Source: Candidatus Omnitrophota bacterium (GTDB lineage: Bacteria > Omnitrophota > Gorgyraeia > Zapsychrales > Zapsychraceae). From it: 58,349 nucleotides of DNA. Where the stretch lies: contig DPIG01000055.1 of the NCBI GenBank assembly GCA_003522725.1, positions 1 to 58,349 of the forward strand. Direction: 5' to 3'. The translations under genes and the position numbers were made by a program. The first letter of the stretch is position 1, and each line of letters begins with the position of its first letter. This document shows positions 1-58,349 of this stretch, one piece after another. The notes beneath the pieces were generated by a model. It did not search any database. It was not told where the DNA came from and worked only from the letters and a program-made list of their open reading frames with translations.

Positions 1-63
1 GTATTTTCTGCTCTGATTAGTAATTGAGTTGCTAACTCAATAAACCCAACGAACCCAAAAAAC

Positions 64-717
64 TCAAAGAACCAAATTAAATTCTTTCCTAAAATACTCT
101 ACCAACCGTTTCTTAACCTCATCCATCTCCACCGCTTCGCCCTTAATCCGGGCCATTGAAGTCATGCGCACATCCAGGCCGCATGGCTTGACGAGATCAA
201 ACAGTTTTAAATCCGTATTAACGTTGATACCCAACCCATGGTATGTCACCCACTTGCGCACACCGATTCCGAGCGAAACAAGCTTATCCGTCCCCACAAA
301 AACGCCTGTTTTCCCGGAAATTCTATTAGCCACTATACCAAAACTCTTCAATAAAGCAATGGTAACTTGTTCCAGCTTATGCATATAGAGCCGTAAGTCA
401 CGGTTACTCTGCGCGAGGTTGAGGATCGAATAAACCACCAGCTGTCCGGGCGCGTGAAGGGTCACGTCCCCCCCGCGGTCAATGGGGACAACGCGGATGC
501 CCTGACGGCTGATCGCCTCCAGGTCCAGGATGTTCGCCTCTTGCGCCAGCCGGCCGAGCGTGATCACGGCCGGATGCTCGCATAAAAACAAAACTTGCGC
601 CCCGCCTGCCAACACCCGCGCCACGCATTCTTTCTGAATTCCGTACGCGGCGGTGTAGTCAATCAACCCCAAGTCCCGAACTTCGCAAACGCTTTGATGT
701 TCAATATTAGATAGCAT
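64..717 (-). CDS. lipB: Octanoyltransferase (lipoyl(octanoyl) transferase) LipB
   Basis: 217-aa ORF with ATG at 717. LipB-like blocks LGLIDY, HPAVITLGR, PIDRGGDVTLHAPGQLVVY and KPCGL are present. Confidence 0.85.
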   Translation of the reverse strand: MLSNIEHQSVCEVRDLGLIDYTAAYGIQKECVARVLAGGAQVLFLCEHPAVITLGRLAQEANILDLEAISRQGIRVVPIDRGGDVTLHAPGQLVVYSILNLAQSNRDLRLYMHKLEQVTIALLKSFGIVANRISGKTGVFVGTDKLVSLGIGVRKWVTYHGLGINVNTDLKLFDLVKPCGLDVRMTSMARIKGEAVEMDEVKKRLVEYFRKEFNLVL

Positions 718-741
718 AGATTATTGAAATTGGCCTTTCAC

Positions 742-1485
742 CTACAAACTATCCCCTGAACCCTGCCCCCTGTCCCCTAGTTGTAATTTCCTCACTGTCC
801 GACGGGGGACCGCGCCCGGATAAAGCTCCTGCACCGGGTCCGACTGCCAGTACTCTTTTGTCTGGACGTCCATGATGGTCAACTTGCCCGCCCAGCCTGC
901 GCCGGTGTCCATGTCCCAGACATTGCATACCTTTAAAGGCCTGGACAAATTAAATAACTGGGTAGGCGTGTGACCCAGGAAAATTTCTTTAAACTGCGTG
1001 TAACAATGATCTTCACCACGCAAATATTTCTTCCACGCGTCATTGATCAGATTCCGGTCCCAGATCAGTGTTTCCAGACTTTGCCCGGACAAAGATTTCA
1101 CGGGATCAAATCCGCCATGAACAAATAACCTGTTGTCCCATTCCAGATAAGGGTGGGCATTTTGCAATAATTCCACGTGCGCTGGCGGCATCCCCTCGTC
1201 GGCGTAAGAGGCGACCGTGTTGTCTCCCCCCTGGCTTAACCACACATCTTCTTTAATCCCGCGGGTCGCCCACTCCCGCGCCCAGAAATCGTGATTGCCG
1301 AGGATAAGATCAAGATTCTTTATTTTAAGCAATTCATCGAAGCATTGTTTGACATCCAGGTATCCGTCGCAGACATCGCCTAAAGCGATGAGCCGGTCTC
1401 GCGCGTGGTCAAATCCCGATCGCTTCAGGCACTGCGCCAGCGCCTTATACGTCCCATGAATGTCACCAATGACAAAGGTTCGCAT
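742..1485 (-). CDS. Metallophosphoesterase (ApaH/PrpE-like Ser/Thr phosphatase family)
   Basis: Calcineurin-like motifs occur in order: GDIHG, GDVCDGY, GNHD, VHGG, GHT. I prefer ATG 1485 (MRTFVIGDIHG) over the ORF-track start 1539, which only adds a G-run-encoded low-complexity leader. Confidence 0.8.
   Translation of the reverse strand: MRTFVIGDIHGTYKALAQCLKRSGFDHARDRLIALGDVCDGYLDVKQCFDELLKIKNLDLILGNHDFWAREWATRGIKEDVWLSQGGDNTVASYADEGMPPAHVELLQNAHPYLEWDNRLFVHGGFDPVKSLSGQSLETLIWDRNLINDAWKKYLRGEDHCYTQFKEIFLGHTPTQLFNLSRPLKVCNVWDMDTGAGWAGKLTIMDVQTKEYWQSDPVQELYPGAVPRRTVRKLQLGDRGQGSGDSL
753..777 (-). repeat. Four-run G-quadruplex-type motif on the transcribed strand
   Basis: Minus strand reads GGGGACAGGGGGCAGGGTTCAGGGG (runs 4/5/3/4, loops 3/2/4). 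It lies in the last codons of the phosphoesterase ORF, 36 nt upstream of the lipB ATG. Confidence 0.5.
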
Positions 1486-1486
1486 T

Positions 1487-1513
1487 CCCGGATCCCCTGA
1501 TCTCCCGATCCCC
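1487..1513 (-). repeat. Four-run G-quadruplex-type motif on the transcribed strand, overlapping an 11-nt direct repeat
   Basis: Minus strand reads GGGGATCGGGAGATCAGGGGATCCGGG and ends 1 nt before ATG 1485. ATCAGGGGATC occurs twice in this spacer, at about 1492-1518; the upstream copy starts just outside the motif. Confidence 0.5.
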
Positions 1514-1528
1514 TGATATCCTGAAACT

Positions 1529-2959
1529 TTATATCCCAACTCTCACACGGTACGTCACCTTCACCTCGCCGTCTTTCGGGACGTCAACGTCAAAGCGCAG
1601 CGTAAAGGCATCGAGCTTTTTCGAAGGATGGCTTTGTTCCACGATCTGCCAGTTACCCTGCAAAGGTTCGATGATCCCGACGCGGACCGGTTCTTCTTTG
1701 TGATTGCGCAACGTCACTTCCCACGCGCTTTCATACATCCGGGTCGTCAGCTGTTTGAAATCCGTCTGCCGGCGCTCGGCCACCACGTCAAAGGCCTCGC
1801 CGACCTTGACCTTGACCTCCTCATCCTTGGGCGTATGTTCAATGTTGTCCTCGCCGACGAATTGTAGGCTCCCTTTGTCGTCCTCTTTATAAAGACGCAG
1901 GACCCCGGCCGGAAGCGGCATCCCCAGCTGGTTTTCTTTAGAATTCTTGAACTTCACATACACGGAAACTTTCTGCTTGGGATTCTGGTCACGGTAATGC
2001 TGCGTGAAATAATATTGCTGACCGTAAACCAGCAGTTCTTTTTCAACCTTGATGCCGGAGGCCTCCAGCAAGCTGATCTGCTTGGTTTGTTTGTCCTTGA
2101 TAGTGGTGCGACGCTGCAGATCGTAAATATGGTATTCAAAAAACGCCTGTTCGGCGAATTGGGATCCCCCTAACGCCTCCATCATCATCGGCGCCTTCGC
2201 CCGAACCATGCTATCCATCGATCGATCCGCCACCCGCTGAACCTCGCCAGCGACCAATTTGAGCTTGGCGTTTTTGTACGTTGCCCCGCTCTTATTATCC
2301 ACCGTCACCCACCCCGAAAGGTCCCCGCCGGTGTCGTCCTTATTTAAAACAAACACGTAATCGGCCTTCCAGCCGATATTGTTCGTCAGATAGGAAACCT
2401 CCAGTTGATGCGCGTCGCTGGATTTATTGGTATAGCGCCACATCAGCGTGGGCTTGGCGATCAGGTTCTCGGGAATTTCCGGCAAGACCTTGTAGCCCGG
2501 GTAACCCAAATAGATCTCGTCATTAATTTTGAAAACGGGATTGCCGTTGTTATTGCTGATGAGAGTGCCTTCGACGGTTTCCTTGCGGTCCTGATACTGG
2601 TTCCAATCCACGAGTTTGACCTTTTTGTCCACGAACTTATCCATCAGCTTGTTGTAGTCCATCAGGTCGTATTCGTAATTCTGCTCCAGCACCTGGAACT
2701 GCTCCGGGGCATTGAGCGACTTGGCGTGCACGGTCACCGGCATAATATAGGCGGCCACGTCCATAAAACGCAACTCCCCTTCACCGGCTGGAAGCTGAAT
2801 GTCGCGCGTGTCCTTGACCAGACCGAGATTGTTGTTGTAAACGGTCACCTCGACGTTGGTCTGGCCGGATTGCGCGCTCTGGGTTGTCTGCGCCGCCGTC
2901 GCTGCGGGAACCCAGCCCATCAGCGCGATTAAAATCAAAATGCTTGTCCTTTTGTTCAT
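1529..2959 (-). CDS. Secreted DUF4139/DUF4140-like protein of unknown function
   Basis: 476-aa ORF with ATG and an AAGGAAA Shine-Dalgarno (SD) sequence. Signal peptide MNKRTSILILIALMGWVPAATAAQ. The beta-rich sequence starting VTVYNNNLGLVKD resembles the DUF4139 family from memory. Confidence 0.65.
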   Translation of the reverse strand: MNKRTSILILIALMGWVPAATAAQTTQSAQSGQTNVEVTVYNNNLGLVKDTRDIQLPAGEGELRFMDVAAYIMPVTVHAKSLNAPEQFQVLEQNYEYDLMDYNKLMDKFVDKKVKLVDWNQYQDRKETVEGTLISNNNGNPVFKINDEIYLGYPGYKVLPEIPENLIAKPTLMWRYTNKSSDAHQLEVSYLTNNIGWKADYVFVLNKDDTGGDLSGWVTVDNKSGATYKNAKLKLVAGEVQRVADRSMDSMVRAKAPMMMEALGGSQFAEQAFFEYHIYDLQRRTTIKDKQTKQISLLEASGIKVEKELLVYGQQYYFTQHYRDQNPKQKVSVYVKFKNSKENQLGMPLPAGVLRLYKEDDKGSLQFVGEDNIEHTPKDEEVKVKVGEAFDVVAERRQTDFKQLTTRMYESAWEVTLRNHKEEPVRVGIIEPLQGNWQIVEQSHPSKKLDAFTLRFDVDVPKDGEVKVTYRVRVGI

Positions 2960-2985
2960 GCGATTTCCTTTCTTTTATAATCCAT

Positions 2986-3010
2986 CCCCTAACCCCTATT
3001 CCCTTTACCC
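2986..3010 (-). repeat. Four-run G-quadruplex-type motif on the transcribed strand
   Basis: Minus strand reads GGGTAAAGGGAATAGGGGTTAGGGG (loops 4/4/3). It sits in the 53-nt spacer between the TPR gene stop (3013) and the DUF4139 ATG (2959). Confidence 0.5.
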
Positions 3011-3012
3011 TG

Positions 3013-4692
3013 TTACAAATCTTCCAGTTTCTTGCGCGCCCGGGCGTCGTAAGGATTCAGCTCCAGCACCTTTTCAAAATCCGCTTTGGCGCCGTCGGTG
3101 TCGCCTCTTTGAATAAGCGTCAGCCCCCGGTAATAATACGCGTTGGCATAGCGGGGATTCAATTCAATGGCCCGCGTATAATCAGCGACCGCTTTTTCGT
3201 AATCGCCTTTACCATCCCAGGCCTTGCCGCGGTTGATGAACGCGAACGCGTATTTGGGTTTGAGCCCTATCGCCTTGTCGCAATCCGTGATCGCTTTATC
3301 AAACTCTCCCTGGAGCGCGTACACGTCGCAGCGGCCATTATAAGCCGTGGGAGATTTGGGGTCGGATTCAATGGCTTTGGTGTATTCGGCCAGCGCGCGC
3401 GCGTACTCGCCCATTTCGGAATAAGCGTTGCCGAGCCCGGTGAGCGCCTTGGCATTTTTGGGGTCCTTCGCGGCCGCCGCGTTAAATTCCGGCAAACGCC
3501 GGCCCCACTCGCCCAGATGAGCGTAAACATTCTCAATCTTAGTCACCGTAAATTTCTTCTCAGCCAATTTTCTCCCGCCATCCCGCAATTGCAGGGTCCA
3601 CGCACCTGGCGCAATCTCCCATTCCCTCGTAAAGACCCAGCTGACCATCTCTGTTTCGCCGGGACGGACACTCAACGGCGTCTCGTGCGTGGTGGTGATC
3701 TCCCGTGTGAGCGCGTTGGCCATCGGTGGATGAAGATACCGCGCCGTCAAGAAAAGTGGATCCTTGCCCTTGACCGTAAAAACAAATCCGAAGGCCGTGC
3801 CGAGCGTGCCCGGCACCGTATCTTTCTCTGCCACGAATTTCCGGGTGCGCAGATACCGGCTGTTATTTCCAAGCGTGTACCCGCCTTCTTGCGCAATGAC
3901 TTCTTTTCTCACAACCCCGGCATAAACAACCTCGATCGGCAAATCCTCTGAAGAAATGGAAACAACGTCTTGCGGCTGCTTTTTCGCGGAAGCCGTCTCT
4001 TCGGGTTCTGCAATATCAAAGAGCTTGTCCGGGAACTGGTTATTGACCGCGATGTCACGCCACTCGGCGGCAAAAGAGGCCTGGCCGTCCTCGTAGAACA
4101 CGGACTTCAAAATACGCCAGTCGGCGATGCGGATGACGTACGCATACTCTTCCCCGGTGCCTTTGGGCTTAAACGTGAGGATATACGTGGGTCCACCCGC
4201 GGCGGCGTCATCGCGCAGGATCGTGTACGGGGTATTCTTCGCCATATATTTCTTCAGGTTCGCGACAATGCGTTCCTGGCTCGGCCACACCGGCCAGGTG
4301 TCTGGGGGGAGTTTCTGGCGCGCCGTCTGGCCCGTTGAATAGGCGTACTGGTAGCTGAACCATTCCTGACCTTCTTTGCGGATAATGATCTTGTAATCTC
4401 CGGCAACGATCTTCATCTTGTCGGGCTTTTTGATCCACACGGACATCCGGGCCTCTTCCGGCAAGGTAGCGCTGCCGGCTTGCTGCGCGGCCGTGTTTAA
4501 TTTTTCAATACTGGAACCCTTGGCCGCGGCGGTGACAAAAACAAACGTCATGTCCTTAACAGATTGCTGCGCCCGGTCCATGTTCCACAAAAGGTCCCGC
4601 AACAGGATATCCCCCCCGCCCTGCGCCGCCGCGGACGTGGCGTACAACATCGCAACGAAGACAAGGATACGCCATAATATCTTAATGACCAT
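3013..4692 (-). CDS. Secreted TPR-repeat protein with an uncharacterised N-terminal half
   Basis: Signal peptide VIKILWRILVFVAMLYATSAAAQ. The C-terminal ~170 aa hold 4-5 TPR units (GLGNAYSEMGEYARALAEYTKAIE, AYNGRCDVYALQGEFDKAITDCDKAI, AFINRGKAWDGKGDYEKAVADYTRAIE, AYYYRGLTLIQRGDTDGAKADFEKVLE). ATG 4692 has a GAGG SD; the ORF-track start 4713 is TTG. Confidence 0.8.
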   Translation of the reverse strand: MVIKILWRILVFVAMLYATSAAAQGGGDILLRDLLWNMDRAQQSVKDMTFVFVTAAAKGSSIEKLNTAAQQAGSATLPEEARMSVWIKKPDKMKIVAGDYKIIIRKEGQEWFSYQYAYSTGQTARQKLPPDTWPVWPSQERIVANLKKYMAKNTPYTILRDDAAAGGPTYILTFKPKGTGEEYAYVIRIADWRILKSVFYEDGQASFAAEWRDIAVNNQFPDKLFDIAEPEETASAKKQPQDVVSISSEDLPIEVVYAGVVRKEVIAQEGGYTLGNNSRYLRTRKFVAEKDTVPGTLGTAFGFVFTVKGKDPLFLTARYLHPPMANALTREITTTHETPLSVRPGETEMVSWVFTREWEIAPGAWTLQLRDGGRKLAEKKFTVTKIENVYAHLGEWGRRLPEFNAAAAKDPKNAKALTGLGNAYSEMGEYARALAEYTKAIESDPKSPTAYNGRCDVYALQGEFDKAITDCDKAIGLKPKYAFAFINRGKAWDGKGDYEKAVADYTRAIELNPRYANAYYYRGLTLIQRGDTDGAKADFEKVLELNPYDARARKKLEDL

Positions 4693-4716
4693 AACAACCT
4701 CTTCGGAGGGCAAAGT

Positions 4717-4846
4717 CCCGACACCCTCCCTTGGGGTATCGGGCTTCTACGCCTGTATGCTCACCCCAGCTGATTCATCCCGAAGATCTTGATAGTTCGG
4801 GATGAATCAAGCGCTGGGGGTTATTCGCCACCGCTGCGGCGAATAA
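4717..4846 (-). other. Three consecutive stem-loops in the 5' leader of the TPR gene
   Basis: Hairpin 4821-4846 has a perfect 9-bp stem. Hairpin 4764-4819 has 7+14 bp with a 3-nt bulge and an 11-nt loop. Hairpin 4717-4743 has 9 bp, including one G-U when read as minus-strand RNA. Confidence 0.6.
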
Positions 4847-4878
4847 AAAACCCCCGTTCCCTGGCGGGAAAACGGGGT
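4844..4878 (-). terminator. Rho-independent terminator after the ICDH-family gene
   Basis: Minus strand reads CCCCGTTTTCCCGCCAGGGAACGGGG followed by TTTTTTATT. It begins about 30 nt downstream of the stop at 4909. Confidence 0.8.
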
Positions 4879-4908
4879 TAAGTTTCCCATAATTATGCGT
4901 TCATGCGA

Positions 4909-6114
4909 TTACTTAACGTTAAAGACTTCACTTTCCCACCGCGACTTGAGTTTAGGGTTATCGACCCAGGACAAAATGTATTTTGTATATTCCCCGCCGG
5001 TAGCACCCGTGTCGCGTCCGGTGATTGTTACTTTTTTCTCAAATTGACCGCAAACTTCGAGCGCCATCTCGACGTCCTGGGCCTTTTGCGGATACCCGAT
5101 ATGCCGCAAGAGCATCGCGCAGGCGCGGATCATCGAAGACGGATCGGCGTATTGGGCGCGGCCTTCTTTGACCATGCGCGGCGCGCTGCCGTGGATCGCC
5201 TCGAACATCGCCCAGCGCGTGCCGATATTGGCACTCCCTGCGGTGCCCACCCCGCCCTGCAATTGCGCCGCTTCATCGGTGAGAATGTCCCCATAAAGAT
5301 TCGGCATGACCATGACCTTAAAATCCTTGCGCCGGGCAGGGTCAATGAGTTTTGCCGTCATGATGTCAATATACCACTCGTCGCACTCGATAGCGGGATA
5401 GTCTTTGGCGATACGTTTGGCCGCGCGCGAAAATCGTCCGTCGGTTGTCTTGATGACATTGGATTTGGTGATGACCGTCACGCGGTCGATATTGTTTTTC
5501 CTGGCGTAATCAAAGGCCATGCGGATGATGCGCTCGGAGCCTTGCTCCGTCGCGACCGTAAAATCAACACTTAAATCTTCACCGACGTCGAATCCTTTGG
5601 AACCAAGGATATACGCGCCTTCGGTGTTTTCCCGGAAGAAACACCAGTCGACACCTTCACGCGGGATCTTCACCGGCCGGACGTTGGCAAAAAGATCCAG
5701 CGCGCGGCGCATCGCCACATTGGCGCTTTCGATGTTCGGCCACGGGTCGCCGGCCTGCGGGGTCGTCGTGGGACCTTTTAAAATAATATGGCAAGCTTTA
5801 AGCTCTTCTAAAATATCGTCGGGGATAGCCTTCTTGTGCTTGACCCTGTTCTCGATCGTCAGCCCCTTGATCTCTTTAAATGCGATCTTGCCCCTCTTGA
5901 CTTCTTCTTTCAAGGCATGCGTGAGGACTTCCTGGGCGTTTCTAGAAATAAATTCGCCGATACCGTCACCCCAGCAAATACCGATGATGACAGGCGACAA
6001 TTTCGCGTAATCGATAAAAGCGCCGGATTTCTTCATCTCTTCGACACGTTTAAGCTGTTCTTCAACAACGGCGCCGAATTTCTTTTGCGCTGCTTCAATC
6101 GATGCCTTGGTCAT
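4909..6114 (-). CDS. Isocitrate/isopropylmalate dehydrogenase family protein
   Basis: Family blocks GDGIGEF, ENTEGAY, NLYGDILTDEAAQLQGG and EAIHGSAP. ATG 6114 (MTKASIE) has a GGAAAGG SD and lies 19 nt after the pilT stop; the ORF-track start 6180 would overlap pilT. Confidence 0.8.
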   Translation of the reverse strand: MTKASIEAAQKKFGAVVEEQLKRVEEMKKSGAFIDYAKLSPVIIGICWGDGIGEFISRNAQEVLTHALKEEVKRGKIAFKEIKGLTIENRVKHKKAIPDDILEELKACHIILKGPTTTPQAGDPWPNIESANVAMRRALDLFANVRPVKIPREGVDWCFFRENTEGAYILGSKGFDVGEDLSVDFTVATEQGSERIIRMAFDYARKNNIDRVTVITKSNVIKTTDGRFSRAAKRIAKDYPAIECDEWYIDIMTAKLIDPARRKDFKVMVMPNLYGDILTDEAAQLQGGVGTAGSANIGTRWAMFEAIHGSAPRMVKEGRAQYADPSSMIRACAMLLRHIGYPQKAQDVEMALEVCGQFEKKVTITGRDTGATGGEYTKYILSWVDNPKLKSRWESEVFNVK

Positions 6115-6133
6115 GGAACCTTTCCGGAAAATA

Positions 6134-7204
6134 TTACTTCTTGGTTTTCTTGCGCTCCAACAAATGCTTGAATTCCTCAACGTTTTTGACCTGCGTCATC
6201 GCGTCTTCAAAGGTGATGATGCCCTGCTCAAAAAGGGTGCGCAGGCAGGCATCCATCGTATGCATGCCATACTGGCTGCCCGTCTGGATGGCGGTCGGAA
6301 TCTGCTCCACGGCCTTTTCGCGGATGAGGTTGCGGATGGCCGGTGTCGCCACCAGAACTTCGGTCACCAGGACACGGCCTTCTCCTTCAGCCCGGGGTAA
6401 AAGCCGCTGGCAGACAACCCCCTGAATGCACGCGGAAAGCTGCAGACGCACCTGTTGTTGCTGGTGCGCCGGAAAGACGTCAATAATGCGTTCGATCGTC
6501 TGCGCCGCGTCAGGAGTGTGCAACGTGGCCAAAACAAGGTGCCCGGTTTCCGCCGCGGTCAAAGTGGTACCGATCGTTTCCAGATCGCGCATCTCACCGA
6601 CCACGATCACGTCCGGGTCCTGGCGCAGACAACGTTTGAGCGCCTCGGCAAACGAATGCGTGTCGCTGTAGACCTCGCGCTGTTTGATAACGGCCTTTTT
6701 ATTTTTATGGACGTATTCAATCGGATCCTCGATCGCGACGATCATGCAGGAACGCTCACGATTGATGAGATCGATCATGGCAGCTAACGTCGTCGTTTTC
6801 CCCGATCCGGTCGGCCCCGTAACAAGGACAAGCCCGTCGGGCCGTCGCGCGAAATCGACAATAGCCTGCGGCAGCGCCAGATCTTCAATAGAAGGCACGT
6901 ACAACGGGATACGACGCAACGCCGCCTCCACGGAACCGCGCTGGATGTGGATATTGACGCGAAAGCGCTCCAGCCCTTCCAGGGCGAGCGAGAAATCCAG
7001 CTCGCGATCGCGTTCAAATTTTTCTTTTTGAGAGTCAGTTAAAATGCCGTAGATGGCTTTTTTAAGTTCATCCCGACTGACCGGCAGGTGGTTCATGGGG
7101 ATAAGCTTGCCGTCGATTCTTAAAATAGGAGGACTGCTCTCGGTCAAATGCAAATCGGAGGCGTTTTGACTGATCGTTACCTTAAGCAGTTCTTTGAGAT
7201 CCAC
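6134..7204 (-). CDS. pilT: Type IV pilus retraction ATPase PilT
   Basis: Walker A GPTGSGKTT, VGEMRD, His box TGHLVLATLHT and the PilT signature AIRNLIRE. GTG 7204 (VDLKELL) follows AGGAAGGAG with 6-nt spacing; the ORF-track start 7333 overlaps the aminotransferase. Confidence 0.9.
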   Translation of the reverse strand: MDLKELLKVTISQNASDLHLTESSPPILRIDGKLIPMNHLPVSRDELKKAIYGILTDSQKEKFERDRELDFSLALEGLERFRVNIHIQRGSVEAALRRIPLYVPSIEDLALPQAIVDFARRPDGLVLVTGPTGSGKTTTLAAMIDLINRERSCMIVAIEDPIEYVHKNKKAVIKQREVYSDTHSFAEALKRCLRQDPDVIVVGEMRDLETIGTTLTAAETGHLVLATLHTPDAAQTIERIIDVFPAHQQQQVRLQLSACIQGVVCQRLLPRAEGEGRVLVTEVLVATPAIRNLIREKAVEQIPTAIQTGSQYGMHTMDACLRTLFEQGIITFEDAMTQVKNVEEFKHLLERKKTKK

Positions 7205-7256
7205 GGAAAACTCCTTCCTGAATATGCGGGGCGTAAGCTTCTTGTGCCGGTAACCC

Positions 7257-8441
7257 TTACCGAGGCGCGTGCTGACGAATCCAGTCTTTGATGCGTTTGG
7301 TCCCCTCCCGGATTCTCTCCTGCGAAGTGGCAAAGCTCAAACGAATGAACCCCGGCGCCCCGAAACTGTCGCCGGGGATGACCGCCACTTTAACATCATC
7401 AAGGATCTGACGGGCGATCTGCTCGGAGGGCCCCAGCTTGGAGAAATCGCAAAACAGGTAAAACGCTCCCTGGGGCAAAACATAGCTGATCTGCGCAACA
7501 TCCTTTAATTCGGCGGCCATCAAGTTGCGGCGTTTGCGGAATTCCTCGCGCATGGCGAGAACACCCTCCTCGGGTTCGCGCAGCGCCTGCACCACCGCCG
7601 CCTGACTTATCGACGTCGGGTTCGACGTCGCGTGATCCTGGAATTTCTTAACATAATCCATGACGTCCTCGCGTCCTGCCGCGTAACCGATACGCCAACC
7701 CGTCATCGCGTAGGCCTTCGACACGCCGTTGACCGTGATCGTCAGATCAAAAATATCTTTGCCCAGCGCGCCGATAGAAGTGTACTCATCCGTGTCATAA
7801 ACAAGTTTCTCATAGATCTCATCGCTGATGACAAAAATGTTGTTCTTGACGCAAAATTCCGCGATGGGTTCGAGTTCTTTCCGGGAATACACCATCCCTG
7901 TCGGGTTCGAAGGGGAATTAAGGATTAAAATCTTTGTCTTGTTTCCGGCGTAACGACGCAGATCCGCGGGTGTGATTTTAAATCCCGCCTGCGCCGTGGC
8001 AGGGATAAATCTCGGCACCGCGCCAGCGGCTTTGACCATTTCGGGATAGCTGACCCAGTAGGGCGCGGGAACAAGCACCTCTTCGCCCTCATCGGCAAGG
8101 ATCTGGATAATATTGAAAATGGAATGCTTCGCGCCGCAGGAAACAACGATCTGCGACGGCTTGTATTCGAGGCGGTTGTCTTTCTTAAATTTCGCGGCGA
8201 TCGTTTCCCGCAATTCCAGCGTTCCGGAGGTGGGTGTGTATTTCGTCAGCCCTTTTTCGATGGCAGCGATGGCCGCGGCCTTGATGGATTTGGGCGTGTC
8301 AAAATCGGGTTCGCCTGCGGCGAAGTTCACGACGTCGTGCCCTTTGGCCTTTAGTTCATTGGCATTGGCCGTGATGGCGAGCGTGGTCGACCCGATGATA
8401 TCTTTGATGCGGCGGTTTATACTGACTGTCAAGGTGCCCAA
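7257..8441 (-). CDS. PLP-dependent class I aminotransferase (aspartate aminotransferase-like)
   Basis: NSPSNPTG and the PLP-lysine block SKAYAMTGWRIGY. TTG start at 8441 with an AAGGAAAG SD. Confidence 0.8.
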   Translation of the reverse strand: MGTLTVSINRRIKDIIGSTTLAITANANELKAKGHDVVNFAAGEPDFDTPKSIKAAAIAAIEKGLTKYTPTSGTLELRETIAAKFKKDNRLEYKPSQIVVSCGAKHSIFNIIQILADEGEEVLVPAPYWVSYPEMVKAAGAVPRFIPATAQAGFKITPADLRRYAGNKTKILILNSPSNPTGMVYSRKELEPIAEFCVKNNIFVISDEIYEKLVYDTDEYTSIGALGKDIFDLTITVNGVSKAYAMTGWRIGYAAGREDVMDYVKKFQDHATSNPTSISQAAVVQALREPEEGVLAMREEFRKRRNLMAAELKDVAQISYVLPQGAFYLFCDFSKLGPSEQIARQILDDVKVAVIPGDSFGAPGFIRLSFATSQERIREGTKRIKDWIRQHAPR

Positions 8442-8476
8442 TCGTACTTTCCTTAAGAAGATCGGATTGAACGAAA

Positions 8477-9136
8477 CTACTTCCCTGATGAACTGGAACC
8501 ACGGTTGAACATATTGCGGATACCGCCCATGAATTTACCGCGGGGCTTATCCTTATCGGGCAACGACTTCTGATCCTTGATCGCATCTTTCTTCGGCTGT
8601 TCCTTGATGACCGCCTTTGGTTTCGGCTTGGCCTCATGTTCATGCGCGGGCTCATGATGCTCGTGCCCATGATGTTCATGCCCGGGGTGCTCATGGCCAT
8701 GGTGTTCATGGTCGTGGACCGCGGGTGCTTTTTCTTTTTTGACGGCCGCCGCGGATTTGGGCTTACTGACAATGACGATCTCTTTTTCCGTCAACTCAAG
8801 ATACGCCAACGCGGCGTTGTCGCCGCGTCGGGTCCCAAGCTTGATGATACGGGTATATCCGCCGACACGGTCCTTGAATCGCGGCGAAGTCTTGACAAAC
8901 AGATCACTGACAACTTTGTGGTCCGTCAGGATGGAAAAAGCACGGCGCTTGGCGGCCAGGGTGCCCTTTTTCCCCAGCGTGATCAATTTATCAACAAGCT
9001 TACGCGCCTCTTTGGCCCTGGCTTCGGTTGTACAAATCCGCTGTGCGACAAGGGTGGCCTTGGCCAGGTCGCGGACGGTCGCTTTACGTAAACTGGAATT
9101 TCGGCTTAATCTGTTCCCTGCCATACCGTGTCGCAT
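8477..9136 (-). CDS. rplQ: 50S ribosomal protein L17 with a ~100-aa His/Lys-rich C-terminal extension
   Basis: N-terminus MRHGMAGNRLSRNSSLRKA plus an L17 core of ~120 aa. This continues in frame into HDHEHHGHEHPGHEHHGHEHHEPAHEHE and a Lys/Pro-rich tail. Position after rpoA is canonical. Confidence 0.9.
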   Translation of the reverse strand: MRHGMAGNRLSRNSSLRKATVRDLAKATLVAQRICTTEARAKEARKLVDKLITLGKKGTLAAKRRAFSILTDHKVVSDLFVKTSPRFKDRVGGYTRIIKLGTRRGDNAALAYLELTEKEIVIVSKPKSAAAVKKEKAPAVHDHEHHGHEHPGHEHHGHEHHEPAHEHEAKPKPKAVIKEQPKKDAIKDQKSLPDKDKPRGKFMGGIRNMFNRGSSSSGK

Positions 9137-9137
9137 G

Positions 9138-10127
9138 TTACTCCTTCTTCAATTTTAATTTCTTGACGTCTACTTTCATGCCCAGACTCAATCCCATGGC
9201 CTTGAGGAGATCGCTGATTTCCGACAAAGATTTCTTGCCGAAATTGCGGAAGGTCAACAATTCGGATTCCGTCTTGCGCACTAATTCCGATATGGTCTTG
9301 ATATTGGCGTCTTTAAGACAATTGGCGCTGCGCACGGACAATTCCAGCTCCGAAATAGGCAACCGGAGCTTCTCGTACATCGCCTGCTCTTCGGCCGAAA
9401 TCTCCTCATCCTCTTCCTCTTCTTCAGGAAGCTGTCCGTAACTGACAAATACGTCCAAATGCCGTTGCAGGATGTTGGCACCATAAAGCAACGCTTCCTT
9501 GGGATTGATGCTGCCGTTGGTCCAGATCTCCGTGACCAAACGGTCATAATCGGTACGCTGCCCGACACGGGTGTTCTCCACCCGGAAATTGACTTTGGTA
9601 ATGGGAGTAAAAATCGAATCGATGGCGATCGTGTCCACGCCCTCTTTCTTGTTCTGCTCTGACGGGACATAGCCGCGGCCGCGAGAAACTTCCATCTCAA
9701 CGAAGAAACGCGTGTCGCGGGTCAGTGTGGCGATATGCAGATCCGGGTTGAGGATCTCCATGCTCTCATCGCAGACAATGTCAACGGCCTTAACTTCACC
9801 TTTTTTCTCGGCCCGTATATGGATAATCTTGGGGACCTTGGAATGCGACCTGATGACCAACTTTTTAATGTTGAGGATGATCTCCGTCACGGACTCCAGC
9901 ACGCCGGGGATCGTGGAAAACTCATGACGCACACCTTCAATGCGCACCGAGGTAACCGCGCTTCCCTCAATGGAGGAGAGCAAGATGCGTCTTAAGGAAT
10001 TCCCGAGGGTGACCCCATAGCCTTTCTCGAACGGTTCGGCAATGAACTTTCCATAGGTATCGGAATAAACGGATTCATCGCAATCAAGCCTTTTGGGCAT
10101 CTGAAAATCTCGCCACTTTACTCCCAT
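9138..10127 (-). CDS. rpoA: DNA-directed RNA polymerase subunit alpha
   Basis: 329 aa; [19 protein letters not shown]-terminal domain and a C-terminal domain with the [12 protein letters not shown] helix-hairpin-helix. AGGAGGA SD. Confidence 0.97.
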
Positions 10128-10153
10128 GTGTCTTCCTCCTTGGATGAACCCTG

Positions 10154-10783
10154 TTATCGTGAATAAAGCTCGATGATCAACTGCTCGTTGACGGGGAAAT
10201 TGATATCCTCGCGCGCCGGCAACCGCTTGATCTTTGCCTTATAATGGTCGCGATCGAGCTCAAGCCAGCCCGGAACCGCGCGATTTTCCGAAGCTTTGAG
10301 ATTGTCATCGATCGTTTTTTTTCCCTTTTTCTTGAATTTCAGAATGATCTCGTCGTTTCCCTTGACCTGATACGATGGAATATTGACCATATGGTCATTA
10401 ACGAAAACAAACCCGTGACCGACAATTTGCCGTCCCTGCTTACGGGAGGTCGCGAAACCAAGCTGATACATGACATTGTCCAAACGGCGTTCCAGCATCT
10501 GGAGCAAAACGGTACCGGTAACACCCTTGGTACTCACGGCTTTGCCGAAATAGTTGTTGAACTGTCTTTCGAACATGCCATAAATTCTTTTGACCTTTTG
10601 CTTCTCGCGCATCTGTAACCCGAAGTTCGAAAGCTTTGCTTTACGCGCTTGGCCGTGTTGACCCGGGGCATAGGCCCGGCGTTCGATGGCGCAACGATAG
10701 GTCATGCAACGAACGCCCTTTAAAAAGAGCTTCTCTCCCTCCCTTCTGCATAATCGACAACTTGAACCTAAATATCTTCCCAT
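10154..10783 (-). CDS. rpsD: 30S ribosomal protein S4
   Basis: [24 protein letters not shown]-terminus; alpha-operon position. Confidence 0.97.
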
Positions 10784-10801
10784 AAATTATTTTCCTCCAG
10801 A

Positions 10802-11260
10802 TTAAACCCGTCGTTTTTTCCGGGGACGGCATCCGTTATGTGGTAAAGGCGTCACGTCTTTAATCGAAGTGACCGTCAGTCCATTGGCCTGCAATGCCCG
10901 GATAGCCGATTCACGTCCGGCACCGGGACCTTTCACGAGGACTTCAACGGTCCTCAAACCTAAATCCTTTGCCCGTCGGGCGGCATCAGCCGCGGCAATC
11001 TGCGCGGCAAACGGCGTTGATTTTTTCGAGCCGTTAAACCCGACCATACCCGGTGTCGACCAAGTAATGACGTTTCCCGTGGCATCCGTGATGGTGACGA
11101 TCGTGTTGTTAAACGTCGCTTTGATATGCGCCACACCCGAGGTAATTCCTTTAAGGGCCTTTTTCTTTGCCTTGTCTTTGGCCCGTGCCGCCTTCTCCGG
11201 CTGCGCTTGCGCCGCCGCCGCTGCCGGCTGTTGTTGCTGTTGTTTCGGTTCTTTTTCCAT
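10802..11260 (-). CDS. rpsK: 30S ribosomal protein S11 (Gln/Ala-rich N-terminal extension)
   Basis: Core [18 protein letters not shown] ... [13 protein letters not shown], preceded by [19 protein letters not shown]. Confidence 0.97.
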
Positions 11261-11289
11261 AAATTAAAATCCCTCTATGTTAGTCAACG

Positions 11290-11679
11290 CTACGATTTCG
11301 CAACGGGCGCGGGCATCTTCTTGCCGCCAACCCCGGCGCGTTTTCCTTTACGGGTCCGCGCGTTGGTGCGTGTGCGCTGACCGCGCACCGGCAACCCTTT
11401 ACGATGCCTGATCCCGCGGTAAGCCCCGATATCCATGAGCCGTTTAATATTCTGGGCGATCTCCCGGCGCAAATCGCCCTCGGTGATATACCCGCTCTGG
11501 ATGATGGCTGTGATGCGCGAAATCTCTTCATCCGTCAGATCTTTGGCCCGGCGGTTAAAGTCGATCTTGGCCTGCGTTAAGATATCACGGGTCCGCGCCG
11601 GTCCGATGCCGTAAAGATACGGCAACGACGCCTCGATCCTTTTTTGTTTGGGAATGTCAATACCTAAAATTCTTGGCAT
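11290..11679 (-). CDS. rpsM: 30S ribosomal protein S13
   Basis: [27 protein letters not shown]-terminus. Confidence 0.97.
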
Positions 11680-11685
11680 ACTGTT

Positions 11686-11799
11686 TTACCCCTGTCTCTG
11701 TTTATGTTTCGGATTCGAGCAGATCACCCGAACCACGCCTTTTCGACGGATGATCTTGCAATGCCCGCAAATTCTTTTGACTGACGATTTTACTTTCAT
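11686..11799 (-). CDS. rpmJ: 50S ribosomal protein L36 (not in the ORF track)
   Basis: Hand translation of the minus strand gives [37 protein letters not shown] followed by a stop. It has the Cys3-His zinc pattern and the canonical infA-rpmJ-rpsM position. Confidence 0.95.
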
Positions 11800-11804
11800 G
11801 ATTT

Positions 11805-12020
11805 TTATGCCCTGAATGTTATCCGCCCCCGCGTTAGATCGTAAGGCGAAAGTTCAACTTTTACTTTGTCTCCCGGAAGAATCCGGATAAAATTCTTCCG
11901 GATCTTTCCGGAAATGTGCGCCAGCACCAAATGCCCGTTATCGAGTACCACCCGAAACATGGCATTGGGTAACGCCTCTTTAACGACCCCTTCGACCTCG
12001 ATAAGTTCTTCTTTCGCCAT
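11805..12020 (-). CDS. infA: Translation initiation factor IF-1
   Basis: 71 aa; [24 protein letters not shown] ... [14 protein letters not shown]. Confidence 0.97.
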
Positions 12021-12023
12021 ACC

Positions 12024-12785
12024 CTATATTCGCGTAAGTATCTCCGGCCCCTTCGAAGCAATCGCCACTGTATGTTCAAAATGCGCTGAAGGCTGACCGT
12101 CCTGGGTAACCACCGTCCACCCGTCATCCAATATCCTCGTCTGCCACGTGCCCATATTCACCATCGGCTCAATGGCGAGAACCATGCCCTCTTTAAGGAT
12201 CGGGCCGTTATGCGCCGGCCCGAAATTCGGGATCTCGGGGTCCTCGTGCAAATTCTTGCCGATGCCGTGCCCCACAAAATCACGCACGATCGAAAAATGG
12301 TTCGCCTCAATGAAGGTCTGGATCGCGTGCGATATATCCGACAGGTGATTCCCGGCGCGGGCCTGCTCAATTCCCTTATAAAGAGATTGGCTGGTCACCT
12401 CCAGGAGCTTCTTTAAAGCATCCCGGACTATCCCGATTCCCGCCGTCAGAGCTGTATCGGAATAATAACCCTTATGGATAATTCCCACATCCAGACTCAC
12501 GATATCACCCGGACGTAACAACCGGTTCCCGGGCACGCCGTGCACGACTTCTTCGTTAACCGATATACACACACACCCCGGGAAACCACGATATCCTTTA
12601 AAGGCCGGAACAACACCCCTTTGCTGAATCAGTTTCCCTGCGACCTGATCAACTTCCCTGGTTGTAATCCCCTCTTTTAAAGAACGCTTTAAATCTTCGA
12701 CAATTTCCGCTAGAATTTTCCCGGCGTCACGTAAAATTGCGATTTCCTGGGCCGTCTTAATGCTTATTGAATTTGTGGTCTTCAT
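12024..12785 (-). CDS. map: Type I methionine aminopeptidase
   Basis: 253 aa; pita-bread fold blocks GYRGFPGCVCISVNEEVVHGVP, DVGI, FVGHGIG, LAIEPM, HFEHTV. Confidence 0.95.
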   Translation of the reverse strand: MKTTNSISIKTAQEIAILRDAGKILAEIVEDLKRSLKEGITTREVDQVAGKLIQQRGVVPAFKGYRGFPGCVCISVNEEVVHGVPGNRLLRPGDIVSLDVGIIHKGYYSDTALTAGIGIVRDALKKLLEVTSQSLYKGIEQARAGNHLSDISHAIQTFIEANHFSIVRDFVGHGIGKNLHEDPEIPNFGPAHNGPILKEGMVLAIEPMVNMGTWQTRILDDGWTVVTQDGQPSAHFEHTVAIASKGPEILTRI

Positions 12786-13425
12786 GAAATATCTGCATCA
12801 AAACAGCCTGTACCTCTTCAGAATCCTTGTCGCCATCGAGCTTCTTTAACTTGCCTTGGGCATTGTAATAATCAATAACCGACCGTGTATTTTTCAAATA
12901 CACGTCCATGCGCGTGCGGATCGTGGCTTCATTGTCATCGGCTCTCTGATATACCTCTGCGCCGCACAGATCACATACTTTTTCTTTTTTGGGCGGCTTA
13001 TTGCGGATATGATATAAAGTGCCGCAATTCCGGCACACCCGCCGCCCCCCCAGCCGTTGGATAATGACCGGCAGCGTTGATTCCATATATAAAGCGTAAT
13101 CGAGAGGCTGCCGAATCTGCCCCAGGATCCGGTCGAGATCTTCGGCCTGCTTGCGCGTTCGGGGAAAACCATCCAGCATATATCCGTGCCCAACGCGTTT
13201 GTCGCTGGTCAATTTCTTCTCAATGAGCCTGATGACGAATTCATCCGGGACAAGTTCGCCCTTTTCAATAAACTTTTTTACTTCCCGGCCGGTCGCTGTT
13301 TCTTTTTTCATCTCCTCCCGAAGCATATCCCCGGTTGAGATGTGGACCAATCCCAAGCCTTCCTTTAACAGGGCCGCCAAGGTCCCTTTTCCGGCACCCG
13401 GGGGCCCGAGCAATACCAATCTCAT
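12757..13425 (-). CDS. adk: Adenylate kinase (4-Cys zinc lid)
   Basis: P-loop LLGPPGAGKGT; lid CRNCG...CDLCG. Confidence 0.95.
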   Translation of the reverse strand: MRLVLLGPPGAGKGTLAALLKEGLGLVHISTGDMLREEMKKETATGREVKKFIEKGELVPDEFVIRLIEKKLTSDKRVGHGYMLDGFPRTRKQAEDLDRILGQIRQPLDYALYMESTLPVIIQRLGGRRVCRNCGTLYHIRNKPPKKEKVCDLCGAEVYQRADDNEATIRTRMDVYLKNTRSVIDYYNAQGKLKKLDGDKDSEEVQAVLMQIFHEDHKFNKH

Positions 13426-14783
13426 CGCCGGCCTCTTATCATTTGGCCGGAACGCATAAAACCGTCATAATGACGCGTCAATAGATGCGATTCGATCTGC
13501 TTCATAGTGTCAAGCATAACCCCGACGATGATCAAAACACCCGTACCGCCAAAAAATGATGCCACCAGATATGGCACTTTAAAAGAGGCCATGATCGCAT
13601 CCGGCATAATGGCGATCGCGCAAATAAAAACCGCGCCCGCCAGTGTGATGCGTGTCATGATAAAATCCAGATATTCCGACGTCTGGGTTCCGGGCCGCAC
13701 GCCTGGAATAAATCCTCCATGTTTTTTCATGTTCTCGGCCACATCGATCGGATTAAAAACAATGGCGGTGTAGAAATAACAAAAAAATACGATGAGCAAT
13801 CCATAAACCAGATAATACCAGACGTGGCCACGCAAAAAGATGCTCGCCAGAGATTGAAACCCCTGGTGCGGGATAAAGCTGGCCAGCGTCGCCGGGAAAA
13901 GGATAATCGACTGTGCGAAAATAATCGCGATGACTCCCGAAGTATCCACTTTCAGCGGGATATACGTATTCTGCCCGCCGTACACTTTACGGCCCACAAT
14001 GCGCCGGGCATATTGTACCGGGATCTTGCGCTGCGCCTGCGTGATCAGGGTGATCGAGATAATGACGCCGATCAAAAAACAAACCATGAGCACCAGCGTT
14101 AACGGCTGCAACTGCGCGGAACCCGCGCCGGCAGAAGCAGGCGCCATCAACCGGAGCAACATCTGCATAGCTGAAGGAGCCGCCGAAAGGATACCCGCCG
14201 TAATAATAAGGGAAATCCCGTTACCGATACCGTGTTCCTGGATGCGTTCACCAAACCACATCAAAAGGAGCGTCCCGCTCGATAAGGTCAAAACGGTTAC
14301 CAGGCGAAATCCCCATCCTGGATTATTGACGACCTGCAATCCTTGAAAGACCGTTCCCGATTTATCTTCAAGCCAAAGAGCGATAAAAAATGATTGAACG
14401 AGCGCCAGGACCAAGGTGCCGTAGCGCGTGTACTGATTGATCTTCTGATATCCTGCCTGGCCTTCCTTGGCCAAACGTTCCAGCGACGGAATAACGGCCG
14501 TCAAAAGCTGCATAATGATGGAGCTGGAAATATAGGGCATGATCCCCAAGGCGAACACCGTTGCCTTTTCCAGCGCTCCACCGGAGAACATATTCATGAT
14601 CCCGAATATGCTCCCTCCGGAGGTGGAACTAAGCCGCTGAAAGAATTCCGCTAAAACCGAACCGTTAACCCCCGGAGTCGGGAGATAACATCCAACCCGG
14701 TAGGCCACGACAATGGCCAAAGTAAAAAATATTTTATTCTTTAATTCAGGTATCTTAAAACAGTTGGCGAATGAAGCGATCAT
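13422..14783 (-). CDS. secY: Preprotein translocase subunit SecY
   Basis: 453-aa polytopic membrane protein; IPELKNKIFFTL N-terminus; spc-operon position. Confidence 0.97.
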   Translation of the reverse strand: MIASFANCFKIPELKNKIFFTLAIVVAYRVGCYLPTPGVNGSVLAEFFQRLSSTSGGSIFGIMNMFSGGALEKATVFALGIMPYISSSIIMQLLTAVIPSLERLAKEGQAGYQKINQYTRYGTLVLALVQSFFIALWLEDKSGTVFQGLQVVNNPGWGFRLVTVLTLSSGTLLLMWFGERIQEHGIGNGISLIITAGILSAAPSAMQMLLRLMAPASAGAGSAQLQPLTLVLMVCFLIGVIISITLITQAQRKIPVQYARRIVGRKVYGGQNTYIPLKVDTSGVIAIIFAQSIILFPATLASFIPHQGFQSLASIFLRGHVWYYLVYGLLIVFFCYFYTAIVFNPIDVAENMKKHGGFIPGVRPGTQTSEYLDFIMTRITLAGAVFICAIAIMPDAIMASFKVPYLVASFFGGTGVLIIVGVMLDTMKQIESHLLTRHYDGFMRSGQMIRGRR

Positions 14784-15223
14784 GCCGCTGTAACCTTGCC
14801 TCCGGCCTTGAGAATCTTCTCGCGGGCCGTCTGGGAGACACTCCCCGCTTCAACAACAACGGATCTCTTCAGCTCGCCGTCCCCTAAAATCTTGAAGGGT
14901 TTATGGATACTTTCGATCAACCCATGGGACTTCAGTAATGCGACGTTAATAACCGTTCCATTCTCCAAATGGTTCAATTGCTTCAGATCAACGACCTGAT
15001 TGAGGATCGGGCGCTTGCTGCGAAAACCGACCTTCGGAAGACGCTTGGCTAACGGCATCTGGCCCCCCTCTGAAGTGCCGATCAGTTTACGTCCGCTGCT
15101 GCGTGAATTTTGTCCCTTTTGTCCACGACCGCTGGTACGGCCATGACCGGATCCGGCGCCCCGTCCAAGGAGTTTCTTCCTTTTTCGTGAGCCCACAGGT
15201 GATTTAAGTTCGTGTAAATACAT
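14780..15223 (-). CDS. rplO: 50S ribosomal protein L15
   Basis: Gly/Arg-rich N-terminus RGAGSGHGRTSGRGQKGQ; follows rpsE directly. Confidence 0.95.
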   Translation of the reverse strand: MYLHELKSPVGSRKRKKLLGRGAGSGHGRTSGRGQKGQNSRSSGRKLIGTSEGGQMPLAKRLPKVGFRSKRPILNQVVDLKQLNHLENGTVINVALLKSHGLIESIHKPFKILGDGELKRSVVVEAGSVSQTAREKILKAGGKVTAA

Positions 15224-15224
15224 T

Positions 15225-15845
15225 TTAGGCTTTCTTCAAATTGTTTCCGGATTTTAAACGGCTAAGCCCGTCCATCGTCGCCTTAACGACATTGATCGGA
15301 TTGTTCGACCTGTGACATTTCGTCAAAATGTTACGGATACCGACCCCGTCGCAAACCGCGCGCACAGGTCCCGCAGCGATAACCCCGGTTCCATCTGCCG
15401 CCGGTTTCAAAAGGACGGTCGCTCCACCGCAGCGGCCGATGATCTCATGAGGTATCGTTGATCCGCTCAAAGACACATTGATCATTTGCTTTTTTGCCGA
15501 TGCGATGGACTTGCGAATGGCGATAGAAACTTCGGCCGCCTTCTCTAAACTATACCCGACGCGCCCCTTAGTATCCCCAACGACAACCAAAGCGCTAAAG
15601 GAAAGCTTCTTGCCCCCCTTGGTCACTTTGGTGATACGGTTAATGGAGATAACCTCTTCGACCGGCTCCGAATCGGAAGATTTTTCAAAAGCGATCTTCG
15701 CTTTCCGGCCAAAGCGATCTTCTTCACCGCCGGCTTTTTTTCTGCGCACCGGTTCCGGGGGCTGTTCTTCAACCACAGGAATTTTATTAACACTGGTTTC
15801 CGCCGTGTCAGCGGGATCTTTGATCTGTTCTTTTTGCTCTTCCAT
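15225..15845 (-). CDS. rpsE: 30S ribosomal protein S5 (acidic N-terminal extension)
   Basis: Core [27 protein letters not shown] 15845 follows AAGGAG by 5 nt; the ORF-track start 15860 is GTG. Confidence 0.95.
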
Positions 15846-15862
15846 GTCTCCTTTATCCACTC

Positions 15863-16228
15863 CTAGAATTCCAATCCGCCTTTACGCGCGGCTTCGGCAA
15901 AAGCCTTCACGCAACCGTGGTACAGATAGCCGCCACGATCGAAGCAAATCTTGTTGATTCCCTTTTTCTTGGCCTCAGCGGCGAAGATCTCTCCCAGACG
16001 CGCTGCGGCATCCACGTTCCCGCCATTCTTGATCTTTGCGCGCACGTCTTTGGTTAAAGTCGACAAACCGAAAAGGACACTGCGGCTGACATCATCTATG
16101 ACTTGTACGTAAAAATTATTAAGACTGCGGTGCACGCATACCCGGGGCCGCTCATTGGTTCCGATGATCCTGCTGCGCGTCCGCTGATGCCGGTAAATCC
16201 TTCCTAATTCTTTTTTCAAAAGTACCAT
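15863..16228 (-). CDS. rplR: 50S ribosomal protein L18
   Basis: [19 protein letters not shown] ... [20 protein letters not shown]. Confidence 0.97.
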
Positions 16229-16241
16229 AAAAATTCGATCC

Positions 16242-16781
16242 TTATTTCGTTACGGATTTTCCTTGTTTGCGCCGGACAAATTCGCCCACATAGCGGATAC
16301 CCTTGCCTTTATACGGCTCCACGGGTTTGATGGCGCGGATACTCGCTGCCACCTGACCGACGGCCATGTTGTCCGGGCCTTCGATCGTGATCGAAGTCTG
16401 GGTCGGCACCGCCACTTTGACAGTGCCAGGCACCTCAAATTCAACCGGATGGCTCAACCCGAGGCTAAAAACGATCTTTTTCCCCTGTAACTGCGCGCGG
16501 AAGCCCAAGCCTTGTATTTCCAGATCTTTTTTGTGACCTTTAGTCACACCGGTCACCATGTTGACCAGATAAGCGCGAACCGTTCCGTGCGTCGCCTTCA
16601 TCTGTTTGATGTCCGACTGACGGGTGACCAGCAACTGGCCGTCTTTGGATTCCACCTTGATTCCTGACGGGATGCTCAACTCCAACTTTCCCTTCGGCCC
16701 TTCCACATACACTTTGGAAGCATCAAGGGTGACCTTGACTTCCTTGGGTACCGCAACCGGTATTTTTCCTATACGTGACAT
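16242..16781 (-). CDS. rplF: 50S ribosomal protein L6
   Basis: MSRIGKIPVAVPKEVKV ... EPYKGKGIRY. Confidence 0.97.
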   Translation of the reverse strand: MSRIGKIPVAVPKEVKVTLDASKVYVEGPKGKLELSIPSGIKVESKDGQLLVTRQSDIKQMKATHGTVRAYLVNMVTGVTKGHKKDLEIQGLGFRAQLQGKKIVFSLGLSHPVEFEVPGTVKVAVPTQTSITIEGPDNMAVGQVAASIRAIKPVEPYKGKGIRYVGEFVRRKQGKSVTK

Positions 16782-16798
16782 GGATTAACGTCCTTCGA

Positions 16799-17194
16799 TT
16801 ACCAAATGTAACACAAAATTTCTCCGCCCACCTGTAATTTCCTGGCCTCGCGATCCGTGATAACCCCTTTAGAAGTGGAAAGCACGGCTGTCCCCAGCCC
16901 GTTAAGAACGCGGGGAAGTTCATCGTTCTTACGATAGACCCTCAATCCGGACTTTGACACCCTGCGCAATCCCATGATGGCGGGTTTTTTATTCTCATAT
17001 TTCAGATAAACCTTGAATGTCCCCTGCACGTTATTTTTCATCAACCGGACATCCTCGATATAACCGTCGTTCTTAAAAATCTCGAGGATCCGGCCATTTA
17101 ATTTAGAAGCAGGAATATCAACAGTTTCCTTGCCAGCCTGAACGCCGTTACGGATCGTGGTTAACAAATCGCTGATTGGGTCGTTTAATGACAT
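16799..17194 (-). CDS. rpsH: 30S ribosomal protein S8
   Basis: MSLNDPISDLLTTIRNG ... GGEILCYIW. Confidence 0.97.
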   Translation of the reverse strand: MSLNDPISDLLTTIRNGVQAGKETVDIPASKLNGRILEIFKNDGYIEDVRLMKNNVQGTFKVYLKYENKKPAIMGLRRVSKSGLRVYRKNDELPRVLNGLGTAVLSTSKGVITDREARKLQVGGEILCYIW

Positions 17195-17228
17195 ATCGGA
17201 TAAATCCTCATTTTATCTGTCAGATAAA

Positions 17229-17414
17229 TTACCAACTGGCCTTTTTTACCCCGGGAATTTCACCGCGCCAGGCCAATTCCCGGAAACAAATGCGGCATAC
17301 TCCGAACCGGCGATAATAGGATCGTACGCGGCCGCATATCTGACAACGGTTATATTTTCTGCTCGAAAATTTCGGTTTTCTGGCTGCCTTCAGTACTAAT
17401 GCTTTCCTGGCCAT
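17229..17414 (-). CDS. rpsN: 30S ribosomal protein S14, type Z (zinc-binding, 61 aa)
   Basis: CQICGR...CRICFR double CxxC; ends GVKKASW. Confidence 0.97.
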
Positions 17415-17428
17415 GTCACTCTTTCTTC

Positions 17429-17971
17429 TTACTTTTTGGTAAACGGCATCCCCAAAAGCCTGAGAAGTTCTTTGGTCTGCTCTTGTGGTCCCTTGTTAAA
17501 AACGAATATGATATCCATCCCTTGCGTATTCGAAAGCTTGCCCGTTTCGATCTCCGGGAAGATCGCCTGTTCCGAGATCCCGATGGAATAGTTGCCCTGC
17601 CCATCAAAAGACTTGGTCGATACGCCGTTAAAATCGCGAATACGCGGCAACGCCACATTAACCAGTCGGTCTAAGAATTCGTACATCTTGGCCCGGCGCA
17701 ACGTGACCTTACAGCCAATGGGCAAATTTTCTCTGATCTTGAAATTAGAAATAGCTTTCTTCGCGCGCGTAACGACCGGCTGTTGCCCGGCAATGGTGGC
17801 CAAATCTTTAACGGCAGCGTCCAGGATCTTGGCATCGGCGATGGCTTTTCCAACGCCCATGTTAATGACGATTTTTTCAAGACGCGGGACGGCCATGCGA
17901 TTCTTGATACCGAAGGTCTCTTGCATTTTCGGCACGGTTTTTTCCCGATATTCCTGTTGCAAACGCGGCAT
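17429..17971 (-). CDS. rplE: 50S ribosomal protein L5
   Basis: [11 protein letters not shown]... The ATG at 17971 is preferred; the ORF-track start 17974 is a GTG one codon upstream. Confidence 0.97.
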
Positions 17972-17976
17972 CACTG

Positions 17977-18288
17977 TTAAACACCCTCCCCGGTCTTCAC
18001 AGCCACACGCTGTTTCGTCCCATCTTTAAGCAAAGAAGCTTTAAAACGCGTTGGTTGATTACTTTTCTTGTCGATGAGCATGATATTGGAAATATGGATC
18101 GGGGCTTCGATCTCCACAATCCCGCCTTGGGGATTCTGCTGGGTCCTGCGCTGAGCCTTCTTGACCAAGTTGATCCGTTCGACAAGCGCCCGTTGTTCTC
18201 TTGGGAAAACCATCATGACTTTTCCGGTTTTGCCCTTATCCTTGCCGGCAATCACTTTGATCTGATCATCTTTTTTAATGCGCAACAT
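17977..18288 (-). CDS. rplX: 50S ribosomal protein L24
   Basis: KOW motif [21 protein letters not shown]. Confidence 0.97.
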
Positions 18289-18289
18289 A

Positions 18290-18658
18290 TTAAACGACCT
18301 CTGGCGCTAAGGACACGATTTTCATATATTCCATATTACGAAGCTCACGGGCAACGGGACCAAAAACGCGTGTTCCCTTCGGGTTGCCCGTTTCATCCAC
18401 GATAACGACGGCGTTAGTATCAAAACGGACATATGTCCCATCCGAACGACGAATCGGGGCTTTGGTACGGATGATGATCCCCTTGGCCTTTTCGCCCTTT
18501 TTAACGGCGGCGTCGGGCGCGGACTCTTTGATATTGACGCTCACCAGATCTCCAATACGCGCGCATAATCTTCCTTTAGCGTGAAGCACTCCGATCAACG
18601 ATGCCTTGCGCGCGCCCGTATTGTCCGCCACATCCAGTAATGTCTTTAAATAAAGCAT
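18290..18658 (-). CDS. rplN: 50S ribosomal protein L14
   Basis: 122 aa from ATG 18658 (MLYLKTLLDVADNTGARK). The ORF-track start 18730 would overlap rpsQ. Confidence 0.97.
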   Translation of the reverse strand: MLYLKTLLDVADNTGARKASLIGVLHAKGRLCARIGDLVSVNIKESAPDAAVKKGEKAKGIIIRTKAPIRRSDGTYVRFDTNAVVIVDETGNPKGTRVFGPVARELRNMEYMKIVSLAPEVV

Positions 18659-18666
18659 GTTTATCC

Positions 18667-18963
18667 TTATATTGAACTCGCCGGCTGATCTGAAACGACA
18701 GCCTTCTTCACGATATCCATAATGACCCAACGTTTATCCTTGGAAAGAGGCCGTGTTTCCATAATCCGCACGACATCTCCCGTTTTCGCCGCATTTTTCT
18801 CGTCATGGGCCTTGTACTTTGAGGCCTTTTGCATAACCTTCTGATATTGAGAATGCTTTGTCGTCCAGCGCACCTGGACCACGCGCGTCTTGTTCATCTT
18901 GTCGCTGACGACAGTGCCCTCTAAAAACCTTCGCTGGTTAGGCCTTTTTGCTGGTTCGCTCAT
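18667..18963 (-). CDS. rpsQ: 30S ribosomal protein S17
   Basis: GTVVSDKMNKTRVVQV ... HDEKNAAKTGDVVRIMETRPLSK. Confidence 0.97.
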   Translation of the reverse strand: MSEPAKRPNQRRFLEGTVVSDKMNKTRVVQVRWTTKHSQYQKVMQKASKYKAHDEKNAAKTGDVVRIMETRPLSKDKRWVIMDIVKKAVVSDQPASSI

Positions 18964-19156
18964 CTTCCAATTCTCTTTCTTTCAAAATAGTCAGGGCGCG
19001 GGCGATTTCTTTTCTTAACGCTTTGAAGCGAGCCGGTTTTTCAACATTGCCCATTTTGCGCTGGTAATTAAGATCATACAATTCCTTCTTGAGATCTTTA
19101 CCTTTTTTGACCAGCTCTTCCGAGTTTAATTCTCTTATTCCCTTGTTTTTTTTCAT
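18938..19156 (-). CDS. rpmC: 50S ribosomal protein L29
   Basis: 72 aa; ELNSEELVKKGKDLKKELYDLNYQ. Confidence 0.95.
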   Translation of the reverse strand: MKKNKGIRELNSEELVKKGKDLKKELYDLNYQRKMGNVEKPARFKALRKEIARALTILKERELEDERTSKKA

Positions 19157-19575
19157 GCGTGCGCTCCCATGCGCGAAATAAACCGCGTCCTTACCGGCAA
19201 TTTAAACGCGATCAACCGGCAAACCACCTTGGCGAATTCTTCCGGCACGCCGCTAATCTCAAAAAGCATTCTTCCGCGATATATCGGGCAGATCCAATGA
19301 GACAGATCCCCTTTTCCTTTTCCCATACGTGTTTCCGCGGGTTTCTTGGTAACCGGTTTATAAGGAAAAATATTAATCCAGATCTTGCCGGCCCCTTTCA
19401 TCTTGCGTGCCGCCGCCACCCGGCAGGCCTCAATATGGTTCGACCGGATAATGCCATTTTCTATGGCCTTTAAACCGTACTCGCCGAAGTGCAGCTTATT
19501 GCCCGATGTGGCGATCCCGCGGATCTTCCCCTTGAGGGCCTTGCGGTACTTAACTTTTCTGGGCATCACAGCCAT
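19153..19575 (-). CDS. rplP: 50S ribosomal protein L16
   Basis: MPRKVKYRK... and KPAETRMGKGKG. Confidence 0.97.
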   Translation of the reverse strand: MAVMPRKVKYRKALKGKIRGIATSGNKLHFGEYGLKAIENGIIRSNHIEACRVAAARKMKGAGKIWINIFPYKPVTKKPAETRMGKGKGDLSHWICPIYRGRMLFEISGVPEEFAKVVCRLIAFKLPVRTRFISRMGAHA

Positions 19576-19604
19576 CGTAATTCTATCTCCTCACTAAAAA
19601 ACCC

Positions 19605-20327
19605 TTAAGACCGCGTCGTGTCCTTTTTAAAAGAAGCCTTCTTAAAAGTCGCCTGCTGCGGTTGTTGCGGCGTATTGGTCTCCCCCTGGCGCTTGATCTC
19701 CTTGATCACTTCGCCCTTGTTGGTCCACACCTTTACGCCTAACAATCCATACGTCGTCAACGCTTCGGCAAATCCATATTCGATCTGGGCGCGAAATGTG
19801 TGCAGGGGAAGCTTGCCGACGCGATAGGATTCACTACGCGCCAACTCGGCACCATTAAGACGCCCGGAACATTTGACCTTGATCCCCTTGATACCGGCGG
19901 ACATGGCTTGGTCAATGGCCCGTTTCATCGCGCGGCGAAACGCGATGCGTTTTTCCAGCTGCGTGGCGATATTCTGGGCAATTAATTGAGCATCAACGGA
20001 CGGATTCTTGATTTCCTGCGGATCAATAGCGATTTCCTTGGAGGTAATCTCTCCCAGCTCCACCCGTAATTTGTCAATATCCGCCCCGCGGCGTCCGATG
20101 ATCACTCCGGGACGCGCGGTATGGATGATGACCCGGATCTTATCGCCTAGCCGTTCAATGACGACCTTGGAAACTGCCGCCTGCGCAAAACGTTTCTTGA
20201 TGAACTGACGGATCTTGTAATCCTCCAGAATGTTCTGCGCGAATTGCTTTTTGTCCGCGAACCAGAGGCTTCTCCAGTTTTCGATATATCCGATGCGTAA
20301 TGCTACTGGGCTAACTTTTTGTCCCAC
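19605..20327 (-). CDS. rpsC: 30S ribosomal protein S3 (Gln/Lys-rich C-terminal tail)
   Basis: GTG start at 20327 after an AGGAG SD; MGQKVSPVALRIG; KH domain. Confidence 0.97.
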   Translation of the reverse strand: MGQKVSPVALRIGYIENWRSLWFADKKQFAQNILEDYKIRQFIKKRFAQAAVSKVVIERLGDKIRVIIHTARPGVIIGRRGADIDKLRVELGEITSKEIAIDPQEIKNPSVDAQLIAQNIATQLEKRIAFRRAMKRAIDQAMSAGIKGIKVKCSGRLNGAELARSESYRVGKLPLHTFRAQIEYGFAEALTTYGLLGVKVWTNKGEVIKEIKRQGETNTPQQPQQATFKKASFKKDTTRS

Positions 20328-20338
20328 TGCTTATTCTC

Positions 20339-20674
20339 CTATTTGGTTTTTAAATCCAGTTCGATCGTTAAATGGGTCGTTCTCTTTAAAATCGGTGTCG
20401 CTCTCCCGAACGACGCGGCGCGAAAACGTTTCCAGGAAGCGCCCTGATCGGCCACGATCCGCGAGATGAACAGCTGGTCTTCCATAAGCCCTTTTTGCTT
20501 GGCGTTGTCCACGGCAGAACTTAACACTTTACTGATCATCGTCCGCGACCCCTTCTGGACGTGGGTCAAAATCGCCTGCGAAGTTGCCACATCCTTGCCG
20601 CGGATGAGATCGATCACCTGCCGGACCTTCGTCGGTGAAACGCGTAAAAATTTTGCTCGTGCGAGGGCTATCAT
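20339..20674 (-). CDS. rplV: 50S ribosomal protein L22
   Basis: AKFLRVSPTKVRQVIDLIRGK. Confidence 0.97.
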   Translation of the reverse strand: MIALARAKFLRVSPTKVRQVIDLIRGKDVATSQAILTHVQKGSRTMISKVLSSAVDNAKQKGLMEDQLFISRIVADQGASWKRFRAASFGRATPILKRTTHLTIELDLKTK

Positions 20675-20686
20675 TGCTTCCGACCT

Positions 20687-20974
20687 TTAAGTCTTATCCG
20701 GCGCTTTTTTAGCTTTAACGCCGCCATGCTTTTTAAACGTACGTGTATGGGCAAATTCGCCAAATTTGTATCCGACCATATTTTCTGTAATGAAAATCGG
20801 CACGTGCTTACGGCCATCATGAACCGCCACCGTATAGCCGACAAAATCCGGAGTGACGGTGGAACGCCGCGACCATGTCTTGATCGGTTGTCGCTGACCG
20901 GATAAGACCATCCGGTTAAGCTTCTTTAATAATGATTCTTCAACGTACGGGCCTTTTTTGACTGAACGCGTCAT
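20687..20974 (-). CDS. rpsS: 30S ribosomal protein S19
   Basis: [11 protein letters not shown] ... [17 protein letters not shown]. Confidence 0.97.
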
Positions 20975-20975
20975 A

Positions 20976-21815
20976 TTACTTGGATCCCCTTCTGCGAATG
21001 ATATACTGGTCCGAATATTTCTGTTTCTTGCGGGTTTTGTACCCTTTGGTCGGTCTTCCCCACGGCGTGACCGGATGCGGATTTCCCTGCGGGGCTTTAC
21101 CTTCGCCGCCTCCGTGTGGATGGTCCACCGGATTCATGACAACCCCGCGAACTTTCGGGCGATGCCCCAGCCAACGCATTCTTCCCGCTTTTCCGATCGA
21201 ACGCGTTTCATGCTCGACATTGCCGATCTGTCCGATGGAGGAACGGCAATCAATCAGGACCTTCCTCACTTCGCTCGACGGCATGCGGATGAAGGCGTAA
21301 TCCCCCTCTTTGGCAACGAGCTGAATAGATGTCCCCGCGGAACGGGCGATCTTCCCGCCTTGCCCGGGTTTCAGTTCAATATTATGCAACGCTGTCCCCA
21401 GTGGAATACGGCGTAACGGCATGCAATTCCCGGGCTTGATTTCCACATCTTTATCGATAGTGCTGATCACCTTATCACCGGGCTTCAGATCGCGCGGAGC
21501 AAGAATATACGACTTGACCCCATCCGGATATTGGATCAACGCAATACGCGCGGTACGATTCGGATCGTACTCTATGGCCAAGACGGTGCATTCCTGGTCA
21601 ACACGATCTCTCTTGAAATCAATGAGGCGATACATCCTCTTGTGTCCGCCGCCACGATATCGCATGGTGATGCGCCCGTACACATTGCGCCCGCCAGAAC
21701 TTTTCAACGGCCGCAAAAGGTTCTTTTCCGGCTTTCCTTTGGTGATCTCCGCGAAATCCGCAATCGCCGTATGGCGCAACGTACTGGTTACCGGCCTAAA
21801 TCGTCTAATACCCAT
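20976..21815 (-). CDS. rplB: 50S ribosomal protein L2
   Basis: 279 aa; [19 protein letters not shown]. Confidence 0.98.
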
Positions 21816-21817
21816 TT

Positions 21818-22096
21818 TTATGTAACCTCGATCTTGTTTCCATCTTTAAGCGTAACGATCGCTTTTTTCCAAGGCGTGGTGCGGCCCAATTCCTGACGCA
21901 CGCGTCGCAGTTTCCCCGGGACAAGTGATGTGTTAACCGACTCAACCTTCACTTTATAGATCTCCTCAACGGCCCTGCGGATCTGAACCTTGTTGGCGTC
22001 AGTGGCCACCTGAAAGAGGTACTTGCGCTGCGGTTCCAAAAAAGTCGCCCGCTCGGTACGCACCAGGTTTTTGACGACATCGTAGGCGTGCATCAT
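21818..22096 (-). CDS. rplW: 50S ribosomal protein L23
   Basis: 92 aa; S10-operon position between rplD and rplB; [27 protein letters not shown]. Confidence 0.95.
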
Positions 22097-22719
22097 TTGG
22101 TTATACGCTCCAGCAAGTTATTGAACGCCGTTTTAGTGACCAAGATCTTTTTATGACGCAAGATGTCATACGCGTTGACATCCTGGGAACGCATCAAACG
22201 AAACCGCGGAATATTGCGGGACACTCTCTGTATGCTGGGGTCGCAGCCATCGAGAAGGGCAAGTATTTTCCCGTTAAGACTCAAATTCTTCAGAATCGCG
22301 GCGAACTCTTTCGTCTTCGCGAACGGTTTTTTGAAATCATCGACACAGACTAAATTCTTGCCCTGATATTTCACGTTCAAAGTCTCGCGTAAAGCTCCTT
22401 GACGAACCTTCTGGGGAACACTATAACTGAAATCCCTGGGATGAGGACCGAAAACAATACCGCCTTTTTTCCATAGCGGTGACCGAATGGATCCATGACG
22501 GGCGCGTCCGGTCCCTTTCTGGCGCCAAGGCTTGATGCCGCCGCCAGAAATTTCCTTGCGTGTCTTTGTCGATGCGTTACCCTGGCGGTCAGAGGCCTGA
22601 TACATGACGACTGCCTGGTGAATCACATCTTGATTGATGGGCTCATCAAAAATTTCCTTGGGAAGATCGATAGCCCCCGATTCTTTCCCCTCATTATTTA
22701 AAACAGGCAGACTCGACAC
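22093..22719 (-). CDS. rplD: 50S ribosomal protein L4
   Basis: GTG start at 22719, 1 nt after the rplC stop; KPWRQKGTGRARHGSIRSPLW. Confidence 0.97.
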   Translation of the reverse strand: MSSLPVLNNEGKESGAIDLPKEIFDEPINQDVIHQAVVMYQASDRQGNASTKTRKEISGGGIKPWRQKGTGRARHGSIRSPLWKKGGIVFGPHPRDFSYSVPQKVRQGALRETLNVKYQGKNLVCVDDFKKPFAKTKEFAAILKNLSLNGKILALLDGCDPSIQRVSRNIPRFRLMRSQDVNAYDILRHKKILVTKTAFNNLLERITK

Positions 22720-22720
22720 G

Positions 22721-23431
22721 TTATTTCCCCTTACCCGTTGCCTTGGCCTTACTTTGCTTCATAGGGTTGACTTTACGGACAACAGCCTTACGTTCCTCGT
22801 CCAAAGGTTTGAAGGCCTTTTTCTTCGAACGATATATCTCGACATATGCATTCTTATGTCCCGGGACAACACCTTTAAGAAGGATCGTATTCTTCTCGGC
22901 ATCAACCACCATGACGCGCAGTCCTTGGGCTGTAATCCTACGTGCGCCCATATGTCCTGGCATGTTCGTCCCACGAAGTGTTCTTGAAGGATCGGCGCTG
23001 GCGCCGATGGATCCCACGCGACGGTGGTGCATGGAACCGTGCCCCGCAGGGCCGCCCATCCAGTGCCAACGTTTCATACCACCTTGGAACCCTTTTCCAA
23101 TCGAAGTTCCAACGACATTGACAAATTCACCTGGCTTAAAAACATCGGCCTTTAATTCTTGGCCGACCTTATAATCCTTGTTTTCCGTTGATTCAAATTC
23201 CTTGATAACACGCAAAGGCGGCACACCGGTTTTTTTGAAGAACCCAAGTATGGGCTTGTTGACGCGTGATTCTTTGACCTGTTCAAAGCCCACCTTCACC
23301 TTTGGGGGGGAATCCTGCAACCCCAAAACGATGCACGGGCCGGCCTCGACAACAGTGACGGGAACAACGTCCCCATCCTTATCAAAAATCTGCGTCATAC
23401 CCAATTTTTTCCCTAATAAACCGCGGATCAT
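22721..23431 (-). CDS. rplC: 50S ribosomal protein L3 (Lys-rich C-terminal tail)
   Basis: MIRGLLGKKLGMTQIFD ... GKGFQGGMKRW. Confidence 0.97.
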   Translation of the reverse strand: MIRGLLGKKLGMTQIFDKDGDVVPVTVVEAGPCIVLGLQDSPPKVKVGFEQVKESRVNKPILGFFKKTGVPPLRVIKEFESTENKDYKVGQELKADVFKPGEFVNVVGTSIGKGFQGGMKRWHWMGGPAGHGSMHHRRVGSIGASADPSRTLRGTNMPGHMGARRITAQGLRVMVVDAEKNTILLKGVVPGHKNAYVEIYRSKKKAFKPLDEERKAVVRKVNPMKQSKAKATGKGK

Positions 23432-23446
23432 GATTTCAACGCGCCT

Positions 23447-23758
23447 TTATTGCTTGATCTCAACATCCACACCCGCCGGCAGGTTCAATTTCCTCAAGGC
23501 TTCCACGGTTTTTGCCGTAGGATCAATAAGGTCAATGAGCCGTTTATGGGTGGCCAGTTGAAATTGTTCTCTGGATTTTTTATCGATCACGGGAGATCGC
23601 AACACCGTATAGAGCTCCTTTTTGGTCGGCAATGGCACGGGACCGGAAACTTTGGCGCCCGTGCGAATGGCCGTATCCAGGATCTCCTGGGCGGATTGAT
23701 CGATCAACCTGTGATCGAATGCTTTGAGTTTTATCCGTATTTTTTGCTGTTGTTGCAT
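23447..23758 (-). CDS. rpsJ: 30S ribosomal protein S10
   Basis: [21 protein letters not shown] ... GPVPLPT. Confidence 0.97.
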
Positions 23759-23773
23759 GATGATCTCGATATT

Positions 23774-24967
23774 TTATGCGATGATTTGGTGTATAACACC
23801 GGCACCAACCGTATGGCCACCTTCACGGATAGCGAAACGCAATTCCTTCTCCATGGCGATGGGCTGGATCAACTCCACTTCCAGCTCGACGTTATCGCCG
23901 GGCATACACATTTCCACACCGGCCGGAAGATTGGCCGATCCGGTCACGTCCGTCGTACGGAAATAGAATTGTGGCCGGTATCCTTTGAAAAACGGTGTAT
24001 GACGGCCACCTTCTTCCTTGGTTAAAATATATGTCTTGGCTTTGAATTTGGTGTGCGGCGTAATGGATCCGGCCGCGGCCAAAACCTGGCCTCTCTGGAT
24101 GTCGTCTTTTTCAACACCGCGCAAAAGCAAGCCGACGTTGTCCCCGGCCTGACCGAAATCGAGTTCCTTGCGGAACATTTCGACGCCCGTAACAACCGTC
24201 TTTTTGATGTCCTTGGTCATCCCCACGAGATCGACTTCTTCACCAACCTTGACTTTACCACGCTCGATACGTCCGGTAGCGACCGTTCCCCGGCCCGAGA
24301 TGGAAAACACGTCTTCGATGGCCATCAAGAACGGTTTATCCAGTTCGCGGACAGGTTCGGGGATGAAATCGTCAACGGCCTTCATCAGATCGACGATAGG
24401 CTGAGTCTTAGAGTCATCATTAAGGTTGTTTATGGCCTCCAGGGCGCTTCCCTTGATGATCGGCGTTTTGTCACCATCATATTTATACTTGGTCAAAAGG
24501 TCACGGATTTCCAGCTCAACGAGTTCAAAAAGTTCTTTATCCTGGACCTGATCACACTTGTTAAGGAAGACAACGATGGAGGGAACGTTCACCTGGCGGG
24601 CCAAAAGGATGTGCTCCTTGGTCTGGGGCATGGCGCCATCGGCGGCGGAAACGACGAGGATCGCGCCGTCCATCTGGGCCGCACCCGTGATCATGTTCTT
24701 GATATAGTCGGCGTGGCCGGGACAGTCGATGTGCGCGTAGTGTCTTTTCTCTGTCTCATACTCGATATGCGAGATGTTGATCGTAACACCGCGCTCTTTT
24801 TCTTCCGGAGCGTTGTCAATGGAATCATAGCTGCGCGCCTGGGCTAATCCTCTTTTCGCCAATACGTTGGTAATGGCGGAACTTAGAGTCGTTTTCCCGT
24901 GATCAACGTGCCCGATGGTACCGATATTCAAGTGTGGTTTATTTCTTACGAACTTTTCCTTGGCCAT
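23774..24967 (-). CDS. tuf: Elongation factor Tu
   Basis: 397 aa; [22 protein letters not shown]. Confidence 0.99.
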
Positions 24968-25034
24968 CTTATGCCTCCTTCTTTCTCATAAAAACTCTTG
25001 AATAATGACGCTTTATGATTCTCTAATTTATGTA

Positions 25035-27137
25035 TCAGCTCTTTTTGCCAAGAGCTTCCTGGTGCGCCCCAATGATCTTGTCGGCGACATATTGAGGCAC
25101 TTCCGCATAAAAGGCGGGCTCCATACTAAACGTCGCCCGTCCTTGAGTTAAGGAACGTACCGCGTTGGCATAGTTGAACATTTCCGCCAACGGGACCTCA
25201 CAGCGTGCCGTCTTGATCTTTCCGCGTGTCCCCATATTGACGATCTTGGCCCTTCTCGTCTGGAGATCGCCTATGACGGCGCCCATAAACTCTTCCGGTG
25301 CCACCGCTTCGATATCCATGATCGGTTCCAAGAATACCGATTTACCTTTTTGAAGCGCTTCCCGTAAAGCGAATTTCGCGGCCAACTGGAACGCCAACTC
25401 GCTGGAATCGACGTCGTGGTAAGAACCATCGATCAATGTGACAATAAGGTCCGTTACCGGATAACCGGCCAAAACACCGGCAGAAGAGGCATCCTTGATC
25501 CCTTTTTCTACACCGGGGATAAATTCGCGGGGGATCGCCCCACCTTTAATCTTATTAATAAATTCAACACCTTTCCCATGCTCCTGGGCAGGCTCCACAT
25601 TGATGACGACGTGGCCGTATTGCCCCCGGCCGCCGCTCTGACTGATATGTTTACCGACAACATCGTCTACTTTACGCGTGATCGTTTCTTTATACGCGAC
25701 CTGCGGCCGGCCGATATTTGTCTCCAGGTTAAATTCGCGCTTCATGCGGTCAATGATAATCTCCAAGTGCAGCTCGCCCATCCCGGAAATAATCGTCTGG
25801 GCCGTTTCATGATCATAGTGCACGCGCAACGATGGATCCTCGTCCAAAAATTTCTTTAGAGTAAACCCCATCTTGTCCTGGTCGGCCTTGGTCTTGGGCT
25901 CGATAGACATCGAGACAACCGGTTCGGGGATACGCATATTCTCGAGTAAAATCTTCTTTTCCTGATCGCACAACGTATCGCCGGACTTGCTTTCCTTGAT
26001 ACCAACTAACGCCACGATTTCCCCAGCTTCCGCTTTCGGGACGATCTCCTGCTTATTGGCGTGCATAATAACAATTTTGGAAATCCGTTCCTTGACCTGC
26101 TGTGTGGAATTATAGACCCCTTCGCCCGAAACAATCCTCCCTGAATATATGCGCGTAAAGAACAATTTTCCTACGTAAGGATCTGTGGCTATTTTAAATA
26201 CCAAAGCGCTCAAAGGGGCATCGGCAGATGGCGGACGAGTGACTTCTTCTTTCGTTGCGGGATCAATGCCTTTGACCGGCGGAACATCCAATGGCGAAGG
26301 CAAATAATCACAAACCGCATCCAGAACCAACTGAACGCCCTTATTTTTAAGCGATGACCCGCATAAAATGGGTAAAAATGTGCCTGCGATGGTCGCGCGT
26401 CGAATGGCCTTCTTGATATCTTCGACACTGATCTCTTTTTCCTCTAAAAATTTTTCCGCGATCTCATCATCGGCATCCGCGAGACGTTCGATCAATGTGT
26501 GACGATACTGCTTTAATTTATCTTTCAATTCAGCGGGCACGTCGCTTAATATACGGTTGACGCCCAAGTCGTCTTCATATGTGACATATTTCTCCAAAAT
26601 GACATCCACAATACCTGTAAATCTGTCTTCGGTTCCATTCGGGAACGTGATCGCAGCCGCATTGGCGCCCAGGCGGTCATGAACGTCGGCCAAGACACGT
26701 TCAAAGCTCGCGCCCAAACGATCGAGCTTGTTGATAAAAGCGAGCCGCGGGACATTGTATCGATCGGCCTGACGCCAGACCGTTTCGGTCTGGGATTGCA
26801 CGCCGCTGGTCCCGCATAAAACAATCACGGCCCCGTCCAAAACTTTCAAAGACCGCTCGACTTCGATGGTAAAATCCACGTGGCCGGGGGTGTCGATGAT
26901 ATTGATCTTTTTCTTGTTCCAAAAACAGGTGGTATTCGCCGCCGTGATGGTGATCCCGCGCTCCTGTTCCTGCTCCATCCAGTCCATGGTCGCGTTTCCA
27001 TCATCAACGCTTCCCATCTTATGGATGACGCCGGTATAAAACAGGATCCGCTCGGTCGTCGTCGTCTTACCCGCGTCGATATGGGCGATGATCCCGATAT
27101 TTCTCACATCATGCAATGGTGTTGCGTCTGCTGCCAT
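25035..27137 (-). CDS. fusA: Elongation factor G
   Basis: 700 aa; [27 protein letters not shown]. Confidence 0.99.
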
Positions 27138-27165
27138 GGGCTTTTAAACTTCCCTGTTAATTAAG

Positions 27166-27208
27166 AACTGCATCGGCTTTAATTCCTGCATACAAAGCCG
27201 GTGCAGTT
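27166..27208 (-). other. Intercistronic stem-loop between rpsG and fusA
   Basis: Arms 27166-27180 and 27194-27208 are complementary at 14 of 15 positions, with a 13-nt loop. The element fills most of the 77-nt spacer. Confidence 0.5.
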
Positions 27209-27214
27209 TCAATA

Positions 27215-27685
27215 TTACCAACGTAGGTGCGCAAAGGCCTTGTTCGCCTCTGCCATTTTATGAGTGTCGTCCCGCTTCTTGATCGCCTGACCTTCCCCTT
27301 TGGCTGCGGCAATAAGCTCATCGGCCAATTTAATCGGCATGGGCTTACCCTTTTTCTTGCGCGCAAAATCACGGATCCAGCGCATCGCCAAAGAATTTCC
27401 CCGGGCGAGCGGCACTTCGATAGGGACCTGATACGTCGCCCCGCCGACACGTCTGGACTTGACTTCCAGTTTGGGGCGGACATTGTCGATGGCTTTGGCA
27501 AACACCTTCACCGCGCCCAATTCATGATTTTTCTGGTCGATCAAGTCGAAGGCCCCGTAAACGATATTCTCGGCCGTCGTTTTTCTCCCCTCGGACATAA
27601 TAACATTGACAAACTTGGTCACAAGCCGATTGCCGTATTTCGGATCGGGGGCTGTTTCTCTTAGTTCTGCACTGCGTCTACGCAT
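27215..27685 (-). CDS. rpsG: 30S ribosomal protein S7
   Basis: [10 protein letters not shown] ... [13 protein letters not shown] ... [10 protein letters not shown]. Confidence 0.98.
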
Positions 27686-27688
27686 ATG

Positions 27689-28066
27689 TTATTTACCTGA
27701 ATCCTTTTTTGCTCCGTACTTCGACCGTGATTTTTTGCGCTTCGCGACACCAGCGGTGTCCAATGTCCCGCGCACGATATGATAGCGCACGCCGGGCAAA
27801 TCTTTCACGCGGCCGCCGCGTACCAACACGATCGAATGTTCCTGAAGGTTGTGCCCTTCACCCGGGATATACGAGGTGACCTCGAACTTGTTGGACAAAC
27901 GCACCCTGGCGATCTTGCGCAACGCCGAGTTCGGTTTTTTAGGCGTCATCGTTTTAACCTGCAGGCAAACTCCCCGTCGGAACGGACAGTTCGTGAGTGC
28001 GGGCGACTTACTCTTCTTTATTCTCTGTACTCTTTGTTTCCTGATGAGTTGCTGTATCGTCGGCAT
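27689..28066 (-). CDS. rpsL: 30S ribosomal protein S12
   Basis: [10 protein letters not shown] ... [11 protein letters not shown] ... [14 protein letters not shown]. The first 19 codons overlap the rpoC 3' end. Confidence 0.98.
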
Positions 28067-31000
28067 ATTTCACCACTTCAACATTTTCGTATTCTTTAAG
28101 GCCTGTTCCCGCCGGGATCAGATGGCCCACAATAACATTTTCCTTCAAGCCGCAAAGGAGGTCAATTTTACCAGATGAGGCGGCCTCTGTCAACACCCTT
28201 GTTGTCTCCTGAAAACTTGCGGAAGAGATGAAACTCTCTGTAGTTAAAGATACTTTCGTAATTCCCAAAAGAAGCGGCGTGGCCTTGGCCGGCTTGCCTT
28301 TTTTCTTCAGAACTTCCTCATTGGCCTTCTTAAAAGTGGCCCGGTTGATCTGTTCGCCAATCAGAAATTCCGTATCTCCGGAGTCTTCAATCTTAACTTT
28401 TTTGAGCATCTGCCCGATAATGAGCTCAATGTGCTTATCGTTAATGCGCACGCCCTGCAAACGATAGACTTCCTGGACCTCGTTGAGCAAATATTCCTGG
28501 AGTATTTTATCACCGCACACGCGCAGGATGTCGTGAGGAACGACCGGTCCGTCCGTCAACTGCTGCCCGGCAAATACCCTGTCGCCTTTGTATACGTTAG
28601 GATGCTTGCCGTGGGGGATCGTGTACTCCGAGTGCATCCCGGTCGGACTTCGCACAATAATTGTACGGCGTCCTTTTTTATCCTGGCTGAACTCAACTGT
28701 CCCATCGATCTCGCTGATAACCGCGGGGTCTTTCGGACGTCTTGCTTCGAACAACTCCGCCACGCGTGGAAGGCCGCCGGTAATATCGCGCGTCTTGCCG
28801 GCGCCACGGGGGATCTTTGCGATCAAATCACCGGCATTGATCTGTTGTTTATCCTTAACGAGGATATGCGCGCCGATAGGGATCGAGTAAATGCCGACGA
28901 TCTCTTTTTTCTCATCAGTCATGATGATCTGCGGGTGGTATTCCTGTTTGTGTTCAACAACAACCCGCTCGGTAACCCCGGTCACAGGATTCTGTTCTTC
29001 CTGGACCGTCACATCAGGGATAAGGTCTTCGGAATTGACAACACCCTTGACTTCCGTAATGATCGGCACCGTATACGGGTCCCACGTGACAAACACTTTA
29101 TCTTTGGCAACCGTCGCGCCATCCGGAATATTCAAGACCGCGCCTTGAGGAAGCTGATAGCGCTCAAATTCACGGCCATATTCGTTGTTGATACTGACCG
29201 AACCGTTGCGATTAAGGACGATAAATTCGTTGCCTTTGGCGACCACGCGCAACTGGTGATACTTGATGGATCCCGTGTTTTTGGCCTTATAAAAAGATTG
29301 TTCGATGGCGCGGCTTGCCGTTCCACCGATGTGGAACGTACGCATGGTCAGCTGGGTTCCGGGCTCACCGATACTTTGAGCAGCAATGGTTCCAACCGCT
29401 TCACCGATCTCAACATGGCGCTGGGTAGCTAAGTTCCGTCCATAACATCTCACGCAAACGCCGCGTTCGGCCTCGCAGGTCAAGACGCTGCGGATACGCA
29501 CCTTTTCAATACCCAAATGTTCGATGAATTCAGCCGTTTCTTCATCAATGACTTCTCCGGCCTCGATAACTTTCTGATCGGTAACGATGTCAACAATACT
29601 GTCCAAAGCGACACGTCCCGTGATACGCTCTCTAAGGCTAACGACCAGTTCATCACCTTCAACAATGGCGGAAACCGTGATGCCATTAAGTGTCCCGCAG
29701 TCCTCCACGGTAACGACGACTTCCTGCGCCACGTCGACGAGTCGCCGTGTCAAATACCCGGCGTCAGCGGTTTTCAACGCCGTGTCCGCCAGACCTTTAC
29801 GCGCGCCGTGCGTCGAAATAAAATACTCCAGAACGGTTAATCCTTCACGGAAACTCGCCGTAATGGGGTTCTCGATAATTTCACCCGAGGGTTTGGCCAT
29901 CAGACCGCGCATCCCGGAAAGCTGACGTATCTGCAAACGAGATCCGCGCGCGCCCGAATCCGCCATAATAAACACCGGATTAAACGGGTCCATCTGCTTG
30001 AACACCAAGTCCGACATGGTTTCCGTCGTATGCGTCCAGATGTCGATAATTTTATTGTAACGCTCGCGGCCGGTAATGATACCTTTGCGATACTGGTCTT
30101 CAACTTTAGCGATTTCCTGTTTCGAATTCTTCAGGATATCCGTTTTTTCCTGCGGTATGGTCATGTCACCAATACCGATCGATATCCCTGCCAAAGTCGC
30201 GTTGATGAACCCTAATTCCTTTAAATCATCCAAAAGCTTGATGGTCTTTCCTTGACCAAAACGCTTGTAGCAATCCGAAACGATCGCCCCTGTTTTCTTT
30301 TTGTCCAGCAGTTCGTTGACAAAACCGAATTCAGCGAAGATGATTTCATTAAAGAGGACCCGTCCGACGGTCGTTTCAATGATAGACGGAGCGTTTGTTT
30401 CTTCCTTTTTCAGCTTTTCTTCCTTCTTGGTTTTTTTCTCATCCGCGCCCTTTAAAGCTTCTTCCTGGGAAATGATCAAAGAGGGCTTTTCCTCACCCCA
30501 GACAGGAATATTGGTGCGCAACTTGATACGTTTATGAAGACCCAAAAAGCCGTCGTTGAACGCGACAATGACTTCCTGTGGCGCGGAATAAACACGAGTA
30601 TCTCCTCCACTCTTCTCGTCTTCTTTCGTGAGGTAATAAAGACCCAGGACCATGTCCTGGGAAGGTGTCACGATCGGTCTGCCGTCGGCAGGTGAGAACA
30701 AATTATTGATGGACAAAAGTTCCAGACGGCATTCCATCTGGGCTTCCAGGGAAAGCGGCACGTGGACGGCCATCTGGTCGCCATCGAAGTCCGCGTTAAA
30801 GGCCGCGCACACCAACGGATGCAATTTGATGGCTTTTCCTTCGACGAGTGTGGGATAAAACGCCTGGATGCTTAACCGATGCAACGTGGGGGCGCGGTTA
30901 AGCATGACCGGATGATCCTGGATGACCTCATCAAGAATATCCCAGACCTCGGCCTTTTCCTTCTCCACCATCCGCTTGGCGCCCTTGATCGTGTGGACAT

Positions 31001-32153
31001 ACCCTTTTTCACGTAATTTGCGGATAATAAATGGTTCAAATAATTCCAACGCCATCTTCTTGGGCAATCCGCATTGATGCAATCTTAAGTTTGGCCCGAC
31101 GACGATAACGGAACGCCCTGAATAATCAACGCGTTTTCCCAAAAGATTCATGCGGAATCGTCCCTGTTTTCCCTTTAACATATCTGACAGGGATTTCAAA
31201 GGACGGTTCCCGGCGCCCAGAACGGGCCTGCCATGACGCCCGTTGTCCAAAAGGGCATCCACGGCTTCCTGGAGCATCCGCTTTTCGTTACGGCAGATGA
31301 TCTCCGGAGCCTTGAGATCAATTAATTTCTTAAGACGATTATTACGGTTGATGACGCGGCGGTAAAGGTCGTTGAGGTCCGAGGTGGCAAAACGTCCGCC
31401 TTCGAGGGGAACTAGCGGCCGCAAATCAGGCGGGATCACGGGGAGAACGCCCAGCACCATCCAGTCGGGCGAATTCCCTGATTTCTTAAAATCTTCGGCA
31501 ACTTTAAGCGTCTTGGCGATCTTCTTATGGTTTGTCCCCGCCGGGTTGGCTTTTTCCAGGTCTTTGCGCAGCTTCTTGCATAACGTGGCCAGATCAAGTT
31601 CTTTTAAAAGGTCGCGCACGGCTTCGGCGCCGATTTTCGATTTGAACCCGCCGCCGTATTTGATCAACGCCTCTTGATATTCATCCTCGCTTAAAAGCTG
31701 ATTCTTCTTTAAAGGCGTATTGCCGGGATCGACAACGATATACTCCTCATAATAAATAAGCTTTTCCATGTCCCGTAAAGTGACTTGCAACAAAGCGGAC
31801 AAACGGCTTGGGACGGCCTTATAGAACCAGACATGCGTAACCGGGCAGGCCAACTCAATATGCCCCATGCGCTCACGGCGCACGGAAGAACGCGTCACCA
31901 AGACACCACAGCGATCGCAGGTGATCCCTTTGAACTTGATCCCTTTGTATTTACCGCAATTACATTCCCAGTCGCGTACCGGACCGAAGATTTTTTCACA
32001 AAAAAGTCCGTCCTTTTCCGGCTTCAACGTTCTATAGTTGAGCGTTTCCGCTTTCTTGACGACACCACAGGACCATGAACGGATCTTTTCCGGTGAGGCG
32101 ATACGGATTGTGACATAATCGCGATTTTGGAGTTCTTCTTTTGGGCTAGCCAT
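28008..32153 (-). CDS. rpoC: DNA-directed RNA polymerase subunit beta'
   Basis: 1381 aa; zinc finger CNCGKYKG...CDRCG; catalytic [12 protein letters not shown]; ATG 32153. Confidence 0.99.
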
Positions 32154-35100
32154 TTTCTTCTTTTTTCTCTCTAAGTTTATTTAGAAGTTTATTGTCAGCC
32201 TTGTCGGCCTTCTCGGCCCTCTCCGCCTCTTGCTGCTCGGACGCGGTTTTAACGACCTGAATATCCAGGCATAATCCCTGCAGTTCCTTGACAAGAACGT
32301 TGAAAGATTCCGGCGTTCCCGTTTCCAGCTTGTGTTGTCCCTTAACGATGGATTCATACATGCGGCTGCGCCCGATGACGTCGTCACTTTTGACCGTCAG
32401 CATTTCCTGCAACGTGTAGGCGGCCCCATAGGCCTCGAGCGCCCAAACTTCCATTTCCCCGAAACGCTGTCCACCAAAATGCGCTTTCCCGCCCAAAGGC
32501 TGCTGTGTAACCAGCGAATAAGGGCCGATGGAACGCGCGTGAATCTTTTCATCAACAAGATGATTCAATTTGAGCATGTAGATATACCCGACCGTGATTT
32601 TCTGCTCAAAAGGAATTCCCGTATGTCCATCAATGACGGTTGTCTTGCCGTCTTCCGGCAAGCCGGCATCTTTCAGACAGGCGCGTATTTCCAGCTCGGT
32701 CGCTCCATTAAAGACCGGTGTGACGGCGTGGAATCCCAGCGCCTTCGCGGCCCACCCAAGATGGGTTTCCAAAAGTTGACCAACGTTCATACGAGACGGA
32801 ACGCCCAATGGATTTAAAACGATATCAACCGCCGTACCGTCTTCCAGAAATGGCATATCCTCTTCAGGCAGGATCCGTGAAACAATACCTTTATTTCCGT
32901 GACGACCGGCCATTTTATCGCCTTCAGCAACCTTGCGCTTGGTAGCGATATACACAACAACTCTTTTCAAGACGCCTGCCGGCAATTCATCGCCGCGGCG
33001 GATACGCTCGACCTCCTGGACTTCCTCTTCGACCAGCTCCGCGATCTTGTCATCATAAAAACGGACGACTTCATATTCTTCAGAATCCTCTTCGAATTCA
33101 TCAAAACGGATCTTGCCGATCTTCTTTTTGTCGATATTCAACAATTTGCATATCTTCTTTTGCTTTTCTTCTTCCGCAAACTCGATTTCCTGCTTGTAAT
33201 AGGCCTTGATCTTCTCAAGGGTCTCCATTTCTTTTTTCTTATCTTCTTTGGTTTTACGTCCGCGCTCCGCCCGCTGGAAAATCTCCGCGTGAACCACGAC
33301 ACCCTCAATCCCGGGAGGCAACGTTAAGGACGTATCACGGATATCCGCGGCCTTTTCGCCAAAGATCGCGCGTAAAAGTCTTTCCTCAGGGGAAAGTTCT
33401 TTTTCGCTCTTGGGCGTTACTTTACCGACCAAGATATCGCCGGCTTTCACTTCGGCGCCGATGCGGATAATGCCGTCTTCATTGAGATTTACGAGGGCAT
33501 CTTCTCCGACGTTGGGAATATCCCGCGTGATCTCCTCGTTACCCAAACGCGTTTCACGGCATTCGACCTCGAAACGTTCAATATGGATCGATGTAAATTT
33601 ATCTTCACGGACCAACCGTTCGTTGATCAAAATGGCGTCTTCGAAATTGAACCCGCGCCATGGCATAAACGCGACCAAAACGTTACAGCCCAGCGCTAAC
33701 TGGCCATCCCTGGTCCCAATGCCGTCTGCGATTGGGTCGCCCGCCTGAACTTTATCGCCGACGTTGACCAACGGTCTTTGCTGAATGCACGTGTTCGCAT
33801 TGGTGCGCTGAAAATTCTTTAAAGGATAAACTGTATCGCCGATTGTGATCTCTCGCGCGTCGACTTTGGTAACGGTGCCCGATTGCTTGGCCAAGACAAC
33901 GACGCCGGAGTCCTGGGCCACTTTCCCCTCCATTCCCGTTGAGACATAAGGGACTTCCGGGATCATGACCGGGACGGCCTGGCGCTGCATGTTGGAACCC
34001 ATCAGCGCGCGGTTGGCGTCATCGTGCTCAAGAAACGGGATCAAAGCGGCCGCCACCGATACAACCTGAAGCGACGAGACATCCATGTAGGTGACGTTTT
34101 TCGGAGCCACCTTCGGGAAATCTGTCTTGTAACGGCAGGAAACTTCCTTCTCTGTAAAATTACCGCTCTTATCGATCGGCGAATTGGCCTGCGCAATATG
34201 CGCGTTCTGATCTTTATCGGCGGTCAAATATTCAATCTTGTTGGTAACATGCCCTTCATTGACTTTACGATACGGGGTTTCAATAAAACCCAATTCGTTG
34301 ACACGGGCGCAATTGGTCAAGGACGCGATAAGCCCGATGTTCGGGCCTTCCGGAGTTTCGATAGGACACACCCGGCCGTAATGTGTGTGATGGACGTCAC
34401 GGACCTCAAAACCGGCACGCTCGCGGGACAACCCGCCGGGGCCCAAAGCGCTCAAACGTCTTTTGTGGGTCATCTCGGAAAGCGGATTGACCTGGTCCAT
34501 GAACTGGGACAATTGGCTGCGGGCGAAGAAATCCTGGATCTGATTTGAAAAAAGTCTGGAATTAATTAAATGATGGGCGGTGAGATTTTCAAAATTGCTC
34601 ATAACGACCAAGCGCTCTTTGATCGAACGCTCCAGACGCGCGAGGCCGATACGCACCTGGTTCTGGACCAATTCCCCCACCGTCTTGATACGGCGGTTAC
34701 CCAAATGGTCGATATCATCGGTTTCCCCGATGCCATTACGCAAATTCATCAAATAGCGGAGGACCTCGATGACCATCTTGATGTCCAGCACGCGGTTCTC
34801 AAGCGGCGAATCCATATTCAGCTTGCGATTGATGATATGGCGGCCGACCTTGCTTAAGTCGTAGCGCTTGGGGTCAAAAAACAATCTAAAAAAAAGCGTG
34901 TCTGCGACCTCGACCGTCGCCGGTTCGGTGGGACGCATCTTTCGGTAAAAATCAAGGAGCGCTTCTTCTTTAGTGGTGGTGTGGTCTTTTTCGAGGGTTG
35001 GTTTGAGCTTTTCAAAATTCTCGCCGAGCATGGCCTTCATGTCTTCGGTGGTCGACAAGCCCATAATGCGCAAGATCTGTGTGGCCGGAAAATTCCTGCG

Positions 35101-35658
35101 GCGGTCGACATAGGCCAAAAAGACATTGTTGAGATCATATTTGATCTCAAACCAGGCCCCGCGCGCCGGGATGATCCTTCCATGGAAAATGCTTTTTCCC
35201 GTAGGATGCAGCTCTTCTTCGAAAGAAACGCCCGGTGGACGCTGGATCTGGGAGACCACGACTCTTTCGTCACCGTTGATAATAAATGTCCCCGTATCGG
35301 TCATCAACGGGAACTCGCCGAAATATACCTCCTGCTCTTTAATATCAACGGGCGTGATCAGGCGCAGCTTGACCTTCAGCGGTGCCGCGAAGGTCATGCC
35401 GCGTCGTTTGCACTCCACGGCGGAATATTTTTCCTTGCCCAACGAATAATTCATGTATTCCAGCTTGATCTGCCCGTCATAACTTTCCAACGGAAAGACA
35501 TCGCGGAACACTTCTTCCAGGCCCTGATATTTGCGCTTGTCGGGGGCACTGCCTGCTTGCAGGAATTGTTCGTAAGCATCCGTCTGGATACCCAGAAGGT
35601 GCAAGATCTCAAAGTCGTCCTTGAACTTGCTGAAATCTTTAACTTTCAGTTTTTCCAT
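32146..35658 (-). CDS. rpoB: DNA-directed RNA polymerase subunit beta
   Basis: About 1170 aa; [14 protein letters not shown] and rif-region [20 protein letters not shown] 35658 (MEKLKV) is preferred; an alternative GTG lies at 35667. The stop overlaps the rpoC start by 8 nt. Confidence 0.98.
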
Positions 35659-35699
35659 ATTCCCCACGCTCTTAAGAGTCGATTATCAATGAACGGAAT

Positions 35700-36143
35700 T
35701 TATTTCAATTCCACTTTTGCGCCGGCAGCTTCCAGCTTCTTCTTGAGGTCTTCCGCCTCCTCTTTGGTCGCTCCCTCTTTGACCGTCTTGGGTGCGGCTT
35801 CAACGAGGTCTTTGGCTTCTTTCAACCCGAGGTTGGTCGCGCCTCTGACTTCTTTGATGACGGCGATCTTGTTCGCGCCGATTTCTTTAAGGACGACATC
35901 AAAAGTAGTTTTCTCCTCAGCTGCGGCTGCGGCTCCGGCTCCGGCTGCGGCACCCATAGGCATCATCATGCCAGCCATGGGGGCGGCGGCCTTAATGCCG
36001 AATTTGTCTTCCAAGGCCTTGACCAATTCGGAAATTTCAAGCGCGGTCAAGCCTTCGACCGTCTTGACGAGTTCTTTTAATTTGGCTGAAAGCTCTTTTC
36101 CCGGAGCTTCCTGTTTTTGTTCTGTTGTTGTATTTTCAGACAT
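35700..36143 (-). CDS. rplL: 50S ribosomal protein L7/L12 (long Ala/Met/Gly hinge)
   Basis: The C-terminal domain [24 protein letters not shown] is canonical. The hinge is [26 protein letters not shown]. Confidence 0.97.
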
Positions 36144-36144
36144 T

Positions 36145-36675
36145 TTAATTCCCTCCCTTTTTCTCGCTTAACTGCTTCAATATGGATAAGAGTTCCTGCG
36201 TTTTGCCGCTCAACGCTCCCGCCAGCCGGGTCAACGGCGACTGGATCGTTGATAAAAGCATCGTCAATAAAACCTGCCGTGAAGGCAACTCGGACAATTG
36301 GACAATTTGATCCTTTTCCAAAATCTTGCCATCCAGCAATCCGCCGCGGATCTTGATGTTTTCACACTCTTTGGCGAATTTGACCAGGGCTTTGGCCACC
36401 TCAGCGGAATCGGCCTGACTCCAAACAAAGGCCATCTGGCCGGTTATTTTTTCAGCCAAAGCGCTTTGATTCAAATCTTTAAGGGCGATCTGGGCGATGG
36501 AATTCTTGGAAACATAAACATCCGCCCCGGCTGCTTTCAGGCGCTTGCGAAAATCATTGATCTGCGAGGCCGGAACCTGCGAGTAACTGACGACAAAAAT
36601 ACATCCATTCCGGCCAATGCCATCTTTAACTCTATTAACGAGATTTTCACGGAATGCCTGACCGATTCTTTTCAT
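36145..36675 (-). CDS. rplJ: 50S ribosomal protein L10
   Basis: 176 aa; position between rplA and rplL; [20 protein letters not shown]. Confidence 0.95.
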
Positions 36676-37352
36676 ATCGCCACCTTTAATCCCGGCCCCA
36701 TCGTCGTGGACAAAGAGACATTTTTAAGAAGATTTCCCTTAACTGAGGCCGGCTTAACATGATTAATCGCTTCGATCACATGGCTGGCATTATCCAGCAG
36801 CTTTTCCTTTGCAAAAGATCTTTTTCCAACGATCACGTGAATACCCGCCTGTTTATCCGATTTAAATTCGATCTTGCCGGCTTTGACTTCTTTGATCGCC
36901 TTGGCCACATCGGCGCTGACCGTTCCCGCCTTGGGAGTCGGCATCAAACCGCGCGGCCCCAGAATTTTCCCCAATTTACTTAAATCCCGCATCATATCCG
37001 GCGTGGCAATCACCACATCAAAATCCATAAACCCCTTGGCCACTTTTTCGATGAGATCTTCGGCGCCAATAAGGTCGGCCCCGGCCTCTCTGGCCTTTTG
37101 CTCCTGCTCCCCCTTACAAAAAACGGCGATGCGCACGCTCTTCCCCGTTCCATGCGGCAAAACAACCGTACCGCGGATAACCTGATCGGAATTCTTGGTG
37201 TCTATATTAAGGGAAAAGTGCAATTCGACCGTTTCATCAAACTTCACCTTAGGGAATTTCTCGATACTCTCGATGGCTTCCTTAAGCGAATATGCCCGAT
37301 CGACGCTAAACTGTTGTGCTGCATTTTTCATGCGCTTACTGGTCCGAACCAT
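36672..37352 (-). CDS. rplA: 50S ribosomal protein L1
   Basis: 226 aa; VRGTVVLPHGTGKSVRIAVF and GPRGLMP. Confidence 0.97.
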   Translation of the reverse strand: MVRTSKRMKNAAQQFSVDRAYSLKEAIESIEKFPKVKFDETVELHFSLNIDTKNSDQVIRGTVVLPHGTGKSVRIAVFCKGEQEQKAREAGADLIGAEDLIEKVAKGFMDFDVVIATPDMMRDLSKLGKILGPRGLMPTPKAGTVSADVAKAIKEVKAGKIEFKSDKQAGIHVIVGKRSFAKEKLLDNASHVIEAINHVKPASVKGNLLKNVSLSTTMGPGLKVAI

Positions 37353-37353
37353 A

Positions 37354-37779
37354 TTAAACCACCACCTCTATACCCATACTGCGGGCCGTTCCTTCAATAG
37401 TTTTCACGGCTTGGGCGAAATCCGCCGTGTTCAAATCTTCCATTTTAGCCTTGGCGATCTCTTCAACTTGCTTGCGTGTGATCTTGCCGATCTTTTCGCG
37501 TCCGGCCGTCCCGGAGGCCTTGGCCAGGTTGGCCGCCTTTTTGATCAAAACGGCGCTCGGCGGTGTTTTGATAATAAAATCAAAGGATTTGTCCTTGTAG
37601 ACGGTAATAACCGCCGGCAAGATGAGCCCTTCCCGGCCTTTGGTTCTTTCATTAAAGGCCTTGCAAAACATCATGATGTTGACGCCGTGCTGGCCCAATG
37701 CCGGACCTACCGGCGGCGCGGGGTTTGCCTGTCCCGCGGGGACATACAACTTAATTTGTGCGACAGCTTCTTTTGCCAT
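37354..37779 (-). CDS. rplK: 50S ribosomal protein L11
   Basis: [28 protein letters not shown]. Confidence 0.98.
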
Positions 37780-37780
37780 T

Positions 37781-38314
37781 TTATAATTTTTCCACTTGCC
37801 AGTATTCGAGTTCTACCAACGTTGACCTGCCGAAGATCGAAACGCTCACCTTGAGCTTGCCACGTTCGGGATAAACTTCCATGACCGAACCGTTAAAATT
37901 CGCGAACGGCCCTTGGGCAATGCGCATCGACTCGCCGATTTCAAAAGTAATTTTAGGAGTGGGCTTGGTTTCCGTGTCTTCGGTACGCTGCAAGATGGAT
38001 TTGACTTCTTCCTCGGAAATGGGTGTTGGCCTGCGGCCGGGCCCGATAAAACCGGTTATGCCAGGTGTCGTTTTGACCAGGTACCAGCTCTCCTTGTTCA
38101 TGTCCATTTTGACGATGAGATAGCCGGGGAAAAATTTTCTAGCAGTGATACGTTTCTTTCCACCGCGGATCTCAGCCACCTGCTCGGTCGGGACGATGAT
38201 CTCTCCGATATACTTTTTGAGTTCCGTTGTAGCCATGCGCCCTTGCAAACCGGCCCTGGCTTTCTCTTCCGAGCCCGTTTGCGTGTGCACCACATACCAT
38301 TTCATTTCAGCCAT
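37781..38314 (-). CDS. nusG: Transcription termination/antitermination factor NusG
   Basis: NGN domain [16 protein letters not shown] and C-terminal KOW ... [13 protein letters not shown]. Confidence 0.97.
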
Positions 38315-38323
38315 GAACTTACC

Positions 38324-38515
38324 CTACCTGATGATCAAACTTAACAATTTGGAAAGAGCGAAGTCGGTACATCCGATAAAAATCCCCAAAAAAATTGAAC
38401 TTAAGAAAACAATCCAGGTCGCGTCGATCAATTCCTGACGGGTCAACCACGAGACTTTTTTGAGCTCAACACCCACTTCGGATATAAATTTTTGTATTTT
38501 TCCAAGCATCTTCAT
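38324..38515 (-). CDS. secE: Preprotein translocase subunit SecE
   Basis: Single-TM 63-aa protein with ELKKVSWLTRQEL. ATG 38515 is preferred; the ORF-track start 38518 is TTG. Confidence 0.9.
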   Translation of the reverse strand: MKMLGKIQKFISEVGVELKKVSWLTRQELIDATWIVFLSSIFLGIFIGCTDFALSKLLSLIIR

Positions 38516-38529
38516 CAATCGGGATCACA

Positions 38530-38603
38530 CAGGCCTGGTAGGACTCGAACCTACAACCCACGGTTTTGGAGACCGTCGCTCTACCAATTAGAGCTACAGG
38601 CCT
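38530..38603 (-). tRNA. tRNA-Trp (anticodon CCA)
   Basis: Minus strand AGGCCTGTAGCTCTAATTGGTAGAGCGACGGTCTCCAAAACCGTGGGTTGTAGGTTCGAGTCCTACCAGGCCTG folds as a cloverleaf. It has a 7-bp acceptor stem, CTCCAAA anticodon loop, TTCGAGT T-loop and discriminator G; no CCA is encoded. Confidence 0.95.
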
Positions 38604-38618
38604 ACAGAAAATCTCCCG

Positions 38619-38771
38619 TTACTTTTTTAGCTCTTTATGCAGAACGTGTTTACGGCAGAAAGGACAAAACTTCTTGACCTCTATCCGATCCGGATGTTTT
38701 TTCTTATCCTTCGTAGCACTGTAATTAATACGGCTGCATTCGGTGCACTGAAACTGGATGGGTTCACGCAT
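38619..38771 (-). CDS. rpmG: 50S ribosomal protein L33 (not in the ORF track)
   Basis: Hand translation gives MREPIQFQCTECSRINYSATKDKKKHPDRIEVKKFCPFCRKHVLHKELKK followed by a stop. It has a CxxC...CxxC zinc ribbon and the position upstream of tRNA-Trp/secE is typical. Confidence 0.92.
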   Translation of the reverse strand: MREPIQFQCTECSRINYSATKDKKKHPDRIEVKKFCPFCRKHVLHKELKK

Positions 38772-38853
38772 TATAGTAAAATTATCGTTACAAAAAATCT
38801 GGATATTGAAATACGATTTAAAGGGAAAACTTTATTTCTCCGTCGGGGTATGA

Positions 38854-38926
38854 AGCCCCCGACCGGAATTGAACCGGTGACCTCGTCCTTACCAAGAACG
38901 TGCTCTACCGACTGAGCTACAGGGGC
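38854..38926 (-). tRNA. tRNA-Thr (anticodon GGT)
   Basis: Minus strand GCCCCTGTAGCTCAGTCGGTAGAGCACGTTCTTGGTAAGGACGAGGTCACCGGTTCAATTCCGGTCGGGGGCT folds as a cloverleaf with TTGGTAA anticodon loop and TTCAATT T-loop. One G-U pair lies in the acceptor stem. Confidence 0.95.
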
Positions 38927-38946
38927 AGAACCAATCGAGTCAGTCA

Positions 38947-38974
38947 AGTATACCGACTTTTATTGTCTTGTCAA
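38947..38974 (-). promoter_or_regulatory. Candidate sigma70-type promoter for the tRNA-Thr/rpmG/secE-nusG/rpl/rpoBC array
   Basis: Minus strand reads ATAAAAAAAC TTGACA -16 nt- TATACT. An A-tract (UP-like) lies upstream, and the -10 ends about 20 nt before the tRNA 5' end. Confidence 0.55.
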
Positions 38975-39042
38975 GTTTTTTTATCTAGTTTGCAGGAATT
39001 TAATTTGTTAGGATTGCTGGAGTTACAAATTCTTCCGGTCTC

Positions 39043-40215
39043 CTAAATGAGCTTTAAAAAACGGCGTTTCCCCACCTTAATGATCCCGCCCTGGGGCCGC
39101 CAATGGGCATCGCGAATGGCATGATTATTGTGACTGATAGCCCCCTGACTAAGCAAGCGCTGAAATTCCCTCCTGGAATCCACCAGTTTCTCAAGCAGAA
39201 GGATATCAACTAAAGAAGTAGTACCCGGCCCCAGCCTGTATTCAGGGACGTTTTCGGGCGTTTGACCTCGCGTGAAAACTTTCTCAAAATTCTTTCTGGC
39301 CTGTTCCGCCTTTTCCGAATCATGGAACCGCGCGATGATTTCACCCGCCAATTTCATTTTGGCCTCTTTAGGATGGAGCGCCCTGATCTGCGCCATGTCC
39401 AAATCCGTGAGGGTCTCATAATAGCGGTACATCAGATCATCACTGATCGACATGATTTTGCCGAAGGCCTCATCAGCGGATTCATTGATCCCGATATAAT
39501 TATTCAATGTTTTGCTCATTTTGTTGACGCCGTCGGTACCTTCCAATAACGGCGTCATAATGATTGCTTGGGGTTCTTGTCCATAGGCTTCCTGCAACTG
39601 GCGCCCCATGAGAAGATTAAACTTCTGGTCGGAACCTCCCAACTCAATGTCCGCTTTTAAATGAACCGAGTCATATCCCTGCAGCAACGGATAGACAAAT
39701 TCCAAAAGACTGATTTCCTTCTTCTCTTCAAAGCGTTTTTTAAAATCGGAACGGGCCAGCATCTGGGCAACCGTCGAATGGGCCGTCAAGGAGAGAACTT
39801 CCTGCGAAGACAATTTGTCCAGCCAGGCGCTGTTGAAAACAACTTCGGTCCGTTTGGGGTCAAGGATTTTGAAGACCTGTTCTTTGTAGGTTTTGGCGTT
39901 TTGATTGATTTTCTGCCGGTCCAATTGGGGCCGTATCTGGTCCTTGCCCGTGGGGTCTCCTATCTGGGCGGTAAAATCCCCGATCAGAAAAAAGACCTGG
40001 TGCCCAAGGTCCTGCAATTGACGTAACTTGCGAAGAAGAACGGTGTGACCGAGATGAATGTCCGGAGCGGTGGGATCAAATCCAGCTTTAACGCGAAGCG
40101 GTTTTTTGCTCTTTTGGCTGGCGAGAAGTTTTGCTTTAAGACCTTCCGGGTTGATGATTTCAGCCGTGCCCCGCGAAATGTGTTCCAAAGATTCGTTAAT
40201 GGCCATCCGCGTCAT
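39043..40215 (-). CDS. tyrS: Tyrosine--tRNA ligase
   Basis: HIGH-type motif DIHLGH and KMSKT; C-terminal S4-like domain. An alternative ATG lies at 40206. Confidence 0.93.
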   Translation of the reverse strand: MTRMAINESLEHISRGTAEIINPEGLKAKLLASQKSKKPLRVKAGFDPTAPDIHLGHTVLLRKLRQLQDLGHQVFFLIGDFTAQIGDPTGKDQIRPQLDRQKINQNAKTYKEQVFKILDPKRTEVVFNSAWLDKLSSQEVLSLTAHSTVAQMLARSDFKKRFEEKKEISLLEFVYPLLQGYDSVHLKADIELGGSDQKFNLLMGRQLQEAYGQEPQAIIMTPLLEGTDGVNKMSKTLNNYIGINESADEAFGKIMSISDDLMYRYYETLTDLDMAQIRALHPKEAKMKLAGEIIARFHDSEKAEQARKNFEKVFTRGQTPENVPEYRLGPGTTSLVDILLLEKLVDSRREFQRLLSQGAISHNNHAIRDAHWRPQGGIIKVGKRRFLKLI

Positions 40216-40245
40216 GAGGCGTCTGAAGGAAGGGTTGCCGGGTGC

Positions 40246-41793
40246 CTAGACTCTTGCGCTGACCCCGATTTTCATCTGCTCAACGTCGACTTTGATGATA
40301 CGCACCTTCAGCTTATCGCCAGGCTTCAAGGCAGCGGCTTTTTCCTTCTCGATTTCAGAAGAATAAACGAGCGCCTCCACATCGTCATCGAGCTTGACAA
40401 AAACGCCGAAATTCGAATTCAAAACGACCTCGGCATCGGCTTCGGAATCAATAGAATATTTCTGGGCAATTTCTGACCAAGGGTTTTCCATGAGCTGCTT
40501 AAGACCCAGGTTGATCTTCCTGCTGGCGGGATCAACAGCTAAAACGCTCACCTCCACGTCCTGTCCTTTTTGTAAAACATCCTGCGGATGATTGATCTTT
40601 CTTGTCCAGGACATATCCGAAATATGGATCATTCCCTCCAGGCCCGAGTCAAGTTCCACAAACGCGCCATAATCCGTAAAACCGCGCACCTTACCCTTGA
40701 CCTTTGATCCGATCGGATATTTCTTTTCCGCACCCAACCAGGGATTTTCTTCAAGCTGTTTCATGCTCAAAGAAATCCGCTTGGAATCTTTGTCCACGTT
40801 GATGATCTGGACTTCGATTTCATCTCCGACCTTGAACATTTCCTGGGGATTTACAAGTTTCTTCTGCCAGGTGATCTCCGAGGAATGAAGCAACCCTTCG
40901 ATCCCGCGCTCGATCTCAACAAATACCCCGTATGGCATCACATTAACGACCTTGCCCTTTGCTTTTGTTCCCGTCGGATATTTTTGATAAACATCGTCCC
41001 ACGGATTGGCAACGATCTGTTTTAACCCAAGGGAAACTTTAGAATTTTCTTTGTCAAAATCCAGGATCAAAACTTCAATGCGGTCGCCGACCTTGACAAG
41101 CTCGGAAGGATGGCTGACGCGCGTCCAGCTCATGTCGGTAATATGCAACAATCCGTCGACGCCACCCAAATCGATAAACGCACCAAAATCCGTGATACCC
41201 TTGACCATCCCGGTTCTGCGCTGACCCTTAACAAGCTCATTCCAAAGCCGGTCACGCACAAGTTCTCTTTCCTTCTGGACCACTTCTCTGCGGGAAAGAA
41301 TAAGATTGCGACGCGCCTTATTAAGCTTGGCGATCTGGAATTTATATTTCTGGGTCATGATCTCCTGCGAGGAAACCCCTTTGAAAGCGGACAACGACAT
41401 CGGCAGGAACGCTTCGACACCATCGACATCCACGATAAATCCACCCTTGACCTGCTTGACAATCCGGCCGTCAACAATATCACCCTCGCGGATAACATCC
41501 CCCATCTTCATCCATCCGCGCAATTTCTCCGCCTTCATGTGGGAAAGGACAAGGCGGCCCTCGTCATCTTCAATGGACTCGATAAGCACGTCAATTTCCG
41601 CGCCTGCTTCCAGCTTTTCTTCGTTGCGGAATTCTTCGATAGGGACAAAACCTTCAGACTTAAATCCGATATCAACAACTGCTTCTTTGTTATTAACAGA
41701 GATCACTCTGCCCTTGACGATCTCGCCTTCCTTAATATCATGAAAGGTCTCTTTGTATAACCCTTCCATCAGAGCTTGTTTTTCCTGACTCAT
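40246..41793 (-). CDS. rpsA: 30S ribosomal protein S1
   Basis: 515 aa made of repeated S1 (OB-fold) domains (GxxVxGxVxxxxxxGAFVxL pattern, about six copies). Confidence 0.95.
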   Translation of the reverse strand: MSQEKQALMEGLYKETFHDIKEGEIVKGRVISVNNKEAVVDIGFKSEGFVPIEEFRNEEKLEAGAEIDVLIESIEDDEGRLVLSHMKAEKLRGWMKMGDVIREGDIVDGRIVKQVKGGFIVDVDGVEAFLPMSLSAFKGVSSQEIMTQKYKFQIAKLNKARRNLILSRREVVQKERELVRDRLWNELVKGQRRTGMVKGITDFGAFIDLGGVDGLLHITDMSWTRVSHPSELVKVGDRIEVLILDFDKENSKVSLGLKQIVANPWDDVYQKYPTGTKAKGKVVNVMPYGVFVEIERGIEGLLHSSEITWQKKLVNPQEMFKVGDEIEVQIINVDKDSKRISLSMKQLEENPWLGAEKKYPIGSKVKGKVRGFTDYGAFVELDSGLEGMIHISDMSWTRKINHPQDVLQKGQDVEVSVLAVDPASRKINLGLKQLMENPWSEIAQKYSIDSEADAEVVLNSNFGVFVKLDDDVEALVYSSEIEKEKAAALKPGDKLKVRIIKVDVEQMKIGVSARV

Positions 41794-41873
41794 AGAAAAA
41801 TACCTTCTTCCTTTTTTGATTCGATTTTCAGCCGCAACCCGGAAAGAAAAATCGGGGCAAACTGAAGGACACC

Positions 41874-41901
41874 ATTATCGCAAAATTGATTATTTTGTCA
41901 A
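41874..41901 (-). promoter_or_regulatory. Candidate sigma70-type promoter for rpsA
   Basis: Minus strand reads TTGACA -16 nt- GATAAT. The -35 abuts the plsC stop codon and the leader to ATG 41793 is about 75 nt. Confidence 0.5.
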
Positions 41902-42501
41902 CTAAAAATATTTGCGCTCCATGGCCAGCAAAGAAACCCTGTCCATGACCTGGTGGGCGATGTCCGTGTAGGACTGGTGTTTGGTAAAATGCAGGGGCGC
42001 GCCGAAGGTAACTGTGACCCGATGGCGCTTTAAAACCTTAGTGCCTGGAGGGAGAACTTTCTCGGAATCCTTAATGCAGGCAGGAATAACCGCCACGCCG
42101 GCTTTGGCCACGATAAAACCGATCCCCTCATGGATCTTTCTCTCCACTCCGGCACCTTGGCGGGTCCCTTCCGGAAAAAGAACGACCGGGGCGCCTTTTT
42201 TGAGCCGGCGCAACGTCTCGCGCATGGCCCGGAAATCCGCTCCCCCTCTTTTAATAGGGAAAGCGTCTACTCTATATAATAGATATCGCAGGAGTTTGTT
42301 ATAAAAAAGTGAGTCTTTGGCAACATAGCTGAGCCTGCGCCGGCTGGCAAGACCAAGGATAAACGGGTCCATATTGCTGATATGATTGCTGGCAATGATG
42401 AACCCTTGGCGGGCCGGAAGGTTCTCCCTCCCCACAACAGTGATGGGGTAAAAAAATACGCTTAAAATCCTAAGAAAAAAATAAGAAATATAATAGATCA
42501 T
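41902..42501 (-). CDS. plsC: 1-acyl-sn-glycerol-3-phosphate acyltransferase
   Basis: HX4D motif NHISNMDP and FPEGTR; N-terminal membrane anchor. Confidence 0.85.
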   Translation of the reverse strand: MIYYISYFFLRILSVFFYPITVVGRENLPARQGFIIASNHISNMDPFILGLASRRRLSYVAKDSLFYNKLLRYLLYRVDAFPIKRGGADFRAMRETLRRLKKGAPVVLFPEGTRQGAGVERKIHEGIGFIVAKAGVAVIPACIKDSEKVLPPGTKVLKRHRVTVTFGAPLHFTKHQSYTDIAHQVMDRVSLLAMERKYF

Positions 42502-42502
42502 G

Positions 42503-43921
42503 TTATTTCACTTGCAACAGTTCCTGGCCATATTTGATCAAGGCCTTGGCGCGCGCGGCGGTTTTCGCCTCCGAATAGGCACGCACCAGCGGTTCTGTTC
42601 CCGAAGGCCGCAACATCAACCAGCTCTCATCGGCGCAAGTTAATTTGATACCGTCGAAATCCTTGATCCCAACGACGGGTTGCCCCAGAAGCGTCGTCAT
42701 AGACCTGACCTTCCCGGCATCAAATCTTCCCTTACCTAATTCAAGGTCACAGCGCTCGTAATAATACCGCCCGAATTCTTTTTCCATATCGAGAAGGATC
42801 TTCCTGATGTTCTTCTTTTGATAAACCATCATCTCCAAAAGTAAGAGCCCGGCCAGGGTTCCGTCACGTTCCGGGATGAATCCCTGCACGCCCATCCCGC
42901 CGGCCTCTTCGCCGCCGGCAACGATGTTCCGGGAAACCATCAGATCCGAAATATATTTGAACCCGACCGGTGTTTCATAAAGCTTTACGCCGAGCTTCTT
43001 GGCGATATTATCGATCATCGTCGTCCCGCAAATAGTTTTGACGATCCCGCCGGTACGGCCGCGATTACGGATCAAATGTAACGCCAGAAGACCGAGGATC
43101 TTCTGGGGATGGATGAAATCCCCGCCATAGGCGACCGCCGCGATACGGTCGGCATCGCCATCGAGGACCAAACCCAAATCAAATTTCTCTTTCTTTACGC
43201 GCTGCAAAATGCCGGAAAGATATTCGACAACCGGCTCCGGCTTCCCGCCATCGAAATAAGGGTTGATGTCATCGCGCATCAAAGACAAACGGATGCTGGT
43301 CCCTTTAAGAATCTTCGCCATCAAGCCGTTGCCGCTGCCATGCATGGCATCGGTCAACACTTTGAATTTGGCCCTGCGGATGCGCTTAAGGTCAATATAC
43401 CCTTTGATAAATTTCAGGTAATCCACCTTGAAATCATATTTCTTGATCTTTCCCTCTCCAATCGCTTGATTAAAATCCATCGTCTGAACAGGGGTCTGAT
43501 AAAGGTAGCTCTCGACTTTGTTGGTGATCTCGGCCGGAGCGCCACCGCCTTTATCCGTCTTGATCTTCACACCGTTAAATTTGGCCGGATTATGGCTGGC
43601 CGTGATCATGATCCCCGCCACACTTTTGGTACGGATGACGCCGTAACTTAAAGCGGGAGTCGGGATCGGACTATTGGAAAGAAAGACATTGATCCCGTTT
43701 TGCGCAAGAACACAGCTAACCAACTTAGCATATTCTTCGGATAAAAACCGTGTGTCATAACCTACGGCGAGCGTTTTCACACCGGCCTGAAGATCGCGAT
43801 TGACCCATTCACTGACCGCTTGGGCAATGATCCGGACGTTCTCAAAGGTAAAATTATCGGAGATCACTCCTCTCCATCCATCGGTGCCGAATTTGATCTC
43901 GGTATTCTTGCTGTCTGCCAT
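42503..43921 (-). CDS. Phosphoglucomutase/phosphomannomutase (alpha-D-phosphohexomutase family)
   Basis: Active-site loop TASHNPAKFNG, metal site DGDADR, sugar loop GEEAGG. Confidence 0.88.
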   Translation of the reverse strand: MADSKNTEIKFGTDGWRGVISDNFTFENVRIIAQAVSEWVNRDLQAGVKTLAVGYDTRFLSEEYAKLVSCVLAQNGINVFLSNSPIPTPALSYGVIRTKSVAGIMITASHNPAKFNGVKIKTDKGGGAPAEITNKVESYLYQTPVQTMDFNQAIGEGKIKKYDFKVDYLKFIKGYIDLKRIRRAKFKVLTDAMHGSGNGLMAKILKGTSIRLSLMRDDINPYFDGGKPEPVVEYLSGILQRVKKEKFDLGLVLDGDADRIAAVAYGGDFIHPQKILGLLALHLIRNRGRTGGIVKTICGTTMIDNIAKKLGVKLYETPVGFKYISDLMVSRNIVAGGEEAGGMGVQGFIPERDGTLAGLLLLEMMVYQKKNIRKILLDMEKEFGRYYYERCDLELGKGRFDAGKVRSMTTLLGQPVVGIKDFDGIKLTCADESWLMLRPSGTEPLVRAYSEAKTAARAKALIKYGQELLQVK

Positions 43922-43938
43922 GTTGACTCCTCTTTTAA

Positions 43939-44520
43939 TTACGTTTTGTTCAGTCTATATAGCTTGTGCTTACGGATATATCGAAGGACATTTTCCGGTA
44001 TCAGGTGTTTGACCGTCTTGCCGGCGACCAGCCGGCGGCGGATATCGGACGAGGAAGTATGCACGCCCGGGATGATCATTGATTTGACCCGTATCTTCGA
44101 ACGGATCGTCTTGAACCCGGGACGATAGACGGCGACAAAGGATGCCATTTTAACAACTTCCCGGATATCCCGCCACGTGTGCAGTTTGACGATGTGATCA
44201 CTGCCAATGATAAAAAAAAGTTTCGTGCCGGGATAACGCCGGCGAAAATACCGGACCGTGTCCACACTGTAAGACTTGCCCCCTTTGGCGATCTCAAAGG
44301 AAGAAACCTCTAAATGACGGTTACCGCGCACCGCCAGACGCACCATGCGCAAACGATGTTCGGCAGCGATCAGGCCGCGTCCGCTTTTATGCGGCGGCAA
44401 ACAGGCTGGGACAAAAACAACCTTGTCTAAATTAAACTTTTCCAAAACCGCCTGGGCGATCATTAAATGCCCGATATGGATCGGGTTAAACGTGCCGCCT
44501 AAAATGCCTATGCGCTTCAT
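43939..44520 (-). CDS. nadD: Nicotinate-nucleotide adenylyltransferase
   Basis: GGTFNPIHIGH and SSSDIRRR motifs. Confidence 0.9.
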   Translation of the reverse strand: MKRIGILGGTFNPIHIGHLMIAQAVLEKFNLDKVVFVPACLPPHKSGRGLIAAEHRLRMVRLAVRGNRHLEVSSFEIAKGGKSYSVDTVRYFRRRYPGTKLFFIIGSDHIVKLHTWRDIREVVKMASFVAVYRPGFKTIRSKIRVKSMIIPGVHTSSSDIRRRLVAGKTVKHLIPENVLRYIRKHKLYRLNKT

Positions 44521-44537
44521 GGTGATGAGAGCACCCC

Positions 44538-45815
44538 TTACTTTCGTATCTGCCCTTTTCCGTAGACCTGATATTTATACGTTGTCAATCCCTCCAGGCC
44601 CATCGGCCCGCGGACATGCAGCTTGTCCGTGCTGATGCCGACCTCCGCGCCGAATCCGAACTCATAACCATCGGTAAACCGCGTGGAGGCGTTCGCATAA
44701 AGACAGGCGGAATCGACCGCTTTCAAGAACTGTCCGGCCTCTTTATTATCTTTCGTCACAATCGCGTCCGAATGATGTGATCCATAAGTATTGATATGTT
44801 CAATGGCATCTTGCAGGTTGTCCACAACTTTGACGGACAAGATCAGATCGAGGTATTCTTCCGTCCAATCTTTTTCCGTCGCCGGCTTGATTCCCGCACC
44901 GATGATGCGCCGTGTGCGCGGACAGCCACGGATCTCGACGCCCGCGGCGCGCAAATCACCGATCACCGGCGGTAAAAACCGTTCGGCAACTTTGCGATTA
45001 ACCAGCATTGTTTCCATCGCGTTACACACCCCCGGCCGCTGCACCTTGGCGTTAAAACAGACCGAGCGTGCCATATCGATATCGGCCTTGTCGCTCACAT
45101 AGGTGTGACAAACTCCTTTATAATGCTTGACGACCGGGATGCGGGAATGCTCGGCGACAAAACGAATGAGCCCTTCCCCTCCGCGGGGAACGATCAAATC
45201 GACATACCGGGTCTGGCGCAAAAGAATGTTCACGGCCTGACGGTCCGTTGAAGCGACGAGCTGGACGGCCTCCACAGGCACCTTGGTGTTCTTTAACGCG
45301 CTCTTGAGCACGGAAAAAATAGCGTGATTGGAATAAAAGGCCTCTTTGCCGCCTTTTAAAATGACGGCATTACCTGACTTCAGGCACAACCCGATGCAAT
45401 CACTGGTGACATTGGGTCTGGACTCATAAATGATCCCGATGACGCCAAAAGGAACGCGTACCTTCTTAATGACCAAACCGTTAGGCCGCTTCCATGTGTT
45501 TAAAATCTCTCCGACCGGATCTTTGAGCTTCGCCGTATCGAGCAGGCATTGCGCCATCCCCTTGATCCTTTTGATGTCGAGGGTCAACCGGTCAATGAGG
45601 GCCTTGGAATAATTATGTTTTTGCGCCGCATTCAAATCTTTCCGGTTCTCCTTCATTAAATAAGCCTTGCGCTGAACCAGCGCTTTTGCCATCGCGTGTA
45701 AAGCGATATTTTTCGCGGAAGTCGACAACAAAGACAACTCCATCGAAGCGGCTTTGGCCTTGGCAGCCATTCGAACGATCGCGTTATTGGAAGATTGATT
45801 GCGCATGGATTCCAT
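44538..45815 (-). CDS. proA: Gamma-glutamyl phosphate reductase
   Basis: ALDH-fold with the catalytic Cys block RPGVCNAMETMLV. ATG 45815 lies 2 nt after the proB stop; an alternative GTG lies at 45830. Confidence 0.92.
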   Translation of the reverse strand: MESMRNQSSNNAIVRMAAKAKAASMELSLLSTSAKNIALHAMAKALVQRKAYLMKENRKDLNAAQKHNYSKALIDRLTLDIKRIKGMAQCLLDTAKLKDPVGEILNTWKRPNGLVIKKVRVPFGVIGIIYESRPNVTSDCIGLCLKSGNAVILKGGKEAFYSNHAIFSVLKSALKNTKVPVEAVQLVASTDRQAVNILLRQTRYVDLIVPRGGEGLIRFVAEHSRIPVVKHYKGVCHTYVSDKADIDMARSVCFNAKVQRPGVCNAMETMLVNRKVAERFLPPVIGDLRAAGVEIRGCPRTRRIIGAGIKPATEKDWTEEYLDLILSVKVVDNLQDAIEHINTYGSHHSDAIVTKDNKEAGQFLKAVDSACLYANASTRFTDGYEFGFGAEVGISTDKLHVRGPMGLEGLTTYKYQVYGKGQIRK

Positions 45816-45817
45816 GA

Positions 45818-46906
45818 CTATCTCTGACACAATACAAGGTTATCGCAATGGATGACTTCCAGTTTACCCTTTTTTTCTTCGATCTTCGCCAGGTCAGTGG
45901 TGGAATAATTAATGAGCCCGCGCGCGATCTCTTGACCATTTTTATCGGAAACGACCACCACGTCATCCGCGCTGAAATTCCCTTTCCAGAAAACAATGCC
46001 GGGCAATAACAGGCTGCGCCCGCCTTTCAAGAGCGCCTCCCGGGCACCGTCATCAACCGTCAAAACCCCCTTCGGTTGAGCGCCGAAAGAAATCCAATGA
46101 CTCTTGGCCAGACGCTTGCCTTCTTTCCCAACGAAAAATGTACCAATGCGTTCTCCTTTTAGAACACGTAACAGAACATTCACGCTTTCGCCATTTGCGA
46201 TAATACAGGGGATATTGGCATGGGTAGCCATTTTGATCGCCTGCAATTTGGCCGTCATGCCACCCCGGGACATATGTTTTTTATCCGTTCCTCCGGCGAC
46301 ACTTTCGATATCCCCGGTGATCTCCCGTATTTCCTGAAACAACTCCTTCTTGCCGTCCTTGAAATTAAACAGCCCCTCGACATCCGATAAAATCAGGAGC
46401 AAATCTGCCTGGACCAAACACGCGACCAGGGCGGATAATTTATCGTTATCGCCGAATTTGATCTCATCGGTGGCGATGGTATCGTTTTCATTGACGACTG
46501 GCACCACGTGCCGTTGCAGGATCGCCTGAAAAGTATTGCGCGCGTTATTGTAACGCGTACGGCTGTTAAAATCCTCCCACGTCAGCAAAACCTGGGCGCA
46601 CCTGGCTTTATTTTCTTTGAATAAATGGATGTATTTGTTCATGAGCGCGGCTTGGCCGATGGCGGCCAACGCCTGCAGCGAAGCCAGATCCGTTGGACGT
46701 TTCTTCTGCCCCAATTCGCCCATCCCCAAAACAATGGCTCCGGAACTGACCAAGACCACTTCAATGCCGGCACGCTGGACAGAAGCGATTTGCGCGGCCA
46801 GAGACCTCAAATGCGCCATCCGCGGCTTCATGGCGTACGTGGCGATGACGCTGGAACCGACTTTGATAACGATACGTTTGACAGGTCTTGGAAATTTTCT
46901 TAGCAT
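45818..46906 (-). CDS. proB: Glutamate 5-kinase (with C-terminal PUA domain)
   Basis: IVIKVGSSVIA amino-acid-kinase N-terminus. The 362-aa length fits kinase plus PUA. Confidence 0.92.
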   Translation of the reverse strand: MLRKFPRPVKRIVIKVGSSVIATYAMKPRMAHLRSLAAQIASVQRAGIEVVLVSSGAIVLGMGELGQKKRPTDLASLQALAAIGQAALMNKYIHLFKENKARCAQVLLTWEDFNSRTRYNNARNTFQAILQRHVVPVVNENDTIATDEIKFGDNDKLSALVACLVQADLLLILSDVEGLFNFKDGKKELFQEIREITGDIESVAGGTDKKHMSRGGMTAKLQAIKMATHANIPCIIANGESVNVLLRVLKGERIGTFFVGKEGKRLAKSHWISFGAQPKGVLTVDDGAREALLKGGRSLLLPGIVFWKGNFSADDVVVVSDKNGQEIARGLINYSTTDLAKIEEKKGKLEVIHCDNLVLCQR

Positions 46907-47877
46907 AAAATTTCCTGTAGCCGCTTGATGAGCGGCTCAAAACCTTCTTTGTTCAGGCTGGAGATCGCGAAAACTTTTTCCTTTTTATATTTCTTCTTGA
47001 ACCTTTTAAGATGCTCAGCGGCCTGGGGCAAATCTATTTTATTGGCCACGACGATCTTGTATTTGGCGATCAACTGATCGCTGTATTCCCTCAATTCATG
47101 TTCCAGCTTCGCGTAATCATCGAGAGGATCACGCCCTTCGGTGCCGGCCATATCGATCATATGAAGCAAAATTTTGGTACGTTCGGCGTGCCGTAAAAAG
47201 CGGTCTCCCAGACCCTTGCCCTGATGGGCGCCCTCAATGATGCCAGGCAAATCCGCAACAGTGAAATCTTTTCCTTTTGAGTCATCTTCAGCGGCGCGGA
47301 CGATTCCAAGAATCGGCTGTTTGGTCGTGAACGGATAGCTGGCGACTTTCGATTTGGCGTTTGAGATCCCGGTGATAAACGTGGATTTCCCCGCATTGGG
47401 AAAACCGATGATCCCCACATCGGCGATCAACTTCAATTCCAGATCGAGAACGCGTTCTTCGCCGACGCCGGGCTGCGTGATCGTTTTACGGGCCTCGTTG
47501 CCCAATCCACCGGGCGCGCCTCGCGCGACGACGACGGATTGTTTGTCCTCGACCAAATCACGGATCACCAAACCCGTCGCGTGATCCCTCAGGATCGTTC
47601 CTACGGGCACGCGGATAACGCAATCGGCGCCTTCTTTACCGCTTTTTCCCTTGCTGCTGGCATTCCCGCCTTTAGCGGCGCGGTAATGCTGTTTGTATTT
47701 AAGGTCCAAAAGCGTCTGGACACCGCGGTCGGTGATAATAACGACGTCGCCTCCCTTGCCGCCGTTTCCGCCATCGGGCCGGGGATACCGCATCCATCTG
47801 TCCCGGTAATAACTTTCACACCCCTGCCCGCCGTCGCCGGACTTGACACGTATCCTTGCTTCATCGACGAATGTCAT
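46900..47877 (-). CDS. obg: GTPase Obg/CgtA
   Basis: Obg-fold glycine repeats GDGGQGC, GGNGGKGGDV; G1 GFPNAGKST; G3 DLPGIIEGA. ATG 47877 (MTFVDEA) is preferred; the ORF-track start 47898 is TTG. Confidence 0.93.
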   Translation of the reverse strand: MTFVDEARIRVKSGDGGQGCESYYRDRWMRYPRPDGGNGGKGGDVVIITDRGVQTLLDLKYKQHYRAAKGGNASSKGKSGKEGADCVIRVPVGTILRDHATGLVIRDLVEDKQSVVVARGAPGGLGNEARKTITQPGVGEERVLDLELKLIADVGIIGFPNAGKSTFITGISNAKSKVASYPFTTKQPILGIVRAAEDDSKGKDFTVADLPGIIEGAHQGKGLGDRFLRHAERTKILLHMIDMAGTEGRDPLDDYAKLEHELREYSDQLIAKYKIVVANKIDLPQAAEHLKRFKKKYKKEKVFAISSLNKEGFEPLIKRLQEILC

Positions 47878-47887
47878 CACAGCTGTT

Positions 47888-48199
47888 TTACCCGGCAATC
47901 TTCGTAATATTGAGGACCGTCAATTTTTGACGGTGCCCGCGAAGCGTCGCGGAATCTTTCCGGCGGCGAAATTTAAACGCCAACACCTTGCTGCCCGCGA
48001 CATGGCTTTGGACTTTGGCCGTGACCTTGACATCACTCAGGAAAGGCTGGCCTACGCGGACTTCGGAATCATTGGCGAACACAAGCACCTGGTCCAGAGT
48101 TATCTGGCTGCCCTCGTCATCTTTAAGACGGTTCGTGCGGATAACATCGCCTTCGGAAATCTTGTACTGGGAACCACCGATCTGAACTACGGCATACAT
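47888..48199 (-). CDS. rplU: 50S ribosomal protein L21
   Basis: MYAVVQIGGSQYKISEGD; GGAGG SD. Confidence 0.96.
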   Translation of the reverse strand: MYAVVQIGGSQYKISEGDVIRTNRLKDDEGSQITLDQVLVFANDSEVRVGQPFLSDVKVTAKVQSHVAGSKVLAFKFRRRKDSATLRGHRQKLTVLNITKIAG

Positions 48200-48256
48200 G
48201 AGAAACCTCCTTCTAGGAATATAAATCGTTAGAATAATATTGATAATCGGGGAAAA

Positions 48257-48285
48257 ATTATACTATAAAATAGCTAAAATTAGAA
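48257..48285 (-). promoter_or_regulatory. Candidate sigma70-type promoter for rplU-obg-proBA
   Basis: Minus strand reads TTCTAA -17 nt- TATAAT; the leader to ATG 48199 is about 50 nt. The -35 is weak. Confidence 0.35.
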
Positions 48286-48330
48286 GAGAGTCTTTTGAGG
48301 CTGTGGCTACAGGCACTTTCACCGTGTTAA

Positions 48331-48358
48331 GCAGGGATCGGACATGTCCGTTCCCTGC
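48331..48358 (-). other. Stem-loop immediately 3' of the rng stop codon
   Basis: GCAGGGA/TCCCTGC plus an inner TCGGAC/GTCCGT (5 of 6 paired). There is no U-tract afterwards, so it is not a classical terminator. Confidence 0.4.
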
Positions 48359-48359
48359 T

Positions 48360-49700
48360 CTAAGCTATTTTAACCCTCCCGCGACCGTCACAGAACGGAC
48401 ACGGCCCAAATGAAATCGATTCGATGGTCTTGCCTGTCCTGGCCCTGGTCATCTCCACAAGCCCCAACGGGGATATCTTGTTGACCTCCGTCTTGGCCGG
48501 ATCCTTTGATAGTTCGCGCTGCAGCGTCTCCAAGATTTTGCGTTTATGGTCTTCCCGGGTCATGTCGATAAAATCAATGACAATAATGCCCCCCAGATCG
48601 CGCAAACGCAGCTGCCGCGCGATCTCCGGAACCACCTCCATGTTGACCATGAACGCGGCATCTTCGGGAGAGGCGCGGGTCTTGAATTTTCCGCTATTGA
48701 CATCCACGACGGTCAGACCTTCCGTCGGTTCAATGACGATGTAGGCTCCCGACTTGCAATACACGTCCGTGTCGTATATTTTCTGCAATTCTTTGGAAAC
48801 ATTGCGGGCGTCGAAGAGCGGCACATGGCCGTTGTAATGGTGGATCTTGTTGACCATGTGGCGGCCGATGAGCGTCTGAACGAATTTGCGGATACGATGG
48901 TACTCCTCCTGATTGTCAATAACCAGTTTATCGACCTCTTCGTTAAGATAATCACGCACGATCCGCCAGGTCAACTCACCCTCCTCATAAATCAGGGCAG
49001 GCGCCTTTTCGACTTGTGATTTCTTATGGATTTTCAGCCAAATACTATACAAAAATCGCGCATCCCGGATCAGTTCTCCTTTATCCTGCTTGGAAGAAGC
49101 GGTCCGGATAATGAATCCGCCGACCTTGGCAAAGGCGAATCCCTTAACGACCTCCCGCAACCTTTGGCGTTCCTGAACATTCTCAATCTTTTTGGAAACG
49201 CCGGTTTGTTTGTCATACGGCATATAAACAACAAAGCGTCCCGGCAACGTCAAATGGGTCGTGAGGCGCGCGCCTTTTTCCCCGAAAGGATCTTTCACGA
49301 CCTGCACTAAAATTTCCTGTCCGACTTTGAGCTGGGGGTGTTCTTCACGACGATGATGGTGATAATGGCGGCCCTTAGGGTCTTTTTTCTCCTGCCCGTC
49401 TTCCTTGTCCTTGGGCTTCTTGAACATCTTATTGAAGAATTTTCGGGGGGCGGAGAGGTCCTCGTCCGTAACCGGCGTGACGACGTCGGTCAGGTACAAA
49501 AAACCGTTGCGTTGCTGTCCGATGTTGACAAAGGCGGCGTTGATCGACGGCAAAATCGATTCGACGCGCCCTTTATAGATATTTCCTAGAAGGGACTGGT
49601 AGCGGTCAACTTCGATATGAAAATCATCCACGCGGCCATTTTCGAGAATCGCAACAAGACGCTCTCCTTTTTGTGTTTGAATAAGGATTTCTTTAGACAA
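48360..49700 (-). CDS. rng: Ribonuclease G/E family endoribonuclease
   Basis: S1 domain GNIYKGRVESILPSINAAFVNIG, catalytic core GGIIVIDFIDM, Zn-link CPFCDGRG. TTG start at 49700, 4 nt after a GAGGTGA SD. Confidence 0.88.
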   Translation of the reverse strand: MSKEILIQTQKGERLVAILENGRVDDFHIEVDRYQSLLGNIYKGRVESILPSINAAFVNIGQQRNGFLYLTDVVTPVTDEDLSAPRKFFNKMFKKPKDKEDGQEKKDPKGRHYHHHRREEHPQLKVGQEILVQVVKDPFGEKGARLTTHLTLPGRFVVYMPYDKQTGVSKKIENVQERQRLREVVKGFAFAKVGGFIIRTASSKQDKGELIRDARFLYSIWLKIHKKSQVEKAPALIYEEGELTWRIVRDYLNEEVDKLVIDNQEEYHRIRKFVQTLIGRHMVNKIHHYNGHVPLFDARNVSKELQKIYDTDVYCKSGAYIVIEPTEGLTVVDVNSGKFKTRASPEDAAFMVNMEVVPEIARQLRLRDLGGIIVIDFIDMTREDHKRKILETLQRELSKDPAKTEVNKISPLGLVEMTRARTGKTIESISFGPCPFCDGRGRVKIA

Positions 49701-49781
49701 TCTATCACCTCAAATTTTTCTCTGGTTACATTCTTTCTCTTCATTGAATTCATGCTTTCTCGATAATCCGCCATTTTTCTT

Positions 49782-51155
49782 TTACCCGGCAGGGGCAAAT
49801 TCCGGCGTGATGATATGCGGCGTTATAAAAATCATCAAATCCGTTTTCGTATTTGTCTTCTCCGACTTCTGAAATATCAAACCAAAAATGGGGACATCTC
49901 CCAATAAAGGCAGCTTCTTTTTCGTGTCGGTAAGCTGGTCTTTAACCAACCCGGCAATGACCAGGGTCTCTCCGTCTTTAACCATCACCCGCGTCTTGGT
50001 CGATTCGTTGCTCAATTGCGGCAGGGAAGTATTCTCCACAACGACCGTCCCGATGATGGCCGTAACTTTAGGCTGCACGTCGATGGTGACAAAACCGGCA
50101 TTATTCACGTGTGGAGTCACGTCAAAGATGATCCCGATATCTTTATATTCCCATCCAGACACCTGTAGCCGCGCTTGTTCCTCGTTATAGGTATACTGCG
50201 GAATGGGGTACTGGGTCCCCACCATGATCTGGGCGGCCTGATTATCCAGGGTCACGATCCTGGGGTTTGAAAGGATATTTGTGTCGGTCCGCTGTTTGAG
50301 CATCTCAAAAATGGCCTGGACTTGAGTGAAATTAAGAGTCCCGTAAGTGAACTCCGCGTTCGCCGAACCCAGCGTGGTATCCGCCCCGGGGAAAGAATCG
50401 GGCGTATACTTGCTGGCCGATGTGGTCGTAAAAGGAAACGTGATCGGCCGTTCCGCGCCCGCAACACTTACTTGCGAGATCCAGTCGATCCCGAGATTTT
50501 CCTCATTGTCAAAACTCGTTTCAACAATTTTGGCCTCGATCAACACCTGCGGTGTGGTGCGATCCAATTTCCCGATGACCCCTTCCATCAAGTCAATACG
50601 CTTGGCAATATCGGTGATGATCAGGGTGTTGGTGCGCTCATCATAATTAACACTGCCCCGCTCGGAGCGCATTTTCTCAATGGAAGCGATAATCTCCGAA
50701 GCCCTTCCAAAGTTAAGGACAAAAGTCTTTGTCTCCAGCGGTTCCTGTTCGGCCAAGGTAATCGCGTTTTCCCGGCGCTGCTTAAGGTTTTCCACCGTGG
50801 TGGCGGTAATAATATTCCCTTTTTGCTCGTAGGCATACCCGTAAGTTTCCAGGACGACTTCCAGCGCCTGTTTCCAGGGCACGTCATTGAGCTGGATCGT
50901 GACCAGGCCGGTCACTTCAGGCCCAACGACGATATTCACGCCGCTTTTATAAGAAAGTATCTTCAGGACGTTGGAAATATCGGCATCGCGAAAATCCAGG
51001 CTGACATTGCTTTGATGGGCATCGGCAGTTTTTCCCTCAATGGTCTGCGGATTATTCGCAACCGGGGCATCCTGCGGCTCACCTTGCGCATACACATTTC
51101 CTGCCAGAAGAGCGAACATGCACAACAGCACAACCCTCCTTTTCGAAATCATCAT
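49782..51155 (-). CDS. pilQ: Type IV pilus secretin PilQ
   Basis: Signal peptide; N-domains; secretin C-domain ending LPLLGDVPIFGLIFQ...DLMIFITPHI. Confidence 0.9.
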   Translation of the reverse strand: MMISKRRVVLLCMFALLAGNVYAQGEPQDAPVANNPQTIEGKTADAHQSNVSLDFRDADISNVLKILSYKSGVNIVVGPEVTGLVTIQLNDVPWKQALEVVLETYGYAYEQKGNIITATTVENLKQRRENAITLAEQEPLETKTFVLNFGRASEIIASIEKMRSERGSVNYDERTNTLIITDIAKRIDLMEGVIGKLDRTTPQVLIEAKIVETSFDNEENLGIDWISQVSVAGAERPITFPFTTTSASKYTPDSFPGADTTLGSANAEFTYGTLNFTQVQAIFEMLKQRTDTNILSNPRIVTLDNQAAQIMVGTQYPIPQYTYNEEQARLQVSGWEYKDIGIIFDVTPHVNNAGFVTIDVQPKVTAIIGTVVVENTSLPQLSNESTKTRVMVKDGETLVIAGLVKDQLTDTKKKLPLLGDVPIFGLIFQKSEKTNTKTDLMIFITPHIITPEFAPAG

Positions 51156-51156
51156 T

Positions 51157-51519
51157 CTACTCCTCCTTGTTAAGTTTCAATTCGAATGTTTGCTCACCCT
51201 GCTTAAGGATGACCATATTTTTCCCAATTTCCGCAATCGCAAGTGATCCCAGCAGATCGCCTTTCTTGACGATCTGTCCGTTGATGACGGCCAAATTTTG
51301 TCCATTGACCCCAAGAATAATCCCTTCGATCTTCAAATCGCCAGCCTGGAATTCCTTGTCATAATTGATGATGCTCCCCGTTGAGCTGACCAACGGCCAG
51401 ACAGGGTCTCTTTTCCCATGGTCGTCATACACAAAAGCGTCTTGCCCGGCCCAGGCGCAGAACAAGGCGGTCCCCAAAACCAACAAACAGCTCATCCAGG
51501 CGATTTGCGATTTTTTCAT
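51157..51519 (-). CDS. Small exported pilus assembly protein in the PilP position
   Basis: 120 aa; signal/anchor MKKSQIAWMSCLLVLGTALFCAWA. The beta-rich C-terminus (LKIEGIILGVNGQNLAVINGQIVKKGD) resembles the PilP/GspC HR domain. It sits between pilO and pilQ with tight spacing. Confidence 0.55.
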   Translation of the reverse strand: MKKSQIAWMSCLLVLGTALFCAWAGQDAFVYDDHGKRDPVWPLVSSTGSIINYDKEFQAGDLKIEGIILGVNGQNLAVINGQIVKKGDLLGSLAIAEIGKNMVILKQGEQTFELKLNKEE

Positions 51520-52106
51520 GGATTTTTTTCCTCAAATACGATAGTCTGCAGATTCATCTTAAGCGCGTGCGTGCGCGCATCTTCCCCGGCGATGATCGAG
51601 AACGATGTCACATACAAAAACAAATCATTTTCTTCCAGCTGATTAAGGAACCGCCCGAAATCATGATACCCGCTTTTTGCCTGGACCAGGATCGGCAACG
51701 CGTAATAGGATCGCTTCTTATCTTCCAAAAGCACCTTCTGCTCTTCAATAAAAGGCATGATTTGATCGATCCTGATATTATTCTGGTTTGCCAGACGCGA
51801 AATTTGCTCCAGGATAATGGACACTTCTTCTTTGGACTTGATCTTTTGGCTGGTCTGTGCCAACTGGCTCTCCAGGCGCTTGACTTCAGTCTGATAAAAA
51901 TCTAACTTCCCAATATCCTCCCGGGCTTTTTCGATGTCTTGTGAAAGGAGTTTGATTTCCGGGTTGATCTTTGTCAAAGTGACCAGTTGCGGGCGCATAA
52001 GGATGAAATAATCCAAAAGAAAAATAAACAAAAGCGCCCCGATCAAAAAATAATGCCGGTTCTTTTCATCAATTTTGCTGATAAGTTCAGAAATCTTTAG
52101 CTTCAT
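51516..52106 (-). CDS. pilO: Type IV pilus assembly protein PilO
   Basis: 196 aa; one TM (YFLIGALLFIFLLDYFIL), then a coiled coil and a ferredoxin-like domain. Its 4-nt overlaps with the neighbouring genes fit the pilMNOPQ order. Confidence 0.7.
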   Translation of the reverse strand: MKLKISELISKIDEKNRHYFLIGALLFIFLLDYFILMRPQLVTLTKINPEIKLLSQDIEKAREDIGKLDFYQTEVKRLESQLAQTSQKIKSKEEVSIILEQISRLANQNNIRIDQIMPFIEEQKVLLEDKKRSYYALPILVQAKSGYHDFGRFLNQLEENDLFLYVTSFSIIAGEDARTHALKMNLQTIVFEEKNP

Positions 52107-52687
52107 TTGAGCCTCACAGTGATCATAAAATCGGCGATGTCCATTTGCCTGATCTTGCGTCTCTGGATGGAGCCAAGCTCAAGGTCGCTGAAATGTTCCA
52201 AAAATTCCCGCTGGCTTTTTAAAGTCGATGTAAACTGATGGACGTTGATCATCGCCTCATTATCCGTGGAGATCGCGCTTCCCTCGATCAACAAAACATC
52301 TCCTTCGAGATTGACCCGCTTGAGCCAAACTCCCCGCGGGATACTGTCGCTAAGGATATTCAATTTTTGCGCCCAGGATATTTTGCGCTCGGGAAGGATG
52401 TCCTCAACGGCCTTTTGCGTGCTCTGCAGGGCGCGTAACTCATTGATGACTTTTTCCACACGCTGCTTTCCTGGAGAAACGGCCTCCATCTCCTCTTTAA
52501 ATTCCTTGTGTTGGGCTACATTGCGGATATTGATGACGAGCAAGAAAACATGCGCGAGGACCAGCAAGACAATCAAACCGCCGCCCAGGCCGATGACGAT
52601 CTCCAGCGGGATATTAAACTCCTTAAGGGAGAGTTTGCCTTTTTTATTCTTTCGAAGCGAATAAGGGGCCAGGTTAATTTCGATCAT
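52103..52687 (-). CDS. pilN: Type IV pilus assembly protein PilN
   Basis: ATG 52687 gives the classic MIEINLAPY N-terminus, then one TM. The ORF-track start 52714 is TTG. Confidence 0.75.
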   Translation of the reverse strand: MIEINLAPYSLRKNKKGKLSLKEFNIPLEIVIGLGGGLIVLLVLAHVFLLVINIRNVAQHKEFKEEMEAVSPGKQRVEKVINELRALQSTQKAVEDILPERKISWAQKLNILSDSIPRGVWLKRVNLEGDVLLIEGSAISTDNEAMINVHQFTSTLKSQREFLEHFSDLELGSIQRRKIRQMDIADFMITVRLK

Positions 52688-53738
52688 ATCGATACAACGC
52701 GAGTCCAACAGCAACCCCCAGCCGGATGGATTGCCTGTGGAACTCTTCCCGCGAAAGGTTTGAAGACAATTTCAATAGAGCGACCGGGTCCCATACGCCG
52801 ACCTTGATTTCGAACGCTTTTTCCAATGTCGCCTCAATGCCGTTTAAAAGCGACCCACCGCCGGTGAGCAACAAGTGTTTAATCTCGCAATTTCGTTCCG
52901 TCGTGAAATAATCAAATGAAAGTTTTAACTCCTGGATCATGTTCATCAAAGAGGATTCACAGGCCGCCAGGACTTGTTCGGCCTTGTCTGCCGGATCCTG
53001 TTTGAGCCGCTGCGCTTCCTCCACGCTGACGCCAAGAACGTTGCTGATCATTTTCGTAAAATCCCGGCCGCCTATAAAAATATCCCTGGTAAACCTGGGC
53101 AACTTGTCAACGAGGATCGTCAAGTTACTGACAGATTCTCCGATATCAAAAAGAGCGAACACGGGATCTCCCCCCCTGGCGAAATCTCCCGGCCCCAGGA
53201 CATGTAAACCATTGACCAAAGCGACAGCGTTAACGCCGATAAAATCCGTCTGGATGCCCAATTTTGTCAACAACTGCACTCTTTGATCGACCAATTCTTT
53301 CTTGGCCGCCGCCGCCATCACAGCCATGCTCTTGTCCTTGCCCTGCGGGTCCAGGATAAAACAATCCGTATAGATCTGGTCTTGGGCAAAAGGGAAATAT
53401 TTATCGGCTTCTATGGCAAAGGAACTTCTTAGATCATCAAGCGGCATGCGCGGTATCGCAATATAGCGGATCAATGTTCCTTTGCCGGAGACGGCGGTGT
53501 GGACGCAGGAATACGGGGGCTCGAGACGACCAAGGATCTTTCTAAGCGTTGCTTCAATATTATCGTTGGCGACCGGCTCGATGCCCCAGTGCAGCAACTG
53601 AAAGGCTTCGCCGCTTTTTTCAATTTGGACGAACTTGCAATCACTATTGCCGATGTCCAATCCGACCGAGGAACCCTCCTCTTTCGCCGAAATGAATCGC
53701 TTAATTAATCCAAAATATTTATTGAGAAAATTCGGCAT
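52674..53738 (-). CDS. pilM: Type IV pilus assembly ATPase-fold protein PilM
   Basis: 354 aa; actin/HSP70-like fold (VGLDIGNSDCKF ... LLLTGGGSLLNG); first gene of pilMNOPQ. Confidence 0.88.
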   Translation of the reverse strand: MPNFLNKYFGLIKRFISAKEEGSSVGLDIGNSDCKFVQIEKSGEAFQLLHWGIEPVANDNIEATLRKILGRLEPPYSCVHTAVSGKGTLIRYIAIPRMPLDDLRSSFAIEADKYFPFAQDQIYTDCFILDPQGKDKSMAVMAAAAKKELVDQRVQLLTKLGIQTDFIGVNAVALVNGLHVLGPGDFARGGDPVFALFDIGESVSNLTILVDKLPRFTRDIFIGGRDFTKMISNVLGVSVEEAQRLKQDPADKAEQVLAACESSLMNMIQELKLSFDYFTTERNCEIKHLLLTGGGSLLNGIEATLEKAFEIKVGVWDPVALLKLSSNLSREEFHRQSIRLGVAVGLALYRYDRN

Positions 53739-53786
53739 AAAATCAATGATACTTAATGCTTCCTGGCAGCTATTTTTATAATATAT

Positions 53787-53815
53787 ATATTAGGGGAGCA
53801 ACAGTATCTGGGCAA
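53787..53815 (-). promoter_or_regulatory. Candidate sigma70-type promoter for pilMNOPQ
   Basis: Minus strand reads TTGCCC -17 nt- TAATAT in an AT-rich spacer. The match is weak. Confidence 0.3.
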
Positions 53816-53864
53816 GTAGTAATTAAAAATAATTAAAAATAATTGCCGGGAGTTTTTATCGCAA

Positions 53865-53904
53865 GAAAACAGGAGGCTCATCGAACAAGCCTCCTGTTTT
53901 TTTC
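53865..53904 (-). terminator. Rho-independent terminator after the pilin gene (symmetric, could act in both directions)
   Basis: A perfect 10-bp stem ACAGGAGGCT/AGCCTCCTGT is flanked by A4 and T7 runs. It lies about 30 nt downstream of the pilin stop at 53932. Confidence 0.8.
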
Positions 53905-53931
53905 AGATACCACGTATTAAAACGCCATGTA

Positions 53932-54327
53932 TTACGGCGTTAAAATACCGCCTGTGGTCATGGTGTAGGTGGTTGTACCTGTCGTACCAGCCGTGACAGG
54001 CGTTGCCGTGAATGTGTAGCCGCCCATCCCCAGATTGCACCCATAGGTAAACCCTGCTATGGTCTGGTTACAATAACTGGTATTGACATACGGCGGTGTC
54101 GCCCCGGTTAGGGATGTTTCAGCGCCGGGATAATTCCCGCTGTTCGCGGTAGCGTACGTTTCAGATGACGTCGAAAGAGTACGTAACGTACTCTTAGCAA
54201 GCGCATCGTTGGCCGAGATCCTTGCCCTCAATAAGTTCGGAATGGCAATAGCGGCCAATAACGCGATGATCGCGACGACAATCATGATTTCCACAAGCGT
54301 GAAACCCTTTTGATTGCCTCTTTTCAT
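53932..54327 (-). CDS. pilA: Type IVa major pilin (prepilin)
   Basis: ATG 54327 follows an AGGAGG SD. The leader MKRGNQKG is followed by FTLVEIMIVVAIIALLAAIAIP (class III signal, Gly-1/Phe+1/Glu+5). A Cys pair (YCNQTIAGFTYGC) and a Thr/Gly-rich C-terminus follow. The ORF-track start 54444 is upstream of the SD. Confidence 0.93.
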   Translation of the reverse strand: MKRGNQKGFTLVEIMIVVAIIALLAAIAIPNLLRARISANDALAKSTLRTLSTSSETYATANSGNYPGAETSLTGATPPYVNTSYCNQTIAGFTYGCNLGMGGYTFTATPVTAGTTGTTTYTMTTGGILTP

Positions 54328-54501
54328 GGTAGTATCCTCCTTTCCGGTTCTCATTTCGAACCGCCGGATTACCATCCCGTCAGGATTCGCGGAAAGAGGC
54401 AAGTAAGGATGATTACGTGTTTGAACCCTCTTCCCAAGCAACAATCCGGACAGTGAATTATAATCCCGCTGATCCGATTAAAATTCCAATGAACTGCTTA
54501 A

Positions 54502-54530
54502 ATTCTAGACCCTCTTTTCCGGGTTGTCAA
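54502..54530 (-). promoter_or_regulatory. Candidate sigma70-type promoter proximal to the pilin gene
   Basis: Minus strand reads TTGACA -17 nt- TAGAAT. It lies just downstream of the riboswitch terminator and would give a ~170-nt pilin leader. Confidence 0.5.
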
Positions 54531-54540
54531 TTCATTCTTC

Positions 54541-54575
54541 AATAAAAAAGCCTATTCCCACCGTAGGAAATAGGC
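54541..54575 (-). terminator. Intrinsic terminator forming the 3' end/expression platform of the riboswitch unit
   Basis: Minus strand reads GCCTATTTCCTACGGTGGGAATAGGC followed by TTTTTTATT. Confidence 0.75.
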
Positions 54576-54600
54576 ACGCATATTCTGCGATCACTTCGCA

Positions 54601-54690
54601 GCGGCAACTGGCTGTCCTGTACCGTACGGTACAGGACCCTCTAGCTTTGTGCCCCACCCTTACGAATGGTTTACCTTTTTCAACTGCACC
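54601..54690 (-). promoter_or_regulatory. c-di-GMP-I (GEMM-I) riboswitch aptamer
   Basis: Minus strand reads GGTAAACCATTCGTAAGGGTGGGGCACAAAGC... This closely matches the remembered V. cholerae Vc2 core GGCAAACCATTCGAAAGAGTGGGACGCAAAGCC. It has a GNRA (GUAA)-capped CCAUUC/GGGUGG hairpin, a CAAAGC linker, a second 10-bp hairpin (54614-54637) and a following AGCC. Confidence 0.8.
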
Positions 54691-54708
54691 CTGATTATGC
54701 TTGCTTAA

Positions 54709-54738
54709 AGTATAACATTTTCTGTTTGAATTTGCCAA
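54709..54738 (-). promoter_or_regulatory. Candidate extended -10 promoter driving the riboswitch
   Basis: Minus strand reads TTGGCA -18 nt- TATACT with TGT immediately upstream of the -10. The predicted start lies about 10-25 nt before the aptamer. Confidence 0.45.
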
Positions 54739-54760
54739 ATCAACCTAACAATCAACCTAA
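54739..54760 (-). repeat. Tandem direct repeat abutting the -35 of the riboswitch promoter
   Basis: Plus strand ATCAACCTAA occurs at 54739-54748 and 54751-54760 (12-nt period). On the minus strand this reads TTAGGTTGAT-TG-TTAGGTTGAT followed directly by TTGGCA. Confidence 0.6.
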
Positions 54761-54785
54761 GCATATGCGCGCAAGACACTTATGG

Positions 54786-55574
54786 CTATGGGGAAACAGC
54801 GGTGGCTCCAAAACCGAACACTTCCTTCTTAAGACGGATATTTTCATCGTAGAGGGCGACAAACCTCTTTCGCAATTGAAAGCTCTCTTCCGTAAACTGA
54901 TCGGCATCGATTGGTTCTTCTGAAGAGGATCGGGACAGCTTTCTTTCCAGTTCTTTCTGCCGCGTTTTCAATTTCGAGATCTCTTTGCCTAACCGGTTAG
55001 CGTACGTCTTTGCCGATTCCAGTTTCACGCCGGCTTGCCTATCGACAAGCTGTTGTTGCAATTGTGCCCGCCTTGCCTTCAATCGGGCGATAACGGCACC
55101 CCCCGTGTTTTGTTCTCTCATCGTTTTGACATCCAAACGCGCCGCGCGCAATTTTTTTCGGCTTTGTTCCAGGGCCGTATCCAGCTCGCCTTTTTTCTGC
55201 TGAAACGCTCCCTCGATCGCTTCTTTAGAATTGGAATTTATTCCATCCTTTAACCGCCTGATTTCTTGATAATCGCTGGCTTCCGGGGACATCACTCCTG
55301 CTTTCCCTTGACCACCGGGCATGGCTGACAATTCCGTTCTTTGAGACGCCAGGGAATCCAGCTCTTGCCGCAGAGATTGAATATGTTTGCGATATCCTTC
55401 GATCTCGGAAGATAAAAGACGGTTCTGATCAGAGAGCTTCTGATAGCTGTCTTTCAACCCTTCCAGGCTCATGTCGACCATCTTCTCGATCGTCCCGCTT
55501 TCTGAAGACCGCGCAAAAAGAAAAAACGCGCTGCATACGCACAGGAAAAAAATTATAAATATTTTCTTCATCAT
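54786..55574 (-). CDS. Secreted coiled-coil protein of unknown function, translationally coupled to pilC
   Basis: 262 aa; signal peptide MMKKIFIIFFLCVCSAFFLFA. The remainder is heptad-like, Gln/Glu/Lys/Arg/Leu-rich helical sequence. Its ATG shares one base with the pilC stop (TAATG). Confidence 0.75.
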   Translation of the reverse strand: MMKKIFIIFFLCVCSAFFLFARSSESGTIEKMVDMSLEGLKDSYQKLSDQNRLLSSEIEGYRKHIQSLRQELDSLASQRTELSAMPGGQGKAGVMSPEASDYQEIRRLKDGINSNSKEAIEGAFQQKKGELDTALEQSRKKLRAARLDVKTMREQNTGGAVIARLKARRAQLQQQLVDRQAGVKLESAKTYANRLGKEISKLKTRQKELERKLSRSSSEEPIDADQFTEESFQLRKRFVALYDENIRLKKEVFGFGATAVSP

Positions 55575-56779
55575 TAGAGGATCTGCGTGATCGTGATGAT
55601 CGGTAAAAACAAGGCGATAACGATAAACCCGATCACAATACCTAAAAAGCCGATGATCAAAGGCTCGATGATGCTCGTCAGCCCATCCACGGCCGCGTCG
55701 ACCTGGTCATCGTAGAATTCGGCGATCTTTAAAAGCATCTTCTCCATCTGCCCGGATTTCTCCCCGATGCCGATCATACGGGTCACCATGGGCGGGAACA
55801 CGCCGCTTTTGTTCAGGGGCGCGGCGAGGCTTTCCCCTTCACGCACGCTGGTCTTCACATCCTCAACGACTAATTCCAGCAGGCGGTTACCGATGGTCTT
55901 GCCGACGATCTCGAGCGATTCCAGGATCGGGACACCGCTCTGAATCAAGGTCGCCAGCGTCCGGCTGAACCGGCTGATGGCGACCTTGCGCAACAGACTC
56001 CCGAAAATGGGCAAACGCAGAACACCGCGGTCGATGATCAACGCCCCCTGCGGCGTTTTGTGCCATTGCTTGAGGCCTGCGATAATAACAACGATACCGC
56101 CGACAAGAAACAACAGATATTTTCTGAGAATATCGCTAATGGCAATAAGCATCTGGGTCATGGCCGGGAGCTCACGGTTAAACGACGCGTAAATTCCCGC
56201 GAACGTCGGGACAACTTTAACCAGCAGGATCACCGTAATGATAACGGCCATGCATACGACGACGATCGGATAGATCAGGGCGGACTGAACCTTGCGTTTG
56301 AGGCGCAACGTTTTTTCCAGATAAGACGAAATGCGCTCCAGGATCTTGCTGAGCACACCGCCCGTTTCCCCGACCTTGATCATGTTGACGTAAAGGGTGT
56401 CGAAAACGGACGGGTGTTTGGCGAACGCGGCCGAGAGGCTGTTGCCGTGCTGGATATCATCGCGGATACTAATCAGAACTCGTTTGAAGGTAGGGTGTGT
56501 GACCTGTTCCTGCAATGCGTCGATCGCCTGCATGATCGGAATCCCCGCGTCGACCATAGTGGCTAACTGGCGGGAAAAGATAACAATCTCATCGGCCTTG
56601 ACTTTCTTGCTGCGGAACGTCTTTTGCCTGGCAACGGCTTCTTTGATCTCATCGATGGAAATAATAACGAATTCCCGTTTGCGCAGCTCTTCAATGACGG
56701 CCGTCTTGTTGTCGGCGGCAATCTTGCCGGCGACAGTGCGGGAATCTTTATTTTTAGCGACGTATTTAAACGTGGACAT
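55574..56779 (-). CDS. pilC: Type IV pilus platform protein PilC (GspF family)
   Basis: 401 aa; two T2SSF repeats (FSRQLATMVDAGIPI..., FSRTLATLIQSGVPI...) and three TM segments. Confidence 0.93.
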   Translation of the reverse strand: MSTFKYVAKNKDSRTVAGKIAADNKTAVIEELRKREFVIISIDEIKEAVARQKTFRSKKVKADEIVIFSRQLATMVDAGIPIMQAIDALQEQVTHPTFKRVLISIRDDIQHGNSLSAAFAKHPSVFDTLYVNMIKVGETGGVLSKILERISSYLEKTLRLKRKVQSALIYPIVVVCMAVIITVILLVKVVPTFAGIYASFNRELPAMTQMLIAISDILRKYLLFLVGGIVVIIAGLKQWHKTPQGALIIDRGVLRLPIFGSLLRKVAISRFSRTLATLIQSGVPILESLEIVGKTIGNRLLELVVEDVKTSVREGESLAAPLNKSGVFPPMVTRMIGIGEKSGQMEKMLLKIAEFYDDQVDAAVDGLTSIIEPLIIGFLGIVIGFIVIALFLPIITITQIL

Positions 56780-56809
56780 ACTTCAGAGACTTTCGGAAGC
56801 ATCGAAGGG

Positions 56810-57262
56810 CTAGCGATAACACTGGCTGATCGCCTTTTCGATTTCCCTGCGGGTAGAAATAAAAGGAGCTACCCGGCAATTGGTGCGTTGGCCGACATCT
56901 GCCCTTAGGACCATATCCAAAGGGTCCAGCATCACAAGGCTCAAGACATCACCCACCCGATCCAGGGGCATGATGCAGCAGCGGCAAGCCAGTTCTTTAG
57001 GGACAAGCGCGAGTACGTCGCGGTTGATCTCATAACGATCAACGGCAATATAAGGAAGGTGGCATTGGATAACCAGGGCGGCGATGACTTCCTGCTCTTC
57101 GATGAAGCCAAATCCGACCAAAATTTCTCCGAGGTAACCTCCCTCACGTCTCTGGGTACGTAAGGCCAGCTCTAATTGGTCAAGCGTGATTTTCTTGCGC
57201 TCAAGAAGGATCTCCCCCAAGAAGCGCTTTTTACCTGTGATGTTTTTGTCTCCCTCTGACAT
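56810..57262 (-). CDS. Standalone MshEN/GspE_N (T2SSE N-terminal) domain protein, candidate c-di-GMP receptor
   Basis: 150 aa with ATG and a GGAGAG SD. Two tandem 24-residue motifs are FLGEILLERKKITLDQLELALRTQ and YLGEILVGFGFIEEQEVIAALVIQ, separated by 5 residues. The rest resembles the GspE N-terminal fold. Confidence 0.7.
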   Translation of the reverse strand: MSEGDKNITGKKRFLGEILLERKKITLDQLELALRTQRREGGYLGEILVGFGFIEEQEVIAALVIQCHLPYIAVDRYEINRDVLALVPKELACRCCIMPLDRVGDVLSLVMLDPLDMVLRADVGQRTNCRVAPFISTRREIEKAISQCYR

Positions 57263-57309
57263 ACGCGTTTCTCTCCGCTGCCCGTACCCGGGTCTAAAGG
57301 ATTAACGAT

Positions 57310-57338
57310 ATTGTAACATTAAATCCGTTATTTTGCAC
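57310..57338 (-). promoter_or_regulatory. Weak candidate extended -10 promoter for the MshEN-pilC genes
   Basis: Minus strand reads GTGCAA -17 nt- TACAAT preceded by TGT. It lies in the 111-nt pilB-MshEN spacer, after a short hairpin plus T7 run. Confidence 0.3.
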
Positions 57339-57373
57339 ACTTCTTCGAAGAAAAAAATTCCATCCCGTCTGGA

Positions 57374-58348
57374 TTATTCGCTGGTTGTCACCCTCAACAC
57401 TTCCTCAAGCGTGGTCAACCCACTGACGCATTTTTCCATCGCGTCTTCCCAAAGCGTCTCCATCCCCTTTTTATCCTGCGAGTACTTTTTTATATCCCCG
57501 GAAGATTTTCCGCCAAGCAACATATCGCGTATCGTATCATCTATTTCCAGAACCTCGGTAATCCCTAAACGTCCACGATAACCCGTATTAAGACATCCCT
57601 TGCACCCCTTGCCGGTGTAAAAGACGACTCCGGGGCTGAAACGATAATCCAATTCCTTGAGGACTTCTTTGGGGATATCCACAGGCTGTTTGCATTGTTC
57701 ACAGATCCTCCGGCAAAGGCGCTGGGCGCTGACTAAAATCAAACTGGAAGCGACCAGAAACGGTTCCACTCCCATGTCAATCAACCGCGTCAGGGCTCCG
57801 GCGGCGTCGTTGGTGTGCAGTGTAGAAAGGACCAATTGTCCCGTCAAGGAAGCTTTGATCGAGATATCAGCGGTTTCATTGTCCCGAATCTCGCCGATCA
57901 TCACCACGTCCGGGCTCTGGCGCAAAATGGCCCGCAACCCTTCGGCAAAAGTGAGTCCGATCTCGGCGTTGGTATGAATTTGGGTCAGCCCATCGACCAG
58001 ATATTCGACCGGGTCTTCAACCGTGACGATATTCCTGTCGACGGTATTAAGGGTATTGAGCATGGAATACAAGGTCGTCGATTTTCCGCTTCCCGTCGGG
58101 CCGGTGACCAGCATCATGCCAAACGGCCTTTTGACCGCCTCTTCCATGATCTTGACGTGCTTCTCGGTGAAACCAAGTCCGCCCAGCCCGATGGACAGGC
58201 TTTCCTTATCCAGAACACGCATAACGATCTTGTGCCCGAAGGTGATGGGAAGAATCGATACGCGAAAATCGACCTCCTTCCTGGCAACCTTCAACTTGAA
58301 ACGTCCATCCTGCGGTACATAGACGGAGGTGATGTCCAGCCGGGACAT
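57374..58348 (-). CDS. pilB: Type IV pilus assembly ATPase PilB (GspE family), 5' end outside the window
   Basis: Walker A GPTGSGKST, Walker B/Asp box VMIGEIRD, His box TGQLVLSTLHT, tetracysteine motif CRRICEQC...CKGCLNTGYRGR. The ORF runs off the window edge. Confidence 0.93.
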   Translation of the reverse strand: MSRLDITSVYVPQDGRFKLKVARKEVDFRVSILPITFGHKIVMRVLDKESLSIGLGGLGFTEKHVKIMEEAVKRPFGMMLVTGPTGSGKSTTLYSMLNTLNTVDRNIVTVEDPVEYLVDGLTQIHTNAEIGLTFAEGLRAILRQSPDVVMIGEIRDNETADISIKASLTGQLVLSTLHTNDAAGALTRLIDMGVEPFLVASSLILVSAQRLCRRICEQCKQPVDIPKEVLKELDYRFSPGVVFYTGKGCKGCLNTGYRGRLGITEVLEIDDTIRDMLLGGKSSGDIKKYSQDKKGMETLWEDAMEKCVSGLTTLEEVLRVTTSE

Positions 58349-58349
58349 G

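Follow-up and report, generated by a model that had tools for sequence, protein, structure and literature searches.

A predicted class I c-di-GMP riboswitch upstream of a type IV pilin gene in Candidatus Omnitrophota

The contacts that define the class I c-di-GMP (c-di-GMP-I, GEMM-I) aptamer are G20, A47 and C92, together with a universally conserved interhelix Watson-Crick C/G pair (PMC4744006). In Vc2 and Vc1 of Vibrio cholerae (RF01051), these nucleotides are carried by a P1/P1a/P1b architecture with a GNRA tetraloop on P1a and with GGYAAACC and CAAAGC junctions. Cd1, a class I transcriptional OFF switch that controls the flagellar genes of the Clostridioides difficile flgB operon, has an aptamer and a separate downstream terminator that can coexist, and a competing antiterminator built from aptamer strands (the P1 3' strand) whose stability relative to the terminator is only transient (PMC9262584). 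The GEMM-Ib riboswitch located before pilMNOPQ in Geobacter metallireducens also controls termination ahead of type IV pilus genes and has the GEMM-I fold; its aptamer and terminator are mutually exclusive, and it is a transcriptional ON switch (PMC9262584). Cdi-2-4 of C. difficile, a class II riboswitch of unrelated fold, is found with its terminator directly upstream of the major pilin gene pilA1, and is a demonstrated ON switch with no reported second promoter downstream (PMC6366702). Finally, the merRNA of Bdellovibrio bacteriovorus, a bacterium dependent on other cells, carries a GEMM-I aptamer on a discrete RNA of 445 nt with no conserved downstream ORF (PMC3627812).

The element described here is on the minus strand of the window, the whole 58,349-nt stretch analysed (contig DPIG01000055.1), which comes from a groundwater MAG of an uncultivated Candidatus Omnitrophota organism. 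Upstream of it are pilC and coiled-coil genes, and directly 3' of it is a gene whose product carries the N_methyl prepilin motif, with an ATG at 54327, 213 nt past 54541, as given in an earlier note on this DNA. That note had placed a c-di-GMP-I (GEMM-I) unit upstream of the type IV pilin gene, and the Rfam match, an invariant pocket and covariation in 28 relatives agree with it; it had also remarked that the class is not new, which is correct, a c-di-GMP riboswitch before a pilin gene being known from the class II switch of C. difficile pilA1 (PMC6366702). The coordinates of all features are listed in Table 1.

Table 1. Features of the riboswitch unit and of the adjacent pilin gene (positions in the window).
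Feature	Position	Strand	Description and basis
Promoter P1	54709..54738	-	TTGGCA (54738-54733), 18-nt spacer, TG-extended TATACT (54714-54709)
c-di-GMP-I (GEMM-I) aptamer	54599..54684	-	Rfam full-length model, 59.1 bits, E=2e-11
P1 helix	~54681-54688 paired with 54597-54603	-	aptamer model
P1a	54649-54674	-	hairpin CCAUUC-GUAA-GGGUGG at 54669-54654
GUAA tetraloop of P1a	54663-54660	-	sequence
P1b	54606-54646	-	perfect 10-bp stem and GUAC loop at 54637-54614
Pocket nucleotides	G20=54675, A47=54648, C92=54604	-	Rfam alignment, Vc2 numbering
Equivalents of interhelix C44-G83 (Vc2)	C54651 (bulge after P1a), G54612 (AG bulge of P1b)	-	alignment
Hairpin H1	54585..54601	-	CUGCGA-AGUGA-UCGCAG, 6-bp stem; in minimum-energy folds
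Switching strand (prediction only)	54566..54577	-	terminator 5' strand plus 2 nt (GUGCCUAUUUCC)
Predicted antiterminator partners	54672-54681 or 54649-54654 plus 54657-54659	-	GAAAAAGGUA, including G20, or GGGCAC; predicted
Intrinsic terminator	54544..54575	-	stem GCCUAUUUCC / GGGAAUAGGC (54575-54550), then U6 (54549-54544)
Promoter P2 of the pilin gene	54502..54530	-	TTGACA-17-TAGAAT, 11/12 consensus positions
Pilin mRNA 5' leader as made from P2	54328..54495	-	long, structured; fold -54.8 kcal/mol, z = -2.1
Shine-Dalgarno GGAGG of the pilin gene	54340-54336	-	sequence
Type IV pilin gene	53932..54327	-	131 aa, N-terminus MKRGNQKGFTLVEIMIV; PF07963 N_methyl, E=1.2e-9
Terminator-like hairpin past the pilin stop codon	53863..53898	-	11-bp stem, 9-nt loop, UUUUCUU; read from sequence

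Judged by its sequence, the element is a canonical class I c-di-GMP aptamer. It scored 89.8 bits with a purpose-built covariance model and was the only such match in the whole 58-kb window; with a z-score of -4.7 for the fold of 54535-54700, this single match led us to dismiss a chance origin. The P1/P1a/P1b architecture of Vc2 and Vc1 was recovered, and alignment confirmed the GGYAAACC junction and CAAAGC linker that the earlier note had described as common with Vc2. The two hairpins recognized in that note, CCAUUC/GUAA/GGGUGG and the perfect 10-bp stem with a GUAC loop, are both present; the P1a tetraloop is GUAA in the window and GUAA, GAAA or GCAA in relatives, and an asymmetric internal loop of P1b, a candidate receptor for the tetraloop, is located at the aligned position. 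Compared to Vc2 and Vc1, the window belongs to a different phylum, U-A replaces C-G as the outer pair of P1a, P1b forms a long perfect hairpin, a transcription terminator serves as the expression platform, and clan competition files the sequence under RF03167. G20, A47 and C92 were found to be retained, as previously claimed, together with the C and G nucleotides of the interhelix pair, but C92 had been assigned to the C at 54611, which is 7 nt off. The C at 54611 is within the AGCC of the P1b 3' strand. With this pocket, the window RNA probably binds c-di-GMP.

The same pilin protein, 100% identical and with unchanged neighbours, was present on 23 contigs. Six contigs with the identical pilin showed no difference across 501 nt, and the variation for covariation analysis was therefore drawn from more distant pilM loci. 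Over 28 distinct relatives, 96.9% of cells of the 20 modelled aptamer pairs were paired and 10 of the 20 pairs had compensatory changes, so the covariation-incompatible pairing that the earlier note had named as an argument against the aptamer was not observed. None of 500 shuffles reached this level, and slid controls were 31-51% paired. P1-helix duplexes were more stable with their own partner than with a swapped partner (mean -3.5 vs -1.85 kcal/mol). The pocket columns were invariant (G20 in 28/28, A47 in 26/26 and C92 in 29/29 relatives), as were the columns of the interhelix pair (C in 27/27, G in 27/27), whose tertiary pairing is predicted.

Of the 80 Omnitrophota pilM loci sampled, 24 (about 30%) had the promoter, aptamer and terminator together, as a module, ahead of a pilin gene. 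A P1-type promoter, TTGACA-16..18-(TG)TATACT, was present in 21 of 22 related units, with the end of the -10 hexamer 29-36 nt upstream of GGTAAACC in most of them. A terminator followed the aptamer at 34-61 nt in 23 of the 24 units examined in related pilM loci, and was found past the aptamer in 47 of 53 metagenome units; all 23 units of pilM loci had a pilin-like ORF 132-417 nt past the T tract. In metagenomes, the genes that follow the module encode TPS exoproteins, a response regulator, and secreted and other surface proteins, and the start codon is often only 15-80 nt past the terminator, leaving no room for a second promoter. In such units the terminator must be conditional, and we infer that the terminator of the module is conditional. 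These gene contexts support an action of the module in cis on the gene downstream.

In the window itself, promoter P1, described earlier as TTGGCA-18-TGtTATACT, matches 10 of 12 consensus positions, and a start of transcription is expected near 54702. The earlier description of a GC stem plus U6 was likewise accurate, and both promoter and terminator are kept in relatives. The terminator has a 10-bp stem with a loop of 6 and a stem-loop energy of -19 kcal/mol; it is self-contained, lies 22 nt beyond the P1 helix and has no nucleotides in common with the aptamer. The 6-bp hairpin H1 (CUGCGA/UCGCAG), present where the earlier note had put it, takes up the 3' strand of the P1 helix (CUGC, 54601-54598) and is thus an alternative to that helix. 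A GCAG copy of the P1-helix 5' strand was observed in the spacer of the related loci L007 and L008. The second promoter, P2, had been overlooked in the earlier note. It begins 13 nt past the U tract, between the terminator and the pilin gene, and comparison of the window with L007 and L008 revealed invariant hexamers and a divergent spacer. Because of P2, the riboswitch is not the sole route to pilin expression, and since P2 looks strong, the effect of the riboswitch on pilin levels may be modest.

The pilin leader that would be made from P2 is predicted to fold into an extended hairpin in which GGGAAGAGGG is paired with GCCUCUUUCC, with compensatory changes relative to L007. A decoy Shine-Dalgarno, in which an SD-like GGAGG tract in the P2 spacer would free the real ribosome-binding site only on read-through transcripts, was considered and rejected because the pyrimidine tract GCCUCUUUCC pairs with GGGAAGAGGG within the leader itself. 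The hairpin past the pilin stop codon was not reported by the terminator scanner, probably because of its loop limit of 8.

The element is proposed to be a class I c-di-GMP riboswitch controlling termination, in which, with moderate confidence, c-di-GMP most likely causes termination (OFF). RNA would be started by promoter P1, possibly supplemented by transcription running on from pilC and the coiled-coil genes upstream, and its first ~100 nt would adopt the GEMM-I aptamer fold. As long as c-di-GMP is absent, the purine-rich pocket strands GAAAAAGGUA (with G20) and GGGCAC (just 5' of A47) would be unpaired and the 3' strand of the P1 helix sequestered in H1; the pyrimidine-rich GUGCCUAUUUCC, emerging next, would pair with the free pocket strands as an antiterminator, letting RNA polymerase run on into the pilin gene. 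Binding of c-di-GMP would lock the pocket strands, the pyrimidine strand and GGGAAUAGGC would form the terminator and the transcript would end within the U tract, shutting off the P1-derived share of pilin mRNA, while P2 would give riboswitch-independent pilin mRNA.

Folding calculations are consistent with this scheme. In the minimum-energy fold of the nascent transcript (54702 to 54564), 54567-54576 are predicted to pair with 54672-54681, at -50.4 kcal/mol vs -39.3 kcal/mol for the enforced aptamer fold. Duplex energies for the predicted antiterminator partners were -8.2 and -12.5 kcal/mol, and a pairing with the G20 junction as good as this was reached by only 0.9% of 108 control terminators. 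The full-length minimum-energy fold contains the aptamer and the terminator together, likewise when the aptamer is enforced; such compatible folds correspond to the Cd1 layout, which favours OFF. As in Cd1, the predicted antiterminator is built from aptamer strands and would be stable only transiently against the terminator, although Cd1 uses the P1 3' strand and the partners predicted here are the G20 junction, GGGCAC or the 3' strand of P1a. Cd1 controls flagellar genes whereas the window unit precedes a pilin gene, and the OFF direction of Cd1 is a prediction only in the window.

The terminators themselves carry a compositional signal. Their 5' strand was 82% pyrimidine when linked to a riboswitch vs 44% in controls, and 83% of riboswitch-linked terminators vs 3.7% of controls had a 5' strand of at least 75% pyrimidine, a bias seen across at least five unrelated stem sequences. 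Duplexes of this strand with the P1a loop and 3' strand averaged -9.3 kcal/mol, vs -5.0 kcal/mol for controls, and of 48 metagenome units, 38 had the P1a 3' strand as best antiterminator partner. For some terminator strands (CCUAUUCUUUGUG), duplexes with the complementary CACAAAGCUAUAGG, A47 included, reached -15 to -18 kcal/mol. When the target was the whole aptamer, the gain was small (-11.5 vs -9.8 kcal/mol for controls, a median of 29% of controls matching this). The predicted register varies by lineage: the window and L007 would use the G20 junction or GGGCAC, most others the P1a 3' strand. No antiterminator covariation was found among the three closest relatives, because their sequences are identical. 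Pairing of the terminator 5' strand with the P1b 5' strand, GCUAUAGG, was also considered; it works for relatives with CCUAUUCUUUGUG and was rejected, since P1b of the window reads GCUAGAGG and the pairing fails there. Invasion of the stable P1a hairpin would be kinetically demanding. The biology is weakly against OFF, as pilin and adhesin genes of C. difficile are ON with c-di-GMP (PMC6366702) and an MshEN-domain protein is encoded in the same cluster.

The opposite direction, in which the same aptamer and cis terminator would form an ON switch with c-di-GMP preventing termination and raising pilin transcription, as in C. difficile pilA1 or Geobacter pilM, appears unlikely. The genes that follow the module (pilins, TPS exoproteins and surface proteins) are of the sort usually induced by c-di-GMP (PMC6366702), and a relay is conceivable in which H1 keeps the P1-helix 3' strand without ligand, and formation of the P1 helix frees UCGCAGAAUA for a possible pairing with UAUUU in the 5' strand of the terminator. 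However, the separation of the self-contained terminator from the aptamer argues against it, as does the persistence of the terminator when the aptamer is enforced; at pilM, by contrast, aptamer and terminator exclude each other. The sole candidate for a ligand-dependent antiterminator, GAAUA/UAUUU, consists of 5 A-U or G-U pairs, far weaker than the -19 kcal/mol terminator, and is not kept in L007 or L008. Such a relay would moreover require the terminator 5' strand to resemble the variable 3' strand of the P1 helix, and it is instead a conserved CCYAUUC. The ON relay via H1 was rejected as weak and unconserved.

It is less probable still that the unit makes a stand-alone small RNA, with promoter P1 and a constitutive terminator yielding an abundant aptamer-only RNA of ~155 nt that would serve as a c-di-GMP buffer or store or act in trans, a role suggested for the merRNA of Bdellovibrio, and with pilin expressed from P2 only. 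The near-consensus, conserved promoter P1, the strong terminator (10 bp plus U6) and the near-consensus P2 only 13 nt past the U tract would fit such an RNA, as would the P2-like sites seen in 15 of 23 related units, and there is a precedent in a predatory bacterium (PMC3627812), Omnitrophota being thought host-dependent (PMC10066038). If true, this would be a second independent merRNA case, physically coupled to the attachment organelle, in ultra-small host-dependent Omnitrophota. Nevertheless, the module is always co-oriented with, and directly upstream of, a surface-protein gene, whereas merRNA is defined by having no conserved downstream ORF; here a pilin or adhesin gene always follows, with pilin-like ORFs in every unit of the pilM loci (23/23). 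Eight of the 23 pilin units have no P2-like site, and the many metagenome genes that start 15-80 nt past the terminator without a second promoter require read-through. Termination controlled by c-di-GMP in cis, most likely as an OFF switch, is the preferred reading.

A different ligand was suggested by the Rfam label. The top family for the window was RF03167 (c-di-GMP-I-GGC), whose score of 59.1 bits exceeded its cutoff of 59 by only 0.1 bit, and it was still the best after 5' shortening of the scanned stretch; the peripheral sequence of the window (AAAAAGG, GACAGCC, UGCC) is also very like that of RF03167. The 'GGC' is reportedly, after Weinberg et al. in 2017, the set of nucleotides at positions 20, 47 and 92. 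It is nonetheless very improbable that the window is this orphan variant, sensing a ligand other than c-di-GMP. The conserved G of the model past the P1a closing pair, position 47, is an A in the window (CAC-A-AAG vs the consensus CGC-G-AAG), which makes the pocket a canonical G20/A47/C92, and all eight sequences that received the RF03167 label lacked this defining G47, even the top scorer (73.3 bits). Rfam labelling reports only the best family per clan. One more same-clan match in the window was above its own cutoff, and in a scan of the relatives, there were as many lower-ranked clan matches (7) as RF03167 labels. On RF01051 (gathering cutoff 35), relatives sharing the core scored 47-60 bits, and they can bear that label, near-identical ones alternating between the two. 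The RF03167 label of the window thus appears, from these sequences, to be a by-product of clan competition; the label c-di-GMP-I-GGC can fall on aptamers with a canonical G/A/C pocket and is by itself no evidence for a different ligand. GEMM-Ib (c-AMP-GMP) riboswitches have A, not G, at position 20, through which the pilM riboswitch senses c-GAMP and not c-di-GMP. Unlike in the pilM type, this signature was absent here, position 20 being G in the window (G54675) as well as in each of the 28 relatives; in c-AMP-GMP variants one pocket nucleotide differs (PMC9481103).

The chance that there is no RNA element at all, but a small protein-coding ORF (68 aa at 54532-54738, minus strand, or 56 aa at 54524-54694, plus strand) or a fortuitous resemblance, is negligible: both ORFs are in the mechanical ORF list, but the 68-aa ORF has a TTG start, indels among relatives have lengths not divisible by three (63, 66, 67, 69, 71, 73, 75, 85, 88, 103, 127 and 148 nt are among the aptamer core lengths), stem substitutions are compensatory and the Rfam match has E=2e-11.

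Regarding c-di-GMP signalling around the locus, the MshEN domain encoded in the same cluster is known from MshE-type ATPases of type IV pilus formation, in which it acts as a c-di-GMP receptor (PMC5013675). GGDEF, HD-GYP and PilZ motifs were not detected in ORFs of at least 120 aa of this 58-kb genome piece, and two EAL-like strings in the same ORFs were judged to be chance occurrences.

The RNA class and its mechanism are already well known, and the window leaves knowledge of the riboswitch class unchanged. The Omnitrophota, an uncultivated phylum, consist mostly of ultra-small bacteria with a probable dependence on host cells. How they attach to hosts is hinted at in their genomes chiefly by type IV pili and large surface proteins, and the principal survey of the phylum contains no mention of either c-di-GMP or riboswitches (PMC10066038). 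The cassette described here links a c-di-GMP signal to pilus and adhesin genes in Omnitrophota. Its position before pilin, TPS exoprotein and secreted-protein genes gives a concrete, testable c-di-GMP regulon in this phylum, and the small RNA of ~100 nt is open to in vitro tests that need no culture.

The Rfam scan at gathering thresholds returned a single riboswitch match in the 58-kb window, on the minus strand at 54599-54684 and covering the full model (E=2e-11), and the fold of 54535-54700 was more stable than that of shuffled sequences by 4.7 standard deviations, so the riboswitch unit is real and not a chance resemblance. The conserved GEMM-I core started ~25 nt downstream of promoter P1, and the features described in the earlier note (promoter, P1a, P1b, small hairpin, terminator with T6, and pilin) were all present on the minus strand. 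Its identification of a c-di-GMP-I aptamer was borne out by the Rfam match and the canonical G20/A47/C92 (Vc2 numbering); the cytosine it took for C92, at ~54611, was the wrong one, the Rfam alignment placing C92 at 54604. Two tRNA genes, unrelated to the riboswitch, were also found by Rfam at 38530-38603 and 38854-38926 (both minus).

Features of the riboswitch unit and the pilin gene in the window
Feature	Position	Strand	Description	Basis
Promoter P1	54738-54709	minus	sigma-70-like TTGGCA-18-TATACT, TG upstream	
P1a hairpin	54669-54654	minus	CCAUUC-GUAA-GGGUGG	sequence
P1b	54637-54614	minus	perfect 10-bp stem with GUAC loop, part of P1b	sequence
H1	54601-54585	minus	6-bp hairpin	sequence
Terminator	54575-54550 (stem)	minus	10-bp stem, then T6	terminator scan
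Promoter P2	54530-54502	minus	TTGACA-17-TAGAAT	11/12 consensus positions
Pilin ATG	54327	minus	GGAGG precedes ATG; product with prepilin N_methyl motif	
Terminator-like hairpin after pilin stop codon	53863-53898	minus	11 bp, loop of 9, then UUUUCUU	read from sequence; missed by scanner

Rfam placed the aptamer first in RF03167 (c-di-GMP-I-GGC; 59.1 bits, cutoff 59) and not in RF01051 (c-di-GMP-I) of the same clan; one further, lower-scoring match from this clan also exceeded its own cutoff. The 'GGC' in the name of RF03167 presumably denotes positions 20, 47 and 92. These are the three ligand-contacting positions of the class (PMC4744006). In the RF03167 consensus, the residue directly after the P1a closing pair, corresponding to position 47, is a conserved G (CGC-G-AAG); in the window it is an A (CAC-A-AAG). 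With A at position 47 in the window alignment, the predicted pocket of G54675 (G20), A54648 (A47) and C54604 (C92) is the canonical c-di-GMP signature, and the aptamer has every sequence-level feature of the c-di-GMP-I class. The G47 that defines the GGC variant was absent, as was the A at position 20 that defines the c-GAMP variant. Among 16 related loci, Rfam labelled seven aptamers RF03167 (59.7-73.3 bits) and 12 RF01051 (37.7-60 bits, cutoff 35). All of these aptamers under either label, including the best RF03167 match (73.3 bits), had A at position 47, and the lower-ranked same-clan matches (7) were as many as the RF03167 labels, indicating that the label arises from competition within the clan, whose models are very similar, and carries no information on a different ligand. 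The RF03167 model does not discriminate on the nucleotide of its own name, and automated annotations with this label may mislead. Canonical G20/A47/C92 aptamers filed under RF03167 by clan competition were seen at the Omnitrophota pilM loci L015 (36-123), L040, L074, L023 and L044.

Six contigs with an identical pilin were 100% identical over 501 nt and thus uninformative for covariation, so 80 Omnitrophota pilM loci were fetched as the comparison set. Aptamer homologues were found on the pilM strand using nhmmer with the window aptamer as query, and in 24 of the 80 loci by a covariance model built from 13 of these homologues. The aptamer lay 1-3 kb upstream of pilM in 22 of the 24; at L020 and L034 it was cut off at the 5' end of the locus, ~4 kb upstream of pilM, and some loci held two copies. 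Standard pairs filled 96.9% of alignment cells and 10 of 20 pairs had changed on both sides, counts that lean towards the structure because the alignment was fitted to the model; the margin was large. The observed covariation values were reached by none of 500 shuffles, and slid 3' partners gave pairing of only 31-51%. G20, A47 and C92 did not vary among the relatives, nor did the two interhelix-pair nucleotides, which are C54651 and G54612 in the window. Helix P1, short and variable as is usual for the class, lost pairing strength when partners were swapped between relatives, and was strongest in the window. Small ORFs overlapping the element were ruled out, since aptamer core lengths of relatives differed by non-multiples of three. 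The closest relatives had insertions of 30-75 nt in P1b (L007:3011-3137, L022:2668-2815 and L008:3105-3207), the window being the short form; those in L007 and L022 seemed to fold into extra branching hairpins, with an identical core. These insertions mark P1b as an apparent hot spot for expansion. At L036 (2215-2298 and 2883-2966), two identical copies had only the aptamer 5' half in common (J1, P1a, GGACC) before diverging (27 bits with our own model), and could be riboswitches in decay or another element that uses the same hairpin.

A TTGACA-16..18-(TG)TATACT promoter preceded 21 of 22 related units at a nearly fixed distance, 23 of the 24 units examined at pilM loci had an intrinsic terminator 34-61 nt behind the aptamer, and a pilin-like ORF lay behind all 23 units with a mapped terminator. 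A second promoter-like site stood between terminator and pilin gene in 15 of 23 units. The earlier note was right that the unit has its own promoter and terminator and overlooked this second promoter, P2, whose hexamers were invariant and whose spacer had diverged in the three closest relatives, a pattern expected of a real promoter. Transcription from P2 can reach the pilin gene without passing the riboswitch. The P2 spacer (TTGACA-16..18-TAGAAT) held a purine-rich, Shine-Dalgarno-like tract in the window, L007, L008, L020, L022, L023, L032, L035 and L044, reading AAGGAGGTG just upstream of the -10 in many relatives and GGAAAAGAGGG in the window; a GAAAGGAGG tract followed the terminator even where there was no clear -35 (L048, L055). 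Candidate roles for this tract are the binding of a regulator or, through the TG of GGTG, a contribution to an extended -10. Tandem riboswitch units, each with its own terminator, preceded one pilin gene at L068 (936-1045 and 1123-1232), two successive pilin genes each had a promoter-riboswitch-terminator unit at L074 (1840-1938 and 2975-3073), and L015 held two units (29-127 and 2756-2846).

The minus strand of the window encoded, in order, a PilB-like ATPase, a stand-alone MshEN-domain protein, PilC, a secreted coiled-coil protein, the riboswitch, the pilin, PilM, PilN, PilO, a PilP-like protein and a secretin, placing the riboswitch within a type IV pilus cluster, directly before the pilin gene. 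The pilin protein and identical neighbours were shared by 23 contigs of groundwater and comparable metagenomes, including GenBank MAG GCA_003529035.1, and homologues of the adjacent PilM were annotated as Candidatus Omnitrophica or Omnitrophota. The 150-aa MshEN protein (56810-57262, minus) was essentially one MshEN domain (PF05157, E=8.5e-15) with two tandem LGxxLLxxxxIxxxxLxxALxxQ-like motifs, its gene lying between those of PilC and the PilB-like ATPase (57374-58348), which is without this N-terminal domain; it is a possible second route, at the protein level, by which c-di-GMP could act on this pilus. Between pilC and the riboswitch, the 262-aa protein (54786-55574, minus) had a signal peptide and long coiled coils and was kept at the same position on all contigs with the pilin; its Pfam matches were only sub-threshold and, in keeping with compositional bias, fell in coiled-coil families, Filament among them.

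No terminator was detected by the scan between this coiled-coil gene (stop 54786) and promoter P1, so the riboswitch would control transcripts started at P1 together with any that read through from pilB-pilC. Between P2 and the pilin start, a leader of ~168 nt (54328-54495, minus) folded into a long hairpin (-54.8 kcal/mol, z = -2.1), in which several changes relative to L007 were compensatory and kept the pairing; this predicted hairpin could lend the pilin mRNA stability or regulate its translation. Behind the strong hairpin that follows the pilin stop codon, the direct repeat attatttttaatt occurred twice at 53820-53850 (minus), and possible promoter hexamers preceded pilM. The pilin gene looks like its own transcription unit, and the hairpin, repeat and hexamers suggest that pilin and pilMNOPQ may be separate units. 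Most likely, P2 would supply basal pilin mRNA and the riboswitch would adjust the level above it.

Metagenome contigs, a sample not biased to pilus loci, were scanned with a degenerate pattern for the aptamer subfamily (>119 stretches). A terminator lay 35-75 nt after the aptamer in 47 of the 53 units with enough downstream sequence, and the genes behind the units included pilins, exoproteins with a TPS secretion domain (PF05860), a response-regulator receiver and several secreted proteins of no assigned family. In many units the start codon lay just 15-80 nt after the U tract, leaving no space for another promoter and only read-through for expression; judged from this layout, termination by the aptamer-terminator module must be genuinely conditional. 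In the metagenome units L100, L107, L108, L110, L135 and L160, which stand in front of TPS-domain exoproteins or of a small ORF ahead of one, two intrinsic terminators in a row lay behind the aptamer (CCCAUUC...GAAUGGG-U7, then CCCCAUUUCC...GGGG-U6), resembling Bc1 of Bacillus thuringiensis, described with a dual-terminator platform (PMC11218506).

A comparison of Cd1 and pilM distinguishes an OFF layout, in which aptamer and terminator coexist and a transient antiterminator competes, from an ON layout, in which the two are mutually exclusive (PMC9262584). In the window, terminator hairpin and aptamer had no nucleotides in common and coexisted in both the full-length minimum-energy fold and the aptamer-enforced fold. 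With the nascent transcript folded to the terminator loop (54702->54564), the best fold paired UGCCUAUUUC (54576-54567) with GAAAAAGGUA (54681-54672, including G20), H1 holding the 3' strand of helix P1, at -50.4 kcal/mol, whereas the aptamer fold scored -39.3; among 108 terminator-like hairpins taken as controls from these loci, only 0.9% paired equally well with the G20 junction. A second predicted register joined GUGCCU (54577-54572) to GGGCAC (54654-54649), which lies immediately 5' of A47. Terminator 5' strands of riboswitch units were 82% pyrimidine versus 44% in controls, with at least 75% pyrimidine in 83% of them versus 3.7% of controls, a bias that held across at least five unrelated terminator stem sequences. 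Their pairing with the P1a loop and 3' strand averaged -9.3 kcal/mol, compared with -5.0 in control terminators, the P1a 3' strand was the best partner in 38 of 48 metagenome units, and one metagenome subgroup had a terminator strand CCUAUUCUUUGUG complementary to the A47-containing CACAAAGCUAUAGG. Against the whole aptamer, the duplex-energy advantage over control terminators was small; the predicted register varied between lineages, and no covariation was found for the antiterminator pairing among the relatives compared.

Each of the predicted pairings would break up the aptamer and leave the 3' strand of the terminator without its partner. Without ligand, the terminator 5' strand would thus pair with aptamer strands and allow read-through, while ligand would lead to termination, and the folds make an OFF switch, with c-di-GMP causing termination, reasonably probable. 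An ON switch would accord with c-di-GMP more often inducing pili and adhesins, as at pilA1 (PMC6366702), and appears unlikely beside the coexisting aptamer and terminator. A constitutive terminator yielding a stand-alone RNA is improbable, as the metagenome genes close behind the U tract need read-through and could not be served by a small RNA only.

Cyclic-dinucleotide riboswitches before pilus genes are already known, as is a c-di-GMP-I OFF switch, Cd1, whose platform logic is the same as that proposed for the window. The riboswitch at Geobacter pilM is a GEMM-Ib ON switch and that before C. difficile pilA1 a class II ON switch, whereas the window unit is c-di-GMP-I and predicted to be OFF. 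To a riboswitch specialist it is no surprise; new are the host phylum, Omnitrophota, and the regulon. A survey of the Omnitrophota mentions neither c-di-GMP nor riboswitches (PMC10066038). The promoter-riboswitch-terminator-promoter arrangement is noteworthy, and the riboswitch is useful for annotation and opens a way into the signalling of an uncultivated phylum.
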